The position numbers and the translations under genes were made by a program. Shown one piece after another: positions 1 through 64,000 of a stretch of 64,000 nt of DNA; position 1 is the first letter of the stretch, and each line of letters starts with the position of its first letter. Origin of the DNA: Octopus vulgaris (lineage: Eukaryota); NCBI GenBank assembly GCA_951406725.2, contig OX597833.1, positions 14,756,001 through 14,820,000 of the forward strand, given 5' to 3'. Under the pieces are notes generated by a model, which made no database searches, had not been told where the DNA came from, and saw only the letters and a list, made by a program, of their open reading frames with translations.

Positions 1-106
1 CCGACTAAAACAGAAGACACTTATCCAGCGAACCAAGCAGCGGGACTGAACCAGAACCATGAGTTTGGGAACCAAACGTTTCACCTAATAGCCACGGCTG
101 CGCCTG
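1..106 (-). mobile_element. tRNA-derived SINE family A, head, diverged and cut by the window edge
   Basis: Reverse complement matches the head of the copy at 702 (aggcgcag..gtggct..ggttc..gttcagtccc..aagtgtcttct). Confidence 0.75.
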
Positions 107-701
107 TTCATGATTTCTTTATAATTCTTTCGTAAATATCCGTGCAATTTGGCTGGCTTCTTACTTTGACTTAAAAATCTTTCATAAGAGAACACAGTGT
201 GGCTTCTCTTTACTTTCATTGTAGCTGTGTATAGATCTAGCTACATTTATTTACCATACATAAAAGTTATCCGTTTTCAAATTTGAGTCAATAATTATTT
301 TTCTTTTAATGCTTTTGAATTTTTACTCGTTCAAATTGCTGTAATTTTTCGTTTGAATGTGTTTCGAAGACTTTACCTACAACTCTATAATTACGAAATG
401 ATGACATGGTCGAATATATAAAGAATTTTTTCTCTGGTATAATTAATAAGGTTATGTAGAAAATAATTCACAAATAGACGTGCTTTCATAAATATGTCGC
501 ATTCAAATGTAATCCTTTAAACTAAAACCTGTCAAAGAACTAAATCTCGCATTTACAGGCGGTCATTTACTTTACAACCATAGGCAGTTAATTTCCTGTT
601 GATCATGCACTCGATCGAACAACATATACGGCATGCACAGCATGGTATTTATAACCACAGTTTCGGATTTTGCTGTACCATTAATGTATTCTTTGGGTAT
701 T

Positions 702-1093
702 AGGCGCAGGAGTGGCTATGTGGTAAGTAGCTCGCTTACCGACCACGTGGTTCCGGGTTCAGTCCCACTGCGCGGCACTTTGGGCAAGTGTCTTCTACTA
801 TAGCCCCGGGCCGACCAAAGCCTTGTGAGTGGATTTGGTAGATGGAAACTGAAAGAAGCCCGTCGCATATATGTATCTGTTTGTGTGTGTATGTTTGTGT
901 GTGTCTGTGGTTGTCCCTCCAACATCACTTGACAACCGATACTGGTGTGTTTACGTCCACGTAACTTAGTGGTTCGGCAAAAAAACCGATAAAATAAGTA
1001 CTAGGCTTATAAAGAATAAGTCCTTGGGTCGATTTGCTCGACTAAAGGCGGTGCTCCAGCATGGCCGCAGTCAAATGATTGAAACAATTAAAG
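702..1093 (+). mobile_element. tRNA-derived SINE family A (octopus OK/CORE-like), full length
   Basis: Pol III-like head (tggctatgtggtaag A box, ggttcagtccc B box), CORE-like ttgggcaagtgtctt, internal (TG)n, tail ggccgcagtcaaatgattgaaac; more than 10 copies in the window. Confidence 0.9.
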
Positions 1094-1574
1094 GACTATT
1101 ATAGACCATAAATCAAACACTCATGCAATCGCTATATATTTCAGATGCTTCTATCGTATCTGATCTTGTTGAAGTCAATCCTGTACTGGACAGTTATAAT
1201 GTTCCCGCGTCATCGTCATTAACTCGTGTCTGAGTATTAAATCTATAGTGAGAGCGTGAGCCCCTTCATATTGATGTATGTGGAGAGGAGCGGTCCCTGA
1301 GGTGACTGATCTGGCCAAAGGCGGTATAGAAGAGCCGGGGGGTATTTCTCTTACGTTAGGATTTACGGGTGAGGAGATTTTACCATTTTTCCTAACACGC
1401 CTGTTACTGCTCCAATGACAATGATTTGTTTAACAGCGAATTTTGAAATGACATGGTAACTTTTCAATTTTTCATATTTTGAAGGTTTTTCTTAAATGGG
1501 CCTTGGAAAGATATCTTATACATAAATTTATCAGCTGCAAATATCCAGTTGAATTTGTAGTATCGTTTGTCATT

Positions 1575-1769
1575 TATATGTTCAGTCAACTGATTGCGAC
1601 CAGGATGGGACATCGCCTCGAAGTGTTTTAGTCGAATGAATCGACTCTCGGGTTTACTTTTTTTAAAAGCCAATTTCTTATTCTATCGGTTTCTTTTGCC
1701 GAACTGGTGAGTTACGGATACGCAAATACACCAATACCATTTGTCAAGCAGTGATTAGGAGACAAATAT

Positions 1770-1838
<69 letters not shown>

Positions 1839-1949
1839 TACATGACGTGGTTCTGTCCAGTTTCTCCCTACCAAATCCACGTGGAAATGAACCTGGAACC
1901 TTGTGGTTGGGAAGCAAGCTTCTTACCGCACAGATACCCCTGCGCCTAT
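1575..1949 (-). mobile_element. SINE family A, diverged, with (CA)n at 1773-1836
   Basis: Ends ctgcgcctat (reverse complement of the head); tail motif ttattctatcggtttcttttgccgaac. Confidence 0.8.
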
Positions 1950-1974
1950 GAATATGCGTATGACAAGTCCATCC

Positions 1975-2340
1975 TAATACCAGTTGTCAAGCGGTAGGCG
2001 TGGGACATACACAGACACATGCACACATACACATGCACACACATACACATCCATACACACATACACATGTACACACATACTCACACACAGACTCATACAT
2101 ACATACACATGCATATACATACATTCACACATACACACACATACATACACACACATACATACATACATATATATGATGAGCTTGTTTTCAATTTCGTGCC
2201 TACCAAATCCACTCAAAACGCTTTGGTCGTCCCGAGGCTGTAGTAGAAGACACTTTCGCAAGATGCCAGGCACTAGGATTGAACCCGGAACGATGTGCCT
2301 GGGAAGAAATCGTTTTACCACAAAGCTACGCCTGTGCCTA
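1975..2340 (-). mobile_element. SINE family A, partial, with expanded CA/TA-rich middle
   Basis: ctaccaaatccactca..gtagaagacact..gaacccggaac..cctgtgccta match family A. Confidence 0.8.
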
Positions 2341-3224
2341 GAACTACGCGTATGACTAAGCTCGCGGTATGGCCCACGTACACGTGGAGGTAGGCGCGAT
2401 CGATGCCGTCAGTCTCCGGAAGTGTGTGGCGATACGCACCGGGTAAATACAGCGACGTGGTCCGACCTGTAACGTCGATAAACGGTCAAAACACATTAGA
2501 ATGGTTTAATGAGGGATTTAATTCTGTTTTCAAATTTATGCCACAACAGATGATATCGAGCAAATTTACTGACTCTTAATGCAAATATCTATTTTGCTCC
2601 GAAAATCAAAGTACGACTGGATATGACTGAAACCCTGATGGAACAGTGGAGAGGAAAAATAGCAACAACGAAGATATCAAAATGGTGGATTTAAAATACT
2701 GTACGTAATTTAATCTAGCTATCATGGTTTAAGATCTCATATCCTAGGGCTTCAGAAAATAAGAATGAGAGGGAATTGAAAATTAAGGTTTTATTAGACG
2801 TTCGTGTTGAATTTCGAGAAACAACGATGTTAGAATCGAATATCTATGTGTTAAAATCTACGTAATGTGCAGTTAAATTTTCGGGTTCCAGGCATTTTGA
2901 TTATCTTAGCGTTGCGTCATATGAGCGAAGACGAATTGTTTAGTTTCTGGTTTAAAATGAAATCGCTGTAGCAAGTAATTGCAGTTATTTAAAGTTCAAT
3001 TTAATTTCTGCTGTCATACGCAATATTCACAGGTTTTTCAAATGGTAAATGCTGCTAAAATATGGGAAGAAATAACAAGTAAAAGACAGAAAAGAAAATA
3101 ACCCTACGGAAGGAGCCGTAATTGTTAACGAGAATTAAGGGTTCAAGACATGAACATCATTTAACTAGCGAAGAAAAGAAGTGCGGTAGTGTCACATATA
3201 GATATTTGAATATACGCAACCATG

Positions 3225-3565
3225 TGAAGGCGCATGGCTTAGTGGTTAGAGCGTAGAGCTTAGGATCGTGAGGTTGTGAGTTCGATACCCGGACCGGGCT
3301 GTATGTTGTGTTTTTGAGCAGGACAGTTTATTTCACGTTGCTCCAGTTAACTCAGCTGTAGAAAGAAATTGCGACATCACTGGTGCCAAGCTGTATTGGC
3401 CCCTTTGCCTTTCCCTTGGATAACACTGGTGGCGTGGAGAGGGGAGGCCGGTATGCATGGGTGACTGCTGGTCTTCTCCAAGCAATCTTGACCAGACTTG
3501 TGGCTCGGAGGGTAACTTTCTAGGTGCAATCCCATGGTCGTTCATTAACGAAGAGGGTCTCTTCC
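3225..3565 (+). mobile_element. tRNA-derived SINE family B (octopus OR-like)
   Basis: Head ggcgcatggcttagtggttagagcg..gagttcgataccc, ttgagcaggacagtttatttcacg domain; homologous copies at 35250 and 46830. Confidence 0.85.
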
Positions 3566-3639
3566 TCCTATACGCAACCATATACGAGGGGTTCCTATAC
3601 ACATATAGGAACGTACGTAGAAATATAAGAGCGGGCATA

Positions 3640-3866
3640 CTGCTCACGTTCGTAAGGTCGTGAGTTCAATTCCCGGCGACGCGTTGTGTCCTTGAGCAAG
3701 ACACTTTATTTCACGGTGCTCCATTTCGCTCAGCTGGCAAAAATAAGAAGTATCTGTATTTCAAAGGGCCAACTTTGTCTCGCTCTGTGTCATGCTGGTA
3801 CGGGCACACGTGTCTGTGGAGTGCTCACCCACTTGCACGTTAATTTCACGAGTAAGCTGTTCCGTA
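3640..3866 (+). mobile_element. SINE, 5'-truncated, tail shared with family D copy at 28152
   Basis: gagttcaattccc B box, gtgtccttgagcaagacactt, tail cacgtgtctgtggagtgctca..cacgttaatttcacgag..gctgttccgt. Confidence 0.75.
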
Positions 3867-3871
3867 TATAT

Positions 3872-4070
3872 AGTTAATCCAAACAAGAAAACACAGAAAA
3901 AAACACAGCAACGCGAGGACGTGGAACAATTAAAGTATTATTTGACGCTCAGGAAAGAAGGGAAGGAGGGTTTAACCTTTCGAGCGGAGCTCTTCGTCGG
4001 AAACAAGGAGAAGGAAAGATCCCAAGAAGGGAAGACAGAGGAAAAAAATATTTTTGCTGGTGGTGCTCAA
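3872..4070 (-). mobile_element. Short Penelope-like/hammerhead-variant element (family P1)
   Basis: Minus strand 3970-4004: gttt-CCGACGAA-gagc-tcc-gctc-GAAA-gg-TT-aaac; related to copies at 11640, 15360 and 31465. Confidence 0.55.
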
Positions 4071-4078
4071 GAGATCAA

Positions 4079-4365
4079 GGGGGATGACCACTAAGTGGAC
4101 AACCATATGCTAGAAGTGCCCCCCCCTATGGTCTTACCACTAAGAAAGGAATGTTCTCGAGGAAATATACCAAATACCTACGTAAGTGATTACGTAACAA
4201 CGAAACTTGTTTGTGATTAATTTGTATATTTTGTATCTTTTCATTTGTCTTGCTCGCTTATGTCCTAGTGTTTGCTAAATTTTCCTGAGAACATACCTTT
4301 CTTAGTGGTAAGACCATAGGGGGTCGACTTCTAGCATATAGATTTACACTTAGTGATCATCCCTG
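4079..4365. mobile_element. Fold-back MITE with ~100-bp terminal inverted repeats
   Basis: gggatgaccactaagtg..tagaagt..cccctatggtcttaccactaagaaagg mirrored by cctttcttagtggtaagaccatagggg..acttctag..cacttagtgatcatccc. Confidence 0.85.
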
Positions 4366-4482
4366 TTATATGCATGTAATACAATTTTTCTGAATCTTCA
4401 GATTTTTGTATATGCTATACCACTGGTATTAAATTGATATTAATCAAATTAATATTCAATTTTTCACCCTTATTATTTTAAA

Positions 4483-4520
<38 letters not shown>

Positions 4521-4526
<6 letters not shown>

Positions 4527-4750
4527 GTTGTCTGGAAAGTTCGTGCCAAGTTTTAAAGGAAAGAAAAAAGGTCAATAAGTACTTGCCATTACATTTTTAA
4601 TCAACCGAATATGAACCATTTTGTTGCACAATGCGTCTCCATCTTTCTTTTAATTTGAAAATACCTTTTCACCAGAAATAAGGTGCCTGGTAGGGTAAGT
4701 CGAAAGGTAAGCTACTATAAATCGGCACGAACCTACCGGACAACCCAATA
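4521..4750 (-). mobile_element. Internally deleted mariner element in (TA)n
   Basis: TIRs tattgggttgtc(t/c)gg..gttcgtgcc at both ends; minus strand keeps the transposase C-terminus (KGIFKLKERWRRIVQQNGSY). Confidence 0.85.
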
Positions 4751-4855
<105 letters not shown>

Positions 4856-4894
4856 ATAGATAGACAGATATAAAGTCTCAAAACGTGATATAAA

Positions 4895-6388
4895 TAGTAA
4901 CAATGCTGGACGGTAACGTGTTTTTTGTCCCTATGTCATGGGTGCTCTATAAAGAACTGTTACTATATTTTAACTCCACTGAAATAGTGAGGGGAATTTC
5001 TTATGATATGGAGGAACTGATCATGTACATAAATGATAATCTTCCCAAGCTTCTACCTAATCGACATCATGCATATTCCACTGTCATAGAAAGTATTAAC
5101 AATAACATTGAATGACTTTATTTCTTAGATGCTGCAGGAGGTTCTGCGAAAAACATTTGTAATTAAGTTCCTCCTGGCTAAAGTTCGTCAAGAAAATAAA
5201 ATAGCGTTAGCTACTGCTACTTCTGGTATTGCAGGAAACCAGAGATCGGATTGTCCATTCGACATTCAATTTACCTTTAGATTTATCTAACAAAGAGGAT
5301 TCAGTTTGTAATATATCTAGAAATTCTGGAATGGGTGAGCAATACAAAGATCTCACTTAATTGTCTGGGGCAAACGTACCATAGCCAAAAAAAAAAAAAA
5401 AAATTTAAAGTTGTTGGCATGACATTATGAGATGCAAAAAAAAACTTTTAAAGTTGTTGGCATGACATTATGAGACGCTGATAATTGTAATTCTATGATG
5501 GGAAATATCACAGTATTATTATCAGGAAACATCTGACAAAGATTACCAGTTGTTCCAAGACGATCAAAAGTGGATGAGCTCCTCAATAAAATCTTCTCTA
5601 TTATGGCACTAAGTGAAAAAAAATTCATCTTTGGACAAATATGAGATGGAGGCTTTCAAGATATCAATCAGCTGAACTATTTGCAGTGCATCTTTTGAAA
5701 GTCGGTGGTCGAAAAAGTTTCAATTGATGAAGAACAGTTTCTTACACCCAGTCCAATATGTAATTCAGCTGATTCCGTCGATGATTTGGTGACAGAAAGC
5801 TTTCCAAATCTTCTTCATAACTACAAAAATACAGATTAGATCTGTGAGCAACCTATCTTTGCTCCAAAATATGTTGCTGTAAATAGCATTATTAATATGC
5901 TATTGAATAAACTTCCGGGAGAAGTGTTCACTTATAACTCAATTGACAGTGTTGGTGATGATCGAATTTCTGAACTTACTAGAACTACCAGGTACAGCTC
6001 CCTATTGTTTTTAGCTAAAAAAAAGGGACTCCTGTTATGCTATTGAGTAATTTGTCTCAACCAAAATTATGCAATGGTACGTGGTTTTGTACAAATTCTG
6101 AGAAACTGCAGTGAGGCAAATATTCTCACTCGATATGGTAAAGGTGATACCCTCTTTATTCTTCGCATATTAGTTATACCGTCTAATGTCCCATTCCAAT
6201 CTAAGCGGTTACAGTTTCTTATCCGAGTTTCTTTTGCCGTGAACATTTAATAAAAGTCAAGGCCAAACACTAAAAGTTGCTGGATTGCATCTTGGAGAAC
6301 AATGCTTTTCACATGGCGGACTTATGAATGAGCATCACTTGTGGGAGAAAAAGCAGATCTTTTTGCTTATGCACCCAGAAATAAAGCA
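4895..6388 (+). pseudogene. Decayed Helitron Rep/Hel PIF1-family helicase
   Basis: Frameshifted motifs FLDAAGG(S)..KTFVIKFLLAKVR..ALATATSGIA, CNGT, LQFLIRVSFA, KSQGQTLKVAGLHLGEQCFSHGGL; many stops; short internal tandem duplication near 5405-5476. Confidence 0.9.
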
Positions 6389-6516
<128 letters not shown>

Positions 6517-6844
6517 GTTTATAAAGAAATATTCACTCTTAATGCAACATGTACACTGCAATAATTTACTACCATTACCTTCAAAAAGGATTAAATTACG
6601 TATTTAAATGAAGTGTTTTATATAATTGCCATTAGTGTGTTGATAAATAAATAACACATACAACTCACTTATTGTCATACCATAAACAAACAGAAGTTCG
6701 TGTATGAAGTTGATCCTTTTTCTAGTTCAATTATTACATGTTTTTCTCTTATAAAATGCACACATACAGGAGGAGTAAATTATACATATATATACATATA
6801 TATATACATATAGTTATATACATATAGATATATTTTATATATAC

Positions 6845-6988
<144 letters not shown>

Positions 6989-7073
6989 TGAGAGATGGAT
7001 ATATATATATAGTTGGATACATAGATAAACACACGTGTAGCTAGAAGTACATGAGTATCTTCATTTTATAGTT

Positions 7074-7158
<85 letters not shown>

Positions 7159-7289
7159 CACACACAGATGTCGGACACTTACGAATACACTATAGCACAC
7201 ACACACACACATACACACACACCTAATGCCAAAGTGTGCTGAGAGCGAAATCAAAGGAACACAATTCACTTTTTTTATGATTATATTTT

Positions 7290-7791
7290 TCTATTTACAT
7301 ATTTGCTTCAACTCTTTCATATGAATGATGACATTTCCCTTCGTATTCCATCAACAATATCGCTCGATTTTCCATCTGCCGTCTTGCCGTATTCATCAAC
7401 ACATTTTAATGTATATCATGCTTTCTGTTTTGGGCCAAACATTTTAACCTCCTTTGTCCATCATGTTATAACACTAATTGATATTCTGAAATATCACGTT
7501 CAGGCATATTCTGGATCAAATATTACTGTCGGTGCATTTTTGGGAAGTCTCTGGATCCTCTTCATTTTTTTTAGAACAGCATGATTTGAATAGAGAACAC
7601 TTTTGCGATTCTTGTGAATGTGAGAGTGCACATCGGTTTACTTTTTGTATCTTCTTCAAGTCTTTTGCTTCCGCTTTTTTCTGCATCAAGCTTTCATCAC
7701 GAGCTTCAACGATCGTTGGTAATGCGGGACGATAATCGAGATCATAATAATTCCTGTGTCTGTGATCGGCCATAATGTTATAGAACAGCAT
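7290..7791 (-). pseudogene. Candidate degraded coding sequence of unknown family (91-aa ORF 7516-7791 plus frameshifted continuation)
   Basis: Non-repetitive, protein-like charged sequence (MADHRHRNYYDLDYRPALPTIVEARDE..); continuation in another frame has two stops; no recognisable domain. Confidence 0.3.
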
Positions 7792-7829
7792 TAGTGTTAA
7801 AATGAGGAGACATGAACAAACTGCAGAAA

Positions 7830-8220
7830 TAACGAATTAGAAGAGAACATATGCCACCAAACGTTACCTCTGGCGTGAAATAGTATTTCTGAGGGAGATT
7901 TTGCTCATACAAATGGATAAATATACCACAGAATAAAAAAATAATGTACTGCCTTGCGAGGAAATTAGGCATAAAGTAAATAACACAATGAAAATAAAGT
8001 CCAAATGATAAAAGTAACGAGAGAAATAACGCATTAGACGAGAAAATATGGCGACCAAATGTTGCCTCTGTTGCGGAATAATACTTTTGTGTGAGATTTT
8101 GTTCATATAAATAGATAAATATACATAAGCATAAACGTTGAATGGACTATCTAGCAGAGAAAACTATCCATAAATTAACTAACGCAATGAAAATTAAGTC
8201 CAAAGGATAGAAGTACATTA
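7830..8220. repeat. Diverged tandem duplication, ~200-bp unit
   Basis: accaaa(c/t)gtt(a/g)cctctg..gagattttg(c/t)tcata..ataaatatac and taac(a/g)caatgaaaat(a/t)aagtccaaa(t/g)gata each occur twice, ~200 bp apart. Confidence 0.75.
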
Positions 8221-8717
8221 TATGAATTACAGTGGAAACAGTTGTAAAAAGATATTTTCTCATTGAATTCAGTTTTTGGAGTTCCGAAGAGAGCAAGTTT
8301 GAATTTCGAGAAATGACGCGAATCATCTTTTAAGAATTATTACGTCATTTCTTCTGTAAACTACAGAAGAGATCTCCGACAATCGAGTGCATTCTCACAC
8401 GATATGTCTTAACTGTGGTATTAGTGTTTAATATCTTTGTATGTAATTGTGTTGTGTTTTCTGTTGTCTCGTGTTCTCTGTGTAATTCTAAAATAGGAAA
8501 CAACGTTTTTAATATCCAGACAGTTACTAGCATTTAGTCTGAGAGACAGGAAAATTCCAGCTAGTATCTGAACTCAGAAAGACTCTAACCGAACACACAC
8601 AATTACACACTCTCACAAGAATGCACGCGCACACACACACACATACATAAATACACGATTGCAACCCATCCCTCTCCGATCACACCCATGTACACACACA
8701 CACACACACAATCACAT

Positions 8718-8788
<71 letters not shown>

Positions 8789-10218
8789 TATATATATATA
8801 TACACATATATATATGCATACATATATATATATATAGTAAGTATGTAATAAATTGTAGGGTGTACACCAGGTACTTTGCCATTAAAGCAAGTTCGCTGGC
8901 TTAGTGTTCGTTCGGTATGTAGTTAATGAGAGAGACTGAAGATGGAGGATGCGAGAATCTTTCTTGATCACTACAATCGTTTGGAGCTATCTAGTTTCGA
9001 ACACTCGCGGGTGGGATACTGCACAGATGGATTGGGTATACACCTCGGTGCAGATATGTCACTGCGGTGATTTTCAAGAGGCATCTCGGTAAAATAAACT
9101 GTTTTGCAAACCTCTTACCTGTGTATGTATGAGGTAGTTTTTTGTGAAGTATTGTGCGGTATAACTTTAAAGAATGTAGCTGTGTAAAGCCGGAACTATG
9201 TGAGAAGTTACAAAGTAAATTGCAAAATGAAAAGGAAACAGAACAAAGCTGAAGTTGTACCTTGTATTTCTATATTTCGAGGCGAAGTTCCCTTTTTCAG
9301 GATATTCGAAAATGCGGTGACTGGAAAATGTTTGTTGTTCAGATGCTGCATACACACGATTGGGGTAAGCTAGTAACCGACCAATACATGCAACTAGTTT
9401 TGCAAGCCACTGGATCACGTGACTCAATTCTGCAGTATTTTCACTTTAACACCTAAACGTAATAAAAAGCATTGTGCATTTCTGCTGCAAGCTGTTTAAA
9501 TGCCCCATCATTGAATGGGAAGTAGGTGTTCCCTACTATTATGATGTGAAAATCCGAGGGTTTAAGATTCAATAGGTGAAATTTGGCGGTTGGCGGAGAA
9601 GAATGAAAGAAAGAAGGAGGAGTGGAGGCAGAAGGAGAGGGAAGGGTGTGAGAAGAATAACGAAGAGCAAAAAAGGGTTAAATAGGTGTAGGATATGGAT
9701 TAGGTGGGGACGAGACCAGAGCTGCAATGCGGTGAGTGCGGTCCATATATATATATTTATATATATATATATATATAAAATTATAGAAAAGGATGTGGAT
9801 AAACCGCACCAACTGGCTAGACATAGCTGCTAATAGCACTAGAAATCACATGTTATTTTACTCCATTAACACAAGTTGAAAACGGGCTAATGAAATAATC
9901 CGGGTTTTAAAAATAAGTGCTACTCATAAATCGATTTCTGGCTTACGATTTATGAATAACATTTTAAAAACAAATCTGATTATAAAAACCCCTGTATACT
10001 ACCTCTCTTGGTCTTTGTCAGCAGCCATTCATCACGCACACCACGTCTCTTTGGAACAGCTTCGATGAGCCAGAAATCCAACCAGTCTCACAGTTTCCTT
10101 CAACCAGAATTCAATGTCAGAGTTTTATTCAGAGATATAAAGATGTTACTATACAGAAGACATCTTAAAATACGTTCCAAAGAAGGAATCTATACGAATG
10201 TTCTGTAAACAAATATGT

Positions 10219-10376
10219 GTAGGCATGGCTCAGCGGGTAAGAATTTTGCTCTGAAGCACAGGGTTCTGGTTTCAGTCCTACTGCGTTGTACACTGGGCAA
10301 GTGTCTTCTACTATAGCCTAGGGTCAACCAAAGCCTTGTGGGTGGATTTCGTTGACGGAAACTGAAAGAACCCGTC

Positions 10377-10473
<97 letters not shown>

Positions 10474-10660
10474 ATCCCTGCCTATCGCTTGACAACCTTT
10501 GTTGGTTTGTTAACATCCCCGTAACTTCGTGGATCGGTAAAAGAAACGGATAGAATAAGTACTATCCTTACAAATAATAGGTCCTGGGGTTGATTTCGTC
10601 GACTAAAGGCGGTGCTGCAGCATGGCCGCAGTCACATGCCCGAAACATATTAAAGAACAA
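10219..10660 (+). mobile_element. SINE family A
   Basis: Diverged head, gggcaagtgtcttctactatagcc, (TA)(TG) middle, tail catggccgcagtcaca. Confidence 0.85.
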
Positions 10661-11019
10661 ATACTTACTTTAGATAATGGATATGAACTGTATCAAGGAA
10701 ACAGTTTCGGGTCATAAAGTACTGATACTTTAATAACTTAATACACAACAGCAATTCAAATACTGTGATTAACGCTTAAATGGCGGACATCACCACTTGA
10801 TGTTTCAGAAGAGAATACCGAGGATCATTAACTAACGCTCTAAAACATTTATATGGACACACCATCAAAGGAAAATAAATATTTGCAATAGTTTATGATA
10901 ATGAAATTTTAAATTTTAATGTGTAGCAGAATAAAAATCGCGTTTTATCTTTAGTTGTTTCTCTCGTTACTCAGCCGCCCATGGCAGAGCAGCGCTATGA
11001 AGAGATTTTACTCGAACGA

Positions 11020-11192
11020 ATTTAAGTGGTTACAGTTTCTTATCCGTGTTTCGTTTACCATGAGCATTAATAACGCTAAACGTTGCCGGATTGCATCTTG
11101 AAGAACCATATTTTACATATGGCCGACTTTATGAAAAGGCATCACTTGTGGGAGAAAAGCAGACCCTTTTTGCTTATGCACCCAGAAATAAA
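11020..11192 (+). pseudogene. Second fragment of the Helitron helicase C-terminus
   Basis: Close copy of 6200-6384 (VAGLHLEEPYFTYGRLY..FAYAPRNK). Confidence 0.8.
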
Positions 11193-11366
11193 ATTAAAAA
11201 AATAACTGTATCGTATTTTCCTTTCAGCCTATTAGATATTATATCGGTCTCCTTTATCGAATCCCTAAGATACAGGGATGTAAACCCACCAACACCGGTT
11301 GTCAATTTGTGGTGGCGTGGTGGATACAAACACAGACATAAAAAACTAACCTTCACATACACACCT

Positions 11367-11403
<37 letters not shown>

Positions 11404-11639
11404 CACCCACACCTACACATTCCACCCCACCACCACTCAACGCCTTCACACCACCATACCACACAACACATCACACGACAACACACCACCACGCACACAT
11501 CACGATCACCAGCCCTCTTCCACAAGCACATACAAACTCTCTTATACACAAGCACGCGAACCTTCATTTTGGGATCACCACTACTTTATTATCTCCCCTT
11601 CCCCCTAGCTCTCCTGTGTGCCCCTTCTGGCTGGCATTC

Positions 11640-11812
11640 GCCCTATAGATCGCTAGCCATTACACATTCTTTATTTTCTCTCCTTGTTTCTGTGTTCCTT
11701 ACGAGCGTAGGCTCGAAACATTAAAGACTTTTTCACTTCTCGAGCGTTAAACTAATACATCTATTTGTTGTCTCCACCACCTGCCTTCGTCTTTTGTTTC
11801 TTTTCTTGCGAA
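11640..11812 (+). mobile_element. Family P1 element, hammerhead core partly deleted
   Basis: tctccttgtttc..gagcgtaggctcgaaacattaaagactt..gagcgttaaactaatac..ccacctgccttcgtcttttg as at 15360 and 31465. Confidence 0.65.
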
Positions 11813-11813
11813 T

Positions 11814-11873
<60 letters not shown>

Positions 11874-13654
11874 CACACACTTGCTTACTAGCATATATAT
11901 GTGTGTGTGTATCTATATGTGTATGTATATATCTATATTTTACGTACATGCGTGTTATCACTATTTCCCCTCTCTGTTTGAAACATGAGACAATATCCAA
12001 ACATATTCCACCACTTTCTCCGACGCTATTCATTTATATCTGGTTTGTTACTATTCTACATTTCTCCAAGTTTCTAATATCTTTATCCACCATACACTTG
12101 TCATTTAAATGACTCTTGACTGCGGATTGCTATGTTAACCTTTTCTAAGGGCCGTCTCTTTTGAATGAAGCTCTGTATCTATATTCATGCTAGCGGTATC
12201 ATATCGGATTAAGTGTTTAGTAGAATTTCTTCCGTATTTTTATGTCCTCCATTCAAGTAAGGCCGAGAACAATACCGTTTTTTCTCACTTCGTATTGATA
12301 ACATCTGTACTATTTTAGTGCTTATGTAAACAACTTGTATCCTCTCTACAACAAATGGTGATTTGAATCCTTCAATTGACCGATGTCGTATTCAGGGAAT
12401 ATTGTGACCTCCGACAGTTCTACGCCATGACAAATGGGTGAGTGGACGTATGGGTGCTAAAGCTCGCAAACCCACAAATACTGAATTATTTTCACTCTCC
12501 GCCACAGCAACCTGGAAACCAGGCTCATCAGCCTGACTAGGCTTGAAAAGGGCAACAGAATATGTAAATATACATGTATACATATATACGTACATAGGTA
12601 GGTATGTATAAATGCATTCATGCTATATATGTGTATACATACCTATGTGTATGTGTATGTGTGTGTGCGTGTATGTGTGTATATATAATAATGTGAAAAA
12701 CGTATTATTTACCAATGAAAAATCGGTGAAAATATGAGACGCCTTTTAATCAAGCTATATCCTTATGGCCTTGATCGAGGAAAAATTATTCAATAAGTAG
12801 TAGTTTCTATAATAAATTCTTTATGCTTTGTCTTTTATAAGGTATTGACACCTAAACGGAGGATTTGCAGATTCTATGAAATTATTTATTTTAATATCAG
12901 TTTCTCACTTTTTAAAGAAGGAATACATATAATGTCAGCGCAAAAACACGTTAACATCACAATACGCTACCAACAGTCTCTGAATTAATGCGCCATTGTT
13001 GCATTCTGTACCAATGGTTATTTCATTACAGCTTTGTGATTGTTCGCAATTTATTGTCTATTTTAGATTTTTAAATTCAACATCATACTTTGTTAAAAAG
13101 GAAATAGTGAAAACTGTCCTTTATACTCGAAAATATTCCAGTAGTTTTAATAACGTTTCCATTTAGAAAATGCTAATAGAAAAAATTCTCTATTTCCTCC
13201 TGCCTTTTCATACTAACTAGATTGTGATTTTGTTATCGAATACCAAAAATAAAATAAAGAATGAAAAAGCCAATATAATGTCTGAAGGTATAATTCCGAA
13301 AAATAAATACTTAAAGCTTATTTCATAATATTTTTCAGTAAATATTCTAGTTAATCCTGTGTTATTACTGAATCTATGCAATTTACTGTTTAACAATACA
13401 TAGTGAGGAAAAGTCCATATAAAGTCATATTTGGTAAGTTCAAGTATATTCGGACGTAGGATTTCTCCCCCTTCACATGTTGTAAACGTGTATTCAGCTA
13501 CGAATGCATCATGTAGTTCCACACATGTCTAGGAAGAGAATTTTTTTCCGAGATTATTTTTACAGAGAATGAGATTCTCAATGTTCGAATGATCTCGAAT
13601 GCGTTAAATGTCACTTTACATGACTGTACATTATTCAGTGCTTTGTGAGCGACA

Positions 13655-13879
<225 letters not shown>

Positions 13880-13880
<1 letters not shown>

Positions 13881-14460
13881 ATCAGGTCATCCCATAAATT
13901 CTGTCCGATTTTACCTTTTTTAAAATTGAATGTCGAATGGGATTAAAAATTATTTTTATGCATTTGTGTGCATTTAAACTAATTAAATATTATTTTACAG
14001 AATAATAGAATTAAAATCTCTTTGATTAAAACCTTTTCTGACATGGAAGTATCCAAAGAGCATTTGAGACACATAATGCTTTATGAGTACAAAAAAGGAA
14101 GCTCTGCAGCCGAAGCGACTCGAAACATACACTTAGTTTATGGGAAAGAATGCTTGAATTAAAGAACTTGGAGAAGACGGTTTGCAAAATTCAGAAGTGG
14201 AAATTTCAGCCTTGAAGATGAAGATCGAACAGGACGTCTAGTTGAGTTTGATGATAAGCTCCTTGAAGAAAATCCTGCATTATCAGTTGAAGAATTGGCA
14301 ATAAAGCTTAGTTCAAACCATACAACTGTTCATCGTATTTTCGACAACTTGGAAAGTTTCCTAAACTTGGAAAATGGGTGCCTCATGAATTGTCCGAAAG
14401 CAACCGCAAATCCCGAGTCGAAATCTGCTCTTCTCTACATTCTCTGTTCGTTCATTCAAC
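13880..14460 (+). mobile_element. Mariner element, 5' part, with decayed transposase
   Basis: TIR-like tatcaggtcatcccataaattctgtccgattt; from 14043 MEVSKEHLRHIMLYEYKKGSSAAEATRNI..*RTWRRRFAKFRSGNFSLEDEDRTGR (mariner HTH region) with stop and frameshift. Confidence 0.9.
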
Positions 14461-14705
14461 GTTCTCTTTCACGTCTTCTAGTATCGATGTAGCGTATATA
14501 TATATATATCCTTAAATCCTTAAAAATCCTTTAAAATGTTTTAGCCCCAAGGGCGCGGCCACGCGGGGTCATCAATTGCAATGATTGTGGCATCTGGCAC
14601 TAGGACTGCCGAAGGCAGTGTTTATTTTCCAGGAAGTCAAACTTTTTAAAGCATCGTTCGTGTATAATATAGCTAAATACTTTTTTAATGTATTCTCTTC
14701 AAAAA

Positions 14706-14801
<96 letters not shown>

Positions 14802-15359
14802 TTCATATATGTTTAAGCATTGCTTGCATAAATAAATGGAGAGCAAAACTGTTTTAAGAATTAAATAACGGTAAGCTGAAAAACGTAGTGCCGGAGAGAA
14901 TTATATAAAACAGGAAACATTATAGCACATTAAATATTTAAGCCGTTTTAGTTAGCAGACGGACATTTTAGTTGGAATCCAAACTGCGAAGAACAGAAGA
15001 AAAAAAAAGAATGAGAGAAAGAGAAAGAAAGACAACATAGTGAAGGTGAACTATAAAATGATCTCTATGGGTATATAAATCTGTGTAGAGTAAAGTAGAC
15101 TGAAGTGACATGTGAAAATGATATGATATTTGTTATATGAGAATAATCTGTTGCTGGTATAATTCCTGCACATTCGAAAACGTGATAAAGTTAGAGTTAA
15201 ATCCAACTGAAATCTACGGACAACAACGCGATAAGCCGTTTCGTTTTTGACGAAAAAGAAGGAAAGAAATATATAGAACAAGCATTTTAAAGTCACGATA
15301 CTATACACATACACACAGACAGACTGACATAAGTACATACGTAAACACAAACACATACA

Positions 15360-15527
15360 TGTATTGTTTCTCTCCTTGTTTCTTTTCTGTGTATCTTTCT
15401 GTCGAAGAGCGTAGGCTCGAAACGTAAAAGACTTGTTTTATTTATATTCCTGAGCGCTATACTAATACAATTGTTTGTTTGTATTCCACCTGCCTTCGTC
15501 TTTTGTTTATTTTCATAAAGCTTCCCG

Positions 15528-15528
<1 letters not shown>
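15360..15528 (+). mobile_element. Family P1 element with variant minimal hammerhead, followed by (TA)n
   Basis: 15394-15431: tcttt-CTGTCGAA-gagc-gtag-gctc-GAAA-cg-TA-aaaga. Confidence 0.65.
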
Positions 15529-15582
<54 letters not shown>

Positions 15583-15663
15583 GATGTGTGTGTGTGTGTA
15601 TGTGTATGTGTATACATGTCTATGTATAAATAGTGTATTTACATATATATGTATATGAACATA

Positions 15664-15887
15664 TGCGAGCTGGCAGAATTGTTAGCACGCCGGGCGAAGT
15701 GCTTCGCGGTATTTCGCCCGTCGCTACGTTCTGAGTTCAAATTCCGCCGAGGTCGACTTTGCCTTTCATCCTTTCGGGGTCGATAAATTAAGTACCAGTT
15801 ACGCACTGTGGCCGATGTAATCGACTTAATCCGTTTGTCTGTCCTTGTTTGTCCCCTCTATGTTTAGCCCCTTGTGGGTAGTAAAGA

Positions 15888-15889
<2 letters not shown>
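15664..15889 (+). mobile_element. tRNA-derived SINE family C (Meta/MESC-like central domain), monomer
   Basis: Head gagctggcagaattgttagcacgccgggcg, B box gagttcaaattcc, domain gcctttcatcctttcggggtcgataaattaagtaccag. Confidence 0.9.
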
Positions 15890-15946
<57 letters not shown>

Positions 15947-16377
15947 TGTGTGTGTGTGTGTGTGTGTATGTGTGTGTATATGTGTGTGTGTGTACGTGTG
16001 TGTGTGTGAACATACACGCCTAAGATAGTTATCATATATAGAGATGGAGGAACCGAACTTACAACAATTGTTTCTCTGCATTAACATACTCATTATTTGC
16101 TGAGTGTTTCACAAATTATACATATCATTATGTAAAGATTATATAATTACGATCCTGCAATAGCTGCTTATTCGAACGTCATCACGTGAGTGGTTTTGAG
16201 AGCACGGCGGGATCATCTATAGTTTCTCGTTGTTTGTTAGCCATATTGCGTCTTTAGAATTTCCTAGTAAAAATGAAACACGTAGATTCAAATAGACGCA
16301 AGTCATAAACAATATCAAATATATTATTCGAAATAAAATTCAAAAATGTAAATTATAAAACAAACAAAATGAATGAA

Positions 16378-16572
16378 TTCTTTCTTTCATTTACTTGTTT
16401 CAGTCATTTTACTGCGGCCATGCTGGAGCACCGCCTTTAGTCGAGCAAATCGACCCCGGGACTTATTCTTTGTAAGCCCAGTACTTATTATATCCGTCTC
16501 TTTTGCCGAACCGCTAAGTGAAGGGGACGTAAACACACCCGCATCAGTTGTCAAGCAATGCTAGGGGGACAA

Positions 16573-16609
<37 letters not shown>

Positions 16610-16817
16610 CACATATACGACAGGCTTCTTTCAGTTTCCGTCTACCAAATCCACTCACAAGGCATTGGTCGGCCCGGGGCTATAGCAGAAGACACTTGCC
16701 CAAGATGCCTCGCAGTGGGACTGAACCCGGAACCATGTGGTTAGTTAGCAAGCTACTTACCACACAGCCACTCCTGCGCCTATGCCACTCCTGCGCCTAT
16801 GCCACTCCTGCGCCTAT
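16378..16817 (-). mobile_element. SINE family A, full length, 5' end triplicated
   Basis: Near-consensus copy; gccactcctgcgcctat three times at 16767-16817. Confidence 0.9.
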
Positions 16818-17089
16818 GGGAATAAAAAAATCAAAAATATAAACCATATATTAACAAAGCCTCCAATTCAATCTTTTTTAGTGTAGATACGTTTGACACA
16901 CTAATATGTTGCCAAAATAAAATCTATAAGAATTCCTTATCTCTTTTGTTTGTAAGCGTTTTACTGCGAACGACGAGTGGTGAACTTGTTACTCCAGTGG
17001 GATATCTTCTCTGCCACTCTGCTCATGGACTGGTAGTTCCCCTCCACAGTCGCTTAATCAATAATTATTAGATGCTAGCACATATGAAA

Positions 17090-19010
17090 AAAATTATTCG
17101 CTCGCACCCTTTTATACACGCTTGACTGTTCATTGGGTGACGACCCCGTCACCAAAGTGACCCTTAATTCAGAAGACTACTGGACAGATCAACGCCTTGT
17201 CGCTACACGCATGAGAATTGCCATTTGTAAAAAGAAAACGAGGATACAATATCATCCACCATCTCGTAGAAAATATGACATCTCAAACTCGAGAACTCTT
17301 ACACTGCAACCATCTTTGACGCAAAAATTAGTTAAGAACTTAATTCTGACCCAGTAAACGACCAGTGTATGGATGAATAATGGTGAACTAATGGCGAAAT
17401 AGTCACAGATACAGCAAGCACTATTATCAACTTTAACAAGACTAAAAGTCAAGACTGGTTTGATGAAAACAACATTGAAATCAACAACCTGATTGAGGCA
17501 AAAATCAATGTTTCACAGGTTCATGAACAAGACCGAAGATCCAGACTCAAAAAGGAGCATTTCTGGAAGCTAAAAGAAGATTGTCAGTTAAAACTAAGAG
17601 AACTGCAACACATTTGGTGTCAAGAAAAAGCAGTCAAACTTCAGGGCTACGCAGATGCACGTGACCTCATAGTTTTGTTTTTATGATGGAACAAAACCAC
17701 TATTTAGACCAGTATAAAAGTAACTGGATCCCTTCTAGCAGCTGCCTATACAAACATCTTTACCAATTCACGAGATATTTTCTTACCCGGGAGGAACATT
17801 TTCCTGCTCTCCGGAATAGAAACTCGAACACAGCAGAGAACTTCCTGCAACAACGTTCCAACTCATCCTCCTCAATTGTGGATGAACAGGAGACCTACAC
17901 GTCATGAATCCAAGCAAGATATGAAGCAAATGAGACCAAGTAAGTCACCCATTTGTAGCTGATCAAACATGGAGGTTTACCCTTGCAAACCGGCGTCTTC
18001 ACACTCATCTTGGAGATGCGGGTATCTCAAAATGTTCCTAAAGAACTGAAAGACGCAGTCCTCATAACGATCTTCAAAAAGTGCGATCAAAATGACTGTG
18101 GGAACTCTAGAGGAATGTCGTTGCTCCCTATCACTGGAAAGATCTTTACCAAGATTTTTCTAAATCGGCTTCAGATCATTGATAAAAAGATCCCACCATA
18201 ATCTCAATGTGGATTCCGTGCTGCTCGAGGCAAAATTGACATGATTTTCAATGCAAGGCAACTCTAAGAGAAAAGCAGGGAACACAACCCATTCTTTGTT
18301 TCTATGACTTGGAGAAAGCTTTTGATAACGTTCCAAGAAATGCTATGTAGAAGGTGCTTTATGATTTTGGATCTCCTGATCACTTTAACTCTCTGGTTCA
18401 AGCAATGCATGTCTGGATGAGTATTCCACCAAAACATGCTCTCAGAAGTATTTCCATTCACTTGGAGATTGAAAAGTATGTGTCTTGGCGCCTACGCTAT
18501 TCTACTTGTATTTGGCTGAAATTATTCACGACGCCCCTCAGATAATTCAGAAGTTGCCATCAGATGTAGGGCTTTTCGATCTTAGTAGACTTCAGTTTAA
18601 ACATCTGACACACATGCAAAACATCTCAGAACTTTGGTATCCTGATGACAATGTTGCCCTCTATCATTCAAAAGAAGAACCATGACAATCTGTAAACAAC
18701 TTTACTATGGCTTATCAACGCTTTAGCCTTACAGTAAGTATAAATAAATAAGGTCCTCGAACAACCAGCCCCAAATACCATAATACTAGATTTTGATATC
18801 ACCATCTCGGACACATCTCTCTAAAAGGTAGAACATTTTCCATATCTAGGTAGTCTTTCATTAAACGAGTGTACTTCAAAAACAATGATGTGGAACTCTG
18901 AACTGGAGCTGTACACGGGGCATTTGAAAATTTGACAAGCGCATGTTTAACAACAAAGGTATTAACAACGAAAATTATGGTTCATAATTGTGTTGTCTTC
19001 TTAATACTAG
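17090..19010 (+). pseudogene. Decayed RTE-clade LINE (endonuclease end + reverse transcriptase)
   Basis: DYWTDQRLV, WFDEN, DCGNSRGMSLLPITGKIF, SQCGFRAARGKIDMIF, DLEKAFDNVPR, LAPTLF, YPDD, VEHFPYLGS in the expected order with stops and frameshifts. Confidence 0.9.
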
Positions 19011-19154
19011 GGGATTATCATGCCCCTATTTATTGCCTTCTCTATTCTCTGGACTTACGCTACTGTAGACGATATTCATGCATACTTACAGTTATGTATA
19101 CACACGAACATAAATGTTCGGAGTGCTTTTAAATCACAGATAGACACACATAAT

Positions 19155-19565
19155 CTTATTTCTTTACTACCCACAAGGGGCTAAACATAGAGAGGACAAA
19201 CAAGGACAGACAAACGGATTAAGTCGATTTTATCGACCCCAGTGCGTAACTGTTCCTTAATTTATCGACCCCGAAAGGATGAAAGGCAAAGTCGACCTCG
19301 GCGGAATTTGAACTCAGAATGTAACGGCAGGCGAAATACCTATTTCTTTACTATCCACAAGGGGCTAAACACAGAGAGGACAAACAAGGAAAGACAAACG
19401 GATTAAGTCGATTTTATCGACCCCAGTGCGTAACTGGTACTTATTTAATCGACCCCGAAAGGATGAAAGACAAAGTCGACCTCGGCGGAATTTGAACTCA
19501 GAATGTAACGGCAGGCGAAATACGGCTACGCATTTCGCCCGGCGTGCTAACGATTCTGCCAGCTC
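19155..19565 (-). mobile_element. SINE family C, tandem dimer (one head, two ~170-bp bodies)
   Basis: Two direct units joined at gcgaaatacc|tatttcttt (~19340). Confidence 0.9.
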
Positions 19566-19732
19566 ACACATAAACACCATTGAGAAGAAAATGTCCGCAA
19601 TACATCTCCAATATACTGCAATATACTCTTTTTGTATAACGATAGTTTTTTCATGATGGTTAATTTATGACCTTTATTGCATTGCTGACTAAGAATATAG
19701 TTTGGAAATTCGAAGTTACATTTATAATTATA

Positions 19733-20115
19733 CTAGCAGTATCGCCCGGCGTTGCTCGGGTTTGTAAGGGAAATAACTATAAAGCATTTTTAGAGAGTTA
19801 TAGCCAAAAAATAGCAAAAAAATGGAAAAAAAATGATGGTAAATTTTTTTGAGAGTTAAAAGGTCGAGTTGCGTTCCCTAGACAGTCTGTGGTTTATGTT
19901 TCTGATTCTCGACCCCATGTCGAATTTATCGATTTTTTTTCAGAACTGGGGTAACTTTTCAAAATTTTCGCTGCGTTAGTTTTGAATTATGACATTGGGC
20001 TATGTGTGTGTCAAGTTTCATCAGAATCGGTTGAAAGCCGTGGTCAGGGTGAGGGTTCAACCTAACAGATACACAGACACGCAGACAGACAAACTGCCGT
20101 TTATATATAGAGAGA
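19733..20115 (-). mobile_element. Non-autonomous Helitron (family H1)
   Basis: On the minus strand: 5' TC, 3' hairpin cccgagcaacgccggg then CTAG, between A and T, no TSD. Confidence 0.9.
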
Positions 20116-20234
20116 TACATGCATTTACTTAAACATATAAAGCTTTATGATGTATCAACATTCATGCTTATGTACAAGTTTTATTGTTTGTTGCATACGT
20201 GATGGCCGTGGTTATAAAATGGACTTAAATAATA

Positions 20235-20617
20235 TCTCTCTATATATAAACGGCAGTTTGTCTGTGCGTGTTTCTGTGTGTCTGTTTGCTTGTACCCTCA
20301 CCCTGACCACGGCTTTCAACCGATTCTGATGAAACTTGACACACACATAGCCCAATGTCATAATTCAAAACTAACGCAGCGAAAATTTTGAAAAGTTCCC
20401 CCAGTTCTGAAAAAATCGATAAATTCGACATGGGGTCGAGAATCAGAAACACGAACCACAAACTGTCATGGGGACGCAACTCCACCTTTTTTAAATCTCA
20501 AAAAAAATTTACCATCATTTTTTCACATTTTTTTGCTATTTTTTGGCTATAACTCTCTAAAAATGCTTTATAGTTATTTCCCTTACAAACCTGAGCAACG
20601 CCGGGCGATACTGCTAG
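20235..20617 (+). mobile_element. Non-autonomous Helitron H1
   Basis: a|tctctctatatataaacggc ... cctgagcaacgccgggcgatactgctag|t. Confidence 0.9.
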
Positions 20618-21026
20618 TTCGTAATAAAGAGTTTTAGGATTCCGATAATGGGAGGATTAAAGTGTAGTGAACGAAGGAAGATCGATGGTTTTAAGTTGAG
20701 AAACGTGCTATTGGAACCAGTTGATTAATTCGTCGACAAACTAATCGTAATACAAGATTAGAGCGGATAGCTTTGATGAATGGAAACAGAAAGTGACTAT
20801 TGTTATTAACTAAATAATCAGAAGCAGAGATCCGATTAGTACGAAAGATCCTGTTCTTGATAAACTAATCGGACAATGCTTAGATGTAAACGAGGAAAAA
20901 GCAGGAAATGCTGTGCATATATAAAGGAAGTTTACCACGAGGATTTTAATGAGGGGATTGGAAATTATGTTCGAATATGGCATGGGAATTACATACAACA
21001 TAGAAAATACATTCATAAATTTTCAA

Positions 21027-21206
21027 TATGCGCAAGAGTGGCTGTGTGGTAAGTAGCTTGCCTACCAACCACATGGTTCCAGGTTCAGTTCCACTGCGTG
21101 GCACATTGGGCAAGTGTCTTCTCCCATAGCCTATTTCTCACATAGTTTTGTGAGTGGATTTGGTAGACGGAAACTGAAAGAAGCTCGTCGTATATATGGA
21201 TATATG

Positions 21207-21237
<31 letters not shown>

Positions 21238-21310
21238 TTGTGTGTCTGTGTTTTCCCCCCTCCCCAACATAGCTTGACAACCGACGCTGGTGTGGTTACG
21301 TCCACATAAA
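21027..21310 (+). mobile_element. SINE family A, 3'-truncated
   Basis: gcgcaagagtggctgtgtggtaagtagcttg head through cttgacaaccgacgctggtg. Confidence 0.85.
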
Positions 21311-21669
21311 ATTAAGTATATAGGGAGTAAAGATGGCAATATAGAAGTAGTGATATTGGTTATCTAAACATTAATAATGTTTAGAACAGGTTCTGTTAAG
21401 TATTGCATTGGCAATTACGAGGTTCTGTAATAAACGTGGCAATGGAGGGTTAAGTATGGCGTAGGTGTTTTAGTAAAGCCACTGAACATAAGGAATGCAG
21501 TTTAAACAATATGCTTCTATGGTGTTCCTATAGTACTGGAGGAAACTAGAAAGATGATCACAAAAGACTTAGTGTGTAGCGGAAAATATTAATATGAAAG
21601 ATGTCTACTGATCAATATAGAAATCATACAAGCTGATATAATCGATTTAAGAAGTATAAAGAATAAATT

Positions 21670-21972
21670 TCTGTTGTGTCTTGGGAGAGTCATTTTCTTT
21701 TTGTGCCTTATAATATAACACACGCACCGGTAAAATTTCCACTTATTTCTTATTTTTATTTTCCTAAAATTTTCGTTGCATCTTGCAACCTTTTCAATAG
21801 TTTTGAGAGTCAAAATAGTCAATAGTTTTGAGAGTCAAGACTATTGAAAAGGTTGCAAGACGCAACGACAATTTTAGGAAAATAAAAATAAGAAAAAAAG
21901 TGGAAATTTTACCGGTGAGTGTGTTACATTATAAGGCACAAAAAGAAAATGACTCTGCCCAGACACAACAGT
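21670..21972. repeat. ~300-bp near-perfect palindrome (Penelope-like inverted terminal segment)
   Basis: ctgttgtgtcttgggagagtcattttc..ttttcaatag mirrored by ctattgaaaa..gaaaatgactctgcccagacacaacag. Confidence 0.9.
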
Positions 21973-22229
21973 ATATGCTTCAACACACGAACTCATGTAA
22001 AGAATCTTGCAAACCAAATTAAAAAACGAAAGATTAAATTTGATATTTATAATTGTTGCATTTCCTTTGAAGTTAACGTATTTGGACGTTTTTATTTGGG
22101 AGAGGCTTGTATGTCTGTGTACGTTGGATCATATCGATTTCAGGCAAATTTAGTTTTATACATTTTTATACAATCAGAAAAACAGCTTAATATGTGTTGC
22201 AGATACTTAGGACAAAATAAGATTGTTAA

Positions 22230-23410
22230 TACTAGAAGGACCGGGGACATCAGTTGACTCATGTTAAAATCTTAATTTCACACAATTCAAAAAACTATTG
22301 TAGATTTCTACATCATGGTGCTTGAAATTTTGTAGTTTTATTATACCTATAAACACAAAGTTATAGGTTGTTTCATCAACTGTAAAAACAAAATATAATA
22401 AACCGCATTCTAGCTATGAGGACCACACACGTCAACTGACACATTGACACCTTTTTAAACTTGCATCTGATTTTGTTTATAAATACATGTAACAAGGTTT
22501 TAGATATTCAATAATTGCGTCGCCTTTACACGTCACAAATCAAAACTTCACTTTAGTCAGAACAATTCGTCAGAACAGAAGGGAGTTACCAGAAGCAGTA
22601 AAACAGGCGAAGCCAATCCATGAAACTGTGGTTTTGAAATCTACAGAGAAGCTTATTGTCATACATCATACCTGTGCAAAAAACCCGAGTCTTTTGTTGT
22701 TTTGAGTACTTACAACATGTAGAAGTTCGTTCTAAAACAAACCCGAAGAAAAAAATTTACACCATACTTTCTTATAACAAAGGTAAGGTAGGCGTAGACG
22801 TGTTTAAGCAAATGGCAAGGCTTTATTCAATCAAATCAAACAATAGACGATGACCAATGAACGTTATTTTTACAAAAGAATATTTAGGATGGTTCTTCTA
22901 AATAGCTGGATAATGAACACAAGTGTTTGCAAGTCAGTCATTAGTCAACTGGAATATATTCAATATAGTCAAAAATTTGTTTAAGAACTTTGTAATGATT
23001 CACCTCACGGTCGTCCATGTATTATCAAACGCCCTATTGAGGAAATATCAAACTCTAGAAATAAAGTCAGACCTACATGTGTGAAAACAAAATGCCGAAA
23101 CAGAACCACAGAAATGTATGGAATCTGTAAAATTTCGCTGTGTGGAAAATGGGCGCTAACATATTGTGATGAAAGTTTAGAATTTCAATAAATTTCTTTT
23201 TATTTTGTAAGGATAAATTTCTTTAAAAATAACAAACTATTGCGACTAATATCACTGTAAAGTCATAAAATTCAATAGATTCATATATTTAATAAAGGTT
23301 TTTCACTTTTTCTTTCTTTTTTTGTTTCCTGTCAAATTCAAAAAACATTTCGTCGCCAATTGACGCATTCTGGTCATTAAAGGTAGGTGAAAAGTCTTGT
23401 CCTTCTGGTG
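22230..23410 (+). mobile_element. Internally deleted piggyBac element
   Basis: TTAA at both ends (22226-22229, 23411-23414), TIRs tactagaaggac / gtccttctggtg; remnants LVRTIRQNRRELPEAVK, YNKGKVGVDVFKQMARLYS..RR*P and Cys-rich C-terminus. Confidence 0.85.
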
Positions 23411-23849
23411 TTAATTATGTGCTTCTTAAAATATTTAACGAAAAATATAAGATTTGTTCTAGGGATTTCGAAGCGAACTGAAGTGGTTAAATGAGTAAAA
23501 ATAATCTTGGATGTAACAACAAAGATTAGTAATATAACTATAATGACTAAATGTTTATTATTAGAATAACGATTTCCATATTGTGGAAGAAGCTTACGTA
23601 GAACGCTGCATATTTATTGATTAAAAAATTAAAATGTTTGCTTGTTATTTAATAAGTTACAGAAAAAAATAGATAGACGATATGATGTTTGACTTAATCT
23701 GATAAAACGAATGAATATGCAACGAATAATTAATTAATTACTTTAACTGTGGCCTAATGAATGCCTACTGATATTTTAAGCGCATCCCGAACTATTTCAA
23801 GGATGCAACTGAGTTGGAAATTAAACGTTGTAGAGCAATACCAAATATT

Positions 23850-24280
23850 GGTTTCAAAGTTTGACACAGCCAATTCGAGGGAAGAGGTTGTGTAGCTTAG
23901 AGCGAACCCAGTGATAAATTGGTACTATTGTATCTGCTCGGAAGGATGAGCGACAAATTCGACCACGGCGTAGATTTGAACTCAGAACGCAAAGATGGAT
24001 AAAATGCCGCAAATCATTTCGCTGCGGAGAGTGGGGAAAACGATTCTTATTTCTTTACTACCTTCAAGGGGCTAAACATAGAGGGGACAAACCAGGACAG
24101 ACAAATGGATTAAGTCGATTATATCGACCCCTGAGCGTAACAGGTACTTATTTAATCGACCCCGAAAGGATGAAAGGCTAAGTCGACCTCGGCGGAATTT
24201 GGACTCAGAACGTAGCGGCAGACGAAATACTGCTAAGCATTTCGCCCGGCGTGCTAACGATTCTGCCAGCTCGCCGCCTT
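23850..24280 (-). mobile_element. Young SINE C (24045-24280) joined to an older SINE C-like copy
   Basis: Consensus-like unit followed on the minus strand by a diverged unit (gaactcagaacgcaaagatgg). Confidence 0.85.
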
Positions 24281-24399
24281 CGAACAGTGCCAATATATTT
24301 GTGTCAAATGTTGGCACAAGGCCAGAAATTTCGTGAAAGGGAGTAATAGTACCAAATATTAAAAATATTCTTTTCAACTCTAGGCACAAGGCCTAAAAT

Positions 24400-24750
24400 T
24401 TTAGAAATTTAAAAATAAGAAATAAGTGGAAATTTTACCAGTGAGTGTGTTACATTATAACAAAAAGAAAATGACTATCTCCAGACACAACAGAATATGC
24501 TTCAACACACGCTTTCACATAAAGAATCTTCCAAACTAAATCCAAAAACGTAAAATAACGAGTAATGTCATCTACATAAGAGAGGGAATTTATTGAAATT
24601 CTAAACTTTCATCACAATATTTTAGCGCACATTTTCCACACAGAGAATTTTTACAGATTCCATATATTTCTGTGGTTCTGATTCGGCATTTTGTTTTCAC
24701 ACATGTAGGTCTGACTTTATATCTAGAGTTTGATATTTCCTCAATAGGGC
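24400..24750. repeat. Local duplication: direct copy of ~21870-22030 plus inverted copy of piggyBac 3' segment ~23030-23190
   Basis: aagtggaaattttaccagtgagtgtgttacattataa..agacacaacagaatatgcttcaacacac; tattgaaattctaaactttcatcacaata..tcaatagggc. Confidence 0.85.
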
Positions 24751-25879
24751 AATTAAATTCCTGATATGTAGGAGGCGTATGTGCGGGAAAACTAAACAAT
24801 GGACGCTGGAGGTAATAGACTGAAAAAGAGCTCCGAGTAATTATGGGGTATTAATTCTATAGGAATGTGCCCGAAAGTAATTGATGGGAGTCGAGCATGG
24901 ATTATCAGAAAGCGATTTTGGTTGGTGATTCACATACAAGGTACGCTTGAAGCTCTGCTAATGTTCAGCTGACATCATTGCTTTCACTATAATTCTTCAA
25001 TATATAGCTCACTGGTATGTGATAAGATAGGATCAGTAACCATTCTTGTTTTATTCAGTATCTCTCGTGTATTATTAACATTTTCGACCTAATTAGGTAG
25101 ATCTGCTGCTTTAAGCTGACTGTAATCATGTTTCTTATCTCTTTTTATTACAGTCTTCCTATGAAATTACATTTCGCAGCCCATATTCAGATATCTCACA
25201 CCGAACCAGTTCCTATCAGCTCTGCTATACGCCAAAGCTCGGTTATATCTCTCACATTCCGTTTCCTAAGCATTAACAGCATATATTTAATGTCTATTAA
25301 TAACACATTCAATGCAGGTGATACGATCTTTCAATACATCTTAATCGTTTGTGCAATAGCAGCAGAGAAACATTAGGACAGACACACATTAACTAGATAA
25401 AAAGAAACACAGAATCATTCTGCCGTGTGTAAATGACAATTGTGAAATATCTAAACAGCGCAAATACAGAACAATTGCTGAGATAATAAAAAGATAACAA
25501 AGTATCCAACGGTATCTATTTATAACACTATACAATACAATAACAGCTGGTTTTTACAAGCGCTAGTCTCACGAAGAGAGCTAACGATGAGCTCAGATGT
25601 AGGGAATTCACTGAATTGCATCGGAACTGCTAAAAGGGTTTCACGGGGTTAGAATATAATGTATAGAAAATCAAAGAGACATCTACATTCTGAAACCATA
25701 TTTGTGAATGACGTATTTCTACGTACACAGATAATAGACAAATCAACAGGTTTGTCAAATATTCATTCACGACCACGCAAATAGCACATATATCGCATCA
25801 ACTTAATGAAATATCACCAAGGGTTATTCGAAACGCACCATTTTCCTGATTAGCTCAGGTAATATATTTATTTATGACG

Positions 25880-26570
25880 AGACAAGATCATTAAGGGTTG
25901 GTTTTCCTAGAGTGTAGTGTCGGGCCTTTTCTGTTTATTATGTGTATAAACATTATTAGAAATGTCATCAAACTGCATAAAATAAATTTACAGGTGACTC
26001 TAATCTCCGGATTATGTGACTGAACAGAACTCCGATTTGGTTGGATGTGCAAAAGGAAAACGTGCTGCTAAATGAGGAAAAACTTGAGTTCAACCGTTTT
26101 TTAAAAGAGAGTATTACCTAAACACCCATATTCTGTTTTCTCAGAATTTCTCGACTCACCGAATTATAGCTAGAGACTTGGATGAACATCAACTTATAAT
26201 AGAACAAGTTGATATGGCCGCAGAATGGGGTCAAGGATAATTCAAACTGAGGAGTTTGCATTATCTCTGAATACATTCTGCTAAAATCCTTCTCTTGTTT
26301 TGCCAGATTCCATCTTGGATATTGCTTCCCAGTGTGGTCTTCAGACACAATATAAAAATTGCGGCATCCCAGAGATAAATCCCAATAAATGGATTGCAGG
26401 CCTTTATTATTAGGATCGCCTCAAAAGACCCAAAATGTACCTCTCCAACGCTGAAATGAGCACAATATCATTCGTAAACCGTCGACATTATTCCGTCAAC
26501 ACAGTCTTGAACTTACCTATAACAAGTTCAGAAGTACCTCAAGGTAACGTCTATGCCATTTCTTTAAACA
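25880..26570 (+). pseudogene. Highly decayed CR1/L2-like LINE RT fragments
   Basis: VGPFLFIMCIN (LGPLLFxxYIN), FARFHLGYCFPVWSS (VRPHLEYCxPVWSP), SEVPQGNV (SGVPQGSV). Confidence 0.6.
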
Positions 26571-27654
26571 CAGAGCTGAGATTATATATATCAGCATTCC
26601 AAAACTTTAAACAGGGAGCTGAGATTATATACCAGCATTTCAAACTTTTTTGGCCACAACTGGTCTTGCTTCAGTAAACACTACACTGAAAATAAAAAAA
26701 ATGAAGTTAGCACTCGTAATATTAAATAGGAAATTAGAAAAGTTCCTCCGGATAAATTTCGGCAAACAACTCGACGTACTGCTGCAGTTTTCAATATTTG
26801 TTATCGAATATAGATAATTTGCTTTGAATGCTTGAAATTTGATAAGGAAAATAGTCCACAGATTCTATAAAGAATGAGAGTGTTGTTCAGTGGGGAAGCT
26901 GATTCTGGTTATTTACACTCACGAGGATTGAGTGCAAAACGCTAGTTTATGTTGCAGAAATTGAAAAGCAATTGAGGAGTTAGATCTATTGAAATGAATT
27001 TGGAAACTGCATTTCGGTAATAGTAAGCAGGATGGATAATTGAGTTTGACATGTTGAAAACAAGTAAGACAGGGAGGGAGACAAAAAGAGATAAAGGGAT
27101 AGAGAAACAGTGAGAGAGAGAGAGAGAGAGGAAGCGAGAGAGGTGAGAGGATTTGAGGGATAGGGAGACAGATAGAGAAATAGAGAGTGTTTGCGTGTGA
27201 AAGAGTGACGGAGAGATAGAGCCGAAAGATAAGGCTGATTATAATAGCATATGAGTTTCCCTTTTTTCTCTTTTTTAAAATTCGATTCAATTCTTCGTAT
27301 GTGCTCTACGAAATTACATACTCGAAATAAACCATAAAGTCTTCATCGATTTTCGTGAAAGTATCTATAACCATAATGTAACATTTAAAAAATATTTTAC
27401 TTTCAATGAAACTAAAATATAACTGAAACGAATACAGAGCTTATCCAAATGCTTATTTCAAAAGTATTTACCACATTTTACGAGGCATTGCTTTGAATAC
27501 ATACTGGTTATACAAACACGTGATACTGCTCTGATTATTTTCTATTCTCCACCTCAATAGGAACGCTGGATGAAAGGAATAATCGAAGTGAAGTTTGAGG
27601 GGAAGATTAAATTCTGGCGTCAAATTCGTAGTGAAAAATTTGTTACAAGAGGGT

Positions 27655-28074
27655 AATATTGGTTTCAGATATTGACACAAAGCCAGCAATATCTGGGGAG
27701 AGAGTGAGTTATTCACGTCGACTGATACTTATAGTATCGGCCCCCGAAAGGATGAAAGACGAAGCTGACATCAGTGAAATTAGAACTCAGAACGTAAAGA
27801 CGAGCGAAATACCGCTAAGCATTTTGACAGGCATTTTGATACTTATTTCTTTACTACCCACAAGGGGCTAAACACAGAGAGGGTAAACAAGGACAGACAA
27901 ATGGATTAAGTCGATTATATCGACCCCAGTGCGTAACTGGTACTTATTTAATCAACCCAGAAAGGATGAAAGGCAAAGTCGACCTCGGCGGAATTTGAAC
28001 TCAGAACGTAACGGCAGACGAAATACCGCTACGCATTTCGCCCGGCGTGCTAACGATTCTGGCAGCTCACCGCC
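27655..28074 (-). mobile_element. Young SINE C (27842-28074) joined to an older SINE C-like copy
   Basis: Two units of the family C domain; junction near 27840. Confidence 0.85.
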
Positions 28075-28151
28075 TAACAAGAGGTAAATATTGACGGTAA
28101 AATATCTTCAATGGTTGAAGGTCAGTTATGTTTATAGCAGAAAAGATATAG

Positions 28152-28545
28152 TGGAGGCGCAATGGCCCAGTGGTTAGGGCAGCGGACTCGCGGTCATAAG
28201 ATCGCGGTTTCGATTCCCAGACTGGGCGTTGTGAGTGTTTATTGAGCGAAAACACCTTAAAGCTCCACGAGGCTCCGGCAGGGGATGGTGGTGATCCCTG
28301 CTGTACTCTTTCACCACAACTTTCTCTCTCTCTCTTACTTCATGTTTCTGTTGTACCTGTATTTCAAAGGTCCGGCCTTGTCACTCTCTGTGTCACGCTG
28401 AATATGCCCGAGAACTACGTTAAGGGTGCACGTGTCTGTGGAGTGCTCAGCCTCTTACACGTTAATTTTACGAGCAGGCTGTTCCGTTGATTCGGATCAA
28501 CCGGAACCCTCATCGTCGTAACCGACGGAGTGCTTCCATCCAGAA
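28152..28545 (+). mobile_element. tRNA-derived SINE family D (octopus OR-like), tail type 1
   Basis: Head ggaggcgcaatggcccagtggttagggcagcggactcgcgg..ggtttcgattccc; tail cgtcgtaaccgacggagtgcttc. Confidence 0.9.
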
Positions 28546-29734
28546 GAGATATAAATATATGACAGATAAAGCAACTGACAAAGCATTTAAAATAAGATCT
28601 AACAGTGTTTCAGAATATCGAAAATTTACTAAGAGTAAAAAAAAAAAAAAGAACTGAAGTATCATGCCATCTTAGAGTATAATACTTGCATGAAATCGAT
28701 TTTTTAAACTATCGATTATAGGTATTAATTGTTCATTTAAAAGCAGAATTACGTTCTCGTTATCTTTAGGCACCCCAGGGAGAAAACGAAATTGGGAAGA
28801 GATATTTAAAATGTTAAAATAATGGAACTGAATACCGCTATTTATAACTTACTCCTATGGAAACACTAAAGACATTATCGAAATTTTTAAGGACGCTTTC
28901 TAATAGTATTTTATTGAATTTATGAAAATTTTGAGTCGAAATGATTCGGGAAATATTGGTATTTTGTGTTAGAATTTTTATATTTTCTGTAAAAAACTTT
29001 TTGCTTGTATTTTGGTGTTTCTGTTTATTTCTTCCGTTCCACATTTGTGATAGCGGGGAAATTGGTGATTTAGTTCGGAAATAGACTGGCGGAAACGGCA
29101 AAACAAACCGTAGTGGTAGATTGTGGATAGGTGACTAAATTAAAATGGATATCATTTTGAAACGTCTAGCGAGAGAAAAAATCAATTTGAGGGAGAAATA
29201 ATACGTAAATTACAGGCGATTAGGAAAGCCATCGTGACAAGCGTGTTATTGATGATAAAGGTTTTGAACAATTTGATGAACGACAACCACGACGATTGTA
29301 ATTTCAGAGCTAAGCTACGTGCTCTAAGAAGTGAAGGCCGGTTAGGTCTGAGTCCCGGAGGCAAGAGGCGGTAATGAAGCTTTTGTTTGTGTGTCAATCG
29401 GTTTAGATGTACGCGTGCAACGCGATTCAACGCAAAGCTACATTCGAATCAGTTGTGGATTATAATGCCTATATAGAGAAACCGTCGCAGCTTTCGGTAG
29501 GATATGTTTAATGCACCAAAACTATCATTAATGGCAGCTGAGATACAAAGGGTCATAAATTATATGGATGAGCTTCTCAACAAGCTTTACAAATATATGG
29601 CACACATTGTCAGTGGCACCACGGTTGACGACTTGCAGTTTTACTGTACATGTTAGGAGAGAATATACCAGCGGCAGAGAGCCAGGGCTTCAGTATGTCC
29701 TGGCAACCTGATCATTTCAAATGGCCCTTCAATT

Positions 29735-29945
29735 ATGTACGAAAATTTCCTGGCTTTAAGTAAAAGGAAATGCATGACGGTCAGTTAATTATGATTTTAT
29801 TCAACATAGTCCCCTCTCAGATTCGCACGCCTATTATTACATTCCTTCAGAGTTTGTAAGCCCTGTTAAATACCTCAGATTGTTGGGCGTCTAAACAAGT
29901 TTTTCGTGATACTCTTAAATCCAAGAAATTTTCAGCAACAATTTC
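29735..29945 (-). mobile_element. Decayed mariner-derived MITE
   Basis: Imperfect TIRs gaaaatttcctggcttta / taaatccaagaaattttc; minus strand ends LRGDYVE*, a mariner C-terminus. Confidence 0.6.
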
Positions 29946-30011
<66 letters not shown>

Positions 30012-30563
30012 TCTGTGTGTTTGTGTGTCATTGAAATAATGTAGTCAAGAAAGTGTGCGTTCAGACCGTTATTTTTTAATCGTTACATTTATTTAGAAGC
30101 AACGTAGTTCTCCAAAAATTCACGTACTTGATTATGCAACTGTTTCTCTGCATAATGATATCTATTTGTGTTTCCTCAGGTGATATGTACATGTTCCCGT
30201 TAGTTTAAATTTGTCGACTTCAATGCCATCCACTCAGTCCATCGTAGTGTGGATTAAGTGGAAGACACTGATTTTATTATGGTGTGTGCAAGGGGAGTAC
30301 ATTTGGTGGACTGCATTGAATGTTTGTAAGTAGTAAGTCTCGACTGGCGTTTGGAAGGAATTGGCATCTCATTTGGTTGCATTGCTGATTTCTGACCAAA
30401 TGTTCTCCATGTTGACTCCAATATCTTCAATTTTATATGCACACACGACGAATGCCGAAACGCAAACATGGAAATATGTATAATACTATTATCGGATAGA
30501 TCTGGGTAAGTCAGAGGGAGGACGACCTTTATACTGTACTTTAGTATGTCATTGAGGGAAAAT

Positions 30564-30602
<39 letters not shown>

Positions 30603-30816
30603 GATGCATGATAAAACTTTTTCGGGAAAAATTTTTTTATCAATGGCCAGCATAACAAAAAATACCTTTAAAGTTTAAATTTATAAATAATTTACAAGAT
30701 AAGTGTAAAAGAAAAATTCTAATGCCATATATGCCGAAAAAAAGACAAAAATTGTCAATAACCATTATAATGTATGCGTCTCAAAACAAACCGATAGAAA
30801 TTTCTAAAAAATTCGT

Positions 30817-30882
30817 TATTACCGTATTGGTCCAATTTCGGGGTTAATTCATAAGAAATTTTCCCCTCTTCAGCGGCAAATA
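30817..30882 (-). ncRNA. Minimal type I hammerhead ribozyme
   Basis: Minus strand: tatttgccg-CTGAAGA-gggg-(19 nt)-cccc-GAAA-ttgg-a-ccaa-TA-cggtaata; full core and three helices. Confidence 0.85.
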
Positions 30883-31178
30883 CGCGAGATAAAAGTGAAA
30901 TTATTAATAAATTTAACCTTTAAAAGTATATTTTGATATGCTGGCCATTGATAAAATTTTTTTTCCCGAAAAAATTTTATCCTACATTTGTTATAAATTG
31001 AATAGTGTTCACTTCCGGATTCTCTCACTCTGTGCAAGTTTCTAGTTCGAATCACATGTGTCTCGAGATGTGCCGAAGATTTTTCTATTTTGGATATATT
31101 TGGGGTACTTAGGTCGGCTCAGGACTTGGTGCTTGCTTTTTCCATGGGTATGAGTAAGTATTTCACTTATATCTCGCG

Positions 31179-31244
31179 TATTTGCCGCTGACGAGGGGAA
31201 AATTTCTTATGAATTAACCCCGAAATTGGACCAATACGGTAATA
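31179..31244 (+). ncRNA. Minimal type I hammerhead ribozyme
   Basis: tatttgccg-CTGACGA-gggg-(19 nt)-cccc-GAAA-ttgg-a-ccaa-TA-cggtaata. Confidence 0.85.
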
Positions 31245-31365
31245 TCGATTTTTTTTAGAAACTTCTATCAGTTTGTGTCAAGACGCATAAATTATAATGG
31301 TTATTGACAATTTTTGTCTTTTTTTCGGTATAATTGGCATTAGAATTTCTCTTTTGCCCTTATCT

Positions 31366-31454
<89 letters not shown>

Positions 31455-31464
31455 TTATATATAC

Positions 31465-31614
31465 CAGTCGCAATGATAGATCATTAGCCACTACACACAT
31501 TTTTTCTCTCCTTGTTTCTCTCCTTGCTTTTTCTGTGTCCCTTTCTGTAGAAGAGCGTATGCTCGAAACGTAAAAAGACTTTTTCTATTCCTGAGCGATA
31601 TACTAATATATCTG

Positions 31615-31615
<1 letters not shown>
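31465..31615 (+). mobile_element. Family P1 element with variant hammerhead
   Basis: 31541-31578: cttt-CTGTAGAA-gagc-gtat-gctc-GAAA-cg-TA-aaaag. Confidence 0.65.
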
Positions 31616-31692
<77 letters not shown>

Positions 31693-31860
31693 GTTAAAAG
31701 GGCTGAATGCGAATTCTTGCTTTAATTGGAATATTTTCCTAAAGATTTCTAACGTTGATTCTTCATACTTTACTTTTAATTTTAATTTAGAGTAGATGTG
31801 AAATGTTATATAAGTATATGATTTAACTTATAAAACAAATGTTCTAGAAATTCAATCATA

Positions 31861-32420
31861 TTTTTCGTAAATGGAAGAGATTAGATTTTAATATAGATTG
31901 AAATTATTTTAATTCATGTAGCTATACGATCGTTTCGTACAGAAAGACAATAATTTCATATTTATAATTGTATTTACACATTTTTTTAAAACTAATATCT
32001 AAGCCGTATGGATTATTGACGGTTAAATATAAATTTTAGTACCCAGTATTTAAAATTTCGTACTCCTTTCTTTGGTTAGTTTTTTTCTGTTAAATACAAA
32101 CACCACCAGGTTTTTTACTTCATATATAGGAGTTTAAATTTTTACTCCTTTAAACTAATCTATAGAGAGAATGTAACCCTTATTTACTTTTTATATATAT
32201 CAACACCTTACTGAGACCCTTTAGCCTTGTTTTATTTAGACATGACTCTAAGAACAATTACACAATACAAACACCATACTAATGTCGTTTTAGCTTTTTT
32301 TTCTTTCCTGAATTTTTGCTGCTGAATTTATTGCCGTTCTGTACGAAACGATCGTATACCTAGGTGAATAAAAATGATTTCAACCCATATTAACATCTAA
32401 TCTCCTCCATTTTCGAAAAA
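31861..32420. repeat. Diverged ~100-bp inverted repeat pair (31861-31958 / 32323-32420)
   Basis: tatacgatcgtttcgtacagaa mirrored by ttctgtacgaaacgatcgtata; gagattagat / atctaatctc. Confidence 0.75.
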
Positions 32421-32495
32421 CGATTGTATTCGCTGAACTTTGTCTTATATGTTAAATAATACACTTAAAATAATATAATATGATATAATATATAC

Positions 32496-32526
<31 letters not shown>

Positions 32527-32568
32527 TGTATGTATGTATGTATGTATGTATGTATGTATGTATGTATG

Positions 32569-32617
<49 letters not shown>

Positions 32618-34649
32618 GCATGTATGTGTGAATATGTATATATGTATGCATTATTGCTTAATGACAGACGGATGAGAAAGTAGAGGCCAGTACATGATTT
32701 AGAGGTTATAGTCTACTTGTATAATATAACTGAAGCTGAAGTCTTGTCACACAGTACGTGTTTTAATAAAAACAATCTAAATATTTATATATAAATGTCC
32801 GCTTGCACTTATACTATATATATATATTTATATATATATAGGTACACAGTCATACATGAATATATTTACTTATATTGCATAATCTTTCCGAAGTTATATA
32901 ACATATCTCCATGTATTCATATATAGTTTTAAATGTGGTTGCTACATCACTCATTTTATGTAAACATGAATGTACAAAACCACATATCTTAGTAACTCTC
33001 TCATATATAATACGTTGTTTCATGTTTATGTATCAACAAGATTTGTTCGGAAAATAAAATAAAAGATTATTGATATGCTTAGCATTGTAAGATGTGAACG
33101 ATCTCTCGAGACAGTCGTTCTTACATTTTGTATAGCCATGTTGTCACCATTTTCCAATATGCATTTCTTAAAACGGAGAACAATGAATTAATATGTGGTT
33201 TCATAATAATGCGGTCGATATATTATCAAAGTCATAGTGAGGAAAATAGGTCTTAAAAAGTTTATACAAACTGTGTGATGTTTGTGAATTGAGGAAATTA
33301 ATATCAATTCATGGATTAGCGTTTTGGACAGGATTCCTATTTAGTTTCTGAATAGCATATGTTGAAATAAGATTGAAGGCTAGTGTTACGAAACATGGTT
33401 GAAAAAATTCTGATGGTTTGAAGACAATTTAAGAATTTATCTCGCCACTTGGAAGAGCTAATGATCGTATTGTCAGTTCTATAATGTATGTATATAGAAA
33501 TGCATTTATCTATCTACCTAGTTAAACTCAGACATACTCATTTATACACAAATACTCACAGCAAGTATACACCACCATTCGTAAGAATAGATTAATACAC
33601 GCATACAGACACACATATATACATATATACACAAAATACTCACATGATTTGTACATATATTCTTTTAGTCATGAAAGACTTGGAGATGATGCATTATTCA
33701 TCGCTGAATTTATCTGAACTTCGGCATGAAAATCGGTGGAACGTTTGTCTCAACGGTGTTCAGATTTGTGCTTACATTTTAGAATCCTTTTTATTACATG
33801 CATAATTTATAAGATTTTGTTTACGCATGTGAAAGACATTTTATTAGCAACATATTTTTGCTTGGATAAAAGAAAGGAAAAATCCGTTGCAAAAATAAAC
33901 GATCAAATTATTTAGAAACAAAACACCATAACTCATGCCCCGGGGCGACAAAGAAAAAGAGGTGTGTGTGCGTTGTATTATGCAGCAGAAGAATGCGCGT
34001 TTGAGTGTAACGTGTCGTATGCCCCTGAACAAATGGCGTTTTTAGCCGCGCCTGGCAGACATGATTCAAAATACGTTACTGCGGAGAATGGCCAGCGTTA
34101 AGAGAACAGTCAGCTTTTACCGATTTACCGCAGACTCAATCGATCCGTCTAGATGATAATGAAAGAAAGCGATTTTACAGAAAGTAATTTTAACTGTATA
34201 TTTCAATGTCTAGAAACCAAATGCAATTTCTAACACAAAGTTTTGATGCTGGAATCATACATAAACCCCAGGCATTTCACAAGGAACATCACGATTTGAT
34301 AGGTGATTGGTCAGAATACAGTTTGCAAAACCTAGCAATCTGGAGCCTACACAGCTGTATTTAAGGCACAGATTCAATCATCTCGCTACAGTCAAAAATT
34401 GTGAAGCATGACTGTCACCACTACTACATGAACCTGAAGGTTGCAGAATTTAATGCATGAAAGTACTAGTTCAATCAGAAAGAATATTTAACATTCTATT
34501 ATTTTATTTTATTTTATTATATTATATTATCTTATATCATTATAAGATTGTAAATAAAACGTGAAAATCAGACAAGGTTGGAATTCCTTTTATTAATATA
34601 TTCTTCTATACACAATCACACACACCCGTATATATATCTATATATATAT

Positions 34650-34686
<37 letters not shown>

Positions 34687-34689
34687 TGT

Positions 34690-34905
34690 GTATAATTTTG
34701 TGTGTCTGTGTTTGTCCTCCCAACATCGTTTGACAACCAATGCAGGTGTGTTTACGTCCCCGTAACTTAGCTGTTCGGCAAATAAAACCGATAGAATAAG
34801 TAGTAGGCTTACAATGAATAATTCCTAGGGTCCATTTGCTCGACTATAGGCAGTACTCCAGCATTGCCACAGTCAAATGACTGAAACGAGTAAAAGAGTA
34901 AAAGT
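34690..34905 (+). mobile_element. SINE family A, 3' half
   Basis: tgacaaccaatgcaggtgtgtttacgtccccgtaacttag..cagtcaaatgactgaaac. Confidence 0.85.
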
Positions 34906-34931
34906 GTATATATATATATACGCGTGTGGGC

Positions 34932-34973
<42 letters not shown>

Positions 34974-35121
34974 ACACATGAGTGAGTGGGCAAAGGAAAG
35001 AAGGTCACTCAACAGATGTATTGGCTGTTACATGTATGGATCAAAACAGTTTGATTATAATTCGTTGCAACTCTTGAGTTGACGAACATTGCTACGCTTG
35101 AAACGCATGAGTACCAACGAA

Positions 35122-35189
<68 letters not shown>

Positions 35190-35200
35190 ATATGTATATA

Positions 35201-35233
<33 letters not shown>

Positions 35234-35249
35234 ATATGTATACATAAAG

Positions 35250-35582
35250 TGTAAAGACCCCCTTCGGTCATGAATGACCATGGCATTGCACCTAGAAAGT
35301 TACCCTCCTAGACACAAGTCCGGGCAAAGTTGTTTTTTTTCATGGAAGACCAGCAGTCGCCGATGCATACCAGCCTCCCCTCTCCACGCCACCAGTGTTA
35401 TCCAAGGGAAAGACAAAGGTCGATACAGCTTGGCACCAGTGACGTCGCAACTCATTTCTACATCTGAGTGAACTGGAGCAACGTGAAGTAAAGTGCCTTG
35501 CTCAAGAACACAACACGCAGCCCGGTCCGGAAGTCGAGCTCACAACCTCACGATCGTAAGCTCGACGCTCTAACCACTGAGC
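35250..35582 (-). mobile_element. SINE family B
   Basis: Reverse complement of 3240-3560. Confidence 0.85.
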
Positions 35583-35586
35583 GATG

Positions 35587-35629
<43 letters not shown>

Positions 35630-35739
35630 TATATATATATATGTATATATGTACATATATATATGTATATATGTACATATATATATATATATGTATTTAT
35701 GTATATATGTATATATGTATATATATATATATATATATA

Positions 35740-35905
35740 AGAGGAAAAGATAAGAGGAAAAATTCTATAAGAAAGGAATTCTAATCTCTCTTTTATATTT
35801 TGATAAGCATAACAAATGCGCAACCGGTAAAAAGAACTTCCACCTAATTAAATTACTTAAATTACTTCAATTATTTGTCAGCATTTTCTTCATTTCCTTT
35901 TTTTT
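35740..35905 (+). mobile_element. (TA)n-embedded short element (family P3) with hammerhead-like motif
   Basis: TTGATAA-gcat-aacaa-atgc-GCAA-ccgg-TA-aaaag at 35797-35834; inverted copy at 38249-38410. Confidence 0.6.
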
Positions 35906-35935
35906 ATATATCACCACTCGTGTTCGACATCTCCT

Positions 35936-35985
<50 letters not shown>

Positions 35986-36020
35986 ACACATATATATATA
36001 TGTATATATGTATATATGTA

Positions 36021-36161
<141 letters not shown>

Positions 36162-36436
36162 GCATAGATAGAAAGATAGATTCAAATGTAGAAATTTTGT
36201 AAGCTTCAAGCAGTCCATTGACAGTATAGAAAATGAAAAGTAGACCTTCAAAGATCAGGAATGATAACAATTTATTTTGAGTCGATCGTTACATAACTTT
36301 CCCCATACAGTAGTTATGAAGTTGACCACCATCGTTGAGTAAATATTACCTTAGAGAACCACCTAGCTAAGAAACCGATATTACCTCAGATTTGACCCGT
36401 TCCACATCTACAATTTGGATATATATATACACACCT

Positions 36437-36742
36437 GTGGAGGTGCAATGGCCTAGTGGTTAGGGCAGCGGACTCGCGGTCGCAGGACCGCGGTTTCGAT
36501 TTCCAGACCGGGCGTTGTGTGTGTTTATTGAGCGAAAACACCTAAACGCTCCACGAGCCTCCGGCAGGGGGTCGTGATCCCTGCTGTACTCTTTCACCAC
36601 TCTTTCTCCCACTCTTTCTTCTGTTGGCCTGCTCGCTTAACCAGCGGGGTGGCGTCATTCGAAGGCTAAAACGATGCGAACGCATTGTGACCAGTGATGT
36701 GTAACAACATCTGATGGTCTGGTCGGTCACGTGATCACGTGA
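36437..36742 (+). mobile_element. SINE family D head with tail type 2
   Basis: Same head and body as 28152 up to ctctttcaccac, then a different tail ending ggtcacgtgatcacgtga. Confidence 0.85.
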
Positions 36743-37092
36743 TATACACACCTATACACACACACACACACACACACACGCACATTTTGATTGATTCATA
36801 ACTAAGGTAATTCGGACTAATAACCCGGGCCAGATTTGCCTTTGATCGATCGCTTAAGACGTCTGTAGGTCTGTACACAATGACAGATAACAAAGACAAC
36901 GATATTGCTAATAATGTTTTCTCGTTATTAGATGCGTCTTTGTTGTCCGCCGAGTAATTTCGTCGATGTCAAATAACGACTTTCTTTGACGTCAATAAAA
37001 TGTTGAACTGTTCATTATGGCACACAAATGTTTATTTCGATGTTATGTGATTTGTTGCAGCATAGAAGTCAGAAATGTAACACACACACTCG

Positions 37093-37142
<50 letters not shown>

Positions 37143-37196
37143 TTCTCTCTCTCTCTCACACACACACATACTAACCACACGAACATAGATGCACAA

Positions 37197-37252
<56 letters not shown>

Positions 37253-37267
37253 CACACACACACAAAC

Positions 37268-37301
<34 letters not shown>

Positions 37302-37539
37302 ATATATATATATATATATGTATATAATATATATAATATACATATTATATATATAATATGTATATATATATATATTATATTATATATATATAATATAATA
37401 TATATATATATATATGTATGTGTATGTATGTATATGTGTATATATGGATGTATGTATATGCGTAAGTACATATGTGCGTGTGTTTTTGTGTTTCCATGTA
37501 TGCGTAAATTCCATGTGTGTATATGTATACTTGTCTATG

Positions 37540-38195
37540 AAGGCTGCGATGGGTAAATTGTCGTAATTTTGTGTTTATATTTTGTTGTTGGTTTTGATAA
37601 ATATCAAACATCCAGTCAAAATTATGGTGTTAGGAATGATCACTAGTGATACCACCGTTATGACTCCATTCATCTTCCCACACGGCCCCAGAATCAACAC
37701 GGAGGCCTACATCAAGTGCTTGGAGGAGGTAGTGCTGTCCAGGGTCACGAGGGCGGTTGCTGGAAGACTCCATGTCTGGCATCAGGGTTCTGCATTATGT
37801 CACACAAGCATGAGACCCGAGTCATGGCTGTAAGACAATCTCTGCGACTGCATCACCCCTAAGATCTGGTCACCTAACTCTCCAGACTGCAATCCCTTCG
37901 AATATTATGTGTAGGGCGTAGTTGCGTGAGGGACCAACAAAACTCCTTCTAACACCAAATATGAACTGAAGGCAAGGATTATAGCAGCATTTACCAACTT
38001 AAAGAAGACGACCGTCCAGAAAGGTTGCAGAAGGTCCCGAAGCCGTAACTGAAGCAAAATGGCGATTTTATTGAATAAATTTACTCTTTAGTTTTTCAAG
38101 ATATTTTAATGTAATTTTGGTTTATATATCTGTTAAAATGAGATGTCAATTTTAGTTTCATTTTTGCGTAATTTAGACGACAATTTATTCACCGC

Positions 38196-38200
<5 letters not shown>
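37540..38200 (+). mobile_element. Deleted Tc1/mariner-superfamily element (maT/DD37D-like)
   Basis: KHPVKIMVLGMITSD..VWHQGSALCHTS..WSPNSPDCNPFEYYV; imperfect TIRs agg(c/g)tgcg(a/g)tg..taaattgtcgt at both ends. Confidence 0.8.
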
Positions 38201-38248
<48 letters not shown>

Positions 38249-38252
<4 letters not shown>

Positions 38253-38407
38253 GAAATGAAGAAAATGCTGACAAAATAATTTAAGTAATTTAAGTAATTT
38301 AATTAGGTGAAAGTTCTTTTTACCGGTTGCGCATTTGTTATGCTTATCAAAAGATGTTTTTTTAAGAGAGATAGAGTTACTTTCTGATAGATTTTTTCCT
38401 CTTACCT

Positions 38408-38410
<3 letters not shown>
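38249..38410 (-). mobile_element. Family P3 element, second copy, between (TA)n tracts
   Basis: Reverse complement of 35740-35900. Confidence 0.7.
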
Positions 38411-38466
<56 letters not shown>

Positions 38467-38469
<3 letters not shown>

Positions 38470-38950
38470 AAAGTAACAAAACATACAAACTGGGACAAGA
38501 ACGTGAAACATTCAGAAGACGACACAAAAAACACGGACGGGACACCCGAAGCCCTCAATCATCAGTCAAGAACCGGATCATCTTCGCAATTTCGGCTGAT
38601 TAATCTTGAGATTGCTCCGATCTGGGCAGCCCCCATGGGAAATCTAAGCCAAGCGCATTAGATTCCTTGGAAGAAAGCCTTGAATGTATACAACACAGGG
38701 ACGGAAAACGGACGATGTTACACGAACAAAAATACAAAAATACGTAAAAACAATAATGATAATAATAACAAAAAAACCAGGACGTCAGGACAAGCGTCTT
38801 TTCGACAGGACGAGTTAAGTTTTGAGCTGGATATTTGTCGCGGGGGTAAGGGTCGTCAATCACTTCCTAGTTTCGGCGGGGGAGGTTGAAATTTGATATT
38901 GTTGTGATGAGTGGTCAGTCTACACCTATCCACCACTACAGGTTTATAGC
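38467..38950 (-). mobile_element. Probable Penelope-like terminal fragment next to (TA)n
   Basis: (TA)n-anchored, A-rich strand bias like families P1/P2, ctgatga on the minus strand; no complete ribozyme or ORF. Confidence 0.35.
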
Positions 38951-39225
38951 TTTAAGCTTATAGTGTGTGTGTGCGTGCGTATACACACATACATACATAC
39001 ATACACACTTGCATACGTACATACATACATACATACATGCACACATGTATACATGCGTATATATATACATACACACATACATACGTACCAATATATGACG
39101 AACTAACTCTTACTTTCTCAGATGCAGCACGGATTTTTTTCAGTGAACAGGTCGCGGTCTTAAAGCGACGAAAATATTTTGACAAATTAAACTTAAATGT
39201 TGAAGTGAATCGAACGGCTTTTGTG

Positions 39226-39305
<80 letters not shown>

Positions 39306-39399
39306 CATTTTATATATATACTTAAAAATATATATACACTTATATATATATACTTATATATATATATATATATATATACATTTTTTCTACTTTTATCGT

Positions 39400-40075
39400 C
39401 CTGAAATAGTTCTCCATTTGAAGCAACGCATCGGTTCTCCACTATTCGAAGCAGTGCTGGGACTCTGGTGAAGTGACGCCTTTTAACGCCTTCATCGTTT
39501 TTTACTTGACCTCTTCCACATTTGCGAATTCCATAGTACCAGCTTTCGTCACCAGTGATGAACTTAGAAAAAGAGTCCGGGTCAAGATCGATCTCTTACG
39601 ACACCCATTTTGCCGTGACTGCTTTTGATCTTCCATGAAGAAACGAGGTACAAATTCTGCTGTAACTCTTTTCATACGCAATTTCTCGACAGAAATTCGT
39701 TAGCAGGAGCTCCAAACACAGTGGTTATAGCAAGAAGCTCGTTAATTGTTCGACGACGGTCTTCCACCATCAGTTCATGAACATTCATGATGTTTTCATT
39801 CGATCGAGAGGTCGACGGTCGTCCTCAACGAAGCTGGTCTTCAAGCGGCAAGTGACCATTCCTAATGCGTGAAAACCCACTCGCAAAATAGCTTTTTGCC
39901 TATAGCAGCGATCTTGTAAGCTATTTGAAGCATAACTTCTTTTTCGGCCAGCGTTTTCTCCAGCAGAAAACAGAATTTTACGAAACCACGCATTTCTTTC
40001 GTTTCAGCCATTGCAAAAATCGACGAACAAGGAAGAAGCACTGCAAAACAAAGATGCCTCAAGTAGTAGTACGAC
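39400..40075 (-). mobile_element. Decayed mariner, transposase N-terminal half
   Basis: MAETKEMRGFVKFCFLLEKT..EWVF, GRPSTSRSNENIMNVHELMVEDRRRTINEL. Confidence 0.85.
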
Positions 40076-40119
40076 TTCAATCGACCACACCGTTGAGCAG
40101 ACAGATGCTTGAAGGCAAT

Positions 40120-40525
40120 ACCTATTTCTTTATTGCCCACAAGGGGCTAAACATAGAGGGGACAAACAAGGACAGACAAACGGATTAAGTCGATTACATC
40201 GACTCCAGTTCGTAACTGGTACTTAATTTATCGACCCCGAAAGGATGAAAGGCAAAGTCGACCTCGGCAGAATTTGAACTCAGAACGTAGCGGCAGACGA
40301 AATACCTATTTCTTTATTGCCCACAAGGGGCTAAACACAGAGGGGGCAAACAAGGACAGACAAACGGATTAAGTCGATTACATCGACCCCAGTTCGTAAC
40401 TGGTACTTAATTTGTCGACCCCGAAAGGATGAAAGGCAAAGTCGACCTCGGCGGAATTTGAACTCAGAACGTAACGAAATATGGCTACGCATTTCGCCCG
40501 GCGTTCTAACAATTCTGGCAGCTCG
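40120..40525 (-). mobile_element. SINE family C, tandem dimer
   Basis: Two direct units joined at gacgaaatacc|tatttcttt (~40306). Confidence 0.9.
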
Positions 40526-40749
40526 TACCTAGTTGCTTGTAGCGCCCAACTCGCCGCCTTAACCTTAAAAAATAATGTAGACAGTGCACTGCCAAAGCAG
40601 TAGAAAGTGGTATTGACTTACAAAAAACGTTTAATATACTTTTCTTGTATAGTTTGGTTGTATAACGAAATAGCATCTACCTACAAATTAATATTGGTTT
40701 CATATTTGGACACAAGATAAGCTATTTGCGTAAGGGGATTAAGTCGATT

Positions 40750-41064
40750 TTTGTTTTTGTTGTTTGTTCCTTCTCGAGCCATGCCTGGCTCATAGGGCCG
40801 GTTTCCCGGTTTCCTTGGCGTATAGGTTCCCCACCTGGACGAGACGCCGGTCCGTCGCAGGTGAGCTGCAAGATGCAAGAGGAAAGAGTGAGAGAAAGTT
40901 GTGGCGAAAGAGTCAGCAGAAGTTCGCCCGTTACCTTCTGCCGGAGCCGCATGGAGCTTAGGTGTTTCGTTCATAAACATACACGTCGCCCGGTCTGAGA
41001 TTCGAACCCGCGATCCCTCGACCGCGAGTCCGCTGCTCTAACCACTAGGCCATGTACCTCCATC
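40750..41064 (-). mobile_element. SINE family D-like head with V-SINE-like tail (type 3), nested in an old SINE C
   Basis: 13-bp TSD gattaagtcgatt at 40737-40749 and 41065-41077; minus strand cctgcgacggaccggcgtctcgtccagg. Confidence 0.85.
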
Positions 41065-41299
41065 GATTAAGTCGATTACTTAACTTATCGAACCTGAAAG
41101 GATGAAAGGCAAAGTCGACCTTGGTGGAATTTGAACTCAGGCGTAAACACGAACGAAAGGGTGATAAGCATTTTCACCGGCGTGCAAACGATTCTGCCAG
41201 CTCACCACCTTATCTCCAAATACATACTATCAAGATGAATGAGCTATTTCACAGTCGATGATCTATATATACACCCTTAAGCTTGTTTTCTTCCATACT

Positions 41300-41640
41300 C
41301 AAAGGTATGGTACTTAACTCCTTTTCCCTGCATAAGTTACAGCCACCTCTATGCCGACAATGCAACTGAAAGACAACTTTCATGAGAGCACTTTCTGCGG
41401 TAGTAACCTTAGAAAAGACAAAAACCGCTGATGTCATATCGATGTGACAAGAGTTGCAGTATTTCATGAAGATAAAGGACGATCAAATTCAAAACACAAT
41501 TCCGAACATGATCGAGGGGATCCAAGGGAGAAGAGGGTTACTTGCACAAATATGGCAACAGCATTCCATCAAAGGACGAACTGTGAACTTGTAAACATAC
41601 AAACTGACCTCGGGTATAAGATAGTCCTTTGATTTATACA
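41300..41640 (+). pseudogene. Possible LINE RT remnant
   Basis: HLYADNAT (YADD-like) and downstream TDLG only. Confidence 0.3.
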
Positions 41641-41733
41641 ACGAACCAAACTAACAGGGGGTAGAAAAACCAATTGAACGTGTGTAAGAGCAATCAATAA
41701 TCATATATAGTTTCTTTAGTATATAAATACATA

Positions 41734-42147
41734 TAGGCGCAGGAGTGGCTGTGTGGTAAGTAGCTTGCTAACCAACCACATGGTTCCGGGTTCAGTCCCA
41801 CTAAGTGGCATCTTGGGCAAGTGTCTTCTACGATAGCCTTGGGCCGACCAAAGCCTTGTGAGTGGATTTGGTAGATGGAAACTGAAAGAAGCCTGTCGTA
41901 TATATGTATATAAATATATATATGTGTGTGTGTGTATTTGTGTGTCTGTGTTTGTCCCCTAGCATTGCTTGACAACCGATGCTGGTGTGTTTACCTCCCC
42001 GTCACTTAGCGGTTCGGCAAAAGAGACCGATAGAGTAAGTACTGGGCTTACAAAGAATAAGACTCGGGGTCGATTTGCTCGACTAAAGGCGGTGCTCCAG
42101 CATGGCCGCAGTCAAATGACTGAAACAAGTAAAATAGTAAAAGAGTA
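41734..42147 (+). mobile_element. SINE family A, full length
   Basis: Near-consensus head to tail gaaacaagtaaaatagtaaaagagta. Confidence 0.92.
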
Positions 42148-42353
42148 TATTGTTCGCATTGATAGTGTTATTCTATATGAATACATATTGTTCGTGATTA
42201 AATGATATAGATATATTTTGTTTTGTAAAACAAATATGATTCCTTTGCACTTAAAAATATATTTACATTTTTATTTTGTATAATATTGGAAATTTACAAA
42301 TAAATTTGGTATTACACATCATTAATAATTTAAACGAAAATACAAGATTGAAA

Positions 42354-42737
42354 TCTCTCTATATATAAACGGCAGTTTGTCTGTGCGTGTTCCTGTGTGT
42401 CTGTTTGCTTGTACCCTCACCCTCACCACGGCTTTCAACCGATTCTAATGAAACTTGACACACACATAGCCCAATGTCATAATTCAAAACTAACGCAGCG
42501 AAAATTTTGAAAAGTTCCCCCAGTTCTGAAAAAAATCGATAAATTCGACATGGGGTCGAGAATCAGAAACACAAACCAAAAACTGTCTAGGGGACGCAAC
42601 TCCAACTTTTTTAACTCTCAAAAAAAATTTACCGTCATTTTTTTCCATGTTTTTGCTATTTTTTGGCTATAACTCTCTAAAAATGCTTTATAGTTATTTC
42701 CCTTACAAACCTGAGCAATGCCGGGCGATACTGCTAG
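42354..42737 (+). mobile_element. Non-autonomous Helitron H1
   Basis: a|TC start, hairpin then CTAG|t end. Confidence 0.9.
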
Positions 42738-42996
42738 TTAACTATAAAAAACGCATATAATTTTTTTTTGAATCTCTGATGCCGCAGTGTTATTTGACGT
42801 ATCATAAAAATGTTTTGGAATGTTTAAAAAAATAACACGTTTGTTTTTATACTCACATTTTAAAAGTAGATTGCAATCTTCAATTTTACACATGCTTAAT
42901 GCTATGAACTTATGATTTGCAAGCGCTAGAATATATTATTTTAACGATATGAGAGACGTTTTTTTACAACGTTGTAGCTTATCAGCACTCCAAGGT

Positions 42997-43025
42997 GTAC
43001 ATACATACATACATACATACATACA

Positions 43026-43059
<34 letters not shown>

Positions 43060-43350
43060 CATACATACATACATACATACATACATACATACATACATAC
43101 ATACATACATACATACATACATACATACATACATACATACATACATACATACATACATACATACATACATACATACATACATACATACATACATACATAC
43201 ATACATACATACATACATAAATACATACATACATACATACATACATACATAATACATACATACATACATACATAATACATACATACATACATACATACAT
43301 ACATACATACATACATACATACATACATACATACATACATACATACATAC
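42997..43350. repeat. Long (ATAC)n microsatellite
   Basis: Direct reading, ~350 bp. Confidence 0.95.
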
Positions 43351-43621
43351 ACACATGAACACGCCCGTATAAATACACTCATATATTCACACACACTCAT
43401 ACACAAACACACAGAAAACTTTAAATCCCAAATATTTTTCACCTGAATGTCTGTAGTAATATCTGCAATAAGGTCTGTTTGTCCAAAGCCGGACCTTCGG
43501 GTCATATGGGATATCAGGGTGGCATTTACTAATTGAAGGGATGGTCTCCCTCTGTAAGAATACGCCTCTAATTATATTATACGATCAAGATGGTATTAAC
43601 ACAAGATACATACAACATATA

Positions 43622-43787
43622 CTAGGCGTGTGAGTGGCTGTGTGGTAAGTAGCTTGCTTATGAACCACATGGTTCCGGGTTCAGTCCCACTGCGTGGCAC
43701 CTTGGGCAACTGCCTTCTACTTTAGCCTCGGGACGACCAAAGCCTTGTGAGTTTATTTGGTAGACGGAAACTGAAAGAAGCTTGTCG

Positions 43788-43886
<99 letters not shown>

Positions 43887-44049
43887 ATATATATATATAT
43901 ATAACAAAATATTAAGGAATGACCCTGAGAAGGTCGTTCGACTCACTTGAAAAGAGCAGCTAAAACTCAAAACCGCAAAAAATAGTAGTAATTCTGACCG
44001 CTGGTGGCAGAAAATTTTTCTTGAATTTTTGTTACCCTTATATTGATTG

Positions 44050-44081
<32 letters not shown>

Positions 44082-44280
44082 ATCTGTTTGTGTGTCTGTG
44101 TTTTTCCCCCCAACATCGCTTGATTACCAATGCTGGTGTGTTTACATCCCCGTAAACTAGCGGTTCGGCAAAAGAGACCGATAGAATAAGTACTAGGCTT
44201 ACAAAGAATAAATCCTGGATACGATTTGCTCGACACTGAAGGTGGTGCTCCAGCATGGTCACAATCAAATGACTGAAAGG
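43622..44280 (+). mobile_element. SINE family A with a ~145-bp insert in its internal microsatellite
   Basis: Head 43622-43790, unrelated segment 43903-44048 between (TA)n, tail 44070-44280. Confidence 0.85.
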
Positions 44281-44537
44281 GGTGTTTTGTCGCACATTAG
44301 GTATAATAAATCTCAGACCAAAGTAAAAAAAAAATAACAGAAAAAAAAACAAAAAACAAAAATGGTAGGAAAACTGTAGAATATTTGTATGGTGAAATAT
44401 TGAATAATGATGAGAAAATGGCGGACGAAGTTAGAACAGGAAGGAAAATTTAGAAGAAAGAAAAAGAAAAATAGAAAATGCGGAGGATAAAAAAAACAGA
44501 ACAAAGAGGCGTGGTTGAAGTATAAACAGATGTTAGG

Positions 44538-44640
44538 GAAGAAGAAGAAGAAGAAGAAGAAGAAAAAGCAGATGAAGAAAAAGAAGGTGAAGAGCAAGAA
44601 GAAGAAAAAGAAGATGAATAATAATAATAATAATAATAAC

Positions 44641-44681
<41 letters not shown>

Positions 44682-44945
44682 GAAGAAGAAGAAGAAGAAG
44701 AAGCAGATGAAGAAAAAGAAGATGAAGAACAAGAAGTAGAAAAAGAAGATGAATAATAATAATAATAATAACAATAATAATAATAACAATAATAATAATA
44801 ACAATAATAATAATAATAATAAGAAGAAGAAGAAGAAGAAGAAGAAGAAAAAGAAGAAGAAGAAGAAAAAGAGAGATGAAGAAGAAGTTTAAGAAGACGA
44901 TGATGATGAAGATGATAATGATGATGATGATGACGACGATGACGA
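44538..44945. repeat. Compound (GAA)n/(TAA)n/(GAT)n microsatellite with a higher-order duplication
   Basis: aagcagatgaagaaaaagaag..caagaag..aaaagaagatg(aat)n block occurs twice. Confidence 0.9.
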
Positions 44946-44976
44946 CGGTGACAGTGGCGAAGGTGATTTATGTATG

Positions 44977-45016
<40 letters not shown>

Positions 45017-45199
45017 CTAAACTACTTAATACTATTTTAAATATCTTTAAGAAACAATAGACAATTCTTATCTGTTGTCTCTTTGAAGATTTCCACACCT
45101 CTGTCATCCTGTTTTAATCATATCGAATGATGAATGCTGTTATTTGCAATATCTACTCGCTGCCTCTATCTCACCCCATACAGTTGTTCCTTGTTTTCA

Positions 45200-45584
45200 T
45201 CTCTCTCTATATAAACGGCAGTTTGTCTGTGCGTGTTTCTGTGTGTCTGTTTGCTTGTACCCTCACCCTGACCACGGCTTTCAACCGATTCTGATGAAAC
45301 TTGACACACACATAGCCCAATGTCATAATTCAAAACTAACGCAGCGAAAATTTTGAAAAGTTCCCCCAGTTCTGAAAAAAATCGATAAATTCGACATGGG
45401 GTCGAGAATCAGGAATACGAACCACAAACTGTCTAGGGGGTGCAACTCAACCTTTTTTAAATCTCAAAAAAAGGTTTACCATCATTTTTTTCCATTTTTT
45501 TGCTATTTTTTGGCTATAATTCTCTAAAAATGCTTTATAGTTATTTCCCTTACAAACCTGAGCAACGCCGGGCGATACTGCTAG
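45200..45584 (+). mobile_element. Non-autonomous Helitron H1
   Basis: a|TC start, hairpin then CTAG|t end. Confidence 0.9.
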
Positions 45585-45950
45585 TATATATATAAAAGAC
45601 ACACAAACACACACCTTAATGTTCATTCTAGCTTTATCTTTTATCTCCTACCTACTATTTGTTTCACTTAATTCACTGCGACCATGCTGGGGCTTCGCTT
45701 TGAGTTCATTCGATTGAATAAAACAAAACGACCGTAGTCTTTAATATCTATTCAGATGAACAAAACAATCGCAACATATTATTTATATTTTTTTAAGTAT
45801 GGTGGTATTGGCCATATTTGCTGAACTACATGGTTGCATGAGTGAAAGCAACCTAATACCGATTTTCAAAACGTGAATAGGGGGAAACACCACCAAAAGA
45901 TACACACATGCGCTTGTATCTCTCTCTCTCTCTCTCTCCCTCTCCCTCCC

Positions 45951-46182
<232 letters not shown>

Positions 46183-46829
46183 ATATCTCTGTGATTACGA
46201 TCCCTATTGATCAACTTTTTTTCCTCTCCCCTTTTCTCCCCCCCTTTTTTTAAATCCTCCCCTTTTTTGTCCTCTTTCTTTCCTTTTACGACCCCTTTTG
46301 ATCGAAAACCAACCCCCCTTTTTTTTACCCCCAAAAGAAAAGCTCTACCTTGTAATTTGTTCTGTCTGTGTGCAGCCCTGTGTGGCTTATAAAGAAACAT
46401 ATCTATCTATCCATCTGTCTATGTATGTATGTATGTATGTATGTATGTATGTATGTATGTATGTATCTATCTGTCTGTCTGTCTGTCTGTCTATCTATGA
46501 ATATATACATGTACGTGTGGTCTGTGTGTGGAACATGATATTCTACATAGTTTCCCTGTACCGAATTCAAAGACAAGGCATTTGGTAGACCCAGAGCTAT
46601 AGTAGAAGGCACTCGCCTAAAATTCCACGCAAAGGGGTTGATCCTGAAATGAAGTCGTTGTAAAGCAAGTTCCCTTAACACACGTCCATTCCTGCACCTA
46701 ACGTGTTGCTGATAAATACGCCAATCATATTTTTCCCCCGTCTGTCTTTAGTTATACGTCGTTTGATAGTTGTCGTTTAATTTTTGTGTTATTTTTGATG
46801 ATGTGTAGTTTTGTTATCGTTATATAAGT

Positions 46830-47157
46830 GTAAAGACACCCTTCGGTCAAAAATGACCATGGGGTGCATCTAGAAAGTTCTGCTCCGAGACACCAGTCTG
46901 GACAAAATTGTTTATGGAAAACTCTCAGTTGCACATGGATAACAACCTTCCCTGTTCATGCCATCGAGGTTATCCAAGGGAAAGGCAAACGTTATATCTT
47001 GGTACCAGAGACGTCACGACTCTTTCTGAGTGAACTGGAGTAACCTGAAAATAAAGTGTCTTGCTCAAGGACACAACGCAGAGCCTGGTACGGCAATAGA
47101 ATTCACTGCCTCGTGAATGTGAGCCCGAAGCCATAACGACTGAGCCATGCGCCTTCA
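46830..47157 (-). mobile_element. SINE family B, diverged
   Basis: gagccatgcgccttc end, aaagtgtcttgctcaaggacacaacgc. Confidence 0.85.
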
Positions 47158-47191
47158 GGTATCGTTGTATAACATATAATTATATATTATA

Positions 47192-47590
47192 CTAGCAGTA
47201 TCGCTCGGCGTTGCTCGGGTTTGTAAGGGAAATAACTATATAAGCATTTTTAGAGATGTAAAGTATAATAGCTATCTCAATATAGCTAACCACAAAGGGG
47301 GGGTGGTGTTACTGTAGCTTTTTACGTTCTGAGATTTAATAATAAATTTTTAGAGAGTTACTTCCCTTATATATGCCAAAAATGCATTAAAAATGGGAAA
47401 AATATGATGGTAATTTTTTTTTAAATCGTAGACTCATCGTAGACGCGCGCTAATACCCAGAAGGGCTCGATATGAATCACGACTATAAGATACCCGGTTT
47501 TGGTTAAACTGCACCGCAAAATGTGGGAGTAGTTAGGAATCTAAATCGTAGGAGACAGACAGCACACAACCTCTCTTTTATATATAAAGA
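47192..47590 (-). mobile_element. Non-autonomous Helitron H2 (H1 3' end, different 5' and internal part)
   Basis: a|ctagcagtatcgctcggcgttgctcgggtttgtaaggg shared with H1; other end tatataaaga|t (TC start on minus). Confidence 0.85.
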
Positions 47591-47602
47591 TATACAATGT
47601 CA

Positions 47603-47765
47603 AGGTGGCGTGCTGGCAGTAACGTTAGCACGCCGGGCGAAATGCGTAGCCGAGTTTCGTCTGCTGTTACGTTCTGAGGTCAAATTCCGCCAAGGTCGAC
47701 TTTGCCTTTCATCGTTTCAGGGTCGATTAAATAACTACCAGTTACGCACTGGGGTCAATATAATC
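47603..47765 (+). mobile_element. SINE family C, 3'-truncated
   Basis: Head and central domain present. Confidence 0.85.
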
Positions 47766-48164
47766 TGACGAGAATATAACCAATGTGGGTGTGTACGAAA
47801 ATGTTAAGATTCTCGTACAAGGACCATAGGACAAACGGTACGATAACAAAAGAAAGAAAGAGACCTCAATATTATGTAAATAGAGGAAATTTATCTATAA
47901 AAATGATATGTTACAATTATTCAATAATCAAGATAAAACTCTGAGTTTCAGATGCCGAAGTGGAAATCCACAACACCATCTCTCCGGTTATCTGGCCATC
48001 TGAAAAAGGCTATGAAAAAATACCGTTATATAAAGGGAAATTACTGTGTTATAATTCCGCTACTTATATAAATTAAGATTAAAAGTTTATAGTAAATACG
48101 TAAACATGGCTACTCATACGTATATATGTATATATATATATATATATATCGCTTCAGAAGATGT

Positions 48165-48420
48165 GTGCTACAACAAGACGTTGAAAGACGGCAACTCCTG
48201 AATATTGTGAAAAAGCGAAACCTTATCTATTATGGCCATATGCGAAGAATCAGAAGTTTGGAAATCATTATATGGAAAGAACAGCTAAATCTAGATCAAG
48301 AGGCAGGCATTGAAGCAACGTATAGAAAATGTCAAGAGTTGGTCGGACGAGGGTGGCAAGGCAACTGCATAGCATGCGTTCAATCGAAAGCCTTTCGCTG
48401 CAAGTGTACGATACATGATA
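48165..48420 (+). pseudogene. RTE-type LINE C-terminal fragment
   Basis: RQLLNIVKKRNLIYYGHMRRIRSLE resembles the RTE LLxxIKKRKLxYFGHIxR motif. Confidence 0.6.
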
Positions 48421-49016
48421 ACGGTATTATGTAGGTACAAGGCCTGAAATATGGCCGATGGCTTACTCCGTTATATCGACATTTAATTTTACGTGCACAA
48501 CACTATCATGTGAAAGGGTGAAATGTAAATCTGAAATTCATTCAGAAAAGAAAGAACGGGAAGAAAGCCATAAAACATTTTGCCATGAAAGTGACTCTCC
48601 AGTGGGGGAAATAATATACATTTGTTTATGGCTTCATGTGAGCCAGACACATTAATTAAGATGATGCAGAGTACATTACTTCTCATTATATCACCTGATC
48701 TGCTAGCCTCAATAGTACAGTGCACCTGTAAAATAAATAAAAAAAACGAAGAGGAAAGCAAACGACCGAAATTTATAAAAATTCCATTGGCTGTATTATC
48801 GTTGCACAGATTCGTAATGTATAAAGAAGCTCACCCATTCGCATCGTGTGAGATTGAAGTTTCAAGTTCCATCTGATGGCCTGAAAGCAGCATTTGCTTT
48901 GATATTAAGTATTATTTTGATCATTTCCTTGTGAGGCTGACATTCTCTGAATCCGTAAAACGGTGCACAGTCTTACATTCTCGTAGCGAGATAGTATTCT
49001 GCAGCTTCTGAAGCGA

Positions 49017-49090
<74 letters not shown>

Positions 49091-49215
49091 TATATACGAA
49101 TGAGTAGCCATGTTTACTATAAACTTTTAATCTTAATTTATACAAGTAGCGGAATTATAGCACAGTAATTTCCCTTTATATAACGGTATTTTTTCATACC
49201 CATTTTCAGATGGCC

Positions 49216-49278
49216 AGATAACCGAAGAGATGGTGTTGTGGATTTCCACTTCGGCATCCGAAACTCAGAGTCTTATCT
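49216..49278 (+). ncRNA. Near-canonical minimal hammerhead ribozyme (U4C variant, GUC site)
   Basis: agataa-CCGAAGA-gatg..catc-c-GAAA-ctc-a-gag-TC-ttatct. Confidence 0.6.
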
Positions 49279-49513
49279 TGACTATTGAATAATTGTAACA
49301 TATTATTTTATAGATAAATTTCCTCTATTTACATAATATTGAGGTCTCTTTCTTTCTTTTGTTATCTTACCGTTTTTACCAATATATATATATATTCACA
49401 CACACATACATATGTATGTATATGCAAGTATTTGCAGATTTGTATAGTTTATGTATGTATTCTCATACATACAGTTACATATCTAGACATGCTGATATAT
49501 TGGTAGAGGCCTT

Positions 49514-49569
49514 ATGTACCTAGAAAACTATCATAATAGTAGTAGTAATAATAATAATAATAATAATAA

Positions 49570-49632
<63 letters not shown>

Positions 49633-49649
49633 TAGTAATAATAATCATA

Positions 49650-49681
<32 letters not shown>

Positions 49682-49756
49682 AATAATTATAATAATAATA
49701 ATGATGATGATGATAATAATAATAATAAGAACAACAACAACAACAACAACAACAAC

Positions 49757-49811
<55 letters not shown>

Positions 49812-52240
49812 GGACCAGAGAGGACTATAGAGATGTGTTGAAAGCTTTTTATACAGCCCAACTAAACCCAAACAATAACCTCAGTGTACAAACATACATC
49901 TCATGGAGAAATTCAGTAGGCAATGACGTACGTAGATATATAGACGCAAATAAATTAAGTAATGTACGCAGAGATATAATTAAAAACAAAAGACTAACTG
50001 ACGCTGAAATTGACAAAATTAGGACACTAATAGCTCATGGTAGACCAAAAGAAAACAGCAACAATGTAGACGAAATAGGTAACAGTAGCACAGAAGCCAG
50101 TGTACAAGCGGCAAATCAACTTCCCAATGGGGAAGTTAAACAAAGAATAGCGAAGACGAGAGATTTGAAAAAAGAGGAGAACGTAGACCTTCCTCAAGAA
50201 AACCAAAATAGATATGACATAGAATTTGAGGTGAATAATAGAGAAAAGATTATGGAAGCAAAAGTGGACATTATGAGAGAACTCGGCAAGATTGAGCTCA
50301 CTGACATGGTTAATAGAGAACCACTACCAAAGTTTTCAAATGGCACAAGAAATGACAACACAATCATGACATATAACGTTGCCCTAGGACAGATCTTAAG
50401 AAATAAGGGGAATGATTTGACAACCTTAAATAATCTCATTTATTCAACTGCTAAAGTAGCAACTACCCAACTAGGTATTAAGATGACAAAGAAAAAGGCC
50501 AGGCATGTCAATGAACCTCCTAAGTGGAAAGTAGCGATACAAAAAGAGATTGAATCTCTGCGGGCGGCTGTTTCAGTTCTCGATGAGCTTGCTAGAGGAG
50601 TGAATATTAAGCCGAGAAAAGCTAGAAAAATCAAGCAAAAATATAAAATCAAAGATCTCATAAACCTCCCTGCAACTAAGGAACTGTTGAAACAACGGAT
50701 ACAGTTGAAAGCTCAACGGCTTAGAAGGTATGACAAAAGAAACAAATTTTATCGACAAAATAAATTTTTTAAGACAGATGCAAATAAATTTTATAGGGAA
50801 ATTGGCAAAAATAAAATACACATAGAAGATCCACCTAAGATTGAGGAAGTGGAGGAGTTCTGGAAGAAGGTATGGATCAACGAAAAAGAGTTTAATGCTG
50901 AGGCTGACTGGATAGAACGTGAGAAAGAGAGACTGGATGAACTTGAAGAACAGAAATGGGAAGCAATAGGAATAGAGGAGCTAACGTGTGTCCTTAGGAA
51001 GGCTCATAAATGGAAAACCCCAGGACTGGATCGGATCCCTAACTTCTGGCTGAATTGTTTGACAGAGGTACACGAACATCTCGCTGCATCTCTGTCTGAT
51101 GTCATTCAGAACCCAGAGCAAATACCTGCTTGGCTGACTGAAGGAACCACCTACCTATTACCTAAAACCGAAGACACAAAAAACCCAAAGAATTACCGGC
51201 CAATAACATGTCTCAACACCACCTACAAAATCCTCACATCCATAATAACGGAGAGAATGTACGCTTTCCTTGAACAAAATTCTATCCTTCCACAAGCTCA
51301 AAAAGGTTGTAAAAGAAACTCTTATGGGTGCAAAGACCAATTGCTCATAAACAGAATGATTGTAGAGAATTGCCGGAGCAAAAACAAAAACCTGAGTATG
51401 GCATGGATAGACTACAGGAAAGCGTATGACAGTGTCCCACATAAATGGATACTCAAGGCCCTTGAGATATACAAGATCTCTCCTGTCGTCTCAAAATTCT
51501 TAGAGAATAGCATGACCATGTGGAACACACGTCTCTTTCTAAGCCATAGTAATGGGATGAGCCAGTCCAATAGCATCAACATCAAACGAGGCATCTTTCA
51601 AGGTGACTCCCTCTCTCCATTACTTTTTTGCATGACACTGATCCCACTCTCAAACGAATTGGATAGTACCAGATATGGGTACAAAGTTTTTAGTAAGTTA
51701 ATAAACCACCTTTTCTATATGGACGACCTAAAGCTGTTTGCCAGGAATGACCAAGAGCTAGAAGGGCTGCTAACAACTGTTAAAGAGTTTAGCAATGATA
51801 TCGGGATGGATTTTGGCCTTGATAAGTGTGCTAAAGCAACTTTTGTAAGAGGCAAGCTCAGGCAAACAGCTTCTGTTAAATTAGATATTGACACTACCAT
51901 CAAGGAACTTGACCCACAAGAAAGTTACAAATACCTAGGAATCAACGAAGGAGATGGTATACATCATGCTACTATGAAGGAAAAGATAAGAAAGGAATAT
52001 TATAGGAGAATAAGGCTTGTACTGAAGACTGAACTCAACTCCAAAAATTGCATTGAGGCCATTAACACCCTGGCACTTCCAGTAGTCCAGTACAGTTTTA
52101 ACATCATTAACTGGAACCTTACGGAACTCCAACGCTTGGACAGGAAGACAAGAAAGTTACTGACATCCAAGAGCATGCACCACCCTAAGGCAGATGTAGA
52201 CCGCTTGTACCTACCTAGAAGCAGCGGGGGAGAGGAATGA
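49514..52240 (+). CDS. Retrotransposon polyprotein part 1: N-terminal region + reverse transcriptase (first ~98 codons are microsatellite)
   Basis: KWTREDY, WKTPGLD, NYRPITCL, WIDYRKAYDSVPH, GIFQGDSLSPLLF, HLFYMDDLKLFA, YKYLG. Confidence 0.9.
49533..49808. repeat. (TAA)n/(GAT)n/(CAA)n compound microsatellite, target of the Dong/R4 element
   Basis: Direct reading. Confidence 0.95.
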
Positions 52241-52626
52241 TGCAATTAGAGCTGTGCTATAAGACCTCTACTGTAGGAATGAACAGGTACCTATCTAGTA
52301 CAAAGGACTGGATGCTGCGACTTGTGTGCGAACACGAAAGCAGCAAAATGCTGCATTCTATTGTCAAGGAAGCTTATAAGTTCGAAAGGGAACTAGACGT
52401 TAACCTTGAATCAGATGAAGAGTCGGAAACCACTGCTACCAAGCAAGCAAAGCGAATCAAGCAGACTGCAAAAAAGAACGGGCAGAATCAAATTGAGAGG
52501 CGGTGGAGCCAGAAGCCCCTGCATGGACAATATATTCTCCGAAGCCAAAACGCTGATGTAGACCAAGCAACAACCCATCAGTGGCTGAAGAGCTCTGGAT
52601 TGAAAAAGAGACTGAAGGCTTCATAA
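52237..52626 (+). CDS. Polyprotein part 2 (linker), separated by frameshifts
   Basis: Continues RLYLPRSSGG/RGMMQLE; contains WSQKPLHGQY and WLKSSGLK. Confidence 0.8.
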   Translation: MMQLELCYKTSTVGMNRYLSSTKDWMLRLVCEHESSKMLHSIVKEAYKFERELDVNLESDEESETTATKQAKRIKQTAKKNGQNQIERRWSQKPLHGQYILRSQNADVDQATTHQWLKSSGLKKRLKAS

Positions 52627-53267
52627 TGGCAGCACAAGATCAAAGCTTGTTTACCAGAAATTACCAGGCTAACGTTCTCCGAAACGGTACTGACCCTAAA
52701 TGCAGATTCTGTGACACATTTGACGAAACAATAGACCATCTCGTTTCGGGATGTCCTGTGCTGACACCAAACGAATACAAAAATCGCCACGATAGGGTAA
52801 GACAGTATATACATTGGAAGATATGTAAACACTACAAATCCGACACTCCTGCTAACTGGTATGAACACCATCCTCAGCCAGTTGTTGAAGGTAAAGATGT
52901 CACCATCCTCTGGGATTTTCCAGTCAACACTGACAGAACGATCAAGGCTAATCGACCAGACATAATTGTGAAAGACAGGGAAGAAAATACCTGCAGACTA
53001 ATAGAAGTAAGCGTCCCCACTGATAAAAATGTATCTGTCAAGGAATTTGACAAACTTAGTAAATATAAGGACCTGGAAATCGAAATACAGAGGATGTGGA
53101 ATCTTAAAACAAAAACTGTTCCTGTTATTGTAGGTGCCCTAGGTATGATAAAAAAGGGATGTCAGAAACACCTAGACAATATCCCTGGAAAACCATGTCT
53201 CAAGGAAATCCAAAAGATTGTGCTAACAAGTACTGCCCACATCCTTAGAAAAACCCTATCAATGTAA
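52581..53267 (+). CDS. Polyprotein part 3: CCHC zinc knuckle + PD-(D/E)xK restriction-like endonuclease
   Basis: ETEGFIMAAQDQ, CRFCDTFDETIDHLVSGC, RHD, RPDIIVKD..IEVSVP, KLSKYKDL, PVIVGALG. Confidence 0.9.
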   Translation: MAEELWIEKETEGFIMAAQDQSLFTRNYQANVLRNGTDPKCRFCDTFDETIDHLVSGCPVLTPNEYKNRHDRVRQYIHWKICKHYKSDTPANWYEHHPQPVVEGKDVTILWDFPVNTDRTIKANRPDIIVKDREENTCRLIEVSVPTDKNVSVKEFDKLSKYKDLEIEIQRMWNLKTKTVPVIVGALGMIKKGCQKHLDNIPGKPCLKEIQKIVLTSTAHILRKTLSM

Positions 53268-53579
53268 ATGTTTGTGTTTGCATTACATGGAGATATATCT
53301 CTACTTCCCCTCCCCAAGCTTTCAGCTATATTTCAACAACTCTTAACCTTCACTTGCCCTAGGGCGCTGGGTGTGCTCCGGCAAGTGATTGCATCAAACA
53401 TGCAGATTAAAAGTAAATGACAATAATAATAATAATAATAATAATAATTTTGCCACAATTTTGAGAGAAGGAATAAGTTGATTTCATCTATCCCAGTGTT
53501 TCACTAATACTTAATTTATCGGCCCCGAAAGTATAAAAGCCAAAGTTGATATACCGCTAAGGATTTCCCCCGGCCTTGC

Positions 53580-54525
53580 CTGCCCGATTGAAGGAGGGTG
53601 AGTCGACTGACAGACAGATCCGTCCGACACGTGACTGTAGTTGTTCGTCATAACCTCACAAGTCAGGAATTTCTGGACACTGAACGAGGGCGTGCAGAAG
53701 GGCTTCGTCTGTTTGAGCTAACCTTGGACAAGTCCGTGCCGCAGCACATCCGTGTCTGTAGCGTTTATATCGGACCGGTAGCCCCCACCCACTCCCGTGA
53801 GCATTTCCAGGCTTATGGCGTCTCGGAATTATCCATGATAGTTCCCGACCGGAAAGTCCTCTGCTCCAGACTAGTCAGTTCGTTTTCATCGGTGCCAGAG
53901 ACTCCCCGAGAACATTGTCACACTTTCCAGCCACTTCCTAAAGCGGTGAATCCATCGATCCCATTGCCTGACTGGCAGAGGTTTGTGAGCACCTGACAAC
54001 ATTCTAGGTGCCAGGCACCCAACCTCGGTATTTTATTTACCCAGGACTATCAAAGAGACGAGATGCAGAAAGACGAGCCTCACAGAAGGAGCCCACACAC
54101 GCTCACCCTCAGAAATCGTTGGAGATGGCGTAACCTGAGATCGGGTCTGCGCATAAGGAGCCACGGTATAACTAATCCGCAACAGACTGACCGCCTGACC
54201 CTTGGAACGCGTCCCTTCGGGATAAAAGTGGCTACTCTGTTCGTCATCTCGTCTCAGTTCTTATCATTCTGGAAGTCGGGACCAAACCAGACCCCGAACA
54301 GTTCAACTGGTCCGTCGGTCCAGCGTCCTACGACGCTGTCCAATGTCATCGTTTTGCCTCTCCAGGATCCCAACCGCAAACCCACCGGTTTGTCCGGGTT
54401 GATGTCGCCCCTGCAACCGACTCGTATCCCTTTAGGATGGTGCCGATCATCTCAACTTCAGAGGAGTCCAACCACATGACGTTGACGTCACCTGCGTCTG
54501 TCGACACTGCCTTAACTCCTGTATT
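53580..54525 (-). pseudogene. Decayed Tx1/L1-clade LINE (RT C-terminus to CCHC)
   Basis: Minus strand: STDAGDVNV (YADDV), YESVAGA/INPDK, WTDGPVELFGVWFGPDFQ..KN*, CPRL..EALLHALVQCP. Confidence 0.8.
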
Positions 54526-55320
54526 CTTATTCACATATCCGGCAACACTTGTTGCTTACCGTGAAATATTACGAACTTGTTTCAGATTATTGTACTTCGA
54601 AAAGAGAAAAAAATCCGATAGTGTATAAGCATGGAAATGGCGCGTGTATTAATTTGCACGCATGTCATAGTATATATCTGTTTGTCCGCTAATCTACATC
54701 AGTCTGTTTGGTACCTGTTTGCTTTTCGCTATAAGTATCAACAGATTAAATATCAACTCATTAAACATATTGATTGCTAACTAGAAACAAATATGCTGTG
54801 AGGGAAAAGTGTGTTTAGTAAATGATTAATCACTGTTCATATTTCCGGAAAATACAGAAGTTTCTCTTATGTTTCCAGCCCGTATGTTAATTGCTAAGTT
54901 CAGTAATGGATTAATTGCTAATGACTTGATGCAGATGTGAAGTGGGAAAAAGAGTAGCTAATATATAAGTTCAGAAAAAAAGCCAAGGAAAACTAAAATG
55001 ATAATGTAAGTAAAGTTAAGCAACATGTCATCTAGAGGCATATATATATATATATGCACATAGACACGCACATTTTCATGCTCCCAAAATATACACACAC
55101 TCTTTCACAAACACAGAAGCCAACACAGAAGATAGATGAGAAAATAGACGCCCGACGGCTGAAGTGAAACATTTTACGTTGCTTAACTGAATGTGTTTGC
55201 GTTGATAAATTCATACGATTTTATACGCAGTAAAATATTAGTTTAGAGTGAATGAGAATTAGATGGCTAGAATTTTAAATTACAATTCATTATATAGAAA
55301 ATAGATAGGATACTTATTAA

Positions 55321-55830
55321 TGTTGAGATGGGTCAAAAGGTTTCCAGACTACTTATGTTTAATAAACAAATAGCTAATTTATTCTAAGTTTTACTATCAT
55401 CTTCGAAATAGTCATCTTGCGCAGTGATACGCCGGGCCGAGCGCTCCTGACACTTTTGGAATCTTGCCTGGAAGTCGTTTTCTGTGAGCGAGTCGAGGAC
55501 CACCCGCGATCCGCTCTGGATCGCGACAACGGTGTTAAGTCGACGATCTTTGAGTTGCTTTTTTATATTAGGGTAGAAATGGACGTCCGCAATTCCTAAA
55601 TTTGGCAAATAAGGCGGATGCCGAAGCAATACTCTGTCTTTGGCGAAAATCTCACGAGTAAGGCGGGCCCGGTGACAGGGTGTATGTCGTCATAAAGAAT
55701 CCAATTCTTCACGCTCCACTGATTCGTTCTATTTCACCAAATGTCCTCCCTCATAAATTTCAAAACGTCGCAGTAGAACTCTAGAATCACAGTCTGGTCC
55801 TGGAGAACAGATTCTCCACTGAGCGCACTG
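55321..55830 (-). mobile_element. Decayed mariner, 3' part
   Basis: HPPYLPNLGIADVHFYPNIKKQLKDRR..DYFE (HPPYSPDLAP motif); TIR-like ggtcaaaaggtttccagact. Confidence 0.85.
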
Positions 55831-56149
55831 GTGTTAAATCTAAGAGTACAACCACCTGTTTCGCTTCGAAGAAATTGTCAAGTGTCATTCTCGCAAACAC
55901 ATCGGTCGCAGTGCTCTTTTTAATCGCTTCTTCTAATTTGCTAAGATGTTCACCCTCTAATCTATTCGTTTCTATTGCTAAATCTTTGCTAAATGCTATC
56001 GATTACTGAACATACATTTCATTGAGCCGTCCTTTTCAGAAACGTTAACGGTTTTCACTTTGGTTAACACTAAATTAGCACCAAGCTCTGAATGATGCTG
56101 CATGTTTGTAGATTGCGGCCTTAAGAATATTATTCATCTACTGCCTTAA

Positions 56150-56203
<54 letters not shown>

Positions 56204-56289
56204 TAATAAATAAATAAAAAATAAAACATACGCATATATACATACATATATGTACGTACCTACCTCTACATGTATATATACATGCATAT

Positions 56290-56697
56290 ATGGGTACAGG
56301 ACACACAAAAAAAAACGTCGAACACAATGAGAAACGCAAACATAAACACAAAACCAAGGAAATGGACATTTTTCTTAAACAACGAAAAAATAGAGTACAG
56401 GTCATACAAAACAAGGAAAATTCCCCTTCTTCAGTCGCCTTTGTTTCATCAACTCCACGTTTCGAAGGTCAAGGCGATACATGACTTTGATGAAACAATC
56501 CCTCCCGCGAAAATCAAATTAAATAAAATTTGAGATTTTTTGGCGGAGGGGTAATAATGGTAACAAAAACAGGACAGTAACGACAGTACAAAATATAAAC
56601 AGTAAAAGACAGGACAAGGAGAATAACAGTAACACATACAAGAAGGGCTGTTAAGCCAAACGAGATAAAAATTTTTACGAACGCTATTTTTGAGAGT
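56290..56697 (-). mobile_element. Probable Penelope-like terminal fragment between TA-rich tracts
   Basis: Strand bias and ctgaaga / gaaacgt motifs like P families; no complete ribozyme fold found. Confidence 0.35.
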
Positions 56698-57300
56698 ATA
56701 TATATATATATTTATATATATATATATATATATGTTACGCTATAGATGGTCTTTTAATACTATTACACCAAGGGATATAAGGCACTGTACAAAATATCGG
56801 TCACACCAGAAATAATAGATTCCAAAAATACTTGAGAACAAGCGATTGTCGCTGTCACGGAATTAGATGTAACTTGAAGTTTTAATCTATACGATGCGAA
56901 TAGCCGAACATCTTTACACAATACGAATAATTGGGGATGCGATGATAATACAATCAATAGCATTTTTTTTGTTCTTTGGTATCGTTTCATTACAGGGGAA
57001 ATGTACTATTAGGGCAAGTAGATCAGGTGAGAAAATGACAGACACTGCACAATGCAGCATCATAATAAATATATGTGTATTTGGTTCACATCAAGCCGTG
57101 ATTAAATATACATTTCGTCTACTTAAGAGTCACTTTTATGGCAAAATATTCTGATTGATTTCTTCTAGCTCTTTATTTTCTGAATAAATGTCGACATAAA
57201 CGCAGTTTTGCTTTCGATAAAATAAGTACCATTTGAGTGGTAGAGTCCTGCCAAAATTGAAAACCAGTAAATTGTTACTAGCTTCCTTATTAGGATAGTG

Positions 57301-58012
57301 CAGGGAGGCCTGGCCAATTCTAATTATATGCGTGCCACTTCAATCGCAGAAAGTCTTTTGAGGGCCGCTTGTGTACTGACAGAATTGAAAGTATTTTGAT
57401 TTCTAATGCTATTATTACAGTAAGGAATCAATGATCGTTGATTCAGCATGAAATATCATCATCATAAAGCGGCAAGCTGGCAGAATCTGAGTTCCAATTC
57501 CGCCGAGGTCGACTTTGCCTTCCATCCTTTCGGAGTCGATAAATTAAGTACCAGTTTCACACTGGGGTCGATATAATCGACTTAATCCGTTTATCTGTCC
57601 TTGTTTGTCCCCTCTGTGTGTAGCCCCTTGTGGGTAGTAAAGAAATAGGTATTTCGTCTGTCTTTGTGTTCTGAGTTCAAGTTCCGCCAAGGTCGACTTT
57701 GCCTTTCATCCTTTCGCGGTCGATAAGTTAAGTACTAGTTTCGTACTGGGGTCGACCTAATCGATTGGCCCCCTTTCCCCAAAATGTCGGGACTTGTGCC
57801 GAGAGTAGAAAAGAATATAAAATATCATCGTTGAAAAAACAGTAGTATCTTTTTTTTTTTTGGACTTTTCATTACAACCTCTAATTTTTGATAAAATGTT
57901 TTAAATGTTTGCTTAAATAAACCCATTTCAAGAAAGTTTCAAGCGGGCCGCAAGATGAAAGTCTGAGGGCCGCCAGATGAAGTTTTGACTGGCATCAGGT
58001 TGGCCAGCCCTG
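57301..58012. mobile_element. hAT-like MITE with nested SINE C units (57468-57815, plus)
   Basis: Ends caggg..ctggccaa and ttggccagccctg, subterminal gggccgc repeats; no TSD recognised. Confidence 0.6.
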
Positions 58013-58869
58013 GTGTAGGGTACAGTAAGTTCGCAACCCTTTGAGGCCAACGTTATCCATGCAGATAAAGTTCCTTTAGAATCATAGAAAATTTTAGCAA
58101 ATTTTTCACTGGAAACTTAGATTTTATTTCGTCAAATAAGATATTGTAACATTATAATAAGGGGAAGAGCTCTGCAGAAGTGTTAACACATCAGACAAAG
58201 CAACTAGCAGTATTTATTCAGGCTTTAAATTGCCATCCCTATCGCGGTCGAAAAATAACCATACTTTGAACCCATATGATATGTGTTCTCATAGCTAGAA
58301 GGGGAAAATAAATTCCCCTGAAATCTTATTCCGTCTTAAACACGTCTTTAAACTTCGTTATGTAGTTTTAGATTTCATGTAAGTATAAAGGAAATGTGAT
58401 GTTGATAGCAATGAAAACAACTATGAAAACAGCGTAGCTGTCAAAGAGAGAATTTGTTCTTGAATTTAAACTTGAAATAAAAGGACATTCTACGATGATA
58501 TCACTTAATTTGTATTGTTTTTTGTCCTTTTAATAATAATAATTTTGAAATGCATGGTATTAAAATGACAAGCGAATATTATCCAATAAAATGTATGTTA
58601 ACACGAATATAAAAATAATCAAAAATGTGTCAGTAATTAATTTTATATTAGCTTCTTCGTTAAATATTCAAACAAAATCTTATCTCGTCATACAAGAAAT
58701 GACAGAATCATATTGTTAATTGTATTAGCGGTTCAGAACTGAAGATCTGGTTTCGTTATCGATGTTGTATTACTCGTTATACCGAAGTTTCAATAGAAGA
58801 TATGTAGGCCTGACTTCCACGTAAACCGATACATGCATAACAGCACAAATATATGTGTGTGTATATATA

Positions 58870-59136
58870 TATATTTGGATATTTGGGGTACTTAGGTCTG
58901 CTCACGACTTAGTGCTTGCTTTTTCCATGGGTATGAGTATTTCACTTATATCTCACGTATTTATCGCTGAAGAGGGGAAAATTCTTATGAATTAACCTCG
59001 AAATTGGGACCAATACGGTAATAACGGATTTTTTAGAAATTTCTATCGGTTTGTTTCGAGACGCATAAATTATAATGGTTATTGACAATTTTGTCTTTTT
59101 TTCGGCATATTTGGCATTAGAATTTTTCTTTTGCCC

Positions 59137-59138
<2 letters not shown>
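58870..59138 (+). mobile_element. Family P2 element, solo unit between (TA)n tracts
   Basis: Close copy of 31095-31365. Confidence 0.85.
58958..59023 (+). ncRNA. Minimal type I hammerhead ribozyme
   Basis: tatttatcg-CTGAAGA-gggg-..-cctc-GAAA-ttgg-ga-ccaa-TA-cggtaata; changes versus 31179 keep pairing. Confidence 0.8.
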
Positions 59139-59202
<64 letters not shown>

Positions 59203-60289
59203 TATATATATAATTATATATATATAATTTTTTCGTAATGAGATAAAAAAAATAAGGGTGTGTAGATTTTAGAACATTTGTAAATATGTTTTACAGGTGT
59301 TTCTAGGATATTTATTATATCCCTTCATCGGAGATGGTGTGAGAAGTTTAGCAATAGTTAATTTAGATAAGATGCGTTTCGTATACATAAAATACTACAA
59401 GCTGAGACACATACATATATGCACAAGCTGACACATAGATATATACACACACACGCATAAAACTGAGTGTAGACAGTGCTTTGAGGACGTTATTATAGAC
59501 AAAGCAGAAAATATTGCTTCAATTATTTTCAAGACGATTTAGTCATCTTGTAATAGAAATAAATAAATTCAAGATAATCTCTCACAATATTTGTTCAGGA
59601 AGATCATATGTATATATGCATACACAGCCGCATACACACACACACACACACACACACACGTATATATATATATATACATAATTATACATACATATATAGT
59701 TCATTCGAAGAAGTTAAGTCCTCATTGGGGATTATATAACCCAAGATATTCCACTGGTTCAATCCGTATCAAATAATGGTAAAGTCATTTGTATATGTTA
59801 AGGACTATTGAAATTTTTAATATTGAGGGAGAAAGAAGAGAAGGAAGAATAAATGGATACAATTTCTGATATATTTGCATGTTGTAGAAAGGTGACATTA
59901 AAAAAAAATCATTACTAATAAATAAGAATTTGAAAGCTCAAAATATTTAGAAAAATCGTAAGAAGAACCTACATATATGTCTCAGTCAAAGCAATGAGCA
60001 GATGGGAATCTCTAAACCGTGTTGATTAATGTCAAGGAAATATCACATTCATACTATTTTATGGTTGAACTTATTCAGGATTCAAAAAGACCTAAGTCCA
60101 CTTAGGTGATCATTATATCTTTTCAGGGAAGTGTGTAGTGTTATCAGGTTAAATTTAAAAACTATGTTTAGAGATTCTATTTGATTGGTAGGTTTAAATA
60201 TTTGAGTATGTATTATATACGTATGCAAAATTAGTCTAATTAGTAAACAGTTAAATAAATAGAAAAATAACAAAAATAAGATAGAATAA

Positions 60290-60632
60290 ATACGGCAACA
60301 TCAACGTCCTCTCAATGATTAGCCGGAGATTATTTTTAAAAATGAGAATATCTGAGATAAATTCGAGTGTTGTCGCGAACAAGAATACTAAAAATGAAAC
60401 CGACCACTCTCAAAAATTAAGTAGTAAAAACGGGAAAATAATCCATCGGGAATCCTTCCCAGGTACTGGATCGATACCCAAATCTAATCAGTTCGTGCCA
60501 GTCACGAGGCCGAACTTCCTTGAAAGTTTCATCTGAATCCATCCAGCGGTTCTTGAGATATATTGTCCACGGACAAACAAACAAACAAAAGCAACCGAAA
60601 ACGAATCCTCTGACTTAGCGAAGGCAGAGTTA
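60290..60632. mobile_element. Possible non-autonomous Helentron/HINE-like element
   Basis: aagtttcatctgaatccatccagcggttcttgagata, (CAAA)n, terminal hairpin ctctgactt-agcg-aaggcagag. Confidence 0.5.
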
Positions 60633-60916
60633 TAAATAAATTTAATACAAGAAGAAACTAAATTCTGTGGATGATTCTTATAGGTTTAGTTAGAGATACA
60701 TATGTTGGCATGATAGAGGATAGATAGAAATTTGAAAAAATGGTGTTGAAATACGTGACCAGAGGAGCTTATGTATCGACCGTTATTGATTAGGTTATTT
60801 AAGTGCAAATTTGAATGCAGTTGAGAGGTTAACATTAAAAGGATAGAAAAGTTCAAGTATATAGTGGCTCATAAATATTTTAACTGAGCATGTATGTGCA
60901 GAAAAAATGAATAAAT

Positions 60917-61088
60917 AGGCGCAGGAGTGGCTGTGTGGTAAGTAGCTTGCTAACCAACCACATGGTTCTGGGTTCAGTCTCACTGCGTGGCATCTTGGGT
61001 AAGTGTCTTCTGCTATAGCCCCGTGCCGACCAATGCCTTGTGAGTGGATTTGATAGACGGAAACTGAAAGAAGCCTGTCGTATATATG

Positions 61089-61119
<31 letters not shown>

Positions 61120-61337
61120 TTGTGTGTCTGTCTTTGTCCCCCTAGCATTGCTTGACAACCGATGGTGGTGTATTTACGTCCCCGTAAATTAGCGGTTCAG
61201 CAAAAGAGACCGATAGAATAAGTACTGGGCTTACAAAGAATAAGTCCTGGGGTCGATTTGCTCGACTAAAGGCGGTGCTCCAGCATGGCCACAGTCAAAT
61301 GACTGAAACAAGTAAAAGAGGAAAGAGTAAAGAGTAA
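60917..61337 (+). mobile_element. SINE family A, full length
   Basis: Near-consensus copy. Confidence 0.92.
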
Positions 61338-61499
61338 ATATATAGACATGCATATGAACATATGTATATGTGTGCACATAGATGCATGCGTATAGATAAG
61401 CGTAAAGCAGAAACATAAACACACGCATGCGCATATATAAAAAAAGCATATGCATACGTATGGAGATGGCTACAGAAAAAACACACGTAAACTAGTCGG

Positions 61500-61950
61500 G
61501 AAATGGACGAAATATAGCGGAAATGGGGTTAATAGGGAAAACAAGAGTTGGGTGGAGTTCTAATAGGTTTTTAATTTATAGGTAGATTATTAGGTTAAGT
61601 GAAATAGTAGATGCTTAAAAACCAAATTTGATTTGATATTAGTAATACTAGACGGTAGGTAGACCTGTGGAGGGACAGATTAAGCAAAGACAGATTAAGT
61701 AAAAAAGAAGAATACGTTGTTAATAGGTAATCAATAATACGGTTGTTAATAAGCTATAAATTACGTAAGGGTTCTACATAAGATGAAATTGCCGGTCTGC
61801 AAATCTTAATTCCGTCAAGCACACGACGGCCGACGCCCTATTTTGCTATACCCACCCAGCAGTAGTAATCTGTTTTCTTTGCTAAGGTTAATTCTTGAGT
61901 ACATAGGATTTCTTCCGATTTAGGCATCAAGTAAGCAATTTTAGAGAAAG
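61500..61950 (-). pseudogene. Possible Penelope-like RT remnant
   Basis: Minus strand YLMPKIG (cf. YxLPKIHK) followed by RPAISS (cf. RPIVS); otherwise decayed. Confidence 0.35.
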
Positions 61951-62044
61951 GAGAATGGGTCATAATTTAATACCAGCACTGAACTGGGGCTTATTTTATC
62001 GACTATGGAAGGACTAAACTTTGTGACTAAGCTAAACATACTCT

Positions 62045-62200
62045 TCTGTTTAACCGAGAAGATAGCTTTCGTGTGCAGCAGATGCACAGGGGCGATAAAC
62101 ACCACAGATGCTCAGAAAACAGATTCCATCACACACCAGAGGGAGAAACTAGAAATAGTTGATAGCTTCCATTACCTAGGTGACCAATTTAGTAGTAGGA
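62045..62200 (+). pseudogene. RTE-type LINE RT fragment
   Basis: FVCSRCTG..KLEIVDSFHYLGDQFSS. Confidence 0.75.
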
Positions 62201-62379
62201 GTTCTTCTTATTGTTGACATTCTCCTTTATTTTTGACTCTACACGCACACAAGCGTTCAGCCCACAGTGGCAGATAAGAAAGTGGCAATCGATCAAAGAA
62301 ATCGAAAGTGATTTCGATTGGAAATTTTACATTTCTGAATACGTGCCTCCCTCCTCGTTTCCCTCTGCCCTCTTTCGTT

Positions 62380-62435
62380 CTTTGTTTGTTTGTTTGTTTG
62401 TTTGTTTGTTTGTTTGTTTCTTTCTTTCTTCCTTC

Positions 62436-62501
<66 letters not shown>

Positions 62502-62520
62502 CTCTCTCTCTCTCTCTCTC
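62380..62520. repeat. (TTTG)n(TTTC)n(TC)n microsatellite
   Basis: Direct reading. Confidence 0.95.
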
Positions 62521-63350
62521 ACATACAAGTTTCCCTTTGCTAGGGTCGTTCGGCCCTGTTAAAACACGCACTGGTTGTAATTCACTTTTTTCTATTGTTA
62601 GAAAATGGCGTGAATCAGATCCAATGTAAGTATTTTTCAGGACACACCTGAATGTTACTACTAGAATAAGAACAGTCTGGGCAAAGTTTAGAAAGGTTCT
62701 ACCCCTACTGGACTAAACAAAACATGCTCTACTGATTCTGTCAAACCTACCACACTTCAGGCTAAACATAATGTAGTATTGAACGAGTTTCGATTAGGAG
62801 ACACACTGCCACAAATTCCGTCATAGTATCATAATATTATTAGAATCTATAATATTAATTTTCTAGCATTGGCTCGAGGCCACACGATTGCGGAACTGCG
62901 GTGTAGATCGATGATATTGATTGCAGCAGTTTTGCTGTATTATTGTTTATCGATCCGCGGAAAGATGAAAGGCAAATTTGTCATCGACGGGATTTGAACT
63001 CCAAATGTAAAAGGGCAGTAATGACGCTGCAATGATTCTGCTAATCCATCACCACCCTCAGCATCACCAACATTGATACCAATAATCTATTATTGATTAA
63101 CTGGTCGAATCGGATATAACTCGCCTCTTCCACTTCGCCAATACATTTCCAGAACAATCGAAGACGTTGATAATATATATCGTGGTGGAGCAACACTGCA
63201 CCAAGTGCTATTAAACAAGATGGAAAGCCACTCCGATGTTTCATATCAGCAAGCGATTTTTATATTTCTGTTTGAAATGCTTTCTTTTGACCAATGTCAC
63301 GTCTCTGAGAGAAATGCATAAATATCACAGCGGTTTTGTTTTTCTTCCCA

Positions 63351-63712
63351 TCTCTCTCTATATAAACGGCAGTTTGTCTGTGCGTGTTTCTGTGTGTCTG
63401 TTAGGTTCTACCCTCACCCTGACCACGGCTTTCAACCGATTCTGATGAAACTTGACACACACATAGCCCAATGTCATAATTCAAAACTAACGCAGCGAAA
63501 ATTTTGAAAAGTTCCCCCAGTTCTGAAAAAAATCGATAAATTCGACATGGGGTCGACAATCAGAAACACAAACCGCAACTCCACCTTTTTTAACTAAAAA
63601 AAATTACCATCATTTTCTTCCATTTTTTTGCTATTTTTTGGCTATAACTCTCTAAAAATGCTTTATAGTTATTTCCCTTACAAACCTGAGCAACGCCGGG
63701 CGATACTGCTAG
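63351..63712 (+). mobile_element. Non-autonomous Helitron H1
   Basis: a|TC start, hairpin then CTAG|t end. Confidence 0.9.
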
Positions 63713-64000
63713 TCTAAATATAGATCTTTCGTAAATAAGCGATTCAAATGCATCGGAAAGTTGATTATATTTCTTTGTAATATATTTATGTTGCATTTAG
63801 ATATTATATACTTAAGCAGGGGCTTAGAAGTAGGTAATAAAAAAAAACGGGAAAAAAATCTTACCAGAATCCTTAGGGAATGAGGACAATGAATAAGTCT
63901 TTTATATAAAGATATATAATTTGATTGATTTATTGTTCAGAGTCTCTGGAGTGTAAAAGGATAATATTTGTCTTTAATTTTCCTACCTGATATATTCCTG

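Follow-up and report, generated by a model that had tools for sequence, protein, structure and literature searches.

A non-coding 471-nt hammerhead repeat in Octopus vulgaris, probably a retrozyme moved by a Penelope-type enzyme

Structure of the locus

The window, a 64,000-nt stretch of Octopus vulgaris DNA (GenBank assembly GCA_951406725.2, contig OX597833.1, positions 14,756,001 to 14,820,000), contains two (TA)n target microsatellites at 30567-30599 and 31368-31422, which enclose one full 471-nt monomer on the plus strand (30898-31368; 33% G+C) and an inverted arm on the minus strand (30604-30901). The monomer is composed of three segments in the order B-X-A, with B starting at 30898, X in the middle and A at 31160-31368. 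On the minus strand, a 5′-truncated copy of segment A is read from 30901 down to 30694 (192/209 identity), followed by a tail that consists of about the first 90 nt of the next unit, i.e. the start of segment B (30693 to 30604; 79/90 identity to 30898-30987), and then by (TA)n, with the tail stopping a few bases short of the left array. The fusion of the end of A to the start of B was thus read directly inside the minus arm, and the plus unit therefore represents exactly one turn of the 471-nt repeat. Plus unit and minus arm meet at a 4-nt overlap (30898-30901), and the plus unit ends at the right (TA)n without a tail.

An initial annotation of this DNA had described an ORF-less, (TA)n-bounded element with two back-to-back hammerheads. 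The (TA)n boundaries were recovered on both sides, and the lack of coding capacity held as well: in the doubled unit, no ATG-started frame on either strand exceeded 36 codons, the length of the longest one. Two hammerheads per element were not borne out, since each 471-nt unit carries one, and the locus consists of a single-hammerhead unit plus an inverted, 5′-truncated second copy. Nor do the two ribozymes form a designed pair; opposite-strand hammerheads 100-700 bp apart are already described in PMC4209133. The annotation's second inverted pair is real (30604-30693 with 30898-30987, 79/90 identical) and is explained by the minus arm running about 90 nt into the next unit; its overlap with the first pair (30694-30901 / 31160-31368) exists but amounts to just 4 nt.

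A third copy, absent from the initial annotation, was located at 58874-59139 (+). It is 5′-truncated, retains A together with part of X (89.5% identity over 277 nt), is flanked by TA runs on both sides, lacks a tail and ends within a few bases of the end point of the plus unit. Divergence among the three A segments is roughly even, at 12 to 16 mismatches per ~200 nt. Both insertions in the window lie in (TA)n, in a window that is itself rich in such runs. A tail, about 90 nt long, is present at one of the three ends, and the 3′ ends accordingly fall into two kinds that lie about 90 nt from each other.

Two further features were noted within the unit. A near-palindromic hairpin, recognized by self-match and circular folding, lies just 5′ of the tail end point (30950-30981). 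By sequence inspection, an ATG followed by a splice-donor-like GTAAGT was found at 31144-31159 (+), 23 nt 5′ of the hammerhead; it is possibly a relic of a pLTR intron. No splice joint from the donor-like site (31154-31159) was among the 12 joints listed in the comparison with sequencing runs given below. A pyrimidine tract with AG is located at about 31010-31040, and 4 nt of the donor-like site are missing from the third copy.

Hammerhead motifs

A descriptor scan of both strands of the 64-kb window returned three matches, each a complete type I hammerhead core and each belonging to a copy of the 471-nt family: copy R at 31182-31242 (+; scan, fold and alignment), copy L at 30819-30879 (−; scan and alignment) and copy T at 58961-59021 (+; also aligned). 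Position C3 corresponds to 31188 (+), 30873 (−) and 58967 (+), respectively, and A17 to 31236 on the plus and 30825 on the minus strand; cleavage is predicted after A31236 in R and after A30825 in L. In 30 first-order Markov control windows, scanned on both strands, 0.03 loose and 0 strong hammerhead matches per window were obtained.

Copies R and L share stem I (TTGCCG/CGGTAA, 6 bp), a CUGANGA core, a 4-bp helix II (GGGG/CCCC) capped by a 19-nt loop, GAA-A, a self-complementary helix III (ATTGG-A-CCAAT) and U16.1-A17 with an AUA site. The two complete cores with AUA site of the initial annotation were thereby confirmed, as was their divergence at N7 (31192), which is the only difference across the 61-nt motif. 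All three copies combine CUGANGA, GAAA, UH and helices I to III, with helix I open. Copy T deviates from R at six positions, all compatible with the fold: helix I has two pair-keeping changes, helix II and N7 have one change each, loop II is shorter by one base and loop III longer by one base (GA). Four of these changes (31184, 31185, 31203, 31227) were found again in all four sequencing runs compared below.

A search with the Rfam hammerhead models, proposed in the initial annotation as an Infernal check, gave no match at E ≤ 5 on 6 kb and no hammerhead family at E ≤ 10 on 151 nt, which says only that the motifs are distant from the curated models. Hammerhead pattern scans of viral contigs and metagenome contigs yielded 0 matches.

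According to Cervera and De la Pena 2014 (PMC4209133), canonical metazoan hammerheads have a helix I of 6 bp, a helix II of 4 bp, a helix III of 1-2 bp and a palindromic loop; minimal PLE (Penelope-like element) motifs lack helix III, combine a short helix I with a longer helix II, and carry one additional base behind position 9. The octopus motif had been called minimal; its helices I (6 bp) and II (4 bp) have the canonical sizes, and no base needs to be added between positions 9 and 10.1. Assignment to the minimal PLE hammerheads was rejected on the helix lengths (I, 6 bp; II, 4 bp; III, 4-5 bp).

That the hammerhead is a dead relic, in a repeat that spreads without any RNA step, simply as satellite or fold-back DNA, is hardly credible. 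The core is free of variants among the 40 of 71 variant rows listed, but this taken alone is not significant (about 0.3 by chance, as an estimate), and to that extent a relic would fit. However, R and L differ at 1/61 positions inside the hammerhead compared with 16/140 outside, all six changes of copy T fit the fold, and retrotransposition is indicated by fixed 3′ ends combined with 5′ truncation and by the dispersed insertion into (TA)n.

Predicted folding of monomer, dimer and read-through transcript

The initial annotation held that helix III, with its 1-nt loop, cannot close as a monomer. On folding, it closed as 4 bp with a GAC triloop, longer than the 2 bp given as typical for hammerheads of invertebrates, the majority of which, as single motifs, cleave efficiently (PMC7229834). 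The active monomer fold nevertheless made up a minor share of the ensemble (R, 0.6%; L, 3.9%; T, 0.09%), and unconstrained single-strand folding of the 76-nt motifs did not yield the hammerhead and gave energies no better than those of shuffled sequences (z −0.69 and −1.46). The dimer proposed in the same annotation fared better: the unconstrained dimer minimum was the double hammerhead for R and L, two of the three copies, and in T differed from it by no more than 0.2 kcal/mol.

In a head-to-tail dimer, the double hammerhead was 3.9 kcal/mol better than two monomer folds; in tandem context, it was still 5.6 kcal/mol above the free ensemble. The energy gain on dimerisation was not special, as 118, 39 and 153 of 200 shuffles gained as much. 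With a minor monomer fold, a double-hammerhead dimer minimum and an ordinary gain, dimer cleavage is, according to these models, likely favoured over monomer cleavage and not necessarily obligatory. Dimer cleavage is reportedly the topic of Lunse et al. 2017. Among nine retrozyme dimers tested in a recent preprint, one cleaved and eight did not (bioRxiv 10.64898/2026.07.22.740005).

Each strand's transcript had been expected to carry one ribozyme. In the modelled plus transcript of the whole locus, the hammerhead lies inside a long hairpin, and forcing it to form costs 94 kcal/mol. A read-through transcript is thus predicted to mask the ribozyme in a 200-bp hairpin, and the minus transcript, by symmetry, would likewise make the antisense arm first. 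With the antisense arm made first and the motif buried, the back-to-back pair is predicted to be self-silencing, and the expectation of one available ribozyme per strand was not upheld.

Occurrence in sequencing runs

In a run search, 20 of the 24 listed runs, from 10 studies and under four organism labels, contained part of the stretch, and none contained half of it or more; no listed run is recorded as RNA. The monomer was compared with the contigs of four runs at 82% likeness, a level at which joints are less reliable. These were X1 (organism A, which may be the source sample), X3 (organism B), X11 and X19; the latter two were taken as RNA by guess, so nothing is claimed about expression. 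Summed contig depth was not equated with copy number.

Contigs matching the unit numbered 2090 in X1, 3363 in X3, 241 in X11 and 53 in X19, covering 30/30, 30/30, 30/30 and 29/30 bins of the unit, and the 90-95% likeness class was the largest in each run. The share of contigs continuing into unlike sequence was 0 in X1, 0 in X3, 0.01 in X11 and 0.53 in X19, the run with the fewest contigs, where the run-on examples among those listed, a listing that leaves out 344 loose ends, look like diverged relatives.

The head-to-tail joint from 31368/31367 to 30898 was carried by 7 + 2 contigs of X3 and by 1 contig of X11; there were additional joint rows for X3 and a single one for X19. In all four runs, the loose ends ahead of 30904-30909 read like the end of A. 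Head-to-tail arrangement was hence found both at the junction in the window and at junctions within or at the ends of contigs of the four runs. Arrays of at least two full units were not found in the window, and no listed contig piece spans the whole unit, so the head-to-tail junctions could stem from partial tandems only. Segment B is bridged to X by contigs of X1, X3 and X11, and the distance from hammerhead to hammerhead is therefore too short for an ORF. Of the 12 joints listed, six change strand (at six different place pairs), four are internal skips and two lead back by one unit; inverted 5′-truncated copies are accordingly represented by 30604-30901 in the window and by six other opposite-strand joints. 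Loose ends at about 30963-30995 enter TA-rich letters, like the tail in the window. The 471-nt unit is a family of many variants, occurring under at least two organism labels, arranged head to tail and inverted at differing points.

Behind 31174, a sister sequence departs in all four runs, with a common upstream region and a different start of the hammerhead. In the ~30 letters visible, its core is CUGA-C-GA, and in three of the four runs one more A stands directly behind it. Judged from these letters, it is possibly the parent or a sister family of the 471-nt unit.

The copies could alternatively be 5′-truncated ends, each a long pseudo-LTR plus tail, of an abundant autonomous PLE, in which case the short unit would not propagate itself. 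For most PLE families, truncated ends are reported to be commoner than full copies (PMC8557442, PMC4209133); 30962-31025, where an ORF would be lost or joined, is among the interior bins with the lowest coverage; and the CUGA-C-GA core with extra A (three of four runs) of the sister sequence behind 31174, seen in four runs, is a mark of the minimal PLE hammerhead. A model with only such a parent predicts that B leads into an ORF, whereas in contigs of three runs B continues into X and then into the hammerhead; moreover, the share of contigs continuing into unlike sequence amounts to 0 in X1 and X3, the two DNA runs, and each bin of the unit has many contigs over it. We consider this explanation unlikely.

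Other elements in the window

A non-LTR retrotransposon with an RVT_1 domain in three broken frames lies at 49496-53450, between (ATA)n and (AAT)n arrays; its reverse transcriptase is 73% identical, over residues 300-800, to a Penaeus japonicus protein, the best named match. By its motifs, it is probably of the R4/Dong type. As a partner of the 471-nt unit it was rejected, its 3′ end not being shared and its repeat being a different one.

Its presence in the window bears on a further alternative, a circle-forming retrozyme with a monomer-active hammerhead that is moved by another retrotransposon, such as this RT-bearing element in its (ATA)n/(AAT)n array, with the inversion arising by twin priming. 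Canonical sizes of helices I and II and a closable 4-bp helix III would suit such an element, and mussel and coral retrozyme monomers cleave (PMC7229834); yet the monomer fold is a minor species here, and the optional tail is described as PLE-specific (PMC11167929). The unit and the 49.5-53.4 kb element have no 3′ end in common, the target repeat differs from (TA)n, and the sole match between them comprises 25 nt of the hairpin (offset 1345-1369 of 49400-53500, E 0.009) and lies inside the ORF. Movement in this manner appears improbable.

No autonomous partner was found: four selected frames of the window, compared with Pfam, gave only the RVT_1 of this other retrotransposon class.

Several other repeats were recorded. 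An inverted repeat at 31811-32467, 450 nt away from the locus, has 148-nt arms of 82% identity and lies between (TA)n and (TATG)n; a relaxed scan detected no hammerhead core in it and it has no match to the 471-nt unit; it may be a MITE or a PLE-type inversion of another family. A SINE-like repeat consisting of a two-copy 184-nt tandem occurs at 19157-19523, 40117-40473 and about 57490-57760, and is presumably typical of octopus genomes. A short frame at 39460-39595 (−) had no Pfam match; by its motif, it resembles a piece of a mariner transposase.

Comparison with known elements

Non-LTR retrozymes are described as tandemly repeated units, 150-450 bp long and low in G+C, that bear a type I hammerhead; their circles were demonstrated in coral, mussel and axolotl, and PLEs were named as their likely mover (Cervera and de la Pena 2020, PMC7229834). 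Retrozymes were also treated as non-autonomous PLE derivatives, linked to pLTRs by co-occurrence and trees, in a preprint that covers mainly vertebrates and itself states that its life-cycle evidence is limited (Li, Clavereau and Pollet 2026, bioRxiv 10.64898/2026.07.22.740005). As described by Craig et al. 2021 (PMC8557442), PLE insertions are 5′-truncated, and many are preceded at the 5′ end by an inverted truncated copy and have a tail of 30-40 bp on one side; their target bias is to (TA)n in Naiads and to microsatellites in Neptune. A PLE protein acts on both strands of AT-rich DNA, cutting and extending each; its main template is uncut RNA, on which reverse transcription starts at two internal sites, the interval between them forming the tail (Frangieh et al. 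2024, PMC11167929).

The octopus unit has the structure of a retrozyme, being short (471 nt), non-coding and low in G+C (33%) with one type I hammerhead. Like animal non-LTR retrozymes, it has a G+C content under 45%, many copies, canonical helices I and II, head-to-tail junctions and a proposed PLE partner. Its length slightly exceeds the 150-450 bp of PMC7229834 and falls inside the 51-972 bp given in the bioRxiv preprint. Helix III comprises 5 bp with a loop of 1-2 nt, compared with 1-2 bp and 2-4 nt in retrozymes, and the octopus unit is known from head-to-tail junctions rather than from full arrays or RNA circles. The main text of PMC7229834 is silent on inverted arms, a tail and microsatellite targeting (0 occurrences each of "inverted" and "microsatellite"), and the part of the bioRxiv preprint that was covered draws on none of these three for evidence.

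With the insertions of endonuclease-bearing PLEs, as described in PMC4209133, PMC8557442 and PMC11167929, the locus shares 5′ truncation, an inverted truncated copy on the 5′ side and an optional tail at one end; further features in common with PLEs that have pLTR hammerheads are the microsatellite or AT-rich target, opposite-strand hammerheads 100-700 bp apart, the palindromic helix III and a donor-like site beside the hammerhead. It differs from PLE insertions in lacking an ORF between successive hammerheads (the unit encodes neither a telomerase-like RT nor a GIY-YIG endonuclease, having no ORF at all), in a hammerhead that is not of the minimal type, and in a tail of ~90 nt instead of the published 30-40 bp. 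The Chlamys elements of green algae, e.g. MRC1, are likewise non-autonomous, pLTR-forming PLE derivatives with head-to-tail insertions; unlike the octopus unit, most of them lack hammerheads (PMC8557442, compared by description only).

Proposed mechanism

An abundant, non-coding unit with a single hammerhead, head-to-tail junctions, a TA target and a flipped front end makes a new Penelope-moved retrozyme likely. With a probability of roughly 70%, the locus is one insertion of an abundant non-coding 471-nt single-hammerhead repeat, a non-autonomous PLE (non-LTR retrozyme) that would rely for its copying on a Penelope-type enzyme encoded at another place in the genome. The link of a non-autonomous, retrozyme-like family to Penelope-like elements, put forward in the initial annotation, gains support from the unit, inverted arm, tail and truncation, and its proposal of TA microsatellite targeting agrees with both insertions in the window and with the TA-like loose ends at about 30963-30995.

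Head-to-tail copies would be transcribed as multimeric RNA, in which neighbouring hammerheads would pair via the self-complementary helix III and release 471-nt monomers, which may become circularised. A Penelope-type RT/GIY-YIG protein would nick both strands of a TA microsatellite, and reverse transcription would begin within a circle or an uncut multimer; since the hammerhead and the sequence downstream of it are intact in both arms, the template should have been uncut or re-ligated. Two start sites would be available, one at the unit end and one about 90 nt further on. The first likely corresponds to the right (TA)n boundary (31368-31422); the tail end likely marks the second, by analogy with PMC11167929, and the 30950-30981 hairpin is a candidate signal for it. 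From one primed strand, a full unit without tail would be produced; from the other, the tail and segment A, followed by a stop, and the two copied strands would then be joined at the 4-nt overlap. Such two-strand priming would generate the inverted structure, making the second hammerhead a by-product of integration.

A more specific version is offered tentatively, at somewhat less than even odds: a retrozyme with the whole Penelope integration signature, i.e. two RT start sites ~90 nt apart, new inverted arms and TA targeting, in which the long palindromic helix III would act as a switch, cutting in multimers and closed in the monomer or circle.

Conclusions

As far as its sequence allows one to judge, the element behaves like a non-autonomous PLE and has the structural hallmarks of a retrozyme. 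The element class, back-to-back hammerheads and the dimer idea are already in print; less usual is that a non-coding unit bears PLE insertion marks, together with a tail of 90 nt and a long palindromic helix III. In a literature search, neither the 471-nt family nor a cephalopod retrozyme was found described, several supplements that might list the family lying outside that search, and the words "ribozyme" and "retrozyme" are absent from the main text of the 2026 Octopus vulgaris repeat paper.

Mobilisation of animal retrozymes by PLEs has so far been argued from co-occurrence and pLTR trees. The value of the octopus locus lies in evidence at the level of a single insertion for Penelope machinery moving a retrozyme, on a unit too short to code, and the unit is a small candidate substrate for studies on PLE start-site choice and on the role of the hammerhead. 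If the switch reading is true, the locus would be direct proof, at the level of an insertion, of the enzyme by which retrozymes are moved, the unit would serve as a minimal cis-substrate of 471 nt in Penelope transposition, and the sister family with its PLE-type core may be the parent.
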